From Rhizophagus irregularis (lineage: Eukaryota), in assembly GCF_026210795.1 (NCBI RefSeq), contig NC_089435.1, forward strand, positions 4,092,001-4,156,000: a stretch of 64,000 bases of DNA, given 5' to 3'. Below the pieces are notes generated by a model. That model was not told where the DNA came from. It saw only the letters and a list, made by a program, of their open reading frames with translations, and ran no database searches. The first letter of the stretch is position 1. Every line of letters starts with the position of its first letter. The position numbers were made by a program, and so were the translations under genes. Of the stretch, positions 1 to 64,000 are shown one piece after another.

Positions 1-2
1 AC

Positions 3-143
3 TGGATTTGGTCAGATGGTATATCCTCCTTACCATTCGGTCACTGGCGTATTCAAGTATATAAGAAACTTCTTGAGCGTGGTACAAGTCATGAGGCAGC
101 AGAAAAAATAGCTATAGGGACCAGATTACCAGAGAAATATTAG
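3..143 (+). CDS. C-terminal end of a protein-primed family B DNA polymerase (partial, outer element)
   Basis: Translates WIWSDGISSLPFGHWRIQVYKKLLERG...KY*, which matches the C-terminal motif of the inner pPolB (KKWIAQDNITMYAHGDYRI). Confidence 0.65.
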   Translation, partial: WIWSDGISSLPFGHWRIQVYKKLLERGTSHEAAEKIAIGTRLPEKY

Positions 144-215
144 AATGATATAGAATAGTTTAGTGATACTTAGGCATATATTAATAATAAATTATATTTT
201 TTCCCGATAGTTAAA

Positions 216-488
216 ATGGAAGACGATCCAATCTATGATATACATAGTGAAGAATATATCGATGACCTTATACATATCACAATTCAGAGAGGTCTCTTTA
301 AAGATGTAGAGGATGCAATAAAAAGTATAAAGGCATTAGCTAAAATGGTCATAAGTTCTAAGACTAGTATTGATGCATTTAATATGAAATGCCCTGTACC
401 AAACATTCCAAATGCCTTTTATGACTTAGTAGAGGCATTTTATTATTCAATACTAAGAGAAAGACAATCATTAGCACATGACATCTAA
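216..488 (+). CDS. Hypothetical protein, 90 aa (outer element)
   Basis: Intact intronless ORF with normal composition, directly after the pPolB end. Confidence 0.55.
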   Translation: MEDDPIYDIHSEEYIDDLIHITIQRGLFKDVEDAIKSIKALAKMVISSKTSIDAFNMKCPVPNIPNAFYDLVEAFYYSILRERQSLAHDI

Positions 489-580
489 CAGATTTCTGGG
501 AGGTGTCATATGATAAGATATTCTATGGAATTCTTCAGAATTCTTTGGAATTCCAAATTTTTTTTTCGTAATAAGAACTA

Positions 581-1018
581 ATGTCTTTCAACCAGGTATA
601 CACTGAGCTACTAGTTATATTACCAGCTTCTGTAATACATGAGGCATGGATTCGTCTCACAACAAGGAAGCGCAGTCCACTATCTGTGTTCGATGCCAGC
701 GGAGTAAATTCCATGGTAGAGTTATTTTTGAAACATGAAGTAGAAAGATACCAGAAAAAATTAGCACGTCAGAGACTAACTGTTAAACAGACATATATGC
801 CAAGAAACAGAATGACACAAGACATGATTAGTAAAGAGGTTTCCATACTTCAGAAGCACTTGCTTGAATATAATAAGGTTACTTTTGGCCGATTCATGCA
901 GAACCTTACTAAAGAACATGAGAAATTGATCAAGACAAATCATCAGATACGACATGAAATTGATACCATGAAGAAGCAAGTACGAGAAATAGAAAAAAAA
1001 CTTGCTTCCATGTCGTAG
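581..1018 (+). CDS. Hypothetical protein with C-terminal coiled coil, 145 aa (outer element)
   Basis: Intact intronless ORF that converges on the 3' end of the Gag-PR-ZnF frame (stop at 1025-1027). Confidence 0.6.
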   Translation: MSFNQVYTELLVILPASVIHEAWIRLTTRKRSPLSVFDASGVNSMVELFLKHEVERYQKKLARQRLTVKQTYMPRNRMTQDMISKEVSILQKHLLEYNKVTFGRFMQNLTKEHEKLIKTNHQIRHEIDTMKKQVREIEKKLASMS

Positions 1019-1359
1019 TTCCCATTATTCATCAAGAAATAGACGAATGGGTACTGTTGCTTCACTCAAATTTTGTGTGGATTGCGCATGGGATTTTTTT
1101 ACTGTGCATAGACTTTGCATGGACTTTGCATGGGAAATTTTAACTGCACATGGGCTTTGCATGGGCTTTCACAGGTCGAACAGATGTCATTGTCGCAAAA
1201 TTTGCCTGGAATTTTTCTGGCAAATTGAGAATTATCCCGGTAAATTGAGGTAAATTGTGTTACAATTTTGGGATAATGGAGGACTTACAATTTGGCAAAT
1301 TTTGTCAAAATGGCGGAATTCCTACAGAATTCCTAATTCAAATGTTGAGAAATTTTTCA

Positions 1360-1837
1360 GTAAATTATCATTAAATTGTGGGAAATTTTAGGCAAATTTT
1401 TAGTAATGTTATGCAAACGAAGTGTAAATTGTGGTGAATTTAGTTAAATTTTTAGTAATTTTATGCAAATGTAATGTAAATTGTGGTGAATTTTAGGCAA
1501 ATTTTTAGTAATTTTATGCAAACGAAGTGCAAATTGTGGTGAATTTAGTTAAATTTTTAGTAATGTTATGTAAACAAAGTGCAAATTGTGGTGAATTTAG
1601 TTAAATTTTTAGTAATTATATGTAAACGTAATGTAAATTGTGGTGAATTTAGTTAAATTTTTAGTAATGCTATGCAAACGAAGTGCAAATTGTGGTGAAT
1701 TTAGTTAAAATTTTAGTAATGTTATGTAAACAAAGTGCAAATTGTGGTGAATTTAGTTAAATTTTTAGTAATTATATGTAAACGTAATGTAAATTGTGGT
1801 GAATTTAGTTAAATTTTTAGTAATGCTATGCAAACGA
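1360..1837. repeat. Subterminal tandem repeat (~58-bp unit), resumes at 5518-~5930
   Basis: Unit AAATTGTGGTGAATTTAGTTAAATTTTTAGTAATGTTATGCAAACGAAGTGC occurs about 8 times and is interrupted by the 1838-5517 element. Confidence 0.9.
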
Positions 1838-2228
1838 CATCAGCAAGTTTGAAAAGTGTTGATTCACACCAGTATACGCGTTAATCAACACCAGCTAGTT
1901 GTTCAACGCGTTTTACAATATTAATCAACACCCGTATACTAGAGTATATTAACGCATAATGCTAATATACGCGTTGTTCAACTCTAATGTGTAGTTCAAC
2001 ACATTATGCATTGTTGTTCAACGCGCTGTATATTAACACTTAATTAAATTAAATTATATTTATTTTTACTCACCTTAGGAATTGAACCAAACACCTCAAC
2101 TTATACTATTAATTATCTCACGATCTAACCACTGTACTATTTAATTTAAGTATATATTATATATATTAAAATTAATATTTAAAAAAAAATTATTTCAGCA
2201 TTGCGTAATGTACTCTATATCATGTGTA

Positions 2229-2320
2229 TCACGTGATAATGGATTATTAATAATTACCGCTGCGGACTGCGGTATGGCGAAAAAAAAATTAAGCTTTTTT
2301 TAGCAAGCTTAATTTTTTTT
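2229..2320 (+). promoter_or_regulatory. Conserved leader/promoter module (CACGTG, two hairpins) upstream of a micro-exon array
   Basis: TCACGTGA...TAATTACCGCTGCGGACTGCGGTAT...AAAAAAAATTAAGCTTTTTTTAGCAAGCTTAATTTTTTTT, then a pyrimidine-rich tract. A near-identical module sits on the minus strand at 8556-8658. Confidence 0.55.
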
Positions 2321-2699
2321 CGCTTCTCTTTCACTTTCGTTCTATTTCTCCTTTCACTTTCGTCCCATTTTCCCCCTCTCACTTTCACTTTCACTTTCTT
2401 CCCATTTTCCCCTTTTACTTTCCCCTTTCACTTTCGTCCTGTTTCTCCTTCCACTTCGTCCCGTTTTCCCTTCATTTTCTTCCCGTTTTCTCCTTTCTCT
2501 CTCGTTTCATTTAGTTCCCTTCACTTTTCTTTCCATTCTTCCTTCGTTTTCCCCTTTCCCTTTTCGTTCCTCCTTTTCTCTTTCGTTCTGCCCTTCCAAC
2601 TCCCGTAAAATGAGTTCCATTCAACGGAAATGTAGATAATTTGATAAATTCCGTAATATAAGGTTATTAATTCCAGAGATATAAGCCTTTTACAGAAAA

Positions 2700-5070
2700 A
2701 CTTTTGGTGAGTTTCGCAACGAAACATTGCGAAACTATTTTTCATTTTCTAACGAAACGTTGTTTAACGCGTTTAAATAATTTTTTTAAATTTATTTAAT
2801 CGAACGTTATCTAACGTTCGATTATTTATTTTCTTTTATTTTTTTAATCGAACGTTGAAAAACGTTCGAAATATAATTTTTTTAATTTCTTTAATCAGAG
2901 CGTTGGCTAGCGTTCCGATTATTTTTTATTTTATTTTTTAACGAAACGTTGAAAAGCGTTTCATTTATTCTTTTTTTAACTTCTTTAATCAGAGCGTTGG
3001 ATTAAGCGTTCGATTTATTTTTTCTTGTTTTAAGCAAAGCGTTTTTAACGTTAGATTGTCTTTTTTTTCATTCCTTTTAATCCGGGCGTTGAAAAAGCGT
3101 TCGATTTACATTTTTTCTTTTTTAAGAAGCGTTTTTAGCGTTTCGTTAATAACTTTTTTTTCTTTTTTTTTAATCGAACGCTGGGCTAACGCTCCGATTT
3201 TTTTATTTTTTATTCTTTTTTTAATCGTAAACGCTTTTAAGCTGTTAATAACTTTTTTTCATTTTAAATCTGAACGCTACTAACGCTCCGATTATTTTTT
3301 TATTCATTTTTTTTAATCGAACGCTTGAAAAACGCTCCAATTAATTATTTTTTTTATTTTTTCTTTTTAATCGAACGCTAACGCTCCGATTAATTTTTTA
3401 TTTCATTTTTTTAACGAAACGCTAAAAAACGCTTTCAAATATTCTTTTTTTAAATTTTTTTAATTGGAACGCTAGCTAACGCTCCAATTTTTTTATTTCA
3501 TTTTTTAACGAAACGCTTATTAACGTTCGTAATATAATTTTTTTAATTTTTTTCAATCGGAACGCTAACGCTCCGATTTTTTATTACATTTTTTAACGAA
3601 ACGCTTATTAACGTTTCGTAATTTTTTTTTCATTTTTTTTTCCTTTCTTCTTTTAGGTCAGCGGGTGGGCTTCAGGTTCGAAGAACGGAAAACCAAGATT
3701 CGTAAGATAAGTACGAATCTTGGTTTAATTTTTTTTTCTTTTTTTTTTTAATATTATTAATGAACGGTTACTAATAACCGTTTTTTTCTTTTTTTAGGTT
3801 TTGGGTGGGCTTCCAAAGATCAGAAAACCCAAAGATTCATAAGTAAGAATCTTTATATATATATTTTTTTGTTTTTTGATTAATGAACGGTTACTAATAA
3901 CCGATCTTCTTTTTATTTTTTTAGGTTCGGTGGGCTTCCAAAGAACGAAAACCCAAAGATTCGTAAGTACGAATCTATATTTTTTTTTGTTTTTTTAATT
4001 TTATTAATGAACGGTTACTAATAACCGTTCTTTTCATTTTTTTAGGTTCGGGTAGCTTATGGTCTTTGGAAAAAGTGGAACCAAGTTTCGTATTACGAAT
4101 CTTGGTTTTATTTATTTTTTTTTTTAATATTATTATGAACGGTTACTAATAACCGTTCTTTTTTTTGTTTAGGTTCGGGTGGTTTTCCAAAAATCAGAGG
4201 AACCAAGATTCGTAAGTATTCCGAATCTTGGTTTTAATTTTTTTCTTTTTTAAAAAAAATACTATGAACGGTTACTAATAACCGTTCTTTTCTTTGATTT
4301 TTATAGGTTCGGGTGATTTCCGACGAATGGATGAACCAAGATTCGTAAGGTATGAATACGAATCTTGGTTTTATTATTTATTTTTTATTATTATTTTGGA
4401 ACGGTTTACTAACCGTTCTTGTATTTTTTTTTATAGGTTTGGGTGGGCTTCCGAAGAACGGAAAACCTAAAGATTCGTAAGGAATCTTTACTTTTTTTTT
4501 ATTTTTTTAATTTTTTTATTATTATGAACAGTTTACTAACCGTTCTTGTATTTTTTTTTTAGAAGTTCGGGTGGGTTTCGGACAAATGAAGGAACCAAGA
4601 TTCGTAAGTACGAGTACGAATCTTGGTTTTTGTTTTTTTATTATTATTTTGGAACGGTTTACTAACCGTTCTTTTTTTTTATAGGTTCGGGTGGGCTTCC
4701 GAGTTCGGAATAATGGAAAAAAAAACCAAAGATTCGTATTATGATACGAATCTTGGGTTTTTTTTTAATTTGTTTTTTTTATCTCTTTTTTATAGGTATC
4801 CGGTTCCTTCAGCGTTGGACTTTTAATTAGATTTCTCAACGTTAGACGCGGCGTTGCTGTAGATTAGCATTTTGGAATGAATTGGTAAGTTTCGAATAAA
4901 ACTTACATTTTTTTATTTTATTTTTTTTATTTTTTTTTAAATTTCTCTTTTCTTTTTGTAGTCCTCGGTCAGATTTTTAGAATAAGATTGTGTAAGTTTC
5001 GTTAACGAAACTTAATTTTTGTGTTTTTTTTATTTGAAACCTTATCTTGTTATGGTTGTATCACCAGGGG
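2700..5070 (+). ncRNA. Putative spliced non-coding transcript: tandem micro-exon/structured-intron array
   Basis: About 9 units of TTTAG|GTTCGGGTGGGCTTCC...CCAAGATTC|GTAAG...TACGAATCTTGG...GAACGGTTACTAATAACCGTTC...TTTAG. Exon lengths vary (~38-55 nt) and do not preserve frame. Confidence 0.5.
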
Positions 5071-6059
5071 CGCTTTGTCAACGGAAATTTAGTACATTGA
5101 TCGCTTAAAAATCCGCGGCAATCTAATTATAACAAGAGGAATTGATTTTTCATTAGATAATTTGATAATTTAATGTAATTTGTATTGTAACTGTATTTAT
5201 AAATAAATTTACAATTAATGAAATGTTAATAATATACAATAATATATATATTAATAAATTAATACTATTAAATTAACTACATTGCTATACGCGTTTTTAA
5301 TATCAATATACACGTTTTTATACATTATATACACGTTATTAAACTAGTGTTATTTTACTGTATGTTGTTTTACACATAAAACACTGTTGCACTACGCGGT
5401 TTTCAACATTTTTAAGTGGTGTTGATTGACAAAGGGTTCGTATCTCTACACTTTTTGGTGTTGAGCAACACATGGCGTTTTTCAACACTTTATACGCCTG
5501 TTTAAAACTTGCTGATGGAAGTGCAAATTGTGGTAAATTTAGTTAAATTTTTAGTAATGTTATGCAAACGTAATGCAAATAGTGGTAAATTGTAGTGTAT
5601 TTTTAGTAATATTATGTAAATTGTTGAAAATTTAGGTAAATTTTTCAGCAATGTTGTGCAAACGTAATACAAATTGTGGAAAATTGTGGTGAATTTTGCA
5701 TTTTTTTGGTAAATGTTAGCTAGATTTTTGAATAATTTAGTGAAATTTAGGATAATTTCAGACAATTGAGTGAAAATGTTTTACCGATTTTGGACAATTG
5801 AGTGTAAACGATATAAATGCAACATTTTTGAAGATAATTTAGTGAAATTTTGCAATAATTTCAGATAATTGAGTGAAATTTTCGGACAATTGAGCGAAAT
5901 TTAGTAATAATTTTAAACAATTTAGTGTAAACGCCATGACAATTTAAAACACTGATTTATAATCTATTATAATTTTATTTATTAATAAATGCACAATTAT
6001 TATTATTTAACGATAATCTATATTTATCAGATATCCGATAATCTATGGATAATCCGCAC

Positions 6060-8300
6060 CAGTGCCAAAATAGAAAACCTAAAAAAGAAAAAAAACGAAA
6101 CATTAATATACGTTTCGTAAAAAAAAATAAATTAAAGAAACATTTCGAAGTTATATACCTTCGAAATGTTGAATTCCATACGTCCAATAAGCCGCTGAAC
6201 CTAAAAAAGAAAAAAAATGAAACATTAATTTATGTTTCATGAAAAAAATTAAATTAAAGAAACATTTCGAAGTTATATACCTTCGAAATGTTGAATTCCA
6301 TACGTCCAATAAGCCACTGAACCTAAAAAAGAAAAAAAACGAAACATTAATTTATGTTTCGTGAAAAAAATTAAATTAAAGAAACATTTTGAAGTTATAT
6401 ACCTTCAAAATGTTGAATTCCATACGTCCAATGAGCTGCTGAACCTAAAAAAGAAAAAAACGAAACATTAATAACCGTTTCGTTGAAAAAAATAAAAATA
6501 AAAAATATTTCAAAGTATACCTTCGAAATATTGAATTCCGGTCTGTTCAATGGCTGCTGAACCTAAAAAAAAAAAAATGAAGCGTTAATAAACACTTCGT
6601 TGAAAAATAAAATAAAAAAATTTCGAAGTATACCTTCGAAATATTCCCTTTCGTTTTCCCTTTCCCTTTCGTTCTCACCCTTCCCTTTCATCTTCTCTTT
6701 CGTTTTCTCTTTTCCTTTACATTTTTCACCTTCCCCTTTCATTTTTCACATTCCCCTTTCATTTTTTACCTTTCCCTTTCGTTCTCATCTTTCTCTTTCC
6801 TTTCGTTCTCACCTTTCCCTTTCATTCCTTTAACCTATAAAAAAACAAAAAATAAATGAAACTTAAATAATGTTTCGTTATATAATAAAAGAACACCCCA
6901 CCAAATGCCCAGAGTTTCCTTTGTCTCCTCCAATTACTTGGATGGATTCTTCAATTCATTCACCTTTGCCAAGCACTTTCTTTTTGAACTTCTTAACCAT
7001 TTTAGTTCCAATTTGGCAGAAGTGGATGTTAAGGTGATCTATAAAAAAAATTGAAATGTTAGTTAACGTTTCGTTAAGAAATAAAGAAAAAAATATAAAC
7101 AAAAATAAAATTCCCTTTATTACCTTTCACCCAAAGTCCGGTTCGTGAATTCGTTCCGGCGTTCCTACAAAAAGTAAAGGAAAGAAACGTTTAATATCGT
7201 TTCTTTAAAAAAAAACAATAAATTAAGTTTCGCAACGATTCGTTGCGAAACTCACCAGGTCGTTTCATCCAAACGTCCAGAACCTACAAAAAGAAGGAAA
7301 GAAACGTTAGTTAACGTTTCTTTTAATAAAAAAAAAATAAAAAATTAAGTATCGCAATGTAACATTGCGAAACTTACCAGTTCGTTTCCATCATTCTAAC
7401 GTCCGGAACCTACAAAAAGTAAAAAAGAAACGTTAATATAAACGTTTCTTATAATAAAAAAATAAAAATTAAGTTTCGCAATGTAACATTGCGAAACTTA
7501 CCATCATCCTAACGTCCGGAACCTACAAAAAGTAAAATAAAGAAACGTTAGTTAACGTTTCTTAAAAAGAAATAAATAAAAATAAAGTTTTGCAACACAA
7601 TGTTGCGAAACTCACCAGTTCATTTCGAACTCATCATCCAAACGTCCGGCGTTCCTACAAAAAGAAAAAGGAAACTTAGAAACGTTTCCTTACAAAAAAA
7701 AGAAAAAAATTTTTTTCTTAAAAGTTTCGAAGCGTACAACAACACGCTTCGAAACTTACCAATTTGCCTTCCAAAGTCGAATATCGAAAAATCTCTACAA
7801 AAAAAAATAGGAAACGTTAGAAACGTTTCCTTACAAAAAATTAAAAAAAAAATAATTTTTTTTAAAAAGTTTCAAAGCGAAACGCTTCGAAACTTACCCT
7901 TTCGGTTCCTTGCTTCCCGAAGTCGAATACCGAAAGACCTACACAAAAAAAGAAAGAAAGGAAACGTTAGAAAAGTTTCCTAAAGAAATTAAAAATTTTT
8001 AAAAAGTTTCGAAGCATATGCTTCGAAACTTACCATTTCGAATCCCAAAGAAGCATGCCGAAAGACCTACACAAAAAAAAAATAAGAAACGTTAGATACG
8101 TTTCCTAAAGAAATTAAAAAAAAAACACTGTTTCGAAGCGAACTCGCTTCGAAACTTACCCTTAATTTCCTAAATTTCCAAAATCGAATATCGAGATCTA
8201 AAAAAAGAGAGTATAGGAAGCGTTAGAAACGTTTCCTAAAAGAAATTAAAAAAATATATTAAAAGTTTCGAAGCGAACGCTTCGAAACTTACCATTTCGT
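6060..8300 (-). ncRNA. Putative spliced non-coding transcript: second micro-exon/structured-intron array
   Basis: On the minus strand, repeated TTTTAG or TGTAG | short exon | GTAAG, GTGAG or GTATA, with hairpins at the 5' splice site and AAGAAACGTT-AACT-AACGTTTCTT branch-point hairpins; roughly 15 units. Confidence 0.5.
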
Positions 8301-8555
8301 TGGAATTTTCTGGGAAGGGAAAGGGGAAGGGGAGAGAAAGAGGGGAAAAGGGCGAAGGGAAGGGAAATGAAACGAAAAGGGAGGAAGAGAACGAAAGGTA
8401 AAGGGAAAATGGAGGGGAGAAAAGGGGGAAATAAAACGAAAAGGGAGGAGGAGAAAGGGAAAGGGGAAATGGAACAAAAGGGAGGGGGAGAACGAAAGGG
8501 AAAGGAAAGGGAACGAAAGGGAAAGGGGAAAGGGAAGAAAGAAAGAGGACGTGAG

Positions 8556-8658
8556 AAAAAAAATTAAGCTTTTGCTAAAAAAAGCTTAATTTTTTTTTTC
8601 GTTATACCGCAGCTGAAGCTGCGGTAATTATTAAGTAATATCACGTGACGCACGTGAT
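8556..8658 (-). promoter_or_regulatory. Second copy of the conserved leader/promoter module
   Basis: Reverse complement reads TCACGTGCGTCACGTGA...TAATTACCGCAGCTTCAGCTGCGGTATAACG-A-run-TTAAGCTTTTTTTAGCAAAAGCTTAATTTTTTTT, then a pyrimidine tract. Confidence 0.55.
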
Positions 8659-9361
8659 ATATAATTTTATATAAATAGGGGCTTTCCCCCGCCCCAGAAT
8701 TTTTTTTTTTATTTTAATAATTTTAAATAGATGTATATATATGCTTATATATACATATATATATATCTATTAACTAATACTTTACGAAAAGCCCCTCTTC
8801 TGTAAACAGGTAGAGGTCATAAAGTACCTATAGGGGGAGAGCCATTGCTGCTCCCTCCGCCTGTTTATAGTGACAAAAGAGGGAGTCTTCAGTAGTAAGG
8901 TTTAGTATTAAATTACATCACAACACATCGTGTTATATTAACAATGTGTTTAATGTTAAATAATGCGTTTAAAATATAAATATTATAAATTTAATAATGT
9001 ACGTAATTAAATAAATAAAAATTATCATCAATTTTTAATGTAATTAAGTGTAATGCTACGTTATCCAATGTAATTGTAGTATTTTTTTTGTGTTTTTTAG
9101 TGCAATTCCGCGTTTTTTAGTGCAATTCCGCATTTTCTAGCATAATGTTACATTTTCCAGTATAACGCGAAATTTTTTAAAAAAAAAATGATAATTGTGG
9201 TATTTTTTAGTGTAATGCTACATTGTCTAGTGCAATTGTGGTATTTTTTAGTGCAATTCTGAATTTTCTAGCATAATGTTACATTTTCCAGCATAACACG
9301 AAATTTTCTAAAAAATATGATAATTGTGGTACTTTTTAGTGTAATGCTACATTGTCTAGTG

Positions 9362-9605
9362 TAAGGTTGCTTGTCGAAACCTAGGGGTTTAAGCAAGATG
9401 GCGTTTCGCCAAAAAGCGAAATTCTGCCGAAACTATATTAAAGTTATATTAAAAAACTGGCGAAACTTTGGAGAATGGCGAAACTGCTGAAACTTATTAT
9501 AAACGCCGAAACTGCCGAAACTCTGTCGAAACTATAATAAATCTATAGTAAAATTTTGACGAAATTAATCGTAGGATTTTGAAGAGGTTTAGACAAGCAA
9601 CTTTA
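9362..9605 (+). mobile_element. hAT-type MITE (244 bp), copy 1
   Basis: TIRs TAAGGTTGCTTGTC...GACAAGCAACTTTA; 8-bp TSD GTCTAGTG (9354-9361 / 9606-9613). Confidence 0.9.
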
Positions 9606-9776
9606 GTCTAGTGTAATTGTGGTATTTTTTAGTGCAATGCCGCATAATCTAGTATAGTGCTACATTTTTTAGTATAATTTAATGTAATGTGGAATTTTCC
9701 AAAAAATGAGATAATTGTGATGCTTTTTAGTGTAATTTGGTGAAATGCTACATTTTCCAGTGTAATGCTATATTAC

Positions 9777-10020
9777 TAAAGTTGCTTGTCTAAACCTCTT
9801 CAAAATCCTACGATTAATTTCGTCAAAATTTTACTATAGATTTATTATAGTTTCGGCAGAATTTCGGCAGTTTTGGCGTTTATAATAAGTTTCAGCAGTT
9901 TCGCCATTCTCCAAAGTTTCGCCAGTTTTTTAATATAACTTTAATATAGTTTCGGCAGAATTTCACTTTTTGGCGAAATGCCATCTTGCCTAAACCCCTA
10001 GGTTTCGGCAAGCAACCTTA
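9777..10020 (-). mobile_element. hAT-type MITE (244 bp), copy 2 in inverted orientation
   Basis: Reverse complement of 9362-9605 with few substitutions; 8-bp TSD TATATTAC (9769-9776 / 10021-10028). Confidence 0.9.
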
Positions 10021-10810
10021 TATATTACTGAGCATTTTCAAAAAAAAATGTAAAATCTTAACATTCTGACGAAAATGAAACATTTTGACCAAAAAAACGT
10101 AAAATTTGCTGAAAATATGCAACATTTGACAGAAAATATAGAATTTTCATAAAAAATACACCATTTGCAAGAAAATCGGAATATTTGACAAAATTTGAAT
10201 TTAATTGACAATGTTATAACAATTTTATGAAATGTTGTTACAATGATATCACATTGAAGATAAAATGTGGCATTTTCATAAAAATGCACCATTTGCAAGA
10301 AAATTGGAACATTTGACAAAAAAAAAGCAAAATTTGATTTTAATTGACAATGTTATAACAATTTTATTAAATGTTATTACATTTGAGGTAAAATGTGAAA
10401 TTTTCATAAAAATGCACCATTTGCAAGAAAATTGGAACATTTAACAAAAAAAAAGCAAAATTTGATTTTAATGACAATGTTATAACAATGTTACGAAATG
10501 TTACAAAAATGTTACATTTGAGATATAATGTAGCATTTTCTCAAAATTTCATAAGATTTGCTAAATCGGACAATGTTGTAACAATGCTATTCCAAAAAAT
10601 TGCTCAGCGTAATGCAGCATTTTCCACAATTTCCCACCATTTTCCAGGAAAATGGGGAATTTGCATTTTTTGAATTTTGGACAATGGCGCCCCTTCGACC
10701 TGTGTTTGCATGGGACTTTTTTACTGCACATGGATTTTTTCGTAAAAAATGTTGTCTAAGATTAGAAGGATATGGGAATTCCTTCCTACAATGCTGACAG
10801 GTATGATCAG

Positions 10811-13783
10811 CTAGTTTTTTTTTATAGGCTGGCTATCTACTGCAAAAACATTACGTTGTGCCTTATGTACAGAGAGAGGAATTGAGACAACCTGTCCATT
10901 TACATTTGCTTTGAACTCACCCTTTACTACAGGTTCCCAACCTGCACGATACTGCCACTGTGTACCAAGTATTAGCAATGATTTGTCCTTACCATTTCGA
11001 TCCTTCTCGGTAGGTATAACAGAGAATTCGTCTGATATAGTGACTGTATTTGTACCTTCACCGATAGTTATGGGAATTTCATTGATAGTGCCAAGAGTTT
11101 TGGTTGATCCAGCTACACCATTAAGTGCATGTATATTCTTTTGATCTATTTTGAGACCTAGATGCTTAGCTACATTTTTAGAGATTACTGAAGAGTCAGA
11201 CCCTGTATCGATCATAGCATAGGGTATGCATACATTTTTGATTTTACAGGAAATGGTCGCTACATCATTGGGATCATCTAACTGGAGAAAGTTGATTTCT
11301 AAGGGTCTTGGCCAGTATAGGTTTTTCTGCTGATAGGCACGTATTGCATGGTTCAGTGTTTTGTCTTCTTTCTGTTCTACTTCAGATGGTACATCTGCAG
11401 GAGGAGTTGGTAATAGTGAAGTTGCTGTATTTACAGCATGAGCTAGAGGAGATAAAATGTCTTGCATATTTGCTGAAAGAACATCCCAGAGTTTCTTTCT
11501 TTCACTAACTGGATAGTCACTAACAAAATGGTTTAAAAGCGGGTCTTTCAGATTCTTATATGCTTGATTGGTATAAGCATTAATCTGTAGGAGGATTTCT
11601 TTAGGACATTGTGCTGCTAGTGAAGCAATTATAGACTTCAGTGCTGCATGAAAGACTTCATCAGTTTTCTTGAGAATAGGTTCTCTTTTAGATTTGGAAG
11701 TACGGGATTTCTTCCCTTTGTTTTTTACTGAAACTCCACGTTGACGAGTTTTTTTTACACTAAAGCAATTCTGAGGTTCATCCTCCTCCTCCTCTTCTTC
11801 CTTCAGTTAACTCTTCCTCAGTTTCTTCATCAGTTTACATCGCTTTCGATTCTTCGTAGTCAACTATGTGAGTATTGTTAACTTTCTTAGCAGCACTCGT
11901 GGAGCAGGCTTGTTCTTGGAATGACCTGTTCTACCGCAGTTTGAGCAATGACGTTTAGGAGAAGATTTGGTTGTCTTTGTCACCTTTTAACCTGACCAGT
12001 TCCAAAGTGATCTTTTCTTAGATGTTGTGTTTGTCCACCTAACTTTCTGGTAAGATCACTCTCAATGAAAGTATGTATTGCTACGGGATTTGTTATGTCG
12101 CCAGTATAGCCAAGACGTCCTGCTATATCTGCAAGCTTTTCTAATGCAGTTCTATTCTGTGGTTGTTCTACTATAGTGGTTGGATTTTTTATTTTTCGCT
12201 TCATCTACCATTTATTACGCAACTCATTAAAGAAAGCATCAAGATCGCGGAGCGGCAACTACGCTGCGTTTAAAAGCGTCGAGGCAAATGATTATATAGA
12301 TAAGGTAAAATTTCGGCGTATACTTGTCCTTTGTCTAATGATCGAATTCTTTTTGCATATGTATCTGGTGTATCTATAGGAGAAAATGATTCGTTCATGA
12401 GTGCTATTATAGCACCTTGATTTGTTCCAACCGTCGCATCTCATATTTTCCTTGCAGCCAGTTTAGAAAGCTCTGGTTCTGTATTAATAGCAGCATTGCC
12501 ATTATATGGATTATTTACTGGAACAGGGAATAAATCTACCAGACATTTTATTTTTCATGACATTGCTCCTCATAGCGACATTAAAACCAGCAAAAGCTAG
12601 TGGACGAGCCATCTGCATTGACAGCTCAAGCTTTTGGTAATAAGAGTCTGGCGAACTCTTGTCCATCGTAAAATGGTGCTTGTGCAAGACCTGGTGATAT
12701 AGTATGCATGACATCTTGTATTGTAGCCATGTTTGGAGGATTGTTTTGTAACGCTAATATTTGTTGTTGTAAATTTAAAATATTTTGGGCTTGTGCTTGC
12801 ACTTAGGTCTGTGAAATCCTATATTGTCTTTGCCAGTTTTGTGCCTGACGTATACAACCTGCATGCCTTCTTCTCCAACGTTCTGTATCAGCATTATAGC
12901 GTAACATCAGCCTATGTGCATTCCTTCTATGCTCAGCTATCTGATTCTGTTGGTTTGTTATCTGATTCTGTTGGTTTGCCAGTTGTGCATCTTTACGTCT
13001 ATTCAGAAAACGTATACCTAGATTGGCTATTTGTATTCCTGCAATACGTGCTTGATTCTGTTGTGCAACAGTTTCCCAGTGTCTACGAGCATTTCTCTCA
13101 TATGTAAAATTATCACGTACTCTTATTAAGTCTTGATTAAGAGCATTTGTACGATCTAAAGATTCTCCAAGTAATGTCTGCAATCCTTCTATCTGATTTA
13201 GTTGGTCTACACCAATTTCTTGCATTAAAGCAGCTTGACGAATAATTTCATCAAGACTTTGAGTGGTAGCATTAAAGACATCATCTATGTCTTGTGGAAT
13301 TGGAATCCTATTCCGATCAAAAAATAGTCGAATCTCAGATACACAATCTGCAACTGCCCGTCGGCGGTCTAGTATTCTTAGAATAGGATTGAATAATTCA
13401 TTATCTTCATCCATTTCTATCTTTCCTTTACATAAAGATAATTCTTGAATGCGTTTTTTGAGTTTATCTACTATGTATTCAAGCTGAATGATACGTTCAT
13501 CCTGGGTAACAAGTGCCTCTTCCTTTAACTCTAAGTGATCTCGATACTTTCCAAGTTCAACTAAAGTGGACTGACACTCTGCTTTTATCTGATCGATCTC
13601 ATCCTCACGTGAAACAAGATTTTTTTCAAGATAGAAGATATATCGTTCACATGCCTCTATCTCCTTTGTGAGTTTACGGATTTTCTCCTTATTGGAAATA
13701 TTATTTGTTTCCTCTTGAACTAGCTGTTTGCGCAAATCAAAGTTGCTATTTAACAAATCAAGATATGCCTGTTCAACTCCCAT
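10811..13783 (-). pseudogene. Coiled-coil / Gag-like / CCHC knuckle / retropepsin polyprotein of the outer element (frameshifted)
   Basis: N-terminal coiled coil homologous to 50466-51323 (RRNAHRL..RYN..TER.RRR); knuckle CSNCGRTGH at ~11920-11950; acidic tract; protease motifs AMIDTGSDSS and LILGTQW; several frameshifts between 12800 and 11800. Confidence 0.85.
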
Positions 13784-14362
13784 TGATTCCTATTATTCCA
13801 ATAGATTCTGATGAAGCACGAAATGTAGAGGTGACTTCGACTTTATGCAGAATATTTTATCAACCATCTGGATATCAGAGGACTGCCAAAAAATTGTATC
13901 AGACATCATAAAATGCTGGATATGATTTCACTTTGGATGAAGTGGAGGATTGGCTTGAAAGACAGGCAGTACATCAAGTCCACAAACCTCGTCCCCGAAT
14001 TATCCCTCGTGTAAGTTTTAGTTCTATACAAGTTCCCAATGAAGTTCATCAAGCTGACATTTTGTATATGCCATATGACAAGGTTGGACATGTGACTTAT
14101 CTTTTCTGTCTCAATATAATTGATATAGCATCGAGGTATAAAGAAAGTGTCCCTATAGGTTCAACCAGTGTTAAAGATCAACAGGGAATCCTAACTTCTC
14201 ATACTATTGCTCGGGCTTTTGAAAAGGTATATGATGATACAACATGTCTGCTCACTTGGCCAAAATTATTGATTACAGATAGGGGTTCAGAGTTTAAAGG
14301 TGAGTGTGAAAAGCTGATGACTTCCCATGGTGTAAAGATTCAGAAGGCCAAGTCTAAGCGTA
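13765..14362 (+). pseudogene. rve/DDE integrase of the outer element, 5' part
   Basis: Motifs FYQPSGY, HQADILYMP, IDIASRYK, ITDRGSEFKG; one in-frame TAA at 13909; interrupted after KSKR by the inner element. Confidence 0.9.
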
Positions 14363-16230
14363 AGTAGTATGAAAACCCCAATTCTGGCTCACCTACTTAT
14401 CTCATAATCTAAACCGTTTATTAATATTTTCACCTACTTATATACTACATATTTTATAACCTAAATCACCTTTTTTATATTTTTACCTACTTATATCCTA
14501 CTTATTTCATAATCTAAATCATATGTGCCGATTTTTGGAATTAGTCTAAATTAAGATTTTTATAAAAATTTAATATTTTAGTAAGATTAACATTACACAA
14601 ATCTAAATTAAATATGTGTTACATATTTACGTAACTCAGATTTAATAAAAAATAAAAAAATTTTTTTAATCAATATTCAAAAATAACGGTAATAACCACT
14701 TCTTTTTCCCCATCACTCCCATCACTTTTCCATCATTTTTCTATTCACTTTTATTAAATATGACAAAAAAGTTTATAAGCAAATATAGCAGTTATTTTTA
14801 AGTGGTAAGTAAAAGAAAAAACTTAATATTTTATATACATAGATAAGACATATTTTTTCATAATTTTTAGCTTTAATTTATTGTTTTTTCTTTGTAAAAA
14901 ATACATGCAAATAAAAAATAATTATGATGTAAAATAGTTGTAAAATGAATAATAAGATATTCTTTTTTTTAAAATAACTAATTATATATTTGTTTTTTAT
15001 CTTTTAAAATTATTTCATTAGATTTATTCTACTAAAATCCTTAAATGGCAAATAAAATCTTTTAAATAAAGTAAAAGAATTTGGGATTCTTTTATGAAAG
15101 CATTTTTTGGTAAGAAATAAAATTTTCAGATCGGACTTTATGCAGGTGACAAAATCGTGCATTATTATTCCTGGAGATATGCTAACGTCATCATTTTACA
15201 TTCATTTGAAAGCTGAGAATTTGCTCTATCGTAAGAATCAAAGATCAGGAAAATTGGATCACTGGATGAGGCGTAATTAACGATCAAAGTCAAATCAAAT
15301 TTAAAAATTAAAAATAAATATATTAGACGTAATTATTCACAATCCAGTGATTCAATTCATTCGATTTTAGGCTTATTAGATAGACCTCAATTTTCTCTTT
15401 CAAATGAATATAATTTCATTCGTGTAGCTTGCATCTACAGGTATTTAATAAATTTTTTTATATCAGATTTTATCAAATTTATAAAATTTTATATTAATAA
15501 TATAATTGATGATTCCTAAACATCTACATATATTAAACGAATTATTTTAAATTTATTTTAAAGATAAAAGTTGGCATCACCTTAGGGAGCAAAGATCATT
15601 CAAATTGAATCACTATATGTGAAGTAATTAATGATCAAATTTAGATAAAATTCAATAATATACTGAACGTGATTACTGAACAACTAGTGATTCAATTCAC
15701 TTGATTTTAGATTCATTAGATAGATCTCGATTTTCTCTTTCAAATGAATGTAAATTTATTTGTATAGCTTATTTCTACGAAGAATTATCAATGATTTTGT
15801 CATGAGAGTTATATTTGATCTTTTAAATTTTAATGATATCTTATATTAAAAAAAAATTAAAAATTATATAATTAATTAGTTTTTTTTGCATTATCTGGTA
15901 TAAATTTATTATTCTTATATAAATGATAATTTATATTTGCTTTAATAAAATTATTTTTGTGTAAAAAAATTAGATTCCAAGGATCGGCCCATATGTCATT
16001 TATTAATATTTTCACCTACTTATATCCTACTTATTTCATAATCTAAATCATTTATTAATATTTTCACCTACTTACCCCAACCGAACAAGAAATAGGATTT
16101 CAAAGCCAACGGAGCTAAAAAAGGTAAAGAAATATTAACCCATCCAGGAAACCAGCCATGGAATCAATAGAGCGGAATAGCAAGGCAAGCAATTTCCCTT
16201 ATACCGAGAAAAAATGTAATTGAATAAAAG
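14363..16230 (+). repeat. Left TIR of the inner element (interrupted by a 1.48-kb insertion)
   Basis: 14363-14519 plus 15996-16230 is the reverse complement of 56018-56409; contains internal CCTACTTAT tandem subrepeats. Confidence 0.92.
14520..15995. mobile_element. Non-autonomous TIR element inserted in the left TIR
   Basis: Imperfect 22-bp TIRs CATATGTGCCGATTTTTGGAAT / ATTCCAAGGATCGGCCCATATG; absent from the right TIR; TSD ambiguous (T or TCAT); internal direct and inverted repeats at 15200-15780. Confidence 0.75.
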
Positions 16231-16269
16231 GTAGGTACCAAGTAACTATACAGATAAATAGTACATAAC

Positions 16270-16830
16270 ATGGTATATACCGCAGAAAAGTTAGCAACAA
16301 TCTTTGGCTGCACAGTCTCTGATCTTATGGCTATCAATAGGGAGATTCTAAAAAGCCACCAAACCCCGTACGCAGTATCAGTAATCCCCGAACTTGTGGG
16401 CCATATCCTGGAATACATTCCAAGTAGAAATTTCGGGACACATCTTCTAGAAGTCAGCCCAATCTGGAGAGCCGAAGCTGAACGAGTACTCTGGAAGCGG
16501 TGCATGCAAGCTGAGGAGGCATACGAACAGGTGGCAAATATATGTAAGAAAGCTGAAAGGGCTTTCTGGCGAGATTGTGCAGATGGTGGTATAAATTTTG
16601 ATAAACTTGACGATGAATCAACTAAAATTAGTCAAGAAAAGTATACCAGATTCGAAGAAATGGTAGTCATAGAACAAGCTATTCTCCATTGTAGTTTTAT
16701 ATCGAAAGAAACTAATAAGGGAGAATACATCCGAATGATGTGCAATTTTGAGTTATTTAAGGATGGGGATACTCCTGATGAGGATGCGTTCGGTAACTCG
16801 GATGATGATGACTCAGATGACGAGGAATAG
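16270..16830 (+). CDS. F-box-like protein with acidic tail, 186 aa (inner element)
   Basis: IPELVGHILEYI...LLEVSPIWRAEAERVLW resembles the F-box consensus; intact and intronless. Confidence 0.6.
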   Translation: MVYTAEKLATIFGCTVSDLMAINREILKSHQTPYAVSVIPELVGHILEYIPSRNFGTHLLEVSPIWRAEAERVLWKRCMQAEEAYEQVANICKKAERAFWRDCADGGINFDKLDDESTKISQEKYTRFEEMVVIEQAILHCSFISKETNKGEYIRMMCNFELFKDGDTPDEDAFGNSDDDDSDDEE

Positions 16831-16999
16831 ATTATATCCAGATAAATTTTAGAAGGTGATATTAACCCGCCTTCATCTTTTTTTTATCCTTCATCAGGAA
16901 TTTAAACACGGCATAATGTTCCGTAAGTTTACAGATTTTTGTAAAATTACGTACATTTACGGCATAATGTTTCGTAGATTTACGGATTTCCGTAAATCT

Positions 17000-18167
17000 A
17001 CGTAATTTTATGATCGAAATATTCTGAAATAATACGTGATCGTAAATGTTCCGAAGCATTACGGTCAAAATATTCCGTAATAATACGTGATCGTAAATGT
17101 TTCGAAACATTACGATCGAAATATTCCGTAATAATACGTGATCGTAAATGTTCCAAAGCATTACGATCGAAATATTCCGTAATAATATGATATCGCAATT
17201 GTTCCGAAGCATTACGATCGAAATATTCCGTAATAATACGTGATCAAAAATGTTCGAAGCATTACGATCGAAATATTCTGTAATAATACGTGATCGCAAT
17301 TGTTCCGAAGCATTACGATCGAAATATTCCGTAATAATACGTGATCGAAAATGTTCCGAAGCATTACGATCGAAATATTCCGTAATAATATGATATCGCA
17401 ATTGTTGAAGCATTACGATCGAAATATTCCGTAATAATACATGATCGTAAATGTTTCGAAACATTACGATCGAAATATTCCGTAATAATACGATATCGTA
17501 AATGTTTCGAAGCATTACGATCGAAATATTCCGTAATAATACGTGATCGTAAATGTTTTGAAACATTACGATCGAAATATTCCGTAATAATACGTGATCA
17601 TAAATGTTTCAAAACATTACGGTCAAAATATTCCGTAGAATTACGATATCGTAAATGTTCCGAAGCATTACGATCGAAATATTCCGTAATAATATGTGAT
17701 CGTAAATGTTTCGAAGCATTACGATCAAAATATTCCGTAATAATACGTGATCGTAAATGTTTCGAAACATTACGTCGAAATATTCCGTAATAATACGTGA
17801 TCGTAAATGTTTCGAAACATTACGGTCAAAATATTCCATAGAATTACGATATCGTAAATGTTCCAAAGTATTACGATCGAAATATTCCGTAATAATACGT
17901 GATCGTAAATATTTCGAAACATTACGATCGAAATATTCCGTAATAATATGATATCGCAATTGTTCCGAAGCATTACGATCGAAATATTCTGTAATAATAC
18001 GATATCGTAAATGTTCCGAAGCATTACGATCGAAATATTCTGTAGAATTATGATATCGCAATTGTTCCGAAGCATTACGATCGAAATATTCCGTAATAAT
18101 ACGTGATCGTAAATGTTTCAAGCATTACGGTCAAAATATTCCGTAATAATACGTGATCGTAAATATT
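17000..18167. repeat. Subterminal minisatellite (~51-bp unit, >20 copies)
   Basis: Unit TACGATCGAAATATTCCGTAATAATACGTGATCGTAAATGTTCCGAAGCAT. Confidence 0.95.
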
Positions 18168-18485
18168 AGCCCTGTTCATTTCTGGTCGGGTACATTTTTC
18201 GGTCGGATTTTGTTGTACAAAAATTATCCAATAAAATTTTTTTATTTTCAATCGCAAATTGAACTGCTTTAGATTGAAATTTAGTTCAAACTCCTTGTAT
18301 TTCCTGTAACTGATTTTGTTAGGATTAAAAAGGAAATTATAACTTATGTCTTTTTCTTAAATATCACGTAAACAGAAATTATCTAATTTTGGTTGGTTGT
18401 TTTTGGTATTCAAAACGGGCTAAAAGTTCAGAAAATGGTTGCGTTGTACACCGAAAAATGCGATCGACCGGAAATGAACAGGGCT
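18168..18485. mobile_element. PIF/Harbinger-like MITE (318 bp)
   Basis: TIRs AGCCCTGTTCATTTCTGGTCG / CGACCGGAAATGAACAGGGCT; 3-bp TSD ATT within the minisatellite unit. Confidence 0.8.
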
Positions 18486-18805
18486 ATTTTGAAGCGTTAC
18501 GGTCAAAATATTCTGTAATAAATTCAATAACTTATATTACGCTACGTAACTTATCTCATCTGGTAATTCAAGTTTCTAAAATAATCATTCTTATTTATTA
18601 CAATCGTAATATTTCACATTTACACAAAATAAAGTGGCCAACTACATAATGATCAAATATATTTTACCCGAACATGTATTTATTTATTGACTTGAAAATT
18701 ATCTCCTTTATTAAAATAAATGGGATATTAAAATATATGGGGGGATATTAAAATATAAAAAATATATGCGTAGTCAATTATTATTTTATTTTTTATATTG
18801 TTTTT

Positions 18806-20172
18806 TTAATCGCCTCATTCTTTTTTTTGTCTCTTCATCCGTACTACTTATATAAATTCTTCCGCCTTCCTCCTCGTCTTCTTCTCTTATCTCGTTTTCT
18901 TCCTCTTCTTGTAATACTTCTTCTGCTTCGTCCTCTACTTCTTCTGCTTCATCAACTTCTGCTGCTTCATCAACTCCTTTGTTTGTCTCTTCAGCTTCTT
19001 GGGAAGCTTCTATTTCGTCATTATCGGAATATGAATAATTATCCTTACTTGTAATTTTTTTCTAAGAAGTAAAACAAAATTAGTTTTTAAATATTACTAT
19101 TTATTCAAATTTCTAATGCTTACCAAATTCTTCGTTAAAACGGGTTTTATGACAGATTCTGTAACCTGAATATGTAAATTTTTCGGATTTAAAATAATTT
19201 CACAAATACTTATTGCATATGCAATTTGCATATTAGATAATTGATTTTTGCCTTTAAGTATTTGGAGGATTCTCGACATATATGTTTCTGGATCCGGATT
19301 CTTGATTTTTTTGAATAAATTACCGTAACAATTTTTCACGGCTGGGCTCCCTTTCCATTTTCTTATTTCGCTTTCCTTTAATGCCGTGTTTACGGCAGGG
19401 ATTGTGGGAAGGTTAAATTCTTTAAAAACGACATACATTATGTCTTTCACTTTAGAAGCTAAAGAACCCCGGGCACTACGATGTTTAGCTAGAAGCTAAA
19501 GAAAAGATTTTAAATTTAAATTTTAATAAATTAATGTAAAATCGTAATTTCTCAAAACTTACGGGAGAAGCAATGTTTTTTTCATAAAATATAATCCATT
19601 TATCATATCTTTTAAACCGTTTAATAAAATCATCGTAGTTTTCATTCATATAATTATTAGTGAACTCTCGAAGTTCATCGGGGGTAGGATATATTGAAGC
19701 TTCAAGTAACTTTTTAGCAACTTCTTTGATTATTTTCTATAATCAAGAATATAATGATTTAATGAGGAATTACTACTAAATGTTCAACCATGATTTATGT
19801 AAATATTTGTATTTTTGGGTCTTACCTTTATATATTCTTTATCCCCTTGATTACTATCATTATTTTTATCGACCGATTCTTCTACTTTCGATACTCTGTT
19901 TTCTAAAGCCTTTTGGTTGGAAATAATTATATCCAGTTTGGATAAAATTTTTGTATTCTGGCGCAATATTTTCGTTAAAGCTTCTTTATAACAGTAGAAT
20001 ATAAATAATATAAATAATAATATATTAGTAATAATTATTTTTATTTTTCAAAAATATATAATTTAACCAACCATTAATTAATTCATCGGAAGATTCGTCG
20101 GTTTTTCTCCGTTTGTCTACATGCTCGACTGTTTCAGTGTTTTTTTTTTTTTTTATTATTATTTTTGTCCAT
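18806..20172 (-). CDS. Multi-exon accessory protein of the Plavaka element (paralog of 26576 and 29416 genes)
   Basis: Exon ORFs 19784-19966 and 19097-19450. LPTIPAVNTALKESEIRKWKGSPAVKNCYGNLFKKI aligns with LPPINTNAEPSEVAKWKRKSEVKDCFEGLFKKM; acidic tail. Confidence 0.65.
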
Positions 20173-20254
20173 GATTGAAAAAATGAAAAAAAAAGAGAAA
20201 TTTAACAGATAGAAGAGAAGAAAGGAGTTTAACGGATGAATTGAGAGAGAAAAG

Positions 20255-20917
20255 AAAGGGGTTGGTTAATGGATAAAGGAGAGTTTGAAGGATGCCTGTG
20301 AAACAATAGCATGAGTTTTTTTTCTGTTAGTGGACTTGCATTGCGTTGCAAAATTTTTTTTTTTTTTTTTGAAAGGATTTGTTAAGGGGTGTGAAAAAGA
20401 AATAGAAAAGACATGAACTTGCATATATTTCTAAAAAAAAAAAAAATCTGGGAACATTTGCAAATCCAGTAGAAGAAAAAAGGTATAAAAAAAAAAAATC
20501 TGGGAACATTTGCAAATCCAGTAGAAGAAAAAAGGCATGAAATGAAAAATGAGCAAAACGCTCGAGAGACTAAATCTGCAGACAAAAAAGATGAGGACCA
20601 AGCCTAAACGGATAGATTGAAAGGGGTTGGTTAATGGATAAAGGAGAGTTTGAAGGATGCTTGTGAAACAATAGCATGAGTTTTTTTCTGTTAGTGGACT
20701 CGCATTGCGTTGCAAATTTTTTTTTTGAAAAGGATTTTGTTAAGGGGTGTGAAAAAGAAAATAGAAAAGACATGAACTTGCATATATTTCTAAAAAAAAA
20801 AAAAAAAAAAATCTGGGAACATTTGCAAATCCAGTAGAAGAAAAAAGGCATGAAATGAAAAATGAGCAAGACGCTCGAGAGACTAAATCTGCAGACAAAA
20901 AAGATGAGGACCAAGCC
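20255..20917. repeat. Direct duplication (~360 bp x2)
   Basis: GAAAGGGGTTGGTTAATGGATAAAGGAGAG...GATGAGGACCAAGCCTA occurs at ~20255 and ~20620. Confidence 0.85.
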
Positions 20918-21047
20918 TACAGAAGATGAACAGAAACAATGCATATTTATATATTTTATTGTTTGTAAATCTTTCTATATACTGTTGTTTGTTAAAAAAA
21001 ATTATTTGATCATTATGCGTAATGATCGACTACACAACAAGTTTAAT

Positions 21048-21515
21048 TTCATGCAAAGCCTATATATTTCTAGATCGCAATAAATATAAGGTTTTCATTA
21101 CATTTACAACAAAGTTAATAGATAAATGACAATCTTTCATGCAAAGCCCTACAATATTTCTAGATCCGAATAAACATTCAAATTTTATAAGGTTTTCGTT
21201 TACATTAAAGTTAATAGATAAATGACAATCTTTCATGCAAAGCCCTACAATATTTCTAGATCCGAAATATTTCGCAATAAATATTCAAATTTTATAAGGT
21301 TTTCGTTTACATTAAAGTTAATAGATAAATGACAATCTTTCATGCAAAGCCTACAATATTTCTAGATCCGAAATATTTCGCAATAAATATTCAAATTTTA
21401 TAAGGTTTTTGTTTACATTTACAACAAAGTAATAGATAAATGATAATCTTTCATGCAAAGCCCTACTATATTTCTAGATCCGAAATATCTCGCAATAAAT
21501 ATTCAGATTTTATAA
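21048..21515. repeat. Tandem repeat (~115-bp unit x4)
   Basis: Unit TAATAGATAAATGACAATCTTTCATGCAAAGCCCTACAATATTTCTAGATCCGAA. Confidence 0.85.
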
Positions 21516-22099
21516 AATAATAAGCTGTGCATGATTATAACGAAATTTTTCTAAGCTTATTAATTGATAAATATATAGAAAAATGCTTGTGGTCTTTTGA
21601 TGCACAACTATTGACCGAAAAAATGTATAACCAACCAGATCACAGTTACAATTGAGCACAATTTTTGATTGATCGGGTTGGTTATATATCCATAATAGCT
21701 TATGTTTATTATAAAATTAAAATCGATCAGGGGAAAACCAATTTTTGTAGATCTGATTAACCAGCTTATGTTTCCATTAACATGATCTGATCTATAGAGT
21801 TTCAAAAATAGGATTTTAGAGATTTTGGCTTATATTAGGCGAGGCTTATTTCAAATTTGAAATATAGCTTCGCCCGAAACTCACTTTATGATTATCGAAA
21901 TACGCCACTTTTCGTAGAAAAATTTAAAAAGAAATAAACTTTTCACAATGATCTACACCTGAGCCGGATCATGTTGTGGCTAATTATTTTTCGGCTAACT
22001 ACACCATTATGCAAACGTTTATAAATTGACATAAATGAGCAAATAATTTTTTAATTAATTTGTAAAGTTTAAATTCAAGTAAATAAAATACTCTTAAAA

Positions 22100-25000
22100 A
22101 TGTTATATAAATGCCCTTTTTGTCCAAGGTACTTCAGCACAAGGTCTGCATACACTCAACATAAGAATTTTTGTACTCCGCCTAATAACGATAGTAGCGA
22201 TAGTGAAGAATTAGAAGAATTTGAACATAAAACTAATAATTATGATATCGAGGTAAAGAAAATAGGAAATTATAAAATTTTTTGAATTTCTTTTTTAACA
22301 TAATTAATTTTATAGATGGTCCGTGAAGATTCATGCGAAGATCTTTCTGATAATAAAAGTACAGACTCGGAAATAAATAATCAGAGTTTTCAAAGTATGA
22401 TGTCAATTTCAGAGGTTGGTGAAATTGATCAAAATATAGAAGAAATAGACCACGATGAAAATGAAAATGTCTTTGAAAATATCTTGGAAGATTCTGATTC
22501 AGAATTGAATGAAGAAGAATCCAAACCAGAAATTAATGTTAATTACCCAAGTGAAGCATATGGTGATTTAATGGCATTAGTTACGAAACATAAACTTAAC
22601 AATGCGACAGGAAATGCTATAATTAAATTCTTTAATAAACATGCAAATTTAGATAAATCACCTCTTCCAAGATCTATCGAACAAGGCCGCAAATATATGG
22701 ATAATATGAAACTACCAAATTTAAATTATACTAAAACTAGTATAATGAATTATAATAATAATGAGTATTTTCTTTATCATCAGTCTTTAATAAACTGTAT
22801 AAAAAATATTTTGTCAATTTCGGACATATCACAAAATTTTGCGTTAACTTTTGAGAAAGTTGAGGTAATTATTTTATACTTTTGTATGAAATATACAACT
22901 TAATATTATAGGATATTTACTAATCTTCATATAAACTTAAAGCATAACGGTGAAAGGGAGTTTAGCGAACAAAATACTGGGATATGGTGGGAAAATGCGG
23001 AAAAATCCCTGCCACCTGGTGCCAGGCTTTTATCTTTAATATTATATTCTGACGCTACAAATGTTGACACACTAGGAAAAAGTCAACTCCATTCCATTTA
23101 CTTGTCTATTGGTAATATTAAAAATTGGAGGCGTAATAAGAAAGATGCAAAGCAATTATTAGCGTATCTGCCGATCTTAAAATCTAATAATATTACTGAA
23201 AGGAAGTCTGAAACATTTAAGATTGCTATTCGCGAATGCTTCCATAAATCTTTGGAATTGTTACTAGACCCTTTATTAAAATTAAATAAAAATGGCATTG
23301 ATCTATTTTTAAATAACGAAATGATTTGGTTTTATCCTAGAGTTTCAGCTATAATATCTGACTGGCCAGAAGCTGCAACGTACTGTCTTACATACAAATC
23401 ACCAATGTCGAAACATCCTTGTCATTTTTGTTTAGTCACAAGAGACAATCTTGCTGATCTTAATTTACAAATTGATGATATAACACCACGAACTCATGTT
23501 AATATGCAGCAGTATTTTAATCAAAACTCGGGAAATTCCGTTTGCATTGAAAATATATCTAATTTTTTTTGGAATCTGCCGTAAGTTTACATAATATTTG
23601 TTAGGCATCCAGCCATTTCGCCAAATCACGTAAGCATTACAAGCATTACACTAACATGAGTTTATTTTTATTAATTTATATTAAGTAATATAAATATCTA
23701 TCAAGCCATAGTGCCTGATAGAATGCATCATCTCGATTTAGGCCTCTTTCATTATCAAATCGATTATACGAAAAAACTTTTAGGGGCGCAATGTGGCAAA
23801 ACTTTAGTTGATGAAGTAGATCATCGATTAGCCACAATACCAAGATTTCCCGATTTGAAGATCTTTACAAATGGCATACAATCAATAGCCAGATTAACAG
23901 CTAATGAGTATCGCAATCTGATGAAAGTAATGGTTTTTGTAGTGGACAATTTGTTTGTAAATAATGAGGATGATGAAAATTTTGTAAAGAATGAAGATCT
24001 GGCAAAACTTTACGAAGCTTGGAATGAAATGTATGCAATTAGTCGATATGAAAATTTCAAAGAAAGTGATTTGGCCAAATTTAGGGTATGTACTACATAA
24101 TTATTATAAAACAACGCTGTCCACTAATACTTAAAATTATAATTTCAGGAATCTATAAACAATTGGTCTCAAATGTTCATAAAAATTCTCCAATGTATGT
24201 CCCCTCGGAGTTAAAATTACCAAAACTGCATTCGTGGGCATATCATATAATTGATTCGATTCGATCATTTGGTGCAGTTAATGGATACACTACGGAGACT
24301 TACGAAAGCCTTCACAAAGAATACGTTAAGAATCCCTACCGATTAAGTAATAAAAAAAATATTGAAGTTCAAATAATGAAAATAGCAAGTATTATTTATA
24401 TAAAATACACAATACTATGTTAAATTTCTAAAAAAAATTAATTTTTATAGATTCGGCGACAATCAATAACAAATATAACCCATCGATTACCAAATTCAGC
24501 TACTATCCCTCGTATATTTAAATTTACAGCAATACTTTTCGAATTTCTATTAAAAGATGCCCATGATTTTTTTGTAGAACAGGCTAATATAGACCACAAA
24601 ATGAGATTTGGATTTGACAATTTTTTGGAATGTTTAAATCTGTATATGGATCACAAAAGTATTGCAAATGAAAGCCAAGTGACAATATACAGATCAGTTA
24701 TAATAGAAAATGGTGCAATAATGCGTGCTACTAACAGTTATTATGGCAGACCTTGGTATAGTAATGTGTCTGTTCGTATGAATTCTGATGAATTATTTGA
24801 TTACGCTTCTGATCAAGGCATTTGTTACGGGCAGGTAATTTTTTAATTGATTTGATACTACATATTTATATAATATTGCTAATTTAAAAATGATTTTTTA
24901 AATTAAGGTTTTATTAATAGCGAAAATAGAACTTAAGAATCAAAATATTCCATTAAATCTCGCATTAATTCAGTGGTATGACTTCAAATTTCAAAATCAA

Positions 25001-25141
25001 CCACATCTTTATGGGTGTCCCTTACTAGAAATTACGGAAATCTATAACTTTATTGATATAGAAGCAATACAAGATATCGTACATATAGTACCCCGGTTTA
25101 ATAAAACAAATGAATATTTTGTAAATAAATACATATTTTAA
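22100..25141 (+). CDS. Plavaka-family DDE transposase, multi-exon (possibly frameshifted near 24190)
   Basis: N-terminal C2H2-like finger; motifs NTGIWW, LILYSDAT, YLSIGNI, DWPEA, PDRMHHLDLGLF, PKLH, TETYESLHK; GT-AG introns. Confidence 0.85.
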
Positions 25142-26575
25142 TAAAGTTTATTATACTTAACGACAGCGATACTAATATCTTGTATAACGTTACTGATCTA
25201 AAATATGACTATTACTTTTCCTTTTTGATAAGGTAAGTTTTATGGATTTCCGTAAAGTTACGGTTGAATGCGTAAATTGTTCCATTTTTATTGGTTAGAC
25301 TGTTCATGTCTGATCGGTTACACCAACTAATAAATTCGTGATCAAAAAATGCTGATCAAACAACCCTGACTAATATATAATGAGTTGGAATTTTATTTCA
25401 CTCAGGAGTGGTATCATTAGATTTTTTATAATGTGTATGCATGCTTATGTTTTCGAAATTATATAAATTTTTTATCGTACAAAGAAAAACTTTAATGTTT
25501 ATTGTTTCCATGTAAGATACGACTGACATAATTATTACTACTAAGTATGCGAAGGTTTCTGCAGTTTCTGCGAATTCTACTTTAATGACTTGTACGAAAA
25601 ATTGCTTGGTTTAGTATAATGAGTAAGTATCGAAATCATGCGAATTTCTATCCATAATAATAAAACTCATGTTCACGTGTTTATGTTTTATTTCCATATA
25701 TGATATAACAATGATATAATTATTAAATATTCAAAGGTTCAAGGTTCCTGCGGATTCTACTTTAATGACTTGTCGAAAAATTGCTTGGTTTAGTATAATG
25801 AGTAAGTATCGAAATCATGCGGTTCTATCCATAATAATAACAAGGAAAAAACTCATGTTCCATATAAAGTGATATAATTATCGAATATTCGAAGGTTTCT
25901 GCGGTTACTGCTTTAATGACTGGTACGCCTGGTTTTAGAATAATGAGTAAGTAATCGAAATTATCCTTATGTTCACGTGCGTGTTTTTATTTCCTCAACT
26001 GACATAATTATTACTAAGAAAGTTTCTGCGGTTCTACTTTAATGACTGGTACGAAAAAATTACCTGGTTTAGAATAATGAGTAAGTAATCGAAATTATGT
26101 GAATTTATCCTTATGTTCACGTGCATTTGGTTTTATTTCCTCAACTGACATAATTATTACTAAGAAAGTTTCTTTGCCTGGTTTAGAATAATGAGTAATT
26201 ATGCCTATGTTCACGTGCATGTGTTTTTATTTCCTCGACTGACATAATTATTACTAAGAAAGTTTCTTTTCCTGGTTTAGAATAATGAGTAATTATGCGA
26301 ATTTATCCTTATGTTCATGTGTATATGCTTTTATTTCCTCAACTGACATAATTATTACTAAGAGAGTTTCTGCGGTTCTGCTTAATGACTGGTACGAAAA
26401 TTTGCATGATGTAATTATTGAATATTCGAAAGTTTCTGTTAATGACTGGTACGAAAAATTGCTTGATTTGGGTTTAAAGAGTTTTTTTTTTCATAAATAA
26501 TGGTCAATTTTTTTCCTTCAGAAATATTTTTTTTTCTTAAATTGTAAGAAATCCCACTTTTTCAAAAGTATCATT

Positions 26576-27851
26576 ATGGAATCAGGAAATAAATTGAGAG
26601 AGTCCTCTCGTAAGAAAATTGAGGAATTGCTAATCGAAGGGAATCATAAGCGCAGTGATAGAAGCCAAAGCTGAAGCAGAAACAACAGCAGTAAAACCAA
26701 CATCAACACCAACGAAACCATTAATGACGAAGTTAGCGTTCTTCAAACTAAGAGATGGCTTCCTGCAAATTCAAAAATTGAAGGTATTCGCAAATATTTA
26801 AGAAATTAATAAAATTATCTTGTAATTAATATTTATTGTAATTATGGTAGATCGATTAACAAAGATTGAAAATAAAATCGATACTTTAAGTAAAGAAATA
26901 CACAAGTTTAAATCCGAGTTAAAAACTTTACTTTCTGATAAAATAAATTTGTCATCAAGCGTTAAAGAATCATTCATAGCGGTAGGAATATCTTTGAAAT
27001 ATTTAGTTTTATTATTTATTTACATTCTAATTATTTTGAATTTCGACTAATTTTAGGATGTTGTGAAAAATGTTTCGAAATTATTAATATAAGTATCAAT
27101 TTACCCAACAAAAGATGAATGTTATGGAGTGGTTGAAGGATATTTAATACTGAACCATGCGAGTTTTTTCTCTAATTTTACTGAAGACGATTGGATCGCG
27201 TATTATAACGAGAATATACATAAACAAGTAAGTCCTTATTCGATAACAAAATGTTTAATAAAATAAAATAAAATATTAAGTATTAACTTTCTTCGTAAAG
27301 TTAACAAAACAAGTACGGTCCATAAGAAGAACATTGTCCTCGAAATCAATGGAGGCTATTTTTTCTATATTCGGATCCCGTTTACCACCTATAAACACAA
27401 ATGCCGAGCCGTCTGAAGTAGCAAAATGGAAGAGAAAATCCGAAGTTAAAGATTGTTTTGAAGGCCTGTTCAAAAAAATGAATCCCAAAGACAAAAATTC
27501 TTCGATTGTTTTAGCAAGCGTTATTGACAGAGTCCTCCAAGGTGGCAATTCTAATGCAGAACTTGCATATGTTCTTGCGACCTGCTCAACAATTTTGAAC
27601 CCACATCATGACGAAATAATGTTGAAAAAGAATATCATGAAACAAAAAGTTAAAAAATTTTTAGTAAGTTTGTAATTTTGTAGTAGTATTTAATAAAATA
27701 TCATTTCATGGCTAATCAATCATATTATTCTTTAAAGGAAAAAATCAATAATCAAACGGCCATAAAATATTCCGATTTTGAAGATAATAACTATGAGGAA
27801 GAAGAAGGTGGAAATGAAACTGAAGATGATGAAGAAGATGATGTATAATAA
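26576..27851 (+). pseudogene. Accessory gene copy 1 (multi-exon, premature stops)
   Basis: MESGNKLRES start with TGA at ~26672 where copy 2 has CGA; exon ORFs at 26844 and 27334; acidic C-terminus. Confidence 0.65.
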
Positions 27852-29415
27852 GGTGAATTTTATATGCATAAGATAATTATATATATGTTTATTTGTTTTA
27901 ATAAATTTATTATTTTTTTTTATTGGTTTGGTAGGACTGGTGAATATATTAATAATATAACAAATATTACGAATTAGTAATTGATATGTACAATTTCAAA
28001 AAAAAAAATGCCCCCACTCTTCTAAATTTTATAAATTACATTTATTTGATAATCATTTAAAAGAGCATCTCCTTCAAAAAACAAATCAATAAATTTTACG
28101 TTTTTGCGATTAATTTGTATATAAAATTTTATTAATTTGAGTTTTCTCATTTGGCTGATAACTGTTAAACAAATAAAAGAATTTTTATACATGAAACACA
28201 AAAAATTATTTTGAATTTGATCGTAATTTTGTTAAAATTCATAGTTACAATTGATTCGTAAATTGTTCTATTTTTTATTGGTTAGACTGAAGTTCATTGT
28301 CTGATCGGTCACACCAACTAATATCAAAAATGCTGATCAAACAACCCTGACTAATATATAATGAGTTTGAATTTTATTTCACTCAGGAGTGGTATCATTA
28401 GATTTTTTATTCTGTGTATGCATGCTTATGTTCGAAATTATACAAATTTTTTATCGTGCAAAGAAAAACTTTAATGTTTATTTGTTTCCATGTAAGATAC
28501 GACTGACATAATTATTACTACTAAGTATGCGAAGGTTTCTGCAGTTCCTGCGAATTCTACTTTAATGACTTGTACGAAAAATTGCTTGGTTTAGTATAAT
28601 GAGTAAGTATCGAAATCATGCGAATTTCTATCCATAATAATAAAACTCATGTTCACGTGTTTATGTTTTATTTCCATATATGATATAACAATGATATAAT
28701 TATTAAATATTCGAAGGTTCAAGGTTCCTGCGGATTCTACTTTAATGACTTGTACGAAAAATTGCTTGGTTTAGTATAATGAGTAAGTATCGAAATCATG
28801 CGGTTCTATCCATAATAATAACAAGGAAAAAACTCATGTTCACGCGTAATTATTTATTTTTATATAAAGTGATATAATTATTGAATATTCGAAGGTTTCT
28901 GCGGTTACTGCTTTAATGACTGGTACGCCTGGTTTAGAATAATGAGTAAGTAATCGGAATTATCCTTATGTTCACGTGCGTGTTTTTATTTCCTCAACTG
29001 ACATAATTATTACTAAGAAAGTTTTTTTGCTTGGTTTAGAATAATGAGTAATTATGCGAATTGTACGAAAAAATTTCCTGGTTTAGAATAATGAGTAATT
29101 ATGCGAATTGTACGAAAAAATTTCCTGGTTTAGAATAATGAGTAATTATGCGATTTATCCTTATGTTCACGCGCATTTGTTTTTATTTCCTCGACTGACA
29201 TAATTATTACTAAGAAAGTTTCTGCGGTTCTGCTTAATGACTGGTACGAAAATTTGCATGATGTAATTATTGAGTATTCGAAAGTTTCTGTTAATGACTA
29301 GTACGAAAAATTGTTAAAGAGTTTTTTTTTTTCATAAATAATGGTCAATTTTTTTTCTTCAGAAATATTTTTTTTTCTTAAATTGTAAGAAATCCCATTT
29401 TTCAAAAGTATCATT

Positions 29416-30590
29416 ATGGAATCAGGAAATAAATTGAGAGAATCCTCTCATAAGAAAATTGAGGAATTGCTAATCGAAGGGAATCACAAGCGCAGTGATA
29501 GAAGCCGAAGCCGAAGCAGAAACAACAACAGTAAAACCAACATCAACACCAGCAAAACCATCAATGATGAAGTTAACGTTCTTCAGACTAAGAGATGGCT
29601 TCCTGTAAATTCAAAAATTGAAGGTATTCGCAAATATTTAAGAAATTAATAAAATTATCTTGTAATTAATATTTATTGTAATTATGGTAGATCGATTAAC
29701 AAAGATTGAAAATAAAATCGATACTTTAAGTAAAGAAATACACGAGTTTAAATCCGAATTAAAAAATTTACTTTCTGATAAAATAAATTTGTCATCAAGC
29801 GTTAAAGAATCATTCATAGTGGTAGGAATATCTTTGAAATATTTAATTTTATTATTTATTTACGTTCTAATTATTTTGATTGAAGGATATTTAGTACTGA
29901 ACCATGCGAGTTTTTTCTCTAATTTTACTGAAGATGATTGGATCACGTATTACAACGAGAATATACATAAACAAGTAAGTCCTTATTCGATAACAAAATG
30001 TTTAATAAAATAAAATAAAATATTAAGTATTAACTTTCTTTGTAAAGTTAACAAAACAAGTACGGTCTGTAAGAGGAACATTGTCCTCGAAATCAAGGGA
30101 GGCTATTTTTTCTATATTCGGATCCTGTTTACCACCTATAAACACAAATGCCGGGCCGTCTGAAGTAGCAAAGTGGGAGAGAAAACCCGAAGTTAAAGAT
30201 TGTTTTGAAGGCCTGTTCAAAAAAATGAATCCCAAGGACAAAAATTCTTCGATTGTTTTAGCAAGCGTTATTGACAGAGCCCTCCCAAAATGACCATTCT
30301 AATGCAGAACTTGCATATGTTCTTGCGACCTGCTCAACAATTTTAAACCCAAATCATGACGAAATAAGGTGTAAAAAGAATATCATGAAACAAAAAGTTA
30401 AAAAATTTTTAGTAAGTTTGTAATTTTGTAGTAGCATTTAATAAAATATCATTTCATGGCTAATCATATTATTCTTTAAAGAAAAAAATTAACAGTCAAA
30501 CGGGCATAAGATATTCCGATTTTGAAGATAATAGCTATGAGGAAGAAGAAAGCGGAAATGAAACTGAAGATGAAGATGATGATGTATAAT
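29416..30590 (+). pseudogene. Accessory gene copy 2 (internal deletion and frameshift)
   Basis: Near-identical to copy 1; lacks the 27040-27133 segment; premature TGA at 30291. Confidence 0.65.
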
Positions 30591-31369
30591 AAGGTGAATT
30601 TTATTGTATGCATAAGATATTTTTTTTTTATTGGTGTGGCAGGACTGGTGAATTTTATGTTTTTGCGATTAATTTGTATATAAAATTTATTAATTTGAGT
30701 TTTTCTCATTTGGCTGATAACTGTTAAACAAATAAAAGAATTTTTATCCATGAAACACAAAATTATTTTGAATTTGATCGCACAAAATTTATCAATTTTG
30801 TTAAAATTCATTTTTTTGTTCCTCTTTCGCAATATTTGGAAAGTTAAATTTATTTCTATCAAGTCTGATGCCGAGTGCCAACCATAAGAAATTATAAATT
30901 TGTGAAAAGTGTTACAAATTAACCTCTAGTTATTTGTTATATTATTTATATAGTATATATTATCAACACGTCATGCATATTTCTCTTAATTTTATATTTA
31001 TCATGCAAGAATTTTTTTTTAATAGTCGAGGTCAGAATTCTTTAGGACTCTACCAAAATCATATAATTTGACTCACAGATTACGAATTAATTTTATAAAT
31101 CTAGTAAATTTGATAAATTAACCTATTATGGCATATACATGGTTCATGCGATCATCTAAAAATAGCTAAACACGAATTAAATAAACAAACTTAATATTCT
31201 CTATACGCTCTATTTTGCAAGGACCGCTCATTGTACATTTGCGTAGCAGAAGACTAGCAGAAGTATCATGGAAAGTATTTATATATATTCATAGGCTTTA
31301 TGAATATTTATAATATTAATAAATTATACATGAAAAAGCTTTGCAACAGCTGCTGGAAAAATGAACGCG

Positions 31370-33030
31370 TACTTTCAATATAGTAGAAGTATGGAAGTTA
31401 TTTATATTTCATAATTTCATTAATATTCGTAGGTTTACGACTATTTCATAATATTAATAATTGTTCATGGAAAGTTTTGCGTACAATATAATGGTAAAGG
31501 TATGGAAAGTATTTATACTCCATAATTTAACTATTTTATACAATATTAATAATTATAACTGTTGGTCTAACTTTTGAACTTATAAAGTAAAAATAAAATT
31601 AACGCGTGCTCTCAATGTAGTAGTGTAGAAGGAATGGAAGGTATTTGTACTTTGTAATTTCGTTAATGTGTTTACGTCTTTTTTATAAAAAATATTAATA
31701 ATCACGCATAATGAACTGTTGGTTTAACTTTTTGAACTTGTAGAAATAAAGTTAACGCGTGCTTTCAATGTAGTAGTGTAGAAGGAATGGAAGGTATTTG
31801 TACTTTATAATTTCGTTAATGTTCGTATATTTACGTCTTTTTTATAAAATATTAATAATCACATAAAATGACAACTGTTGGCCCAATTATTGAACTTGAA
31901 TATTCGTTGATGCAGAAATGAATTTAACGCTCTCAACGTAGTAGTGTAGAAGGAATGGAAGGTATGTACTTCACGATTTCGTTAATGTTCGTATGTTTAC
32001 GTCTTTTTTTATAAAAAATATTAATAATCACGCATATTGAAACTGTTGGTTTAACTTTTTGAACTTGTAGAAATAAAGTTAACGCGTGCTCTCAACGTAA
32101 TAGTGTAGAAGAGATGGAAGGTATGATCACAACTGTTGGTCCAACTTTTTGAACTTGTAATTGTTTGTTTGACGTAGTAGTGTAGAAGGAATGGAAGGTA
32201 TGTACTTCACGATTTCGTTAATGTTCGTATGTTTACGTCTTTTTTATAAAAAATATTAATAATCACGCATATTGAAACTGTTAGTTTAACTTTTTGAACT
32301 TATAGAAATAAAGTTAACGCGTGCTCTTAACGTAATAGTGTAGAAGGGATAGAAGGTATGTATTCCTTAATTTCGTTAATGTTCGTATGTTTACGACTTT
32401 TTAATAATAATCACAACTGTTTGGTCCAACTTTTTGAACTTGCAATGTTTGTTTGATGTAGAGATGAATTTAACGCTCTCAACGTAGTAGTGTAGAAGGA
32501 ATGGAAGGTATGTACTTCACGATTTCGTTAATGTTCGTATGTTTACGTCTTTTTTATAAAAAATATTAATAATTACGCATATTGAAACTGTTGGTTTAAC
32601 CTTTTGAACTTGTAGAAATAAAGTTAACGCGTGCTCCCAACGTAATAGTGTAGAAGGGATGGAAGGTATGTATTCCTTAATTTCGTTAATGTTCGTATGT
32701 TTACAACTTTTTAATAATAATCACAACTGTTTGGTCTAACTTTTTGAACTTGTAATGTTTGTTTGATGTAGAGATGAATTTAACGCATGTTCTCAACGTA
32801 ATAGTGTAGAAGGAGTGGAAGGTATGTACCTCACAATTTCGTTAATGTTCGTAAGTTTACTTTTTTTTTTATAAAAAATATTAATAATCACGCATAATGA
32901 TAACTGTTGGTCTAACTTTTGATCTTGTAATATTCGTTGATGCAGAAATGAATTTAACGCATGCTATCAACATAGCAGTGTAAAAGGACTGAAGGTATGT
33001 ACTTCATAATTTCGTTAATGTTCGTACGAC
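31370..33030 (+). repeat. Tandem exon-intron-like repeat (~150-bp unit, ~10 copies)
   Basis: GAACTTGTAG|AAATAAAGTTAACGCGTGCTCTCAACGTAATAGTGTAGAAGGGATGGAAG|GTATGT repeated. Confidence 0.8.
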
Positions 33031-33454
33031 TTTATTACAATTATGTTTATAGGTTAAGTTTTAATAACAATTTGTCTTTACAACACATCCTTTTGATATT
33101 AACAAATAATGTTATCCAAATGACTTTTATTTTATAATATCAGATATAGCAAAATATTAATCACAGATGAAATAGAAGTGAAGTTGAAAAATAAAAAGTC
33201 AAAGAACGAAAGTCAAATAAATGAAGATGAGCGACAAATAAGATTAAAAAAAATTCTATTGACGAGATTGAACGCAATATTATGATAGTTTTAAATACAA
33301 ATTATTTATTGTAGCTATATTTCGAATAAAAATACAAAAATTACATAAATTTATAAAATATTACGTGTAAGTTACAGTGAAAAATGTTATTTTGTAATTA
33401 CATATATTAATCACTTGAATTTGTGAAAAAAGTTCGCGAAATAATAATATTTTG

Positions 33455-33960
33455 GAAAAGTTTCGAAATATTGTACCGTAAACCTACGAAATTCTGCGAT
33501 GTAAAATTACGAAATGTTATACTTTCGGAAAAGTTTCGAAATATTATACCGTAAACCTACGAAATTCTGCGATGTAAAATTACGAAATATTATACCTTCA
33601 GAAAAGTTTCGAAATATTATACCGTAAACCTACGAAATCCTACGACGTAAAATTATGAAATATTACATTTTCGAAAAGTTTCGAAATATTGCACCCGTAA
33701 ACCTACGAAAATCCTACGACGTAAAATTACGAAATATTACACTTTCGAAAAGTTTCGAAATATTGCACCCGTAAACCTACGAAAATCCCACGACGTAAAA
33801 TTACGAAATATTACACTTTCGAAAAGTTTCGAAATATTGCACCGTAAATCTAAGAAATTCTACGATGTAAAATTTACATACATGGCAATATTACACTGTA
33901 ATTCTACGAAATATTACGCGTAAACTTACGAAATATTGCGTTGAAATTACGAAATATTAC
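33455..33960. repeat. Right subterminal minisatellite (~72-bp unit) of the Plavaka element
   Basis: Unit GAAAAGTTTCGAAATATTGCACCGTAAACCTACGAAA...CGTAAAATTACGAAATATTAC occurs about 6 times. Confidence 0.9.
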
Positions 33961-34086
33961 TGTTGCGTAATTTTTCGAAGGTCATGTAAATTTACGGAGT
34001 ATTTCGCAGGCGTAAATTTTCGTAATATTACGCCGTATTCAATTTGCAGATGTTATAGGGTAGGCGAACAATTAATTTTATTTTCA

Positions 34087-34109
34087 GAAAAAATGTAATT
34101 GAATAAAAG
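34087..34109 (+). promoter_or_regulatory. Conserved upstream motif GAAAAAATGTAATTGAATAAAAG
   Basis: Identical 23-mer at 16208-16230 (+) and 56018-56040 (-), each ~22-40 nt upstream of an ATG. Confidence 0.6.
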
Positions 34110-34131
34110 AGGGATCTAAAAAGTATACAAG

Positions 34132-35428
34132 ATGTCAACACATCAAGCAAGAAGTGCCCAACACAGACAAGTCATCCGATCAGTTTTAGCTGAACTCAAG
34201 CAGGTACCTGTCAAATCCATCCTATATCCCCGCTCAAATGCAAAATTGCAGGAATATGAGGATGAGATCCGCCAAATCCGTGAAGCACAAGCGGCGGTAA
34301 CCAATGAAGAGATAACCCGCATGATGCAAATTGACCCAGACCCACATTATGAGGTAGTCTTTGAACGTCGTGATCAGGTACGTATAGGAAAAGAGTTAAC
34401 AGACTCAAACTTTACGGCTGATATTGCTATAGGAACACCTGGAGAGCATGACTATGCTTCATTTCTTACAGCACACAGTCAAACAATCCAGAATATTCTT
34501 CGGGATGAAAGAAATCGATTGGGATCAATAAAAGTAAGAATTGGAATATTTGCCACAATAAGACGTTTAGATTCTTACCTTGAGACATTATTTGGATATG
34601 GTAACTTTAGTGAAGATGATGGAGTAGAGTATATCTACAGATATAACATACCATTTAAAACTCGCAATATGCCAATCCTACCATCAACAGATATTAATGG
34701 TACATTTAACTTTGCATTAGCAAGAATCATGCAGAAAGTAGAAGACTATGTAAATTACGGATCAGGTTGGGAATTCTATCGTGTAGAAAAAATATTTATA
34801 GAAATCTCGCAATTCCAACCACCCACAGGAGCAGGACATATACCACTCCCAAAAGATCTTGCCACGAAAAAGGGAGTAGTAAATCCAGCTAATGATGATG
34901 ACAAATGCTTCCAGTGGGCAATCCTAGCAGCATTACATCCAGTAGAAAAGAACGCAGAAAGAATTTCCAAGTATAAGGAGTATGTAAATGAGTTAAACTT
35001 TAAAGGTATCAAATTTCCAGTACAAGCTGATGAGGTAATTCTAAGAAGATTTGAGCGACAGAACCCAACTATTGCCCTCTGCATCTGTGAATGGCGTGAC
35101 CACCGCCTATGCCCAATATATGTTACCGATAGGGATGATGCAGAGGGCCGTAAAATAATAGATTTAGTACTTATCAGTAACGGGGAAAAGCAGCACTATT
35201 GCTGGATTAAGAATATGAGCCGTTTAGTAAATAAACGTACAAAAGATGGACATGCAACATTTGTCTGCCGATGGTGTATCTCCCACTTCACACATCAACA
35301 AGAAATCCATGACAAACATGTAGCAATATGTCGAGGATTAAAGAAAACCCCACAAGCAGACCGAATGCCATCAGTAAAGAAAGGAAATGATATATATGAA
35401 TTCAAGAACTGGAAACGCCGCATGCAAG
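34132..35428 (+). pseudogene. Protein-primed family B DNA polymerase, N-terminal part (Polinton/adintovirus type)
   Basis: Motifs GSGW, HIPLPKDL.TKKGVVNPANDDDKCFQWAILAALHP, HYCWIKNMSRL, CRWC...H...C; interrupted after FKNWKRRMQ. Confidence 0.9.
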
Positions 35429-38400
35429 TAGGACCCCGAATAATACTAATATAACTCACAAATGATCGGCATGCGTTTACTATTAACTTTACGCAACTTT
35501 TTTTTCATAGTAACGCTACGCAAACTTAAATCTTAGTTAAAAAATTGCTTAAAATACGCAAATTTAAAATGTGAGTTATAAGGACAATAAACCATTTAAA
35601 TTTTATTATATTTAATTTATCACCAATTTAAATCATATTACATATAAATTTCAATGATATTTTTTCTACCCTTTAACTATTGCCTCCTTTATATCATCGC
35701 GATTAAAGTAATTATATATAATCTTTCCAAAGCCTTTCAAACTTAAAGAACTTTCGGTCACAATAACATCTATATTTGCTAAATGATATACTATATTATC
35801 AGGCTGATGGTGCGTAAAAATCTTTGATTTTTCATTAGTTAGACCGGAAAAAATGTTATAATGAATTGGTAAAAATACATGAAGTGTAATATACGATAAA
35901 CTATCAAGATCCGTTACCTCTCCTACATGATAAGAATGATAATTATATACCTCATAATACATTGCTATGACGCGTGCAATACAAAGTATTAAACCGAAAA
36001 TTGCAATAACAAATTGATTATTTGATAAGGGATTATCAGTATTAACATTGGCACAGTCAATATTCGGAACTGTGAAAATTAAATAAAGTTTAAATTAAAA
36101 AATATATATTTTAAAAAATAATATAGATTTTAAATTATTTATTATATAAAACTTACTTTCACAAATAACTGAATTAACGTTTCGTTTTTTCTTATTTTTA
36201 TTTTTTGCCAAGTCTTCTCTATGTTGTTGAACAAGCTTTGTTGCCATGGTTTTTCTATTTATCATCCAACGTTTTTCACGCTGTGTAACAAATCGTGTTT
36301 CTGGATTTTCATTATTAATAAGATGTGCAACCATATGACTTGCTTTATTCGGATTTATTATTCCTGGATCGCTATTATTTGCAATTTGTTCACCACGATA
36401 TTTACGTTCCAACTTTTTTGAAGAGTAAGCTTCATGTTTAACACGAATTTCTATCATTTCAACCAAATTTAATTGGCCATCTGTTAAAGTATACTGAATA
36501 CTTAAATTAACATCATCTGAATAAATAGAATTTATAATTCCCTATTTAATAAATAAACAAATATAATTTATACACAAGTTTTTTGACAGTTACGTACCAT
36601 TATTTACTGGAGTTAAATTAGAACGAGTATTTTGTACTATCACATCCACTTGTTTAGCAAGATCTCCCACATCTAATTTAACTATATCATCATCTGATAA
36701 AGAAAGAAACCCGGTCTGTTTTAAAGCTATCTCAATAGCTGTAGAAATATCATTTTCTTTTAAAAGTGGATCTTCATCTACCGGTAATTCATTAATAATT
36801 TCATTATCCATTGAAATATCATTATCAACCTGATTTTGAATTAAAATTATCGGTTCCACATAGGTTAAGTTTAAATTATTCTCTGATGGAACATCTATAC
36901 CTAACGCCTCACATAATTCCATCGCAACACTAAAAGAATCTTTGAAATAGTCACGTATGGTAGAGTCCGTTGGCCAATCACGCAAAATATTGAGTTGTTC
37001 AATATTTAGATCCATATTATTATAATCGTAATGGTATCCTAAATATTATGAAAATTTTACATTAGTCATTGAATTTTAAGTAAAGGTAAAATTAAATTAC
37101 ACTATGTCTTGTAGATTTATTATACCTTCACGTACTGATTTTTCTTTTTCGTATATAAGATTATTATTTCTTAGTGCCTTAGAACATTGAGCAATTTTTG
37201 GAATCAGATGAATCAGTTCAGCGTAAGTAAAGTCTGAATTTATTTGACGAGCAATACCAAAAAAATGCTCAACAGCTTCAGATCCATGCATCCATGGAAG
37301 TAAAGGAACTGATGAATAATATTCACAGTGAGCTTTTATCAAAAGAATCATTGATTCTGCTAGTGATGTAAGAATAGAATAGCTTTGATCAGCTAAAAAA
37401 TTCTTTTTTAAACTAATGAAATCAGGATAATTTTCTGATAAATTCAATATATGTTGGCACCAAAAACGAAGAAAAAAAAATGTCATAGCCATTTTAATAC
37501 GTTCTAATGGACTGATTTGTCGATTAAGATAGCAATCAATTAATTCACCTTAATAATAATGAATTTTTAATTAGTATATATTTCTGACTAAAATAATAAC
37601 AATAGAATAAAATTTACCGAAAATAAACAATAAAACAAAAAATCTACACATCTCCTCATCTTCGGGATTTTCCAAATGTTGCAAATACACATTTCTTAAA
37701 TTTGAAGAGCAGAAAGCTCTATACGCAGCACCATCATCCTGACGATCAAGTTTCACAACATCTTGTTTGTACATTATGGAATCCGGACGTTGAGAAATAT
37801 GTAAAAAATGGTCAAACCGTGCAGTTGATCTTCCAAGTGATAAAACTCTTGCACCAGACATAATTATATTTCGGCAAGTTTTTTTAGCATGTTTCGGATC
37901 CTGTACTCTTACAACAGGTCCGATTGATGGTAAAATTGGACAACTAAAAGTTACCTCAAACCTTGTATCAATCATTTGTAATCTTTCGTTTGTTGCCATA
38001 CTTTGAATAATTGTTTGGGCTTGAAATTCAACTAGCGCACCATCAGACCCAATACTTAAAATGTGCAAATTTAATTGAGGTGCGATATTAATTAAAAGTT
38101 CCCGGTGAAAATCAGCAATTGTAGATGTTTTATCTGAACCATTATTTGGAATTAATGCAATTACCACCGGAGGAAATTTAGGCAGTGGAATCTAAATATT
38201 TAAATAAAATATATAATTAATAAATTAATAAATAATATAAATAATTAATGCTAATATATAATTTAACTCACTTGTAAAATATATGTTCGAACACTACTTG
38301 CGAATGCTTTTTCACTTTTGATTTTATTAATTACTTGAGGAATTTGATCATAATTAGTGATTTTTGTTTCATTATAATTTAATGTTGATCCAATAATGCA

Positions 38401-40468
38401 GCCGAATTGTGATGAATAATAAAGACCAGATTTTAATTTCGTATTATCAGTCATTGCAGTGATAGGACCATCGTAACGCAAAGTATCTATTAATCGTTTA
38501 AATCTTGCAACATTCTCATAACAAAGCTCTGGGTCAGTAAGACAATCAATTTCATTCTTTCTTAATCGTCTTATTAAAATAAAATTTATTATTAATATAA
38601 ATTAAAGTATAAGCTTATTAATTAAATGTATAAAATACCTTATATTTTGAATACTTCTTCCTTCCAAATTTTGCCGAAAAAGATCCAAAGCTCGATTACT
38701 AAAACTAGCTAAAATTACAAGAAAATTAGTGAATTCCTCTGAATATTTAGAATTTTGTTTTCCCATGTCTTTTTCTTTTCGTAAATATGCTTGGACCATT
38801 ATGTGACATAGTCCAGTAAATACAGGTTTATCGTTAAAAGCACCTTTCATTGCTTTATCAGCTAAAGTAAGCCATACAGTTGAATTAGTATGAGATAACT
38901 CGTCTCCTTTGATAATATTCCAAATCTGAAGTAAATCAACATTTTGTAAATATTTTTTCATAGGATCATTTTCAAACCAAAATAAAGGAGTATGTTTTAT
39001 ATTTTGAGATTTTGGTGTTGGTATAGCAATTCGATTTGCCAATAAAGTATTTGAACGCAATGATAAACATGCTGTACAACAGATTTTATTATGACAATTT
39101 TCATTAACATATCCGTTACATTCTTTAGCACGTACAGAATCACCTAAAATATGCAAGTTTTAATATAACAAAATAAATAAACTAGCAAATAATATAAAAA
39201 TATAAAAATAATATAATTACTTTGACGGTCAATAAACCATTGACTTTCAGCATAAATTTGATGATTGAGAATTCTTTTTTCTTTTAAATTAAGTTTCTTT
39301 CTAGAAAATCCCTTTTTAAATCTATTCCTCCATATTTCTTTTGCAATTATTTCTACACGACGAGAACCACCAAAATTTGCAGGAGTACGATTAATATATT
39401 CTGAAATTTTAGCAGAACGAAGCCCACTACAAATTCTTCTTTTATTTGAAGTTAAATCAATGTTTTCATTAAAATCAAGATCAATAGAATTGTTATCTTC
39501 GTCATGCTCATCATCACGCTCGTCAACACCAATAATATCATCATCATCCATTGCGTCCTCAACTTCACTACTCCAATCTTCTCATTCTTCATCGGAATCA
39601 TTAGAATTATCATATTTTTTATTAATATCAAAATAATTATATAATGTTTTTTGACCTTCAACTCGTGTACATCCTTTACTTCTAGCATGACGGTTAATAT
39701 AATCTTCATCCCATTTTCTTGAAAGTTTAATCACTGCTCCACATATACAAATAACTTTTTTTGCACGTAATACTTTGGCAACATATGGATGCTTTTTTAA
39801 ACGCTCTTTTGAATATTTCCAACCTGTCATAATTCAGTATTATAAAATATAAATTTTAGTATTTTAGATAAAAAAAAATGTGTATCAAAAATACAAGTGA
39901 TGTAAGATGGAAACTTACGGGAATTAAAATTGAATTACTAAGTAATTGATATAAATTCTTTCTATATAATATGAAAATTTACCTTTATTGTAATAATACA
40001 AGTAATTCATTATCTTTTATAAGAACAACCCGCAATGTATTGACGTATTAAAAGCTAGGGGGTGGGAAACAACAATTATTACGATATAATTTTAACATAA
40101 TTAGAATAAATACGATATAAATTTATTGAATTTAATTTAATACGTATTGTTTAACATAATTAAAATAACCCAGAAATAATTAAAAAAATTTTGGATAAAT
40201 AATTTAAACAAACGGAATATAAAATATAAAATGTAAACATTTTTTACATAACGAGTTGACGATATTTATTTACAGTTAAAAAATGATCAACACTACGCAT
40301 CTCTAAACTCTTAGTTCCTATTTTAGTTAATTCTACGCAAACATAATTTGTGAGTTATCTAAAATTAGGCTGATCTATGCAAATTCAATTTATTAGTTTA
40401 AAAAATAATTTCATATAAACTCTACGCAAACCCAAATGTGAGTTATATCAGTATTATTCGGGGTCCTG
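35429..40468. mobile_element. P-element-like DNA transposon (5.0 kb) inserted in pPolB
   Basis: ~33-bp TIRs (T/C)AGGACCCCGAATAATACT(A/G)ATATAACTCACA; no TSD; flanking pPolB sequence appears deleted. Confidence 0.85.
35666..39830 (-). CDS. P-element-like DDE transposase, multi-exon
   Basis: Motifs MTDNTKL, IGSDGA, QDPKHAKKTCRN (DxxH), DRQDD, HGSEAVEHFFG; exons separated by short AT-rich introns. Confidence 0.7.
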
Positions 40469-42861
40469 GCTGAAGCAATTCGCAATGAATTCAGAAACCC
40501 AATGGAAATGATGCCATTAACAACCCAAGAGTAAGTAAGTTATGATAATGCAATAAACTGCTGGATATGTCGCAACCCCTTAGATGGAAATAAAGTAAGA
40601 GACCACTGCCATATTACAGGAAGGTATCGAGGTGCAGCACATAGAGGATGTAATCTTGACTTATCCATAAAACCTCGTGAAATGCATATCCCAGTAATCT
40701 TTCACAATTTATCAGGATATGATGGACACATAATTATGCAAGGAATTGGTGCAATGGAATGTGAGGATGATATTGATCCTATCCCTTATAACATGGAAAA
40801 GTATATGGCATTCAAGTTAGGTTCCCTCCGATTTATAGACAGCCTACAATTCATGAAATCAAGTCTCGACAAATTAGCATCCAACCTAGGTGCAGAAAAA
40901 TGTAGAGCACAAGAATGTAGTAATCCACAACACTTATGGCGAATTGATGCAGGTAGATGCTTTACACATCCCGAAAACTTTAAGATAACACGAAGTCAAA
41001 TACCACCTGAATTACTCGAGATTTATCTTAAGAAAGGTGTCTACCCGTATGAATATATGGATGACTGGAAAAAGTTCGAGAAAACTAGTTTACCACCTAA
41101 AGGAGCATTCTATAGCAAACTTAATGAAACCCACATTAGTGATAAAGAATATGAATATGCACAGTATGTATGGGAAAAAGCAGGATGTAAAACAATGCAA
41201 GATTATCATGACATTTATCTCAAAACTGACGTCCTTCTACTAGCCGATATATTTCAGAATTTCCGAGAAATGGCTTTGAAAAAATATGGGTTAGATCCTC
41301 TCTGGTACTATTCAACACCAGGCTTCGCATGGGATGCACTATTCTTCATGACAGGGCAAAGATTGGATCTTATAACTGACCAGGATATGTATATGATGGT
41401 AGAACAAGGATTACGTGGTGGAATCTCTATGGTAAGTAAACGATATGCTCGTGCAAATAATCCAGGTATGGGAGAAGGTAAATGGACCGCAGATAAGCCC
41501 AAGTCATCTATTCTATACTTAGACGCAAATAACCTATATGGATGGGCCATGTTGCAATACTTACCTACAGGTAACTTCCACTGGATAAAGGAGGAAAACG
41601 AGTTATCTAACATTCAAAGGCAAATAGAAAGTAATGAAATACCAGATGATTCTTCTGAGGGATATATCCTTAAAGTCAAACTGGAGTACCCTCAAGCCCT
41701 CCATTCACAACACACAGATTACCCCCTTGCACCAGAACGAATGAAGGTTAAGAAGGAATGGCTTAGTAAAAAGCAGCAGGAAATAATAGCACGTTCAGGA
41801 CAACGATATACACCCACAGATAAGCTCATCCCTAACCTATTTGATAAGGATGAATATGTAGTTCATTATAGAAATCTCCAGTATTATGTTAGCCAGGGCT
41901 TAGTAATCAAGAAGGTCTATGAAGCTATAAAATTCGAGCAGGCTCCATAGATGAAACCATATATAGAATTTAACACCGCCGAACGTGCTAAGGCTAAGAA
42001 TGATTTTGAGAAGGACTTCTATAAACTCATGAATAATAGTGTATTTGGTAAAACTATGGAAAATCTCAGAAAACGTGTACGTGTCTCAGTAGTACAACCC
42101 CAAACCCATCCCAAGAAATATAAAAAGCTTACCTCAGATCCTGCATTCAAGGGTCGTAAAATATTCTCAGAAAATCTTGTTGCAATCCACTGACGAAAAG
42201 TGGAGGTAATGCTTAACCGTCCAACATATGTGGGTATGAGTGTGCTTGACCTCTCGAAGTTCTGTATGTATCAATTCTACTATGATACTCTTAAAGTACG
42301 ATATGGTGAAAAAATCCAGTTATGTTATACAGACACAGACTCACTTCTTGTACAAATCCAAACTGAGGATATCAATGCAGACCTCATAGATATGGCAGAC
42401 CAATTTGACTTCAGTGATTATCCTAAAGATCATCCCTGTACGAAAAGCATTAGGTGATAAGACTGACATAAATATGAAAATCCCAGGGAAATTTAAGGAT
42501 GAATGTAATGGAGCAGTTATAGCAGAATTTATTGGCCTCCGTCCCAAAATGTACTCCATTCTCAAGGTAGGGGATGAGAGCTAATCCAAATCCAAAACAT
42601 GGTATCCGTAAGGCTAAAGGTGTCCCCTCAAAGGTAGTTAAAAAAGAGTTCCACCATGAGCGGTATAATAAGGCACTCTTTGATCCTAAACATAATGATA
42701 CAGTCACCTTTAGAGCAATCCGATCTGATAGACATGCCATAAATGTTATAGAAATGTCGAAGGTGGGATTATCCCCTATGGATGATAAAAAATGGATTGC
42801 ACAAGATAATATCACAATGTATGCACATGGAGATTATAGGATACCACAACTTGAAAATTAA
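40469..42861 (+). pseudogene. Protein-primed family B DNA polymerase, exonuclease/polymerase part (stops and frameshifts)
   Basis: VRDHCHITGRYRGAAH..CN, FHNLSGYD, KGVYPYEY, YLKTDVLLLAD, motif A YLDANNLYGWAM, motif B KLMNNSVFGKT, motif C YTDTDS, KAKGV; stops at ~40532, 41948 and 42191. Confidence 0.95.
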
Positions 42862-43102
42862 TATAATATATGAGTAGGAGGCAGCATAGTATCAGATGGC
42901 ACAACTAATAATTCTTCTCGAGTAAATATTTTTTTAGGTCCATCAGATAACCTATATATAACCAGCTGCCCATCAACAACTGTGGAAGATTCAATTGTAT
43001 AAACTTTAGTAGACCATATTGGATCAGTTGCACGTCTCCTACCTTGGTAATCTGAGTTATCAAGTAAGTATCTCACAAGAGAACCAGCTGGTAAACGTAT
43101 TT
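42858..43102 (-). pseudogene. rve integrase of the inner element, C-terminal part
   Basis: IRLPAGSLVRYLL...GRRRATDPIWS...FTREELLVVP is homologous to the outer integrase C-terminus and joins in frame to GAEE at 49660. Confidence 0.9.
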
Positions 43103-43339
43103 GGGGTGAGTGCTGGGAAAAGGGACCAAATCGACATTTTATACATTTTGAGATAAATGCGATTTTGTGATTTCTGACGTAAATTCCAAATATTCGGATC
43201 ACAAGACAAAAACCAGTTTATTACAAGACGAAATCCAGTTTTTATATCTGATCATTTGATGAGTTATTTATTTATACACAGTTTTAGAATAAATACTGGT
43301 AACCGCATCTTTATTTTAAAATCTGAATAAAAAAAATAT

Positions 43340-44410
43340 ATTCTAATGCTTTCTTTTCTTTCTTTTTAGGTTCTTCGGCTTTCTTGGTTCTGCGGTCAAG
43401 GTATTTTCATTATTTTTCGTTTATTTGTTTCTTTGTTGCTCCATTTCGTTTCTAATGCTTTCTTTTTTTTCTTTTCAGGTTCTCCGGCTCTTTTCGGTTC
43501 TGTGGTCATTGGTCAAGGTATTTTCATTTTTTTTCGGTTGTTTTATTTCTTCGTTTCTCCCTTTCGTTTTAATTTTGTTTCTAATAATGCTTTCTTTTCT
43601 TTCTTTTTAGGTTCTTCGGCTCTCTCGGGTTTGCGATCAAAGTATTTTCTTTTTTTTATTTGTTTGTTTCTTTGTTGCTCTATTTGTTTACTTTTGTTCC
43701 TAAACTAATGCTTTCTTTTTTTTCGTTTTAGGGTTCTTCGGCTCTTTTCGGTTCTGCAGTTAAGGTATTTTCATTTTTTTTCATTCTTCATTTCTCTATT
43801 TCGTTTTAATTTTATTTCTAATGCTTTCTTTTTTTTTCTTTTAAGGTTCTTCGACTCTTTTTTGGTTCAGTCAAGGTATTTTCATTTTTTCGTTTGTTTC
43901 TCTATTTCATTTTAATTATGTCTCTAATGCTTTCTTTTCTTTCTTTTTAGGTTCTTCGGCTCTCTCAGTTCTGCGGTCAAGGTATTTTTATTATTTTTCA
44001 TTTGTTTGTTTCTTCGTTGCTCCATTTTGTTTCTAATGCTTTCTTTTTTTTTCTTTTTAGGTTCTTCGGCTCTGATGGGTATTATCAAGTACACACGATG
44101 GTTGCAATGAGATATTAATCAAAAATCGATTATATGTTGTTTCCCTACTAATATAATCTCATTTCGACTTTCGGCCACAAAATTTATCGTATGTCTTTTT
44201 TTCATTTTGCTTCTTGCATTTTGTTTCCTACTAACTTTATTTCGTTTTTTTAGGTCCTTTGGCTCTTTCGGTTTTGCAATTAAGGTATGTCCAGCACTAC
44301 ATGGCCGTTTCTTCTTATTTTTTTATTTCATTCTTATATTTCGTTTCTTACATTTTGTATTTCGTTCTTTTTAGGTCTTTCGGTTCTTCTCTGCAACTAC
44401 TAAGGTATGT
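43340..44410 (+). repeat. Micro-exon/intron tandem array (left side of Sola2)
   Basis: CTAATGCTTTC-T-rich-TTTAG|GTTCTTCGGCTCT...TGCGGTCAAG|GTATTT; about 9 units with ~31-nt exons. Confidence 0.8.
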
Positions 44411-45172
44411 TTTTTATTTTTTTTTGTTTTTGTTTATTTATTACATGTAATTTCCGTTCCCTACTAACTTTATTTCTTCTTTTATTTTATGGGTTTGGTT
44501 TTCACTTGGTCACCTGTTACTTTCGTATTTTTTTTGTTTCCACTTTGTTTTTTCCGTTCCTTTCTTTTTTTTCGTTCCCATTTCGTCTTTTTCCGTTCCC
44601 ATTTCGTCTTTTTCATTCCTTTACACTACTCTTCGTTCCTTCCATTTTTATTCCATTCCCACTTCATCTTTTTCATTCCTTTACACTACCTTTCGTTATT
44701 TTCATTTTTTTTTTCCATTCCCACTTCATCTTTTTCATTTCTTTACACTACCCTTTGTTCCTTTCATTTTTTTATTCCCCTTTACTACATTTCGTCCCCC
44801 TTCATTCTTTTCATTTTTTTTTTCATTCCCACTTGTTCTTTTTCGTTCCTTTCGTTTCTTTCACTCCCCCTTTGCTCCATTTCGTTCCTCCTTCGCTCCC
44901 CCTTCGTTTCTTTCATTCCCTTTCACTCTCCCTATTTTTTTCATTCACCCTCATTCTTTTTTCCTTTTTCATTCACTTATTCTCTTTTATTTATCGTTGC
45001 GACTCATTTTTTTTATAATTCCTATCAAAAAATTTAAAAAATTTACAGGGGATTTATATGCAAATTACGAAGTGAGAAATATTGAATTTTATTTAATAAA
45101 TTAATCATGAGTGAAATCACCCTTAGGTGATTTCACCCTGAATGCAAATTAGCAACAGTCTTAAATATCTAT

Positions 45173-47499
45173 CTAATTTTCAGATTTGTCTTTACTAGGT
45201 TTTGGTATAAGTGGTTTTGAACAATATTGATCTTTTTTATCTGGATGAGTAACATGTTCACGGATTTGCTCATATAAGTACCATTGTCGTTCTGCAGATA
45301 ATTTCTTTGGTAACAATATATTTGGAAAACTAATTAAAGGAGTTATATTTTTTTTAAGAATTGAAATTTCTATTTTTTCTCCATCAACTTTTGTTTGAAC
45401 ATTTACTATTCCATTTTTTTCATTTGAAATTTCAAAATGATGCTGCTGAAGGATTTGTGGTATTTTAGTAAATTCTTTATTTAAAAATTCAGTCCATTTA
45501 TAAAAAAGAACTTTTTGATTTCCACCTAAACCATAAATTGTTTGTGCTGTATTAAATCCTCCAGTAGTAGAATTATGAACTACTTCTACCATATCAGAAA
45601 GATCTTGAACTTCTGAAACTCGCATTTTTAATTTAATTAATCCAAAAAATCCATCTGGAGAAAACTTTGTATGACCAGCTACCATAAAGCAGTATTTAAT
45701 CCGATCATGTAAACCATTCATTACTCTCCATGTTAAATATTGAATCATGGCATTATTTTTGTTTTGACCTGAACAATTATCAGCATGAACGATTAGGTAT
45801 TTTTCTCCAAGACCATGGGTTTTAAAATAATGATGGACCAAAGAAATTACAGCATCTGCACCTTTTCCCACATTTTCATTTTCTTGTATTAAATAATTTT
45901 TCTATAAAATATATTATTAATTTTATTATTAATTAATTTAATTTTATATATTTTTTTTTAGTTTATATAATTAAACTATACCTGTTGGGGAAAGGCTTCT
46001 TCACAAATTCCAAAAATAGAAACTTTCCATGGTGATTTAAAGTAAATTGATCCCTAAAAATATTAATAATATTAATATATAATAAAAATGCTAAGTTTTT
46101 AATTATTTAATATTTAAACTTTTACCTCTTGTTGTGAGGAGTAGGGAAGGTGAACACCTTCAGCAAAATCCCATGAAATATGATTTTCAAATTCTAAAGA
46201 ATTTGAAACTCCAGGACGTATTATTAATTCTTTATCAATTTTTGTTAATTGATCTTTAGAATTTTTTATACAGTTTCTTAAATAAATATAAAATATAAAT
46301 TAATATACAAAATTGTAAAGAATTTATTATTAATAAGTTACTAACCTATAATAATCTCTTTCTTGATTAGCCCATGTAATATGTTCATGCCATTCTTTTA
46401 CTTTATCATCCTTTTCATCTTGATTCCAAAATTGTGTATTGAACCTCATATTTTTACAATGAAAACACAAATCACTTCTAGGAGATAAAAATTTAATTTC
46501 TGGAATATATTTTTTCCAAACTCTTAAAAAGGTCCAACAACTTATATAATGTTCAGAATCAATTTCTAAACTTGATTCATACAGTCGATATAATCCTATA
46601 TAACTATCACTAACTGGAAGAAAAATTATAGCCATTGTATCATCACGAAAACTACGTCCTATAAAATTAAATAACTTATTAATATATTTATTAAGTAAAA
46701 TAAGTTATTTGATTAAAAATCAATAAATTATACCTGGAGAAGGTAATCCATGAATATTGGCATAATTAATAATAAAAGTAAGTATATGTAAAATTGTTTC
46801 AAATGTTAAAGCATGACTACTTTTTCTTCTTTTATTTCCATGTAATATAGGTTTAAACCCATTTATTTGATAATGACTTCGAATCATCTTCCATTTTTTT
46901 ATACTTAGTGAATAAATATGAAGAAAAGCTGTTTCACAAATTTCAATTTCATCAAAGATATATTTAATAGTTAAATATTTTTTTTCAGTTTTACTATGAT
47001 GGGTTTGATCTGAACATTTCATAGCGTGGAGTAATCCTAATAAAAACATATTTAACTCAGATTTTGGAAGTGATTTTATTGTTTGAAAAGAAAGAAGAGC
47101 ATTATCATGATTGATTTTGGTTGTATAACATTTTTTATTACAACAGTCAGAATGAAGAATAAGCTTAAATGCCTTTTCATCCTGTTCATTTAAAAGCTTT
47201 TCCATTTTACTTTGCTCTTTTTGTTCATCATCATCATCAACATCCATTATATCATATAATTTTTGAAATTTTTCTTTTTGAGCTGAAGTTAAAATTTCAT
47301 TTCCTTCATCTTCTGATAATTCATCTACGGAATATGCATCACTTTCATCAGGAATTGGAGTGGATTCCGGTTTGTCATTAATTTCTAATTCACCATCATT
47401 TTGATATAATGCTTTAAGTTGTTCAAATTCTTTAGATAATGAATTTATTGAATGGGCTTCTATAATTGTAGGATAAAATATTTCGTGAGTGGACTCCAT
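45173..47499 (-). CDS. Sola2 DDD transposase, multi-exon
   Basis: Motifs PRSDLCFHC, SWDFAE, YFKSPWKV.IFGIC, HADNCSGQNKN, GHTKFSPDGFFG. Confidence 0.85.
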
Positions 47500-47989
47500 T
47501 AGTAAGAAGGATAAGAAGAATGAAAAAAAAAATTAATGCAAATTCTATTTATTTAAATAAAATACCTCCAAAAAAAAAGATTTATTGTATAAAAACATTA
47601 AATATACAGGATTGGTAACATAATACAACACTTAAATTGATGAGATGTCAACGCCATTAGCCATATATAGTCTTATGAAAATGATAAGATAACGATGATA
47701 ACGATAGATAACGATATATAACAAATAAATTTCCCAAAATTTGCAACATAATACCAAAAAAAGATTTTAGACTAATACAGAAATTTCATTATTTTCGTTG
47801 AAAATTCACATTACAAATTTCCCGTAGTGCAAAATACCAAAAAAATTATCATTTTTGTTAAAATAATACACTACACTGATGATAATAAGGCTAATAATGA
47901 TAATAAACCGAATTATGAATAATAATAACAAAAACCAATGTTGGCAAAATAAAACGAACTGTAAATGAAATGAAATGAAAAATAATTAG

Positions 47990-48870
47990 ATATGAAGAAC
48001 CTAAAATATAAAGCAAAGACAAAATAAATAAAATGGAACAAATAAACGAAAAAAAAATGAAAATACCTTGACTGCAGAATCAAAAGAGCCGAAGAACCTA
48101 AAAAGAAAGAAAAGAAAGCATTAGAAACAAAATTAAACCGAAATGGAGGAACGAAGAAACAAAAAAATGAAATAAATACTTTGACTGCAGAATCGAAAAG
48201 AGCCGAAGAACCTAAAAAGAAAAAAAAAGAAAGCATTAGTTTAGGAACAAAAGTAAACAAAATAGAGCAACGAAGAAACAAACAAATAAAAAAAAAGAAA
48301 ATACTTTGATCGCAAACCCGAGAGAGCCGAAGAACCTAAAAAGAAAAGAAAGCATTAGAAACAAAATTAAAATGAAATGGAGAAACGAAGAAACAAACAA
48401 ACGAAAAAAATGAAAATACCTTGACTGCAGAACCGAAAAGAGCCGAAGAACCTAAAAAGAAAAAAAAGAAAGCATTAGTTTAGGAACAAAGTAAAACAAA
48501 ATAGAGCAACGAAGAAACAAACAAATGAAAAAAAAGAAAATACTTTGATCACAAATCCGAGAGAGCCGAAGAACCTAAAAAGAAAGAAAAGAAAGCATTA
48601 TTAAAACGAAATGGAGCAACGAAGAAACAAACAAATGAAAAAAAAAGGAAAATACCTTGATCACAAACTCGAGAGAGCCGAAGAACCTAAAAAAAAAGAA
48701 AAAGAAAGCATTATTAAAACGAAATTGAACAACAAAGAAATAAACAAATGAAAAAAAAGGAAAATACCTTGATCGCAAATCCGGGAGAGCCGAAGAACCT
48801 AAAATAAAAGAAAAGAAGCATTAGAATAAATAAAACGAAATGGGAAACAAGCAAATGAATATACCTTGAC
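47990..48870 (-). repeat. Micro-exon/intron tandem array (right side of Sola2; inverted copy of 43340-44070)
   Basis: Repeated ATACCTTGACTGCAGAA...GAGCCGAAGAACCTAAAA...GAAAGCATTAG; for example, 48235-48345 is a near-perfect reverse complement of 43600-43710. Confidence 0.85.
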
Positions 48871-49659
48871 CCGTTGACCGCTTAGTTTAGTTTCCAGTTG
48901 GTTTCAATTATCTACTAAGGAGCAATTATCGAAGGAGCATTTATAATTAAAAATCCCAATAAAGTAGTTATGGAAAAACTCTACTATTTGGGCTTGTCAG
49001 AGGTCTTTATTGGGAGGGAGTTTTAGTGATGTTTAAAATTATTTATAGGAATTAGTAAAAGACATCGGTGGCGTTAAGCGCACTGGGAGGGGAGCGAAAC
49101 GGCATTGGCTTTATGCAGGCGCGTTTGTTAGTTTAGTTGGGCTACTTAGTCAAATAGTATCGTGCGATGTAGACATGAATACGTTAATATTTCATATAGC
49201 GTGCTCTTTATTTTTTTGCTGTGTTTATTGTTTTATCATGTATTTTAGATAGATACTTTATTTAACGTATATCGAGTCCGGTGCTTGACGTGTAAAGGTT
49301 GTATTGCGAGGCGCGAATTCCTTATTAATAAAAAAAAAAAATCGTACACTGAGTCAGTGCACAAAAACTTTTAATTGGTTGTAAAATTTGGTCCCTTTTC
49401 TCAGCACTCATAAATGTTGTAGTACTGTTTTGGAAGTGATCTGCAAAATTGATTGACATTTGCATCTCCTTATTTAAAAACAACTAAACCAGATATAGGG
49501 TAACAAAGTGTTATAAGGCCGTAGCGCAACATTTTATTATGCTAATGACCCTTCGATATTAAGTAAAAAATGTTTCTTAGATAAATCTTTATCCATTTGT
49601 AATAAAAAATAAATTTTCACTGAAATGTCAATTTGGTCCCTTTTCCCAGCACTCACCCC

Positions 49660-50478
49660 ATTTCTTCTGCACCTACAGGTCTATCCTTCCGAATTTTTGA
49701 AGGTAGTGCATACACTTGATCTTTCTGGATTGCCTCAACTGGAGACATACCTAGCAGACGAGTATTAGAATTATTTAGCTCATTCACAATATCAGAAAGG
49801 TTCTTAACCCAAGCAGTATTCGCACCTTCTTGTAAGGAGTTCCTTTGCATCCTGTATTTTGAAAAGTCTCTCTGCTAAAGTTCGATTATACCGTTCAACA
49901 ATAGCCTGACTCTTAGGAGTAGTACCCACCCGAATACGTACACCTTTTTCATCCATTAATCGGATAACTTCATCCTTAAATTCTGATCCCCCATCTACTT
50001 GTAAAACTCTTGGCCAAATAAGCGGGCAGTCTGCTTTACCATAAATCTTTTTAAATGCCTTAGCAACACGTGCAGAGCTGCGATCTTCTAGAGGTACTGA
50101 AGCTTTATATCGGCTAGCAACATCTACAATATTCAGACAGTATTTATACAGCTTTCTATCTACAATATCATAGGGCATATATAAGATATCTGCTTGATGA
50201 TACATATTTGGTCGAGTAATCTTATTAAAAGAAACCTGTGGAATATACTTGGGTATAGGTGAGTGTATTTGCCATATAGCCTGTTTATACAACCACTCTG
50301 TAATATCAGATATGTTAAAATCATGGCTTTCAGCTTGCACTTTAGCCCAAAGTTTTTCAGGAGTACGATAATATCCACATAGATGGTAATAGATTTGTTG
50401 AAGAATATAATTTTGTTCGATTTGTTTATTAAATGTAGGGTCTATAAAAATCTGTAGAACTGGCAATGGAAGATACAT
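49660..50478 (-). pseudogene. rve/DDE integrase of the inner element, N-terminal and core part
   Basis: Motifs HQADILYMP, VDVASRYK, QVDGGSEFK, SQAIVERYNRTL; one frameshift near 49830. Confidence 0.92.
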
Positions 50479-53400
50479 CGTTAAAGACACAGATTACAAA
50501 GCTTGCACATACATTGCAATCACAAGAGCAATATATAAAATACCTGTATGGTGTAATCGAGGGTCATGAATCTGAGATAGAAGAACTTAGGCAAAAAAAT
50601 GCTGAGTTGCGTGCAAAACTTAAGAAAGCATTAGAAACAGCATCACTAAAGGAGGAAGGGCTTCAAGCATTAGAACGTCAGCTGATTGAAGTTGATACTC
50701 TAAATATTCAACTCAAAGATCGAATAAAAGAACTTACTAATAGATAACGGAAAAACATGGCAGCAATTCCTCCTGACCTTATTACAGAAATCTTAAATAA
50801 TCGGACAACTATAGCAAATAGTGTAGCTGGTATTCGTATTCACCTTGATCGTACAACTATAGCAGCACACCCTCATATAAATCATTTATTTAATACTGCA
50901 AATGATAGTCTTGATGCCATTATCCGATATGCTAACGAGTTGCGAAATATTATAGAAGATCAAGATAATATGGAGGATAGACTTGAAGGTTTGTTAGATG
51001 ATGCACATAACCGTGAAGAATATCTTAGACAAGAACTTAATAATACACGTGCTACTATACTGAGAACAAGACGTACTTATGAGGATGCATATGCAAATGA
51101 AGTGCGTCATCGCCAACATTGGGAAGTCCTTGCACAAAATACTCAGATCCAATTGGCTAACATCCAGGCTCAATTTGCTAACAGTCAAATCCAACTAGCT
51201 AATGTCCAGAGAGAACGTGATGAGAGTAGAAGAAATGCTCATAGATTATTACAGCACTATAATACTGAAACAGAGCGAAGTAGAAGGCGGGCTAATGGTA
51301 TCATTCAGCAAGCTCGAGCATGAAGAGGGCAATTTTTAAACTGTCGCAATCATGGTCAAAATTTGCAAAATCAGGTCAATAATTTGAATCAACAGATTCT
51401 AGCATTACAAAATAACCCTCCGATAATACAACAACTGATAATGGCAGGATATGCACCTAAAAAATTTAGAGGAGCATCTGGTGAAGATCCAGAACTTTGG
51501 CTTCAAGAATTCAGGCAATGGTGTGAGTCTGCTGAACTTGATCCTGCTGCTAATGCTAGAACTCGTGTTAGGATTCATGGGATCTTTGAGACTTTACTTG
51601 AAGATGATGCTAGAGATTGGTATGAAACACATATCAAAGGAAAAAATTGGGAATGTGTAAATCTTCTGGATAATACTGGTGTGGCCAATCTTGCTGCTTT
51701 TAATGCTTTGAATAATGGCGCTATACAGGCTGTAGCGGTGAATCAATTTCGTGGAGGGGCTGGTGTATTACATGGACAAGCAGCTGCAGTTAATACTATT
51801 ACTGGTGCTAATTTTATACCTGATCATACTGTATGAGATGAAGATTGGTCAATAGTCGAGGGTCGTCCTACTGATATAGCTGTTAATAATCCTAATGCTA
51901 ATAATGGAGGTACAATTGTGGTTCCTGGAATACGTATTGGACAATTAATATATCATTTTAAGCATTACTTTCCTACTATAACATCTGAAAAGTCTAAGCT
52001 TGCATTTAATGCTATTGTTCAGGGTAGTGATACTGTAAGCCGATTCTATTCTAAATTACGAAGAATGGTTAGACTTGCATATCCAACTCTTCCAGAGGTA
52101 AATCAGAATGAATTAGTACGGCAACAGTTCTTAAATGGTCTTTCCAGTGAAAATAAGTTGGATGCGCGACATATTGGTTTAGAAAATTCAGTTGCATCTA
52201 TTCTGAATAAATTGGAAGAAGTTGAGAAATACAGGACAGATATGCCACCTACTCCTATAGTTACATATCAGGGTCCAACTTTAGCAGATATTGAGAATCT
52301 TATAAATTCTAAAATTCCTATGACTACGGCTAGATCATCTGCAGTACCAGTACCATCTTCTAGTCCATTTTCAAGTCCTCAAAATGATACATCATTTCAG
52401 AGATTACTTGCTTTAGCATATAAATTAGGTCTTCCAAGAGATATCGATATAAGTAAAGTAACCCTTAGTGATCTTGAAATATTTATTGATACAGAACTTA
52501 ATAAAAATTTACCATCTGACCATATTTACCGTGGTAATCAGGTATTTGGTATAAGTTCAGGTACACGCAAACCAAAGAAATCAAAGAAATGCTCAAGTTG
52601 TGGAAAATCTGGTCATACTAAGAGTTCCTGTCCAAAATCTAAGAAGGGAAAGAGGAAAACAAATTATGCACATGACTCCTCTGATTCCTCTAACTCTTCT
52701 GATGCCTCTGACTCCTCTGATTCCTTTGATAGTGATTCAGACTCTGGACATGCCTGCTATGGATTAAAAAAAAAGCCTACAGAAAGGAAACGTGTAGATA
52801 AAAAGCCTACTGATAAGAAAAAATCACAACTTGAAAGGCAGCGTATTATCTTTGAGGTTTTTATACAACTCTTAAAGCTTCTGGTTCAATCCTTCGTTAA
52901 TGCTGTACCAAAAGAGACTGTTATATCTGCTTACAATGCTCTGAATGCTGAATTCATTAATTATAAAGAACCAGTACTCAGTCAGCTTAAAGGAGAACCC
53001 TCGATAAAAACACGTGAAAAAGTTTGGGATAATGTTAAGGACCTTTTCACATCTATCCTTCATCCTATGATTTCGGTTGTAACTAATAGTATGGCTGCAA
53101 ATTTAATCCGTAAAAATGATGATGTTATATGTAATAATGACTTATGGTCTTCTATAGCAGGTATTGGAATTGTTAATCGCAAGTCTGCTAGTGATGTAGT
53201 CACTATTAAGACCAAAGTAGTCGCACCTGAGAGTGAAAAATCTTTAGTTATTCCTACGACAATTTTCGATACTGGTTCTGATAGTTCTCCGATATCTAAC
53301 AATATTGTAAAGCGCCTAAATCTTGACGTTGATAGAAGTAATGCTCCTGACCTTAGTGGTGTTGCAACAAAATCTGATACTATTGGGACAGTATATGGTC

Positions 53401-53675
53401 TTGGTATTCTTGTATATGATGGGGAGAACTCTAAAAAAATTGAAGATGACTTCATGGTTGTTAAGAGTGATAAGGACTTTTTATTGCTAGGTGTACCTTG
53501 GATTGATCGTGCTAATGTCATTCTAGATTTCCAAAATCGGCAACTGACCATTCCTCTATCATCACGTAAAAAAATTACCATTCCAATTTCTCTACATAAA
53601 CGGAAAACTAACGTGACTTCCTTGCAGATGGATACTATCGACCTAAAAAAAATTCACTCTCTCGAGGAAGATTAA
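50466..53675 (+). pseudogene. Coiled-coil / Ty3-Gypsy-like Gag capsid / CCHC knuckle / retropepsin polyprotein (1069 codons, 3 in-frame stops)
   Basis: The ORFs at 50466, 50757, 51363 and 51918 are all in one frame. Motifs: PKKFRGASGEDPELWLQEF, ARDWY, QGSDTVSRFYSKL, QQFLNGL, CSSCGKSGHTKSSC, IFDTGSDSS, LLLGVPW. Confidence 0.9.
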
Positions 53676-53794
53676 CCTGTCATCTATGTGGAGCAAGTTT
53701 TGACTTTCCCTCTAAGTTAAAGCGTCATCTTGCTAGGAAAAATCCATGTGTTTCCCAAACTTCTGCGGCAATGATGGGCGGTGGCGGGCAGTGA
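53645..53794 (+). CDS. C2HC zinc-finger extension in the -1 frame after the protease
   Basis: CHLCGASFDFPSKLKRHLARKNPC with no ATG of its own, preceded by an A8 run. A homologous finger lies at 10802-10728 on the minus strand. Confidence 0.65.
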   Translation, partial: KKNSLSRGRLTCHLCGASFDFPSKLKRHLARKNPCVSQTSAAMMGGGGQ

Positions 53795-53880
53795 CAGGGC
53801 AGTGCCCAAATTTTTTGGCAGTGACGGGCAGTAACAGGGCAGTGCCCAAATTTTTTGGCAGTGATTAGCCTTTACAAATA

Positions 53881-54393
53881 TTACATTTGCCATGTTACTC
53901 TGATTTCTAGGTCTTTACGGGTTTTTATGAGTTTTTCAATAGCATTTCTATTTTTAAAATATCGACTATATCTGATATTTAGCTTTTGAAGGTTTGGTAA
54001 TATATGCAGGATTTCACTTAGCAAATCTCTAACGTCACCTTTTCCACCATAGTATTGATAATCTATTATGCTAAGTTCCTGGATATTGGGGCAAGCTTGT
54101 AGCATTTTTACAATACAGATAGGCCATAAAAATACTCCATCCATATTAAGCTTTCTGATATATTTTCCACATACTGTCCCTGGTTTTGTGAGATGTTTGT
54201 ACATTTGGAACTCCTTAATATTATAGCGGTTATAAAGGTCTGTTTCACCCCATAGGAGAGAGTTTGCTACTACAGCCCATTTTCGACACACTAATGCATA
54301 ATTGCAAAGATAATGCCAACGGGAGTAAGTACCTTCATATGAAGTTTTGAATATCTTTTCTAAAAGTTTGAAAGGTAAGCTATTGTTTGTCAT
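53881..54393 (-). CDS. F-box/LRR-like protein, 170 aa (inner element)
   Basis: SLPFKLLEKIF...ALVCRKWAVVANSLLW, followed by IRKLNM, CPNIQELSI and LPNLQKLNI repeats. Confidence 0.8.
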   Translation of the reverse strand: MTNNSLPFKLLEKIFKTSYEGTYSRWHYLCNYALVCRKWAVVANSLLWGETDLYNRYNIKEFQMYKHLTKPGTVCGKYIRKLNMDGVFLWPICIVKMLQACPNIQELSIIDYQYYGGKGDVRDLLSEILHILPNLQKLNIRYSRYFKNRNAIEKLIKTRKDLEIRVTWQM

Positions 54394-54497
54394 GGTATCT
54401 CATATGAGATATTGATGAAGAAGTTTTATTTAATTAGATTTTTTCTTAGGATAAAATAATTTGAACATTTCTTTTCTATCAATAGAAAAAACCAGAC

Positions 54498-55289
54498 ATG
54501 CTTACTTTTAGTGAACTTACTCCATCTCTTACTGTTACTGAATTTAAGATCAATGTTGAAGGGCTTGATTACACCGTGCTTGGTCATAAACTTGAACCTA
54601 CTAAGGATGTTATTGCCATTAATAGCAACTTTATTCATAAAGCTTTTGAGGGTTATGAACAGTACTTGTCTAAACCAAAAGGTGAGAGGCGATGCAGACG
54701 AAGTACACCTGACAATCCATTAAATAGACGGCGACGTACAGGGGATGGTAGCACTTTTAATGCATGCATTGAGTTTGTTATCATCTTAGCTGATACTGTA
54801 CATACTATTCGTTATTTTCCTAAATCTGGTAGTATACAAGTTTTCGGGTCTTTTGATCCTGTTGCTATCTTCTTACGTTACCTTTCTGAATGTTCCCTAC
54901 CTGAATTTTCTTCTGTAGAACTTGTGGGTGAAAATAAGGCTCTCCTGCGCAATTATAAATTTGTGATTAATATTGGAGGTGATAAGTTTATTAATCTTTC
55001 TACCTTAGCATATGCTTTAGAATCTATAGATGGTATTCGTGAGATTCTTCCCTTTCCGATAAAGTATATTAAGAATGATGCAGGTGATATTCATTCTAAA
55101 ATTGCTATAATCTTTACTTCAAAGATTCGGGTACATATCTGGCCTAAATCTGGTAAGGTTAATATATTTGGCACTAAGACTGAATTGGATGCTGATATGG
55201 TTTATAAGTTCTTACAGAAGTTGTTTTCTAATCCATATGATTTTGAAGATTTTATTTGTGATGCACCTATTCCAGATTGCGAGAGGTAA
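54498..55289 (+). CDS. TATA-binding-protein-like protein resembling asfarvirus B263R, 263 aa
   Basis: Two TBP-like repeats (IRYFPKSGSIQVFG; VHIWPKSGKVNIFG); blocks AINSNF.H..FEGYE, GDGSTFNACIE, NYKF.IN, PFPIK.IK and PIPD recall ASFV pB263R (comparison from memory). Confidence 0.75.
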   Translation: MLTFSELTPSLTVTEFKINVEGLDYTVLGHKLEPTKDVIAINSNFIHKAFEGYEQYLSKPKGERRCRRSTPDNPLNRRRRTGDGSTFNACIEFVIILADTVHTIRYFPKSGSIQVFGSFDPVAIFLRYLSECSLPEFSSVELVGENKALLRNYKFVINIGGDKFINLSTLAYALESIDGIREILPFPIKYIKNDAGDIHSKIAIIFTSKIRVHIWPKSGKVNIFGTKTELDADMVYKFLQKLFSNPYDFEDFICDAPIPDCER

Positions 55290-55309
55290 AAAAATGGTTT
55301 CACTGAAAA

Positions 55310-55993
55310 CTAGAAATCCTCTATTTGTAAAATCCAGCAATCGCATTCATGACTTCTTGTTGGCATAAGACATTCGTCACATAGAGTTATAGCCAACTCA
55401 TTTTTTAGCCTATCCAGCTGACTCTCGGTGGTTGGTGCAAGATTTTGGTAGTATTCATTGAATTCATTCTGCTCTTCTTCATTTATGTCTTCATCTATAT
55501 CTTCATCTGTGTCTTCATCCATATCTTCATCTCCTTTTATATGATAGATGCTGAATTCATTTCTATATTCATCATTAGGATTTGTGAATATTCTTTGTAT
55601 ATTGTAATCTATAATGTTGAATGTTGTAGGTTTCTTTTTTGATAATATTTCTACTAAGTCTAATAATGCATATGCTAATTCTTTATCCTCTGAGAAGTTC
55701 TTAATGATATCTGAAAATCTTTTATATATTGCCATCTCATCTGGTAGAATAGAATATCTTATTCGTGATAAAAGTGATGGATGTATCCATATATCATCAC
55801 CTTCTAACATCTCATCAAATATTTCTACTAGCTCTTCTAATCCAGATACTAACATACTTTCTTTGCTAAATTTGGAATCTAAAGCTTTTAAATATGCTAT
55901 ATCTAAATACCACATTATTTCCTTTACCCATTCTTTTATGTTGAGTTCAAACTGGCCTAGTATACGTCTTAGTAATGGTCTGTATTGTGACAT
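55310..55993 (-). CDS. Hypothetical protein, 227 aa, acidic tract and C-terminal CxxC...CxC
   Basis: Intact intronless ORF starting just inside the right TIR, behind the conserved upstream motif. Confidence 0.65.
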   Translation of the reverse strand: MSQYRPLLRRILGQFELNIKEWVKEIMWYLDIAYLKALDSKFSKESMLVSGLEELVEIFDEMLEGDDIWIHPSLLSRIRYSILPDEMAIYKRFSDIIKNFSEDKELAYALLDLVEILSKKKPTTFNIIDYNIQRIFTNPNDEYRNEFSIYHIKGDEDMDEDTDEDIDEDINEEEQNEFNEYYQNLAPTTESQLDRLKNELAITLCDECLMPTRSHECDCWILQIEDF

Positions 55994-56017
55994 CTTGTAA
56001 GTCTTTTATATGTGAAT

Positions 56018-56409
56018 CTTTTATTCAATTACATTTTTTCTCGGTATAAGGGTAATTGCTTGCCTTGCTATTCCGCTTTATTGACTCCATGGCTGGTTTC
56101 CTGGATGGGTTAATATTTCCTTACCTTTTTTGGCTCCGTTGGCTTTGAAATCCTATTTCTTGTTCGGTTGAGGGTAAGTAGGTGAAAATATTAATAAATG
56201 ATTTAGATTATGAAATAAGTAGGATATAAGTAAATGAAAATATTAATAAATGATTTAGATTATGAAATAAGTAGGATATAAGTAGGTAAAAATATAAAAA
56301 AGGTGATTTAGGTTATAAAATATGTAGTATATAAGTAGGTGAAAATATTAATAAACGGTTTAGATTATGAGATAAGTAGGTGAGCCAGAATTGGGGTTTT
56401 CATACTACT
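56018..56409 (-). repeat. Right TIR of the inner element
   Basis: Ends in GGGGTTTTCATACTACT; reverse complement of the left TIR with only a few differences. Confidence 0.92.
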
Positions 56410-56929
56410 AAGCGTACTGTTGGCATTGTGGAGCGATATAACCGTACCTTAGTTGAGAAACTATTTCCCTCTCAAGATGCATCTGACTTACTAACTTTAG
56501 GTAAAACAAGATCTCGAGTCTGGGTAAAAAACTTACCTATTGCTGTAGAAAGTATAAATAACTCAGTGACCCAACAACTTGGTATATCTCCTGCTATAGC
56601 TATAAAAAAATCACGAGTGTCTTCCAGATCTTCTTATCCTCGTGATGGACCTGTTGGGTATGAAGAAGAGAAACTACCACCTGATATAAGTGTAAGGTAC
56701 TTACTTGAACCAAATGATCTGGAAGGTGGAAGACGTCGAGCAGGAGATATGAATTGGTCACCTAAGATTTATCATATCCATATGTCTTTAACACAGAAAA
56801 ATCAACCAGTTTTGTACTGGCTTATTGATGATGATGGTAAAGAATCAGAGAGATCCTTTGTGAGGGGAAGAACTTTTGGTTATACCAGATGATACAGAAC
56901 TTCCACCACAATGGGTACTTATGAATTAA
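56410..56929 (+). pseudogene. rve integrase of the outer element, 3' part
   Basis: KRTVGIVERYNRTL, WVKNL, VRYLL, GRRRAGDMNWS; frameshift near 56866, then ELLVIPDDTELPPQW. Confidence 0.9.
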
Positions 56930-57299
56930 GATAGTCTTCTACCTCATCATCTGCTTGGGAGTCTGTAAGGAAGTAGTCTTTTGCCAATTCGTAGTATAAC
57001 CTGTATAGCTTATTAATAGCAGACAAAAGTTTTCTTTTTGGTTCTCTGCTATACCAGGTCTTATAATTTTCCAAGATTTGCTAATACTTTGTCTCATTAG
57101 GTAGAATAGATTGTGCTGTTTCAAGAACAAAATTTTCTGGTTCTTCTGCTTGACGCAATTTGATTATCCTTTGTTTGTAACATAACATGAATTTACCATC
57201 CTTTGGTTTCTTGTAAAGGATGCCTGCTTTAATTACAGCAATTAAAGCTGATTCAATTTCACGGTATGTTGGCTTAGCTGGTATAGCTTGGGTAGACAT
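56919..57299 (-). pseudogene. Hypothetical protein of the outer element (one in-frame TAG at 57081)
   Basis: MSTQAIPAKPTY... reads through the TAG as QILENYKTWY...DYLNS*. Confidence 0.55.
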
Positions 57300-57354
57300 C
57301 ATTTTTATATCATGTAAACTTTTTTTTAATTTAACTTATTTATACTTAATAAAA

Positions 57355-57590
57355 ATGATTGGAGAATATACTTGTGAATATTTACATAATACACGAAGCC
57401 TTGTGGTCGTCCTTGTGTGAGGCCAGAAGGTTGTCGCATTCATTGGAAGACAAAATCACGCTTTCCTTGTACTGTATGTGGTAAACCTACAGGTTCATCT
57501 AGTGGTCGATGTCAATCTCATATTGGAAGTTATTATCAAAATCGGTATGAAAATAGGCTTCGTCAAAGAATCAGAGCAATTTATGATTAG
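57355..57590 (+). pseudogene. Small Cys/His zinc-binding protein (frameshifted)
   Basis: MIGEYTCEY... then CGRPCVRPEGCRIHW...CTVCGKPTGSSSGRCQSH in a shifted frame. Confidence 0.55.
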
Positions 57591-57595
57591 GGTTA

Positions 57596-58030
57596 AATTT
57601 TGGTTAGACTTCATTGTCCCAGAATTTTTCGTATAGGAGGAAAAGCTTTAAAACATATCTAGTTACCTTCCTGCTATACATTTTTTGGTTAGACCTCGGT
57701 CGGATTTTTGGTTAGACCTTTGGTTAGACCTGTTATTCCAGATTTTTTTCGTATTGCAGAAAAAGCTTTACAATATATCTAATTACCTTCCTGCTATACA
57801 TTTTTTGTTTAAACCTGGGTTGGATTTTTGGTTAGACTTCGCTGTCCCAGATTTTTTCGTATAGGAGGAAAAGCTTTAAAACATATCTAGTTGCCTTCCT
57901 GCTATACATTTTTGGTTAGACCTGGGTTAGATTTTTGGTTAGACTTCGCTGTCCCAGATTTTTTCGTATAGCAGGAAAAGCTTTACAATATGTCTAGTTG
58001 CCTTCCTGTTAAAAATTTTTGGTTAGAGCA
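57596..58030. repeat. Tandem repeat (~113-bp unit x4), probably within the outer element's TIR
   Basis: Unit TTTTGGTTAGAC...GTCCCAGATTTTTTCGTATAGGAGGAAAAGCTTTA...CCTTCCTGCTATACA. Confidence 0.85.
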
Positions 58031-59249
58031 TGAATGGCTTAAATCATTGAATGAATCCATTTTAGAGTATCATAAAAATAGTATGCCACAATGGATTGCT
58101 GAATCGTGCCATCGGTATTACAGACACTTTGCTTCATACCTTTGGCACTTATAAAGGCAATCTGATATAGCATAAAATTAAGATACCCTGGAATGGATCC
58201 ATGCGTGGTAATAATGCCTAGAAATAAATGATGTTAATCTTATCTACAACGCTTGGGGATTCTTTTTAGCTATCAAGTAATAACATATCAGGAATCGGAG
58301 GTTAGGTGGTCTGGGGATAGAAAAACAGGTATAGTGTTATCATATCAGAAAACAAGGCTAGGTGGTCTGGGAGTACACTAAATTATGGTTAGACCTATGT
58401 GATAGCCGCTGTCCCAGAACCCCCAAGATTGCCCTACTCTACTCATATAAAAAGTCTTTACGTACAGCTCATAGTAAAAAAAATTTTTGCCACCTGATCT
58501 TTATATATATATTTCTAGGTATTAGCAATGCCCTATTTATTTTATATATAAATTAATTTACTATGTAATAATTATATAAAATAATAAAAAATAAATTAAT
58601 TAATTAAAAATTATTTCAATAAAATATTAAATGCTAAAAAAAATTGAATTACTGTATCACAATAAAAAATTCGATTTTTTAATTCAATTTTTGATTAATC
58701 AATTTAGATTCGATTTTTGATTAATTTGATTTTACTAGAATCGATTCCATTCTCTAGATAGAAGACTACTAAAATATCACTATTATTAAATAGTTTCCAC
58801 TTTTTTATATTATTAGCTATACCTCTAACTTATCTCTTCATGAATAGATCCACTTTCTTTATATTAGAATTATTTAATTCTACTTCTTTATATTCTGAAT
58901 AGATTACTTAGTATTATATCAATCCATTACCTTTATATCTTTCATAAAGTTTTTTCCTTTGTATACAAACTGTTTTATATAACTAATACCTCTATATATA
59001 CTTTAAATAAATCTCTTTCTGCTTGCCATATGTATTTTCATTAAATATAACTTTTACTAATGGAACCTTAGATGGAAATTAAATAATCTATTTCTTATAT
59101 TTTTAATAAACTTTTCTATTATTTGATAGTATAATAGTACATAATTGTGAACATAAGTTATATGGTAATCTAAAACTAAAATATCATGAATCATATCTAA
59201 CTGAGAATTTAATATAAATTGTTATTTTGTTATTTCTGAATGATATTGA

Positions 59250-60310
59250 AATAAGGATGATACCGATCTTAGAAGATTGCGGTTATACCAGTCCTACATT
59301 CCAAAAAATGGACTGGTTTATCTTGCGTAGGACTGTGATCTTTCAGTTTTGGGCTAATTCTTGCCAGATACAGAATAAACAGTTATTAGTTAATTATGAA
59401 AAAAAACATAAATTGTAAATAAACAATTAAATAAATTAAACATTTACTTTTGTTGTTATATCAAACTCTTGAAGGACTTCTAAAAATCTTTGTAATAAAT
59501 TAACTCCAGTATGGGATCCTGATAAAATACAAAAATCCAATGTAGTATATTTTAATTTCTATTTGTTATTTATCCAGTGAACACTTATCCCAAGAAATGG
59601 AATTTAGTTCTTGCTAGTCCAAACGTCTACTGTAAAAGATAAGTGACTGGGTGCTTCCTATTATTCAGTTTTGATTTGGATTGATTTAATACCTATATAA
59701 TATAAAATCATTATATATAAACATTAGTTATTAACCTGCAGTTGTTGTCTAAATACATTTTTTGCAGTTTTAAAGCTTTCATCTAAATCTCGTCGTACAG
59801 TATCAGCAGAGAAAATGTGCATGCCTAGTTGAATAAATGTCATCATGTCTTGAAATTCCCTATTTTCAGTCACATTAAATGGTTGATTATTATTAACTAC
59901 CCAATGAATCAATCTTTTTCTATATTCTTTTTGGCTAAGTTAAAAAAAAATGATATAATTATATTGATATATTAATAATAAGAATCTTTAATATGGTATT
60001 AAATAAATATTAAACTTACATTTTCTTTTTGATTAGAAATTATAAACTTATCTATTTCACCGATTTTTTCTTCTTGTTTTTGAGTTTCAGCAACAATTTT
60101 TGGATGGTGATTATTCATATGACGCCATAATGTAGAAGTTGATTTGTCTGAAAAACTCTTACTAGGACAATAGGTGCAATAATATCTTGAAGACTTATAA
60201 GTAAAAAATTGATAAACAAGGGATTTTTTGCTGCTTGAAGAAGAATTAGTATCCTCTTCAAGTTCAACAATAGGAGTGGGAACGGGAATAGATGAAGAAG
60301 AGTTAGTCAT
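59250..60310 (-). pseudogene. hAT transposase remnant with BED zinc finger
   Basis: VYQFF...CTYC...STSTLWRHMNNHH, QPFNVTENREF, SFTVDVWTS, SGSHTG; stops present and 3' truncated. A likely hAT end with GAGCC repeats and AGACCTTA lies at ~61910-62100. Confidence 0.8.
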
Positions 60311-60736
60311 TATTCAGATATATAAATCTTTTTATCTTCAGAGAAAGCCGTCAAAAAAGAACAAAGAACAAAATGTAAAAGAATGACTTAAGTTGGATTA
60401 TTTGGCATGAATGATAACTGAAATTATCAACTCGAATTTTTTTTTTCATACAGATGATAACTACTTTTAAATAATTAAGACTTGATAAATTAATAAAATT
60501 GGTTTAGCTAAAATTGGTTTAGCTACCAAAATTAGTTTAGTACAATTACTTTTCACACCGATCAGTTGATAATCTATTTACAAAAAGTTAAATATTAAAA
60601 AAGCCATTTTTATAAAATCTTTAGTCAAGCAAAATAAAAGAATTTTTTTTTCTTTGGTTAATTTCGACCTCTAAAATAGTTGAAATAATCAAAATTAATT
60701 TCAACTTTAGGTCACAGACAGTCAAAATTAATATTA

Positions 60737-60920
60737 CAGTCTAACCTTGATATACCGATATTCGATATACCAATATACTATTAAAAACTTGATATACTGA
60801 TAAAATTTTATTTTCCCACTATATATGAGAACATATAAATATCGGTATAACTTTGATATAACAATATTTTCTAAAAATTTCATATATGTCCCGACATATC
60901 ATTATATAAAGGTTTGACTG
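60737..60920. mobile_element. Tc1/mariner-type MITE
   Basis: TIRs CAGTCTAACCTTGATATA / TATATAAAGGTTTGACTG, flanked by TA. Confidence 0.75.
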
Positions 60921-62335
60921 TACATGTGACTTATCAATTCAATTTACCGATCGATAATCAATTTTTATTAAAAAAAATGGGTTATAAAAACCGTTATTCA
61001 TTTTATTTAAAAAACTTTTTTTTTTGTCCAAACAGTCTTATTATACCATTGAATTTTTTATTTTATTTTTTTTTTAGGTACAGCTTTTGGACTTGAAATT
61101 CGTAAAATGGTAAGTTATAGAGAAAAGTGTTGTATTAATAATTCTTTTAATATAAGAACATTAACTTCTTTTCTTTTCTTTTTTGTAGGAACGAATCTTT
61201 CAGCACATGGCTTTTTGAGGTAATGTGAGGAAAGGGTGGAGTTTTCAATACAAGAACTACAAGAACATTAACTAGCGTTCTTTTCTTTTCTTTTTTTGTA
61301 AGAACGGACTGGCTTCTAATGTTTGAAGGTAATCAAAATAATTTTTTTTTTATAATTATTTAACGAAACGTTACTAACATTTTGATTCTTTTTTTTTTTA
61401 GATTTGGAAAGTCCAGATTTGGAATGTGTGCAAGTATATGTTGACGGGAATTGGAGAGTAATTTTTTTAATATATAAAAGAAACGTACTAACGTTTCTAC
61501 TATTTTCTTTAGGTTGCCAGACTCATTAGACGAACTTGGAGATAACTAGGTTTTGGTTGCTTGTTGGACATTCTGAAGCAGTAATTATGTATGAAAGGTA
61601 GGAAGGGTAAAATTTAATGATAAAGTAAAATAGTAGACTTGATAATTGCTCATAATAGAAGTCTGAATAACGGAAAGGGTTAGACAGAAATGAAATTAAT
61701 TAACAAATAAATGAAGTTAAAAAAAATGTGTGCCGCGTATGTACTGGTAATTATAATTTATTAATTAAATTAGATTTTAAATTAAATTAAATCAATAAAT
61801 AAATAAAAATTGAATAAATAAATAAATAAAAAATAAATAAAAATATTCTACATGATTATATTAATTATAAATACAATTATACAAATTATACGATAGTAAA
61901 ACAAAATAGTAGTTCGAGCCAAATTATTCCGAGCCAAAATTTATTAAAGTTCAGTTCAGCTCATTTGTTTCAAGTTAAGAATTATTATAGCTTGGCTTAT
62001 ATCAAGCTGAGCCATAGGAAATTTGTGGCTCAGCTCGGCTTGGCTCAGTACATTTTTTCAAGCCAAGCTCAAGCCAGACCTTAACTTGGCTCAAACCTTA
62101 GAACCCCATACGCAAAGCTTTAGATAGTACAAATAGTGTAACTATAAATATTAGTCAATCTAATCAAATTTATTATATGATAGAAGTGAATAATTTATAT
62201 AATTATATAAAATTTATTAGTAGGTTAAATCACTTAGGTTAAATCACCCCAGGTTAAAATTAATTTTATACATTTAAATAATACATTTATTAAACTTTAT
62301 TATATTTTCAGTATATAATTTTTCTTACTGGAATA

Positions 62336-62520
62336 CAGTTAAAGCTCGTTATAGTGAACTTTCTGTTTCACTATGTAATTTTTTTCCTTTTATTCACTAA
62401 AATGAGATTTATTAAGATATCAAAAGAAATTAATTATAAAGAAAAAAATCAATAGGTCACTATAATGCAATTTTACTTAATGTTCACTATAATGAGATTT
62501 ACTATAATGAGCTTTAACTG
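62336..62520. mobile_element. Tc1/mariner-type MITE
   Basis: TIRs CAGTTAAAGCTCGTTATAGT / ACTATAATGAGCTTTAACTG, flanked by TA. Confidence 0.8.
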
Positions 62521-62910
62521 TAGTAATCTTTAGCTATATATAAAAATATCTTGTTTATCCAAAATTTCATAATTAGTTAATTTATAAAGAAATGTTAAAC
62601 AATAATCTGAGACAATGCTAAAATAATATGAAATTGGTTTTAAAAAAAAAGTATTGAATAATATTTCGTGATCTTTAGATAATTTTGGCCAAATTTGTAA
62701 TTCTAGCCGAAATTAATATCACGTGATACCGGGAAAAATAGTTTAGCCGGCTAAGCATAGTAGCACGAAAATTTAATGTTACACAAATTTGTAATTCTGG
62801 CCGGCGTTATGAATTCTGGCCAGAATTATTGCCGATCAGTTGTAAATCCAATCCGGATAAAATCCGGATTTTTTTGTGTAATCCGGATGACGGTTTTCAT
62901 CCGGGTCGAA

Positions 62911-63215
62911 GCTTTAAAGGGTTCATTTGGTGATGTACGAAAACAGAACCTTCTTTTAGTGTCATTTATATTTCTAACAATCAATATTCATTTGTCTGTT
63001 TACTATGGTTTTGCTTTAAAAGGGTTATCATTTGGTGATGTACGAAAAAAATCCCTTCTTTTGTATCATTTATATTTCTAAAAATAAATATTCATTTGTC
63101 TCTTTGCAAGTTTACTATGGTTTTGCTTTAAAAGGGTTATCATTTGGTTATGTACGAAAAAATCCTTTCTTTTGGTGTCATTATAATTCTAAAAATCAAT
63201 ATTTAAATGATTCGA
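62911..63215 (+). repeat. Tandem repeat (~110-bp x3) upstream of the secreted protein gene
   Basis: Unit GCTTTAAAAGGGTTATCATTTGGTGATGTACGAAAA. Confidence 0.8.
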
Positions 63216-63361
63216 ATCCACCTTTCCTTTATTTCACTTTTCAACCTAACTAACAATCAATTAGTTTGCCTTTTCACTTATTTTACATGTAGGGTTTTTT
63301 GCAGTCTGTATAGTTTTCGTCTATTCGTATGTTGTTAATCTTTTACTCCCTTTAGATTACG

Positions 63362-63631
63362 ATGGGTCTTAACATTCTTAAGTTCTTCTCGGTTCTCTCA
63401 ATTTTTCTCTTCGTTGCTTCAGCATATCATCTGGCTGAACGTGCTGTTGTTACTTGTGATCACTGTGCACCAGTAAGTGGCATTGGTGATTGTAGTTCAA
63501 ATTCTTTCACAAGTATCAGTCAATGGGATTGCAGCGGATCTACTAATGCGATTTGCACTAGTTTATGTACTGGTTGTACTCTAACGTGCACGTCTGCTAC
63601 TTCAATTGCCTGGACTTGTAACTGCACATAA
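63362..63631 (+). CDS. Small secreted cysteine-rich protein, 89 aa
   Basis: Hydrophobic signal peptide ending VASA, short pro-region ending LAER, and 10 Cys in the ~62-aa mature part. Confidence 0.8.
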   Translation: MGLNILKFFSVLSIFLFVASAYHLAERAVVTCDHCAPVSGIGDCSSNSFTSISQWDCSGSTNAICTSLCTGCTLTCTSATSIAWTCNCT

Positions 63632-64000
63632 TTTTTCAATTATATCATATTCTGTATTCCTCTTATTTTTTCAATTACTTTTTTCAATTACTTTGAAATG
63701 TAACATATAATCAAAGAAATATTTCAATGTTTATGAAACAACAATAAAAAACACATAGTAAATCTATAATATCATAGTCGAGATACTTGAAATTTTTGCA
63801 GTGACCAATTTTTCAGTATTGCTTTTCTCGTGGTCAATTCAGAAACTAACAAATATGAAGAAATCACTACGGAAATTTCAAAGCCCGTTATATAAACATT
63901 GCATTATATCGATAATCCATGTAAGATGTGCCCTATATGTCCATCAGCCGGCGAGGAATTCGAAAGCGAAACTCTAAGGAATCCGAAAATAAGAAGGCAA

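Follow-up and report, generated by a model that had tools for sequence, protein, structure and literature searches.

Layout of the locus

The window, that is, the whole 64,000-nt stretch of Rhizophagus irregularis DNA analysed here (contig NC_089435.1, positions 4,092,001 to 4,156,000), is rich in transposon genes, including those of the Plavaka, polB, integrase, DUF7869 and BED-finger types. One protein that it encodes shares 98% identity with a protein of R. irregularis. On its minus strand, from position 8292 to 6079, 16 GT-AG intron units of 71–129 nt were called by hand, with exons of mostly 21–42 nt between them. Spliceosomal (U2-type) signals are present (GT donor, YTRAY branch, polypyrimidine tract and YAG), a clean branch motif being absent in 4 of the 16 introns, and in relatives of these introns the distance from branch to acceptor is mostly 23–27 nt. 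A first-pass annotation had placed introns of spliceosomal type on this strand, and the 16 units with their consensus-type signals bear it out. The units that it quoted are also found: the unit with its donor in the loop lies at 6170-6139 and 6292-6261, the GTGAG unit begins at 7255, and the branch hairpin with an AACT loop occurs near 7563-7540 and 7323-7300.

Read along the minus strand, the array is preceded by a head (8555..8661) with a CACGTG box, an ACCGC..GCGGT palindrome and an AAGCTT/poly-T palindrome, defined by pattern search and by alignment to 2216-2330; to judge from its sequence, it is likely a promoter or 5′ region. A pyrimidine-rich tract resembling a first exon follows (8293..8554, minus strand). 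The next block (7165..8292, minus strand) consists of nine introns, here called type A, whose donor sits at a stem base (8292-8198, 8159-8067, 8033-7939, 7897-7795, 7759-7655, 7615-7523, 7501-7410, 7377-7284 and 7255-7165), with exons of 21–41 nt. Two degenerate minus-strand units (6835..7123) come next, one at 7123-7039 and one ending at 6835 with an uncertain donor, possibly at 6963; their branch parts are still matched by the covariance model described below. They lead into a 201-nt purine-rich exon (6634..6834, minus strand) that is roughly complementary to the pyrimidine tract, as inverted repeats I1-I5 indicate; at about 70–80% complementarity, the two could pair across the type A block. 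The array closes with five type B introns (6079..6633, minus strand: 6633-6563, 6520-6445, 6402-6323, 6280-6201 and 6158-6079), in which the donor lies in a loop and the exon end in the stem, with four 42-nt exons between them.

The joined exons contain stops in all three frames, and only the four 42-nt exons keep a frame. Among 104 distinct internal exons of related metagenome loci, lengths modulo 3 are distributed 37/30/37 (p 0.62), without frame bias. On these two grounds a protein-coding repeat gene was rejected, and the exons look non-coding. Searches of Rfam with window positions 1000-11000 and six metagenome loci returned no family at the gathering score, and a tRNA scan across the window found none.

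The array lies within a non-autonomous element at 1170..10704, bounded by an 11-bp perfect terminal inverted repeat (CACAGGTCGAA at 1170..1180 on the plus strand, its partner at 10694..10704 on the minus strand) and flanked on both sides by TTT. In the text of PMC12730594 covered here, EnSpm ends are given as CAC..GTG with a 3-bp duplication and PlavakaB ends as CATCA..TGATG with a 2–3 bp duplication. The termini of the outer element, 5′-CAC..GTG-3′ with an inverted repeat, are those of EnSpm/CACTA (CMCT) elements; its TTT duplication sits within an 11-nt repeat and in a T-run, where 2 and 3 bp cannot be distinguished with certainty, and no empty site was seen. The list of open reading frames holds no transposase-like frame within 1170-10704. 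By these features the array is cargo of a transposase-less element with EnSpm/CACTA-type ends, and the element is also packed with other tandem repeats. A second element with PlavakaB-type ends (1838..5517; 13-bp inverted repeat, CATCA..TGATG termini, GA duplication) is inserted in a 52-nt subterminal repeat of the outer element and holds a plus-strand sister array. A MITE with 246-bp inverted arms (97%) sits in the right subterminal repeats (9362..10020), and a CACTGG-type motif resembling an end lies directly after the last acceptor (6054..6064, minus strand), a possible further nested end for which a partner was not found. The first-pass annotation had overlooked this transposon setting; the array that it described is real, and its interpretation holds in part. 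We regard the locus as very probably a transposon-borne, non-coding intron array.

The minus-strand array had also been called independent, a claim that its head refutes. Positions 8661-8315 are 72% identical to 2216-2562 over 362 nt (E 1.7e-39), the latter stretch preceding the plus-strand array at 2.7–4.9 kb, and the shared head comprises the CACGTG box, the two palindromes and the pyrimidine tract. The two arrays are therefore not independent, and a separate origin of the minus-strand one was rejected. The sister unit (2216..4950, plus strand) runs from head and pyrimidine tract through 17 tandem branch-type hairpins, 8 of which retain YTAAC, to hairpin introns. The 17 hairpins (2800-3630) lie within a single long intron at 2800-3657 (plus strand), with acceptors absent between them.

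Related arrays elsewhere

Several other arrays were seen in the window. A third, degenerate hairpin-intron array at 61000-61550 (plus strand) lies in divergent orientation to a gene of BED-finger (hAT-like) type at roughly 60.0–60.3 kb. Arrays of hairpin-less introns and micro-exons at 43340-44420 (plus) and 47950-48870 (minus) face each other across a DUF7869 gene, and further arrays of splice-signal repeats were noted by eye around the Plavaka gene, at 20200-20930 (minus), 25500-26400 (plus), 28500-29300 (plus) and 31500-32900 (plus).

A donor-plus-acceptor pattern retrieved 87 stretches, corresponding to 86 loci, from metagenome contigs; a stricter pattern gave 0 matches in viral contigs. 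A covariance model, as the first-pass annotation had proposed, was built from the branch stem and acceptor. It gave 30 matches in the window, all inside three arrays, and 245 matches across 55 of the 86 metagenome loci; no long open reading frame was seen flanking the matches in the loci. The intron ends of the array do not pair, the stems are local, and single introns have no terminal inverted repeats or target-site duplications of their own; on this ground, and on the confinement of all 30 window matches to three arrays, an introner was rejected. The caller, hairpin, arm-pairing and exon counts exclude five low-GC loci judged unrelated (L004, L038, L047, L051 and L073) as well as 17 loci with a GC content of at least 38%.

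An end of the form CAC(A/T)GGTC(G/A)A occurs in 10 of 69 low-GC loci, and a CATCAG end in one. In each of two sets of loci (L016/L019/L039 and L008/L020/L070), which represent related families with one end per contig, one end stands at three different flanks, which indicates that the array cargo moves with the element. The layout of L019 is like that of the window array: CACGTG box, pyrimidine tract, acceptor-only repeats, hairpin introns, subterminal repeats and end. Arrays of hairpin-less introns also exist, and acceptor or branch modules form arrays on their own, so that the two-hairpin form is not required for an array.

Tet_JBP genes occur near two arrays, one above the Pfam cut-off (L063:711-2189) and one below it (L041:1128-2555). 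Both dioxygenase genes sit in a transposon-like context on contigs resembling those of AM fungi; the text of PMC12730594 covered here reports such genes in transposon relatives only for lineages of Basidiomycota and Ascomycota.

Outside the window, the sense strand of acceptor-only arrays carries a tRNA-like insert of about 60 nt, in 21 copies from 17 loci (L006, L008, L011, L016, L018, L019, L021, L025, L026, L028, L039, L041, L052, L055, L060, L070 and L075; for example L041:4871-4935, plus strand). A 6-bp acceptor stem, a short D-like loop, an anticodon-like arm and a 6-bp arm with a TTC(G/A)ATT loop are possible, the cloverleaf being the lowest-energy fold in some copies only; ARAGORN did not call the insert in the five loci scanned. 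It brings to mind mascRNA or the head of a SINE. The array of L021 contains, in antisense orientation, a tRNA-Phe whose anticodon, AAA, is unusual (3120-3190, plus strand).

Predicted folding

The first-pass annotation had described a design of two hairpins per intron, and folding upholds it: 14 of the 16 introns fold with z of −4.5 or lower against dinucleotide shuffles, the remaining two being the degenerate units 7123-7039 and 6963-6835 (z −0.9 each). Control values were a median z of −0.86 for 15 candidate ordinary introns of the window's transposon genes, which are heuristic calls made without RNA support at a GC content of 20% or less, and −0.17 for 13 introns of the hairpin-less array at 43–49 kb. 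A caller blind to structure found 13 units in array 8292-6079, with both stems in 12 and a wrong donor assigned to the 13th; it found both stems in 8/9 units of the plus-strand array, 0/13 of the array at 43–49 kb and 212/353 in the metagenome loci.

Each well-folded intron is predicted to have one stem over the donor and another over the branch point. Donor bases +3 to +6 of type A introns are buried (predicted unpaired probability ≤ 0.07 in 8 of 9 introns), and the branch A is predicted to be paired in 11 of 15 introns of the array. Alignment indicates that types A and B are a single hairpin with the core TTTCG..CGAAA, in which the donor has shifted from the stem base to the loop. This core and the GAAACG/CGTTTC core are both kept at the sequence level. 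The earlier suggestion that structure and not sequence is conserved among different unit types is not supported, given the conserved cores and the two donor types being one hairpin with a moved donor.

In other copies the stems remain in register with the branch signal, as the first-pass annotation would have them: the branch A is base 1 or 2 of the 3′ arm in 129 of 173 distinct hairpins. When hairpins were defined by a strand-symmetric motif, 14 edge hairpins being left out, 133 of 146 distinct ones were followed by an acceptor on one strand (a count inflated by the retrieval of the metagenome loci through their splice signals), none had one on each strand, and 94 had branch, acceptor and donor. 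At 57 of 161 donor-type palindromes, a donor is absent in either geometry. Within the type A introns (7165-8292) the donor arm TAAGTTTCG and the branch arm TAACGTTTCG are akin in sequence, which makes cross-pairing of the two stems possible. Of 166 distinct introns of type A, 11 have a 3′ arm that reads ACTTAC and is fully antisense to the donor.

Sequence change in the stems

A table of pairs from stems chosen by their pairing would be circular, and covariation was judged instead from alignments and permutation. In the donor-stem alignment 91% of cells pair, both sides have changed at 7 of 13 pairs, and the covariation score was reached by 0 of 500 shuffles. In the branch stem 85% pair and both sides have changed at 4 of 10 pairs; its score was likewise reached by 0 of 500 shuffles, though shuffles yield as many pairs changed on both sides. 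The branch arm pairs better with the upstream sequence of its own intron than with that of others in 297 of 298 distinct introns (6.78 versus 5.97 ± 0.05 of 9 positions), and 37 distinct donor-stem inserts pair better with their own partners (2.35 versus 1.65 ± 0.12 of 3). None of these comparisons takes account of relatedness. The arms thus covary above permutation in the donor stem, the branch stem and the arm-pairing comparison.

The double change at 6383..6414 (minus strand) that the first-pass annotation had singled out as compensatory does alter both arms of a donor stem. It consists of a C>T and a G>A, two CpG transitions of the kind expected from methyl-CpG decay, found in 1 of 13 rows at that pair, and is thus weak evidence when taken alone. 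Such decay does occur in the family, since the differences seen most often in reads are C>T and G>A (42 and 43 places in X21). A wobble bias was sought in both stems and was absent: single CpG substitutions gave G-U versus A-C at 11:11 in the branch stem and 14:9 (p 0.40) in the donor stem, so that no wobble bias points to selection on the RNA strand.

The observed/expected ratio of CpG is 2.08 in the minus-strand array and 2.77 in the sister array (GpC 0.78 and 1.07, respectively); the values for three transposon gene regions are 0.37, 0.49 and 0.57, and that for the Plavaka gene is 0.97. TTCG/CGAA or AACG/CGTT hold 83 of the 98 CpGs of the array. According to the sections of PMC8647823 covered here, transposon loci of R. 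irregularis are mostly CG-methylated, and against this background the excess likely counts toward a CpG-rich unit that would escape silencing.

Expression

Four of 24 listed read runs were compared with positions 5900-8700, 24–30% of each raw run being sampled. A joint between 6198 and 6401 with CT..AC ends, equivalent to GT-AG on the minus strand, was found in two polyA runs (5 and 4 reads), and a back-joint of 42 nt, as expected of two adjacent 42-nt exons, in three runs (10, 2 and 4 reads). Both are marked 'between: not known'; the listing for the X5 contigs, possibly DNA, includes neither of them. Among the matches listed over 5900-8700, no joint corresponds to an intron of type A. Intron-retaining reads outnumber the joints (26 and 29, 13 and 14, and 15 and 20 at three places), which DNA carry-over could explain. 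The reads are mostly less than 99% alike, lie only partly on the stretch and have mates in about equal directions, so that the evidence applies to the family and not to the expression or strand of this copy. The first-pass annotation had called for spliced reads on the minus strand; the polyA reads contain joints that fit the 42-nt (type B) exons at family level, probably from paralogues of this copy.

Discussion

These arrays are real, probably spliceable at least in part and widespread in this fungal group. We tentatively suggest, at somewhat less than even confidence, that the array acts as a decoy gene, itself non-coding, which draws splicing factors to the transcript of its element and would thereby help the element to stay unmethylated and active. 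Introns shield transcripts from silencing in other organisms. Transcription would start at the shared head, and the units would have multiplied through duplication of an exon together with its intron. The stems may slow splicing, type A by burying donor positions +3 to +6 and both types by pairing the branch A, while the type B hairpin would display its donor in a loop. Many transcripts would then remain unspliced and bound by spliceosomes, and this load on the element's transcript could help it to avoid methylation. In favour of this reading stand the ends and their recurrence at different flanks, the exons free of frame bias, the family-level joints beside commoner intron-containing reads, the CpG excess and the Tet_JBP genes near arrays. 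The absent wobble excess, the CpG decay in the family, the arrays that do without the two-hairpin form, the lack of a listed type A joint and the 57 donor-type palindromes that have no donor count against it. A wider version, which we consider doubtful, is that DNA transposons of AM fungi have evolved a modular splicing device, common to CACTA, Plavaka and hAT-like elements, in which arrays of near-perfect introns, with donor and branch sites gated by hairpins, keep the spliceosome on a non-coding transcript, so that the element would pass for a host gene and escape silencing.

The main rival, itself rather unlikely in our estimate, is that the array is a neutral by-product, in which an intron-exon unit from the untranslated part of a transposon transcript was amplified in tandem, template switching at replication perfected its short inverted repeats, and the spliceosome uses the sites although the stems are dispensable. 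Template switching would yield perfect variable inserts that lengthen stems, as the inserts seen here do. The lack of wobble bias, the crowding of the same element by other tandem repeats, and the 17-fold amplification of branch-type hairpins, lacking acceptors and decaying to 8 of 17 with YTAAC, all fit this account, and shared descent of the units would explain the registration of the stems. It accommodates less readily the placement of stems at both splice signals across several sequence families and in three donor geometries, the CpG excess, and the retention of splice signals by diverged units (the 133 of 146 above), though those loci were fetched by a donor-acceptor pattern.

The stems might instead act in self-restraint, stalling the spliceosome so that the stalled transcript feeds RNAi and yields small RNAs against the element's own family, which we hold to be improbable. 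In Cryptococcus, poor introns reportedly expose the transposon. The predicted pairing of donor bases +3 to +6 and of the branch A and the many unspliced reads would suit such stalling. So would the siRNA triggered by stalled spliceosomes in Cryptococcus (Dumesic 2013, as cited in PMC6643885), and the 41% of R. irregularis small-RNA loci that fall in unannotated regions, according to PMC8647823 as far as covered here. Against it, the splice signals are near consensus and not weak, and the CpG richness speaks against long-term targeting by methylation.

At a slightly lower level of belief we place a DNA docking array, in which the CpG palindromes would be bound by a putative anti-silencing protein that a transposon encodes, either VANC-like or a partner of TET/JBP, and the introns would play no part. 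The concentration of CpGs in two motifs, the adjacency of Tet_JBP genes to arrays in two loci, and the tandem, non-coding repeats that VANC targets (PMC5735166, in the text covered here) agree with it. However, the spacing of palindrome cores or half-sites varies widely while the inserts stay self-complementary and paired, which a hairpin fits better than a fixed duplex site, and docking leaves the strict one-strand splice signals without explanation. There is a similarly slim chance that the array is the multi-intron 5′ leader, with stems tuning expression, of an accessory gene whose coding part this copy lost, as a short coding-like multi-exon stretch between array and end in L021 and the running of the array at 47.9–48.9 kb into the DUF7869 gene might suggest, but in L016, L019 and L039 no gene stands between the array and the terminal repeat, arrays also stand opposite or divergent to genes, and the L021 peptide has no usable match in the protein atlas. 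The decoy proposal and its rivals overlap in part.

If arrays do protect transposons through splicing, this would be a new counter-defence, and the arrays would form a natural library of structured splice sites. They would presumably also mislead gene callers into spurious multi-exon orphan genes. Unclassified repeats make up about 24–30% of the R. irregularis genome (PMC8647823 and PMC11075540, in the sections covered here), and one abundant part of them now gains an anatomy and a search model.

Relation to known systems

The arrays are apparently undescribed so far. A literature search found no description of them; curated repeat libraries, such as those accompanying PMC11075540 and PMC10234402 or Repbase, may already contain the elements. 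The word intron is absent from the main text of two R. irregularis transposon papers, and the word Rhizophagus from that of PMC12730594.

In ends, duplications, subterminal repeats and TET/JBP genes near relatives, the elements here resemble the non-autonomous EnSpm/CACTA and PlavakaB elements of the CMCT group treated in PMC12730594. They differ in their cargo, a non-coding array of hairpin introns, which the text of that paper covered here does not mention. With fungal ILEs (PMC3609843) and introners (PMC11282704), as described in the sections covered here, the array shares multi-copy spliceosomal introns, canonical signals and stable predicted structure. In contrast to these, its units are duplicated together with exons, in tandem and within a larger transposon; its introns lack terminal inverted repeats and target-site duplications of their own, and none was seen breaking a long open reading frame. 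The targets of VANC in Arabidopsis VANDAL elements (PMC5735166, as far as covered here) are likewise rapidly evolving tandem repeats, located in non-coding regions of DNA transposons and tied to escape from methylation, but they are DNA repeats bound by protein, whereas the repeats here are complete introns. The stalled-spliceosome trigger of RNAi in Cryptococcus, in the form cited in PMC6643885, offers a last parallel, in that introns of transposons tie splicing to genome defence. Unlike that case, the signals of the array are near consensus and masked by predicted stems, in a region rich in CpG.
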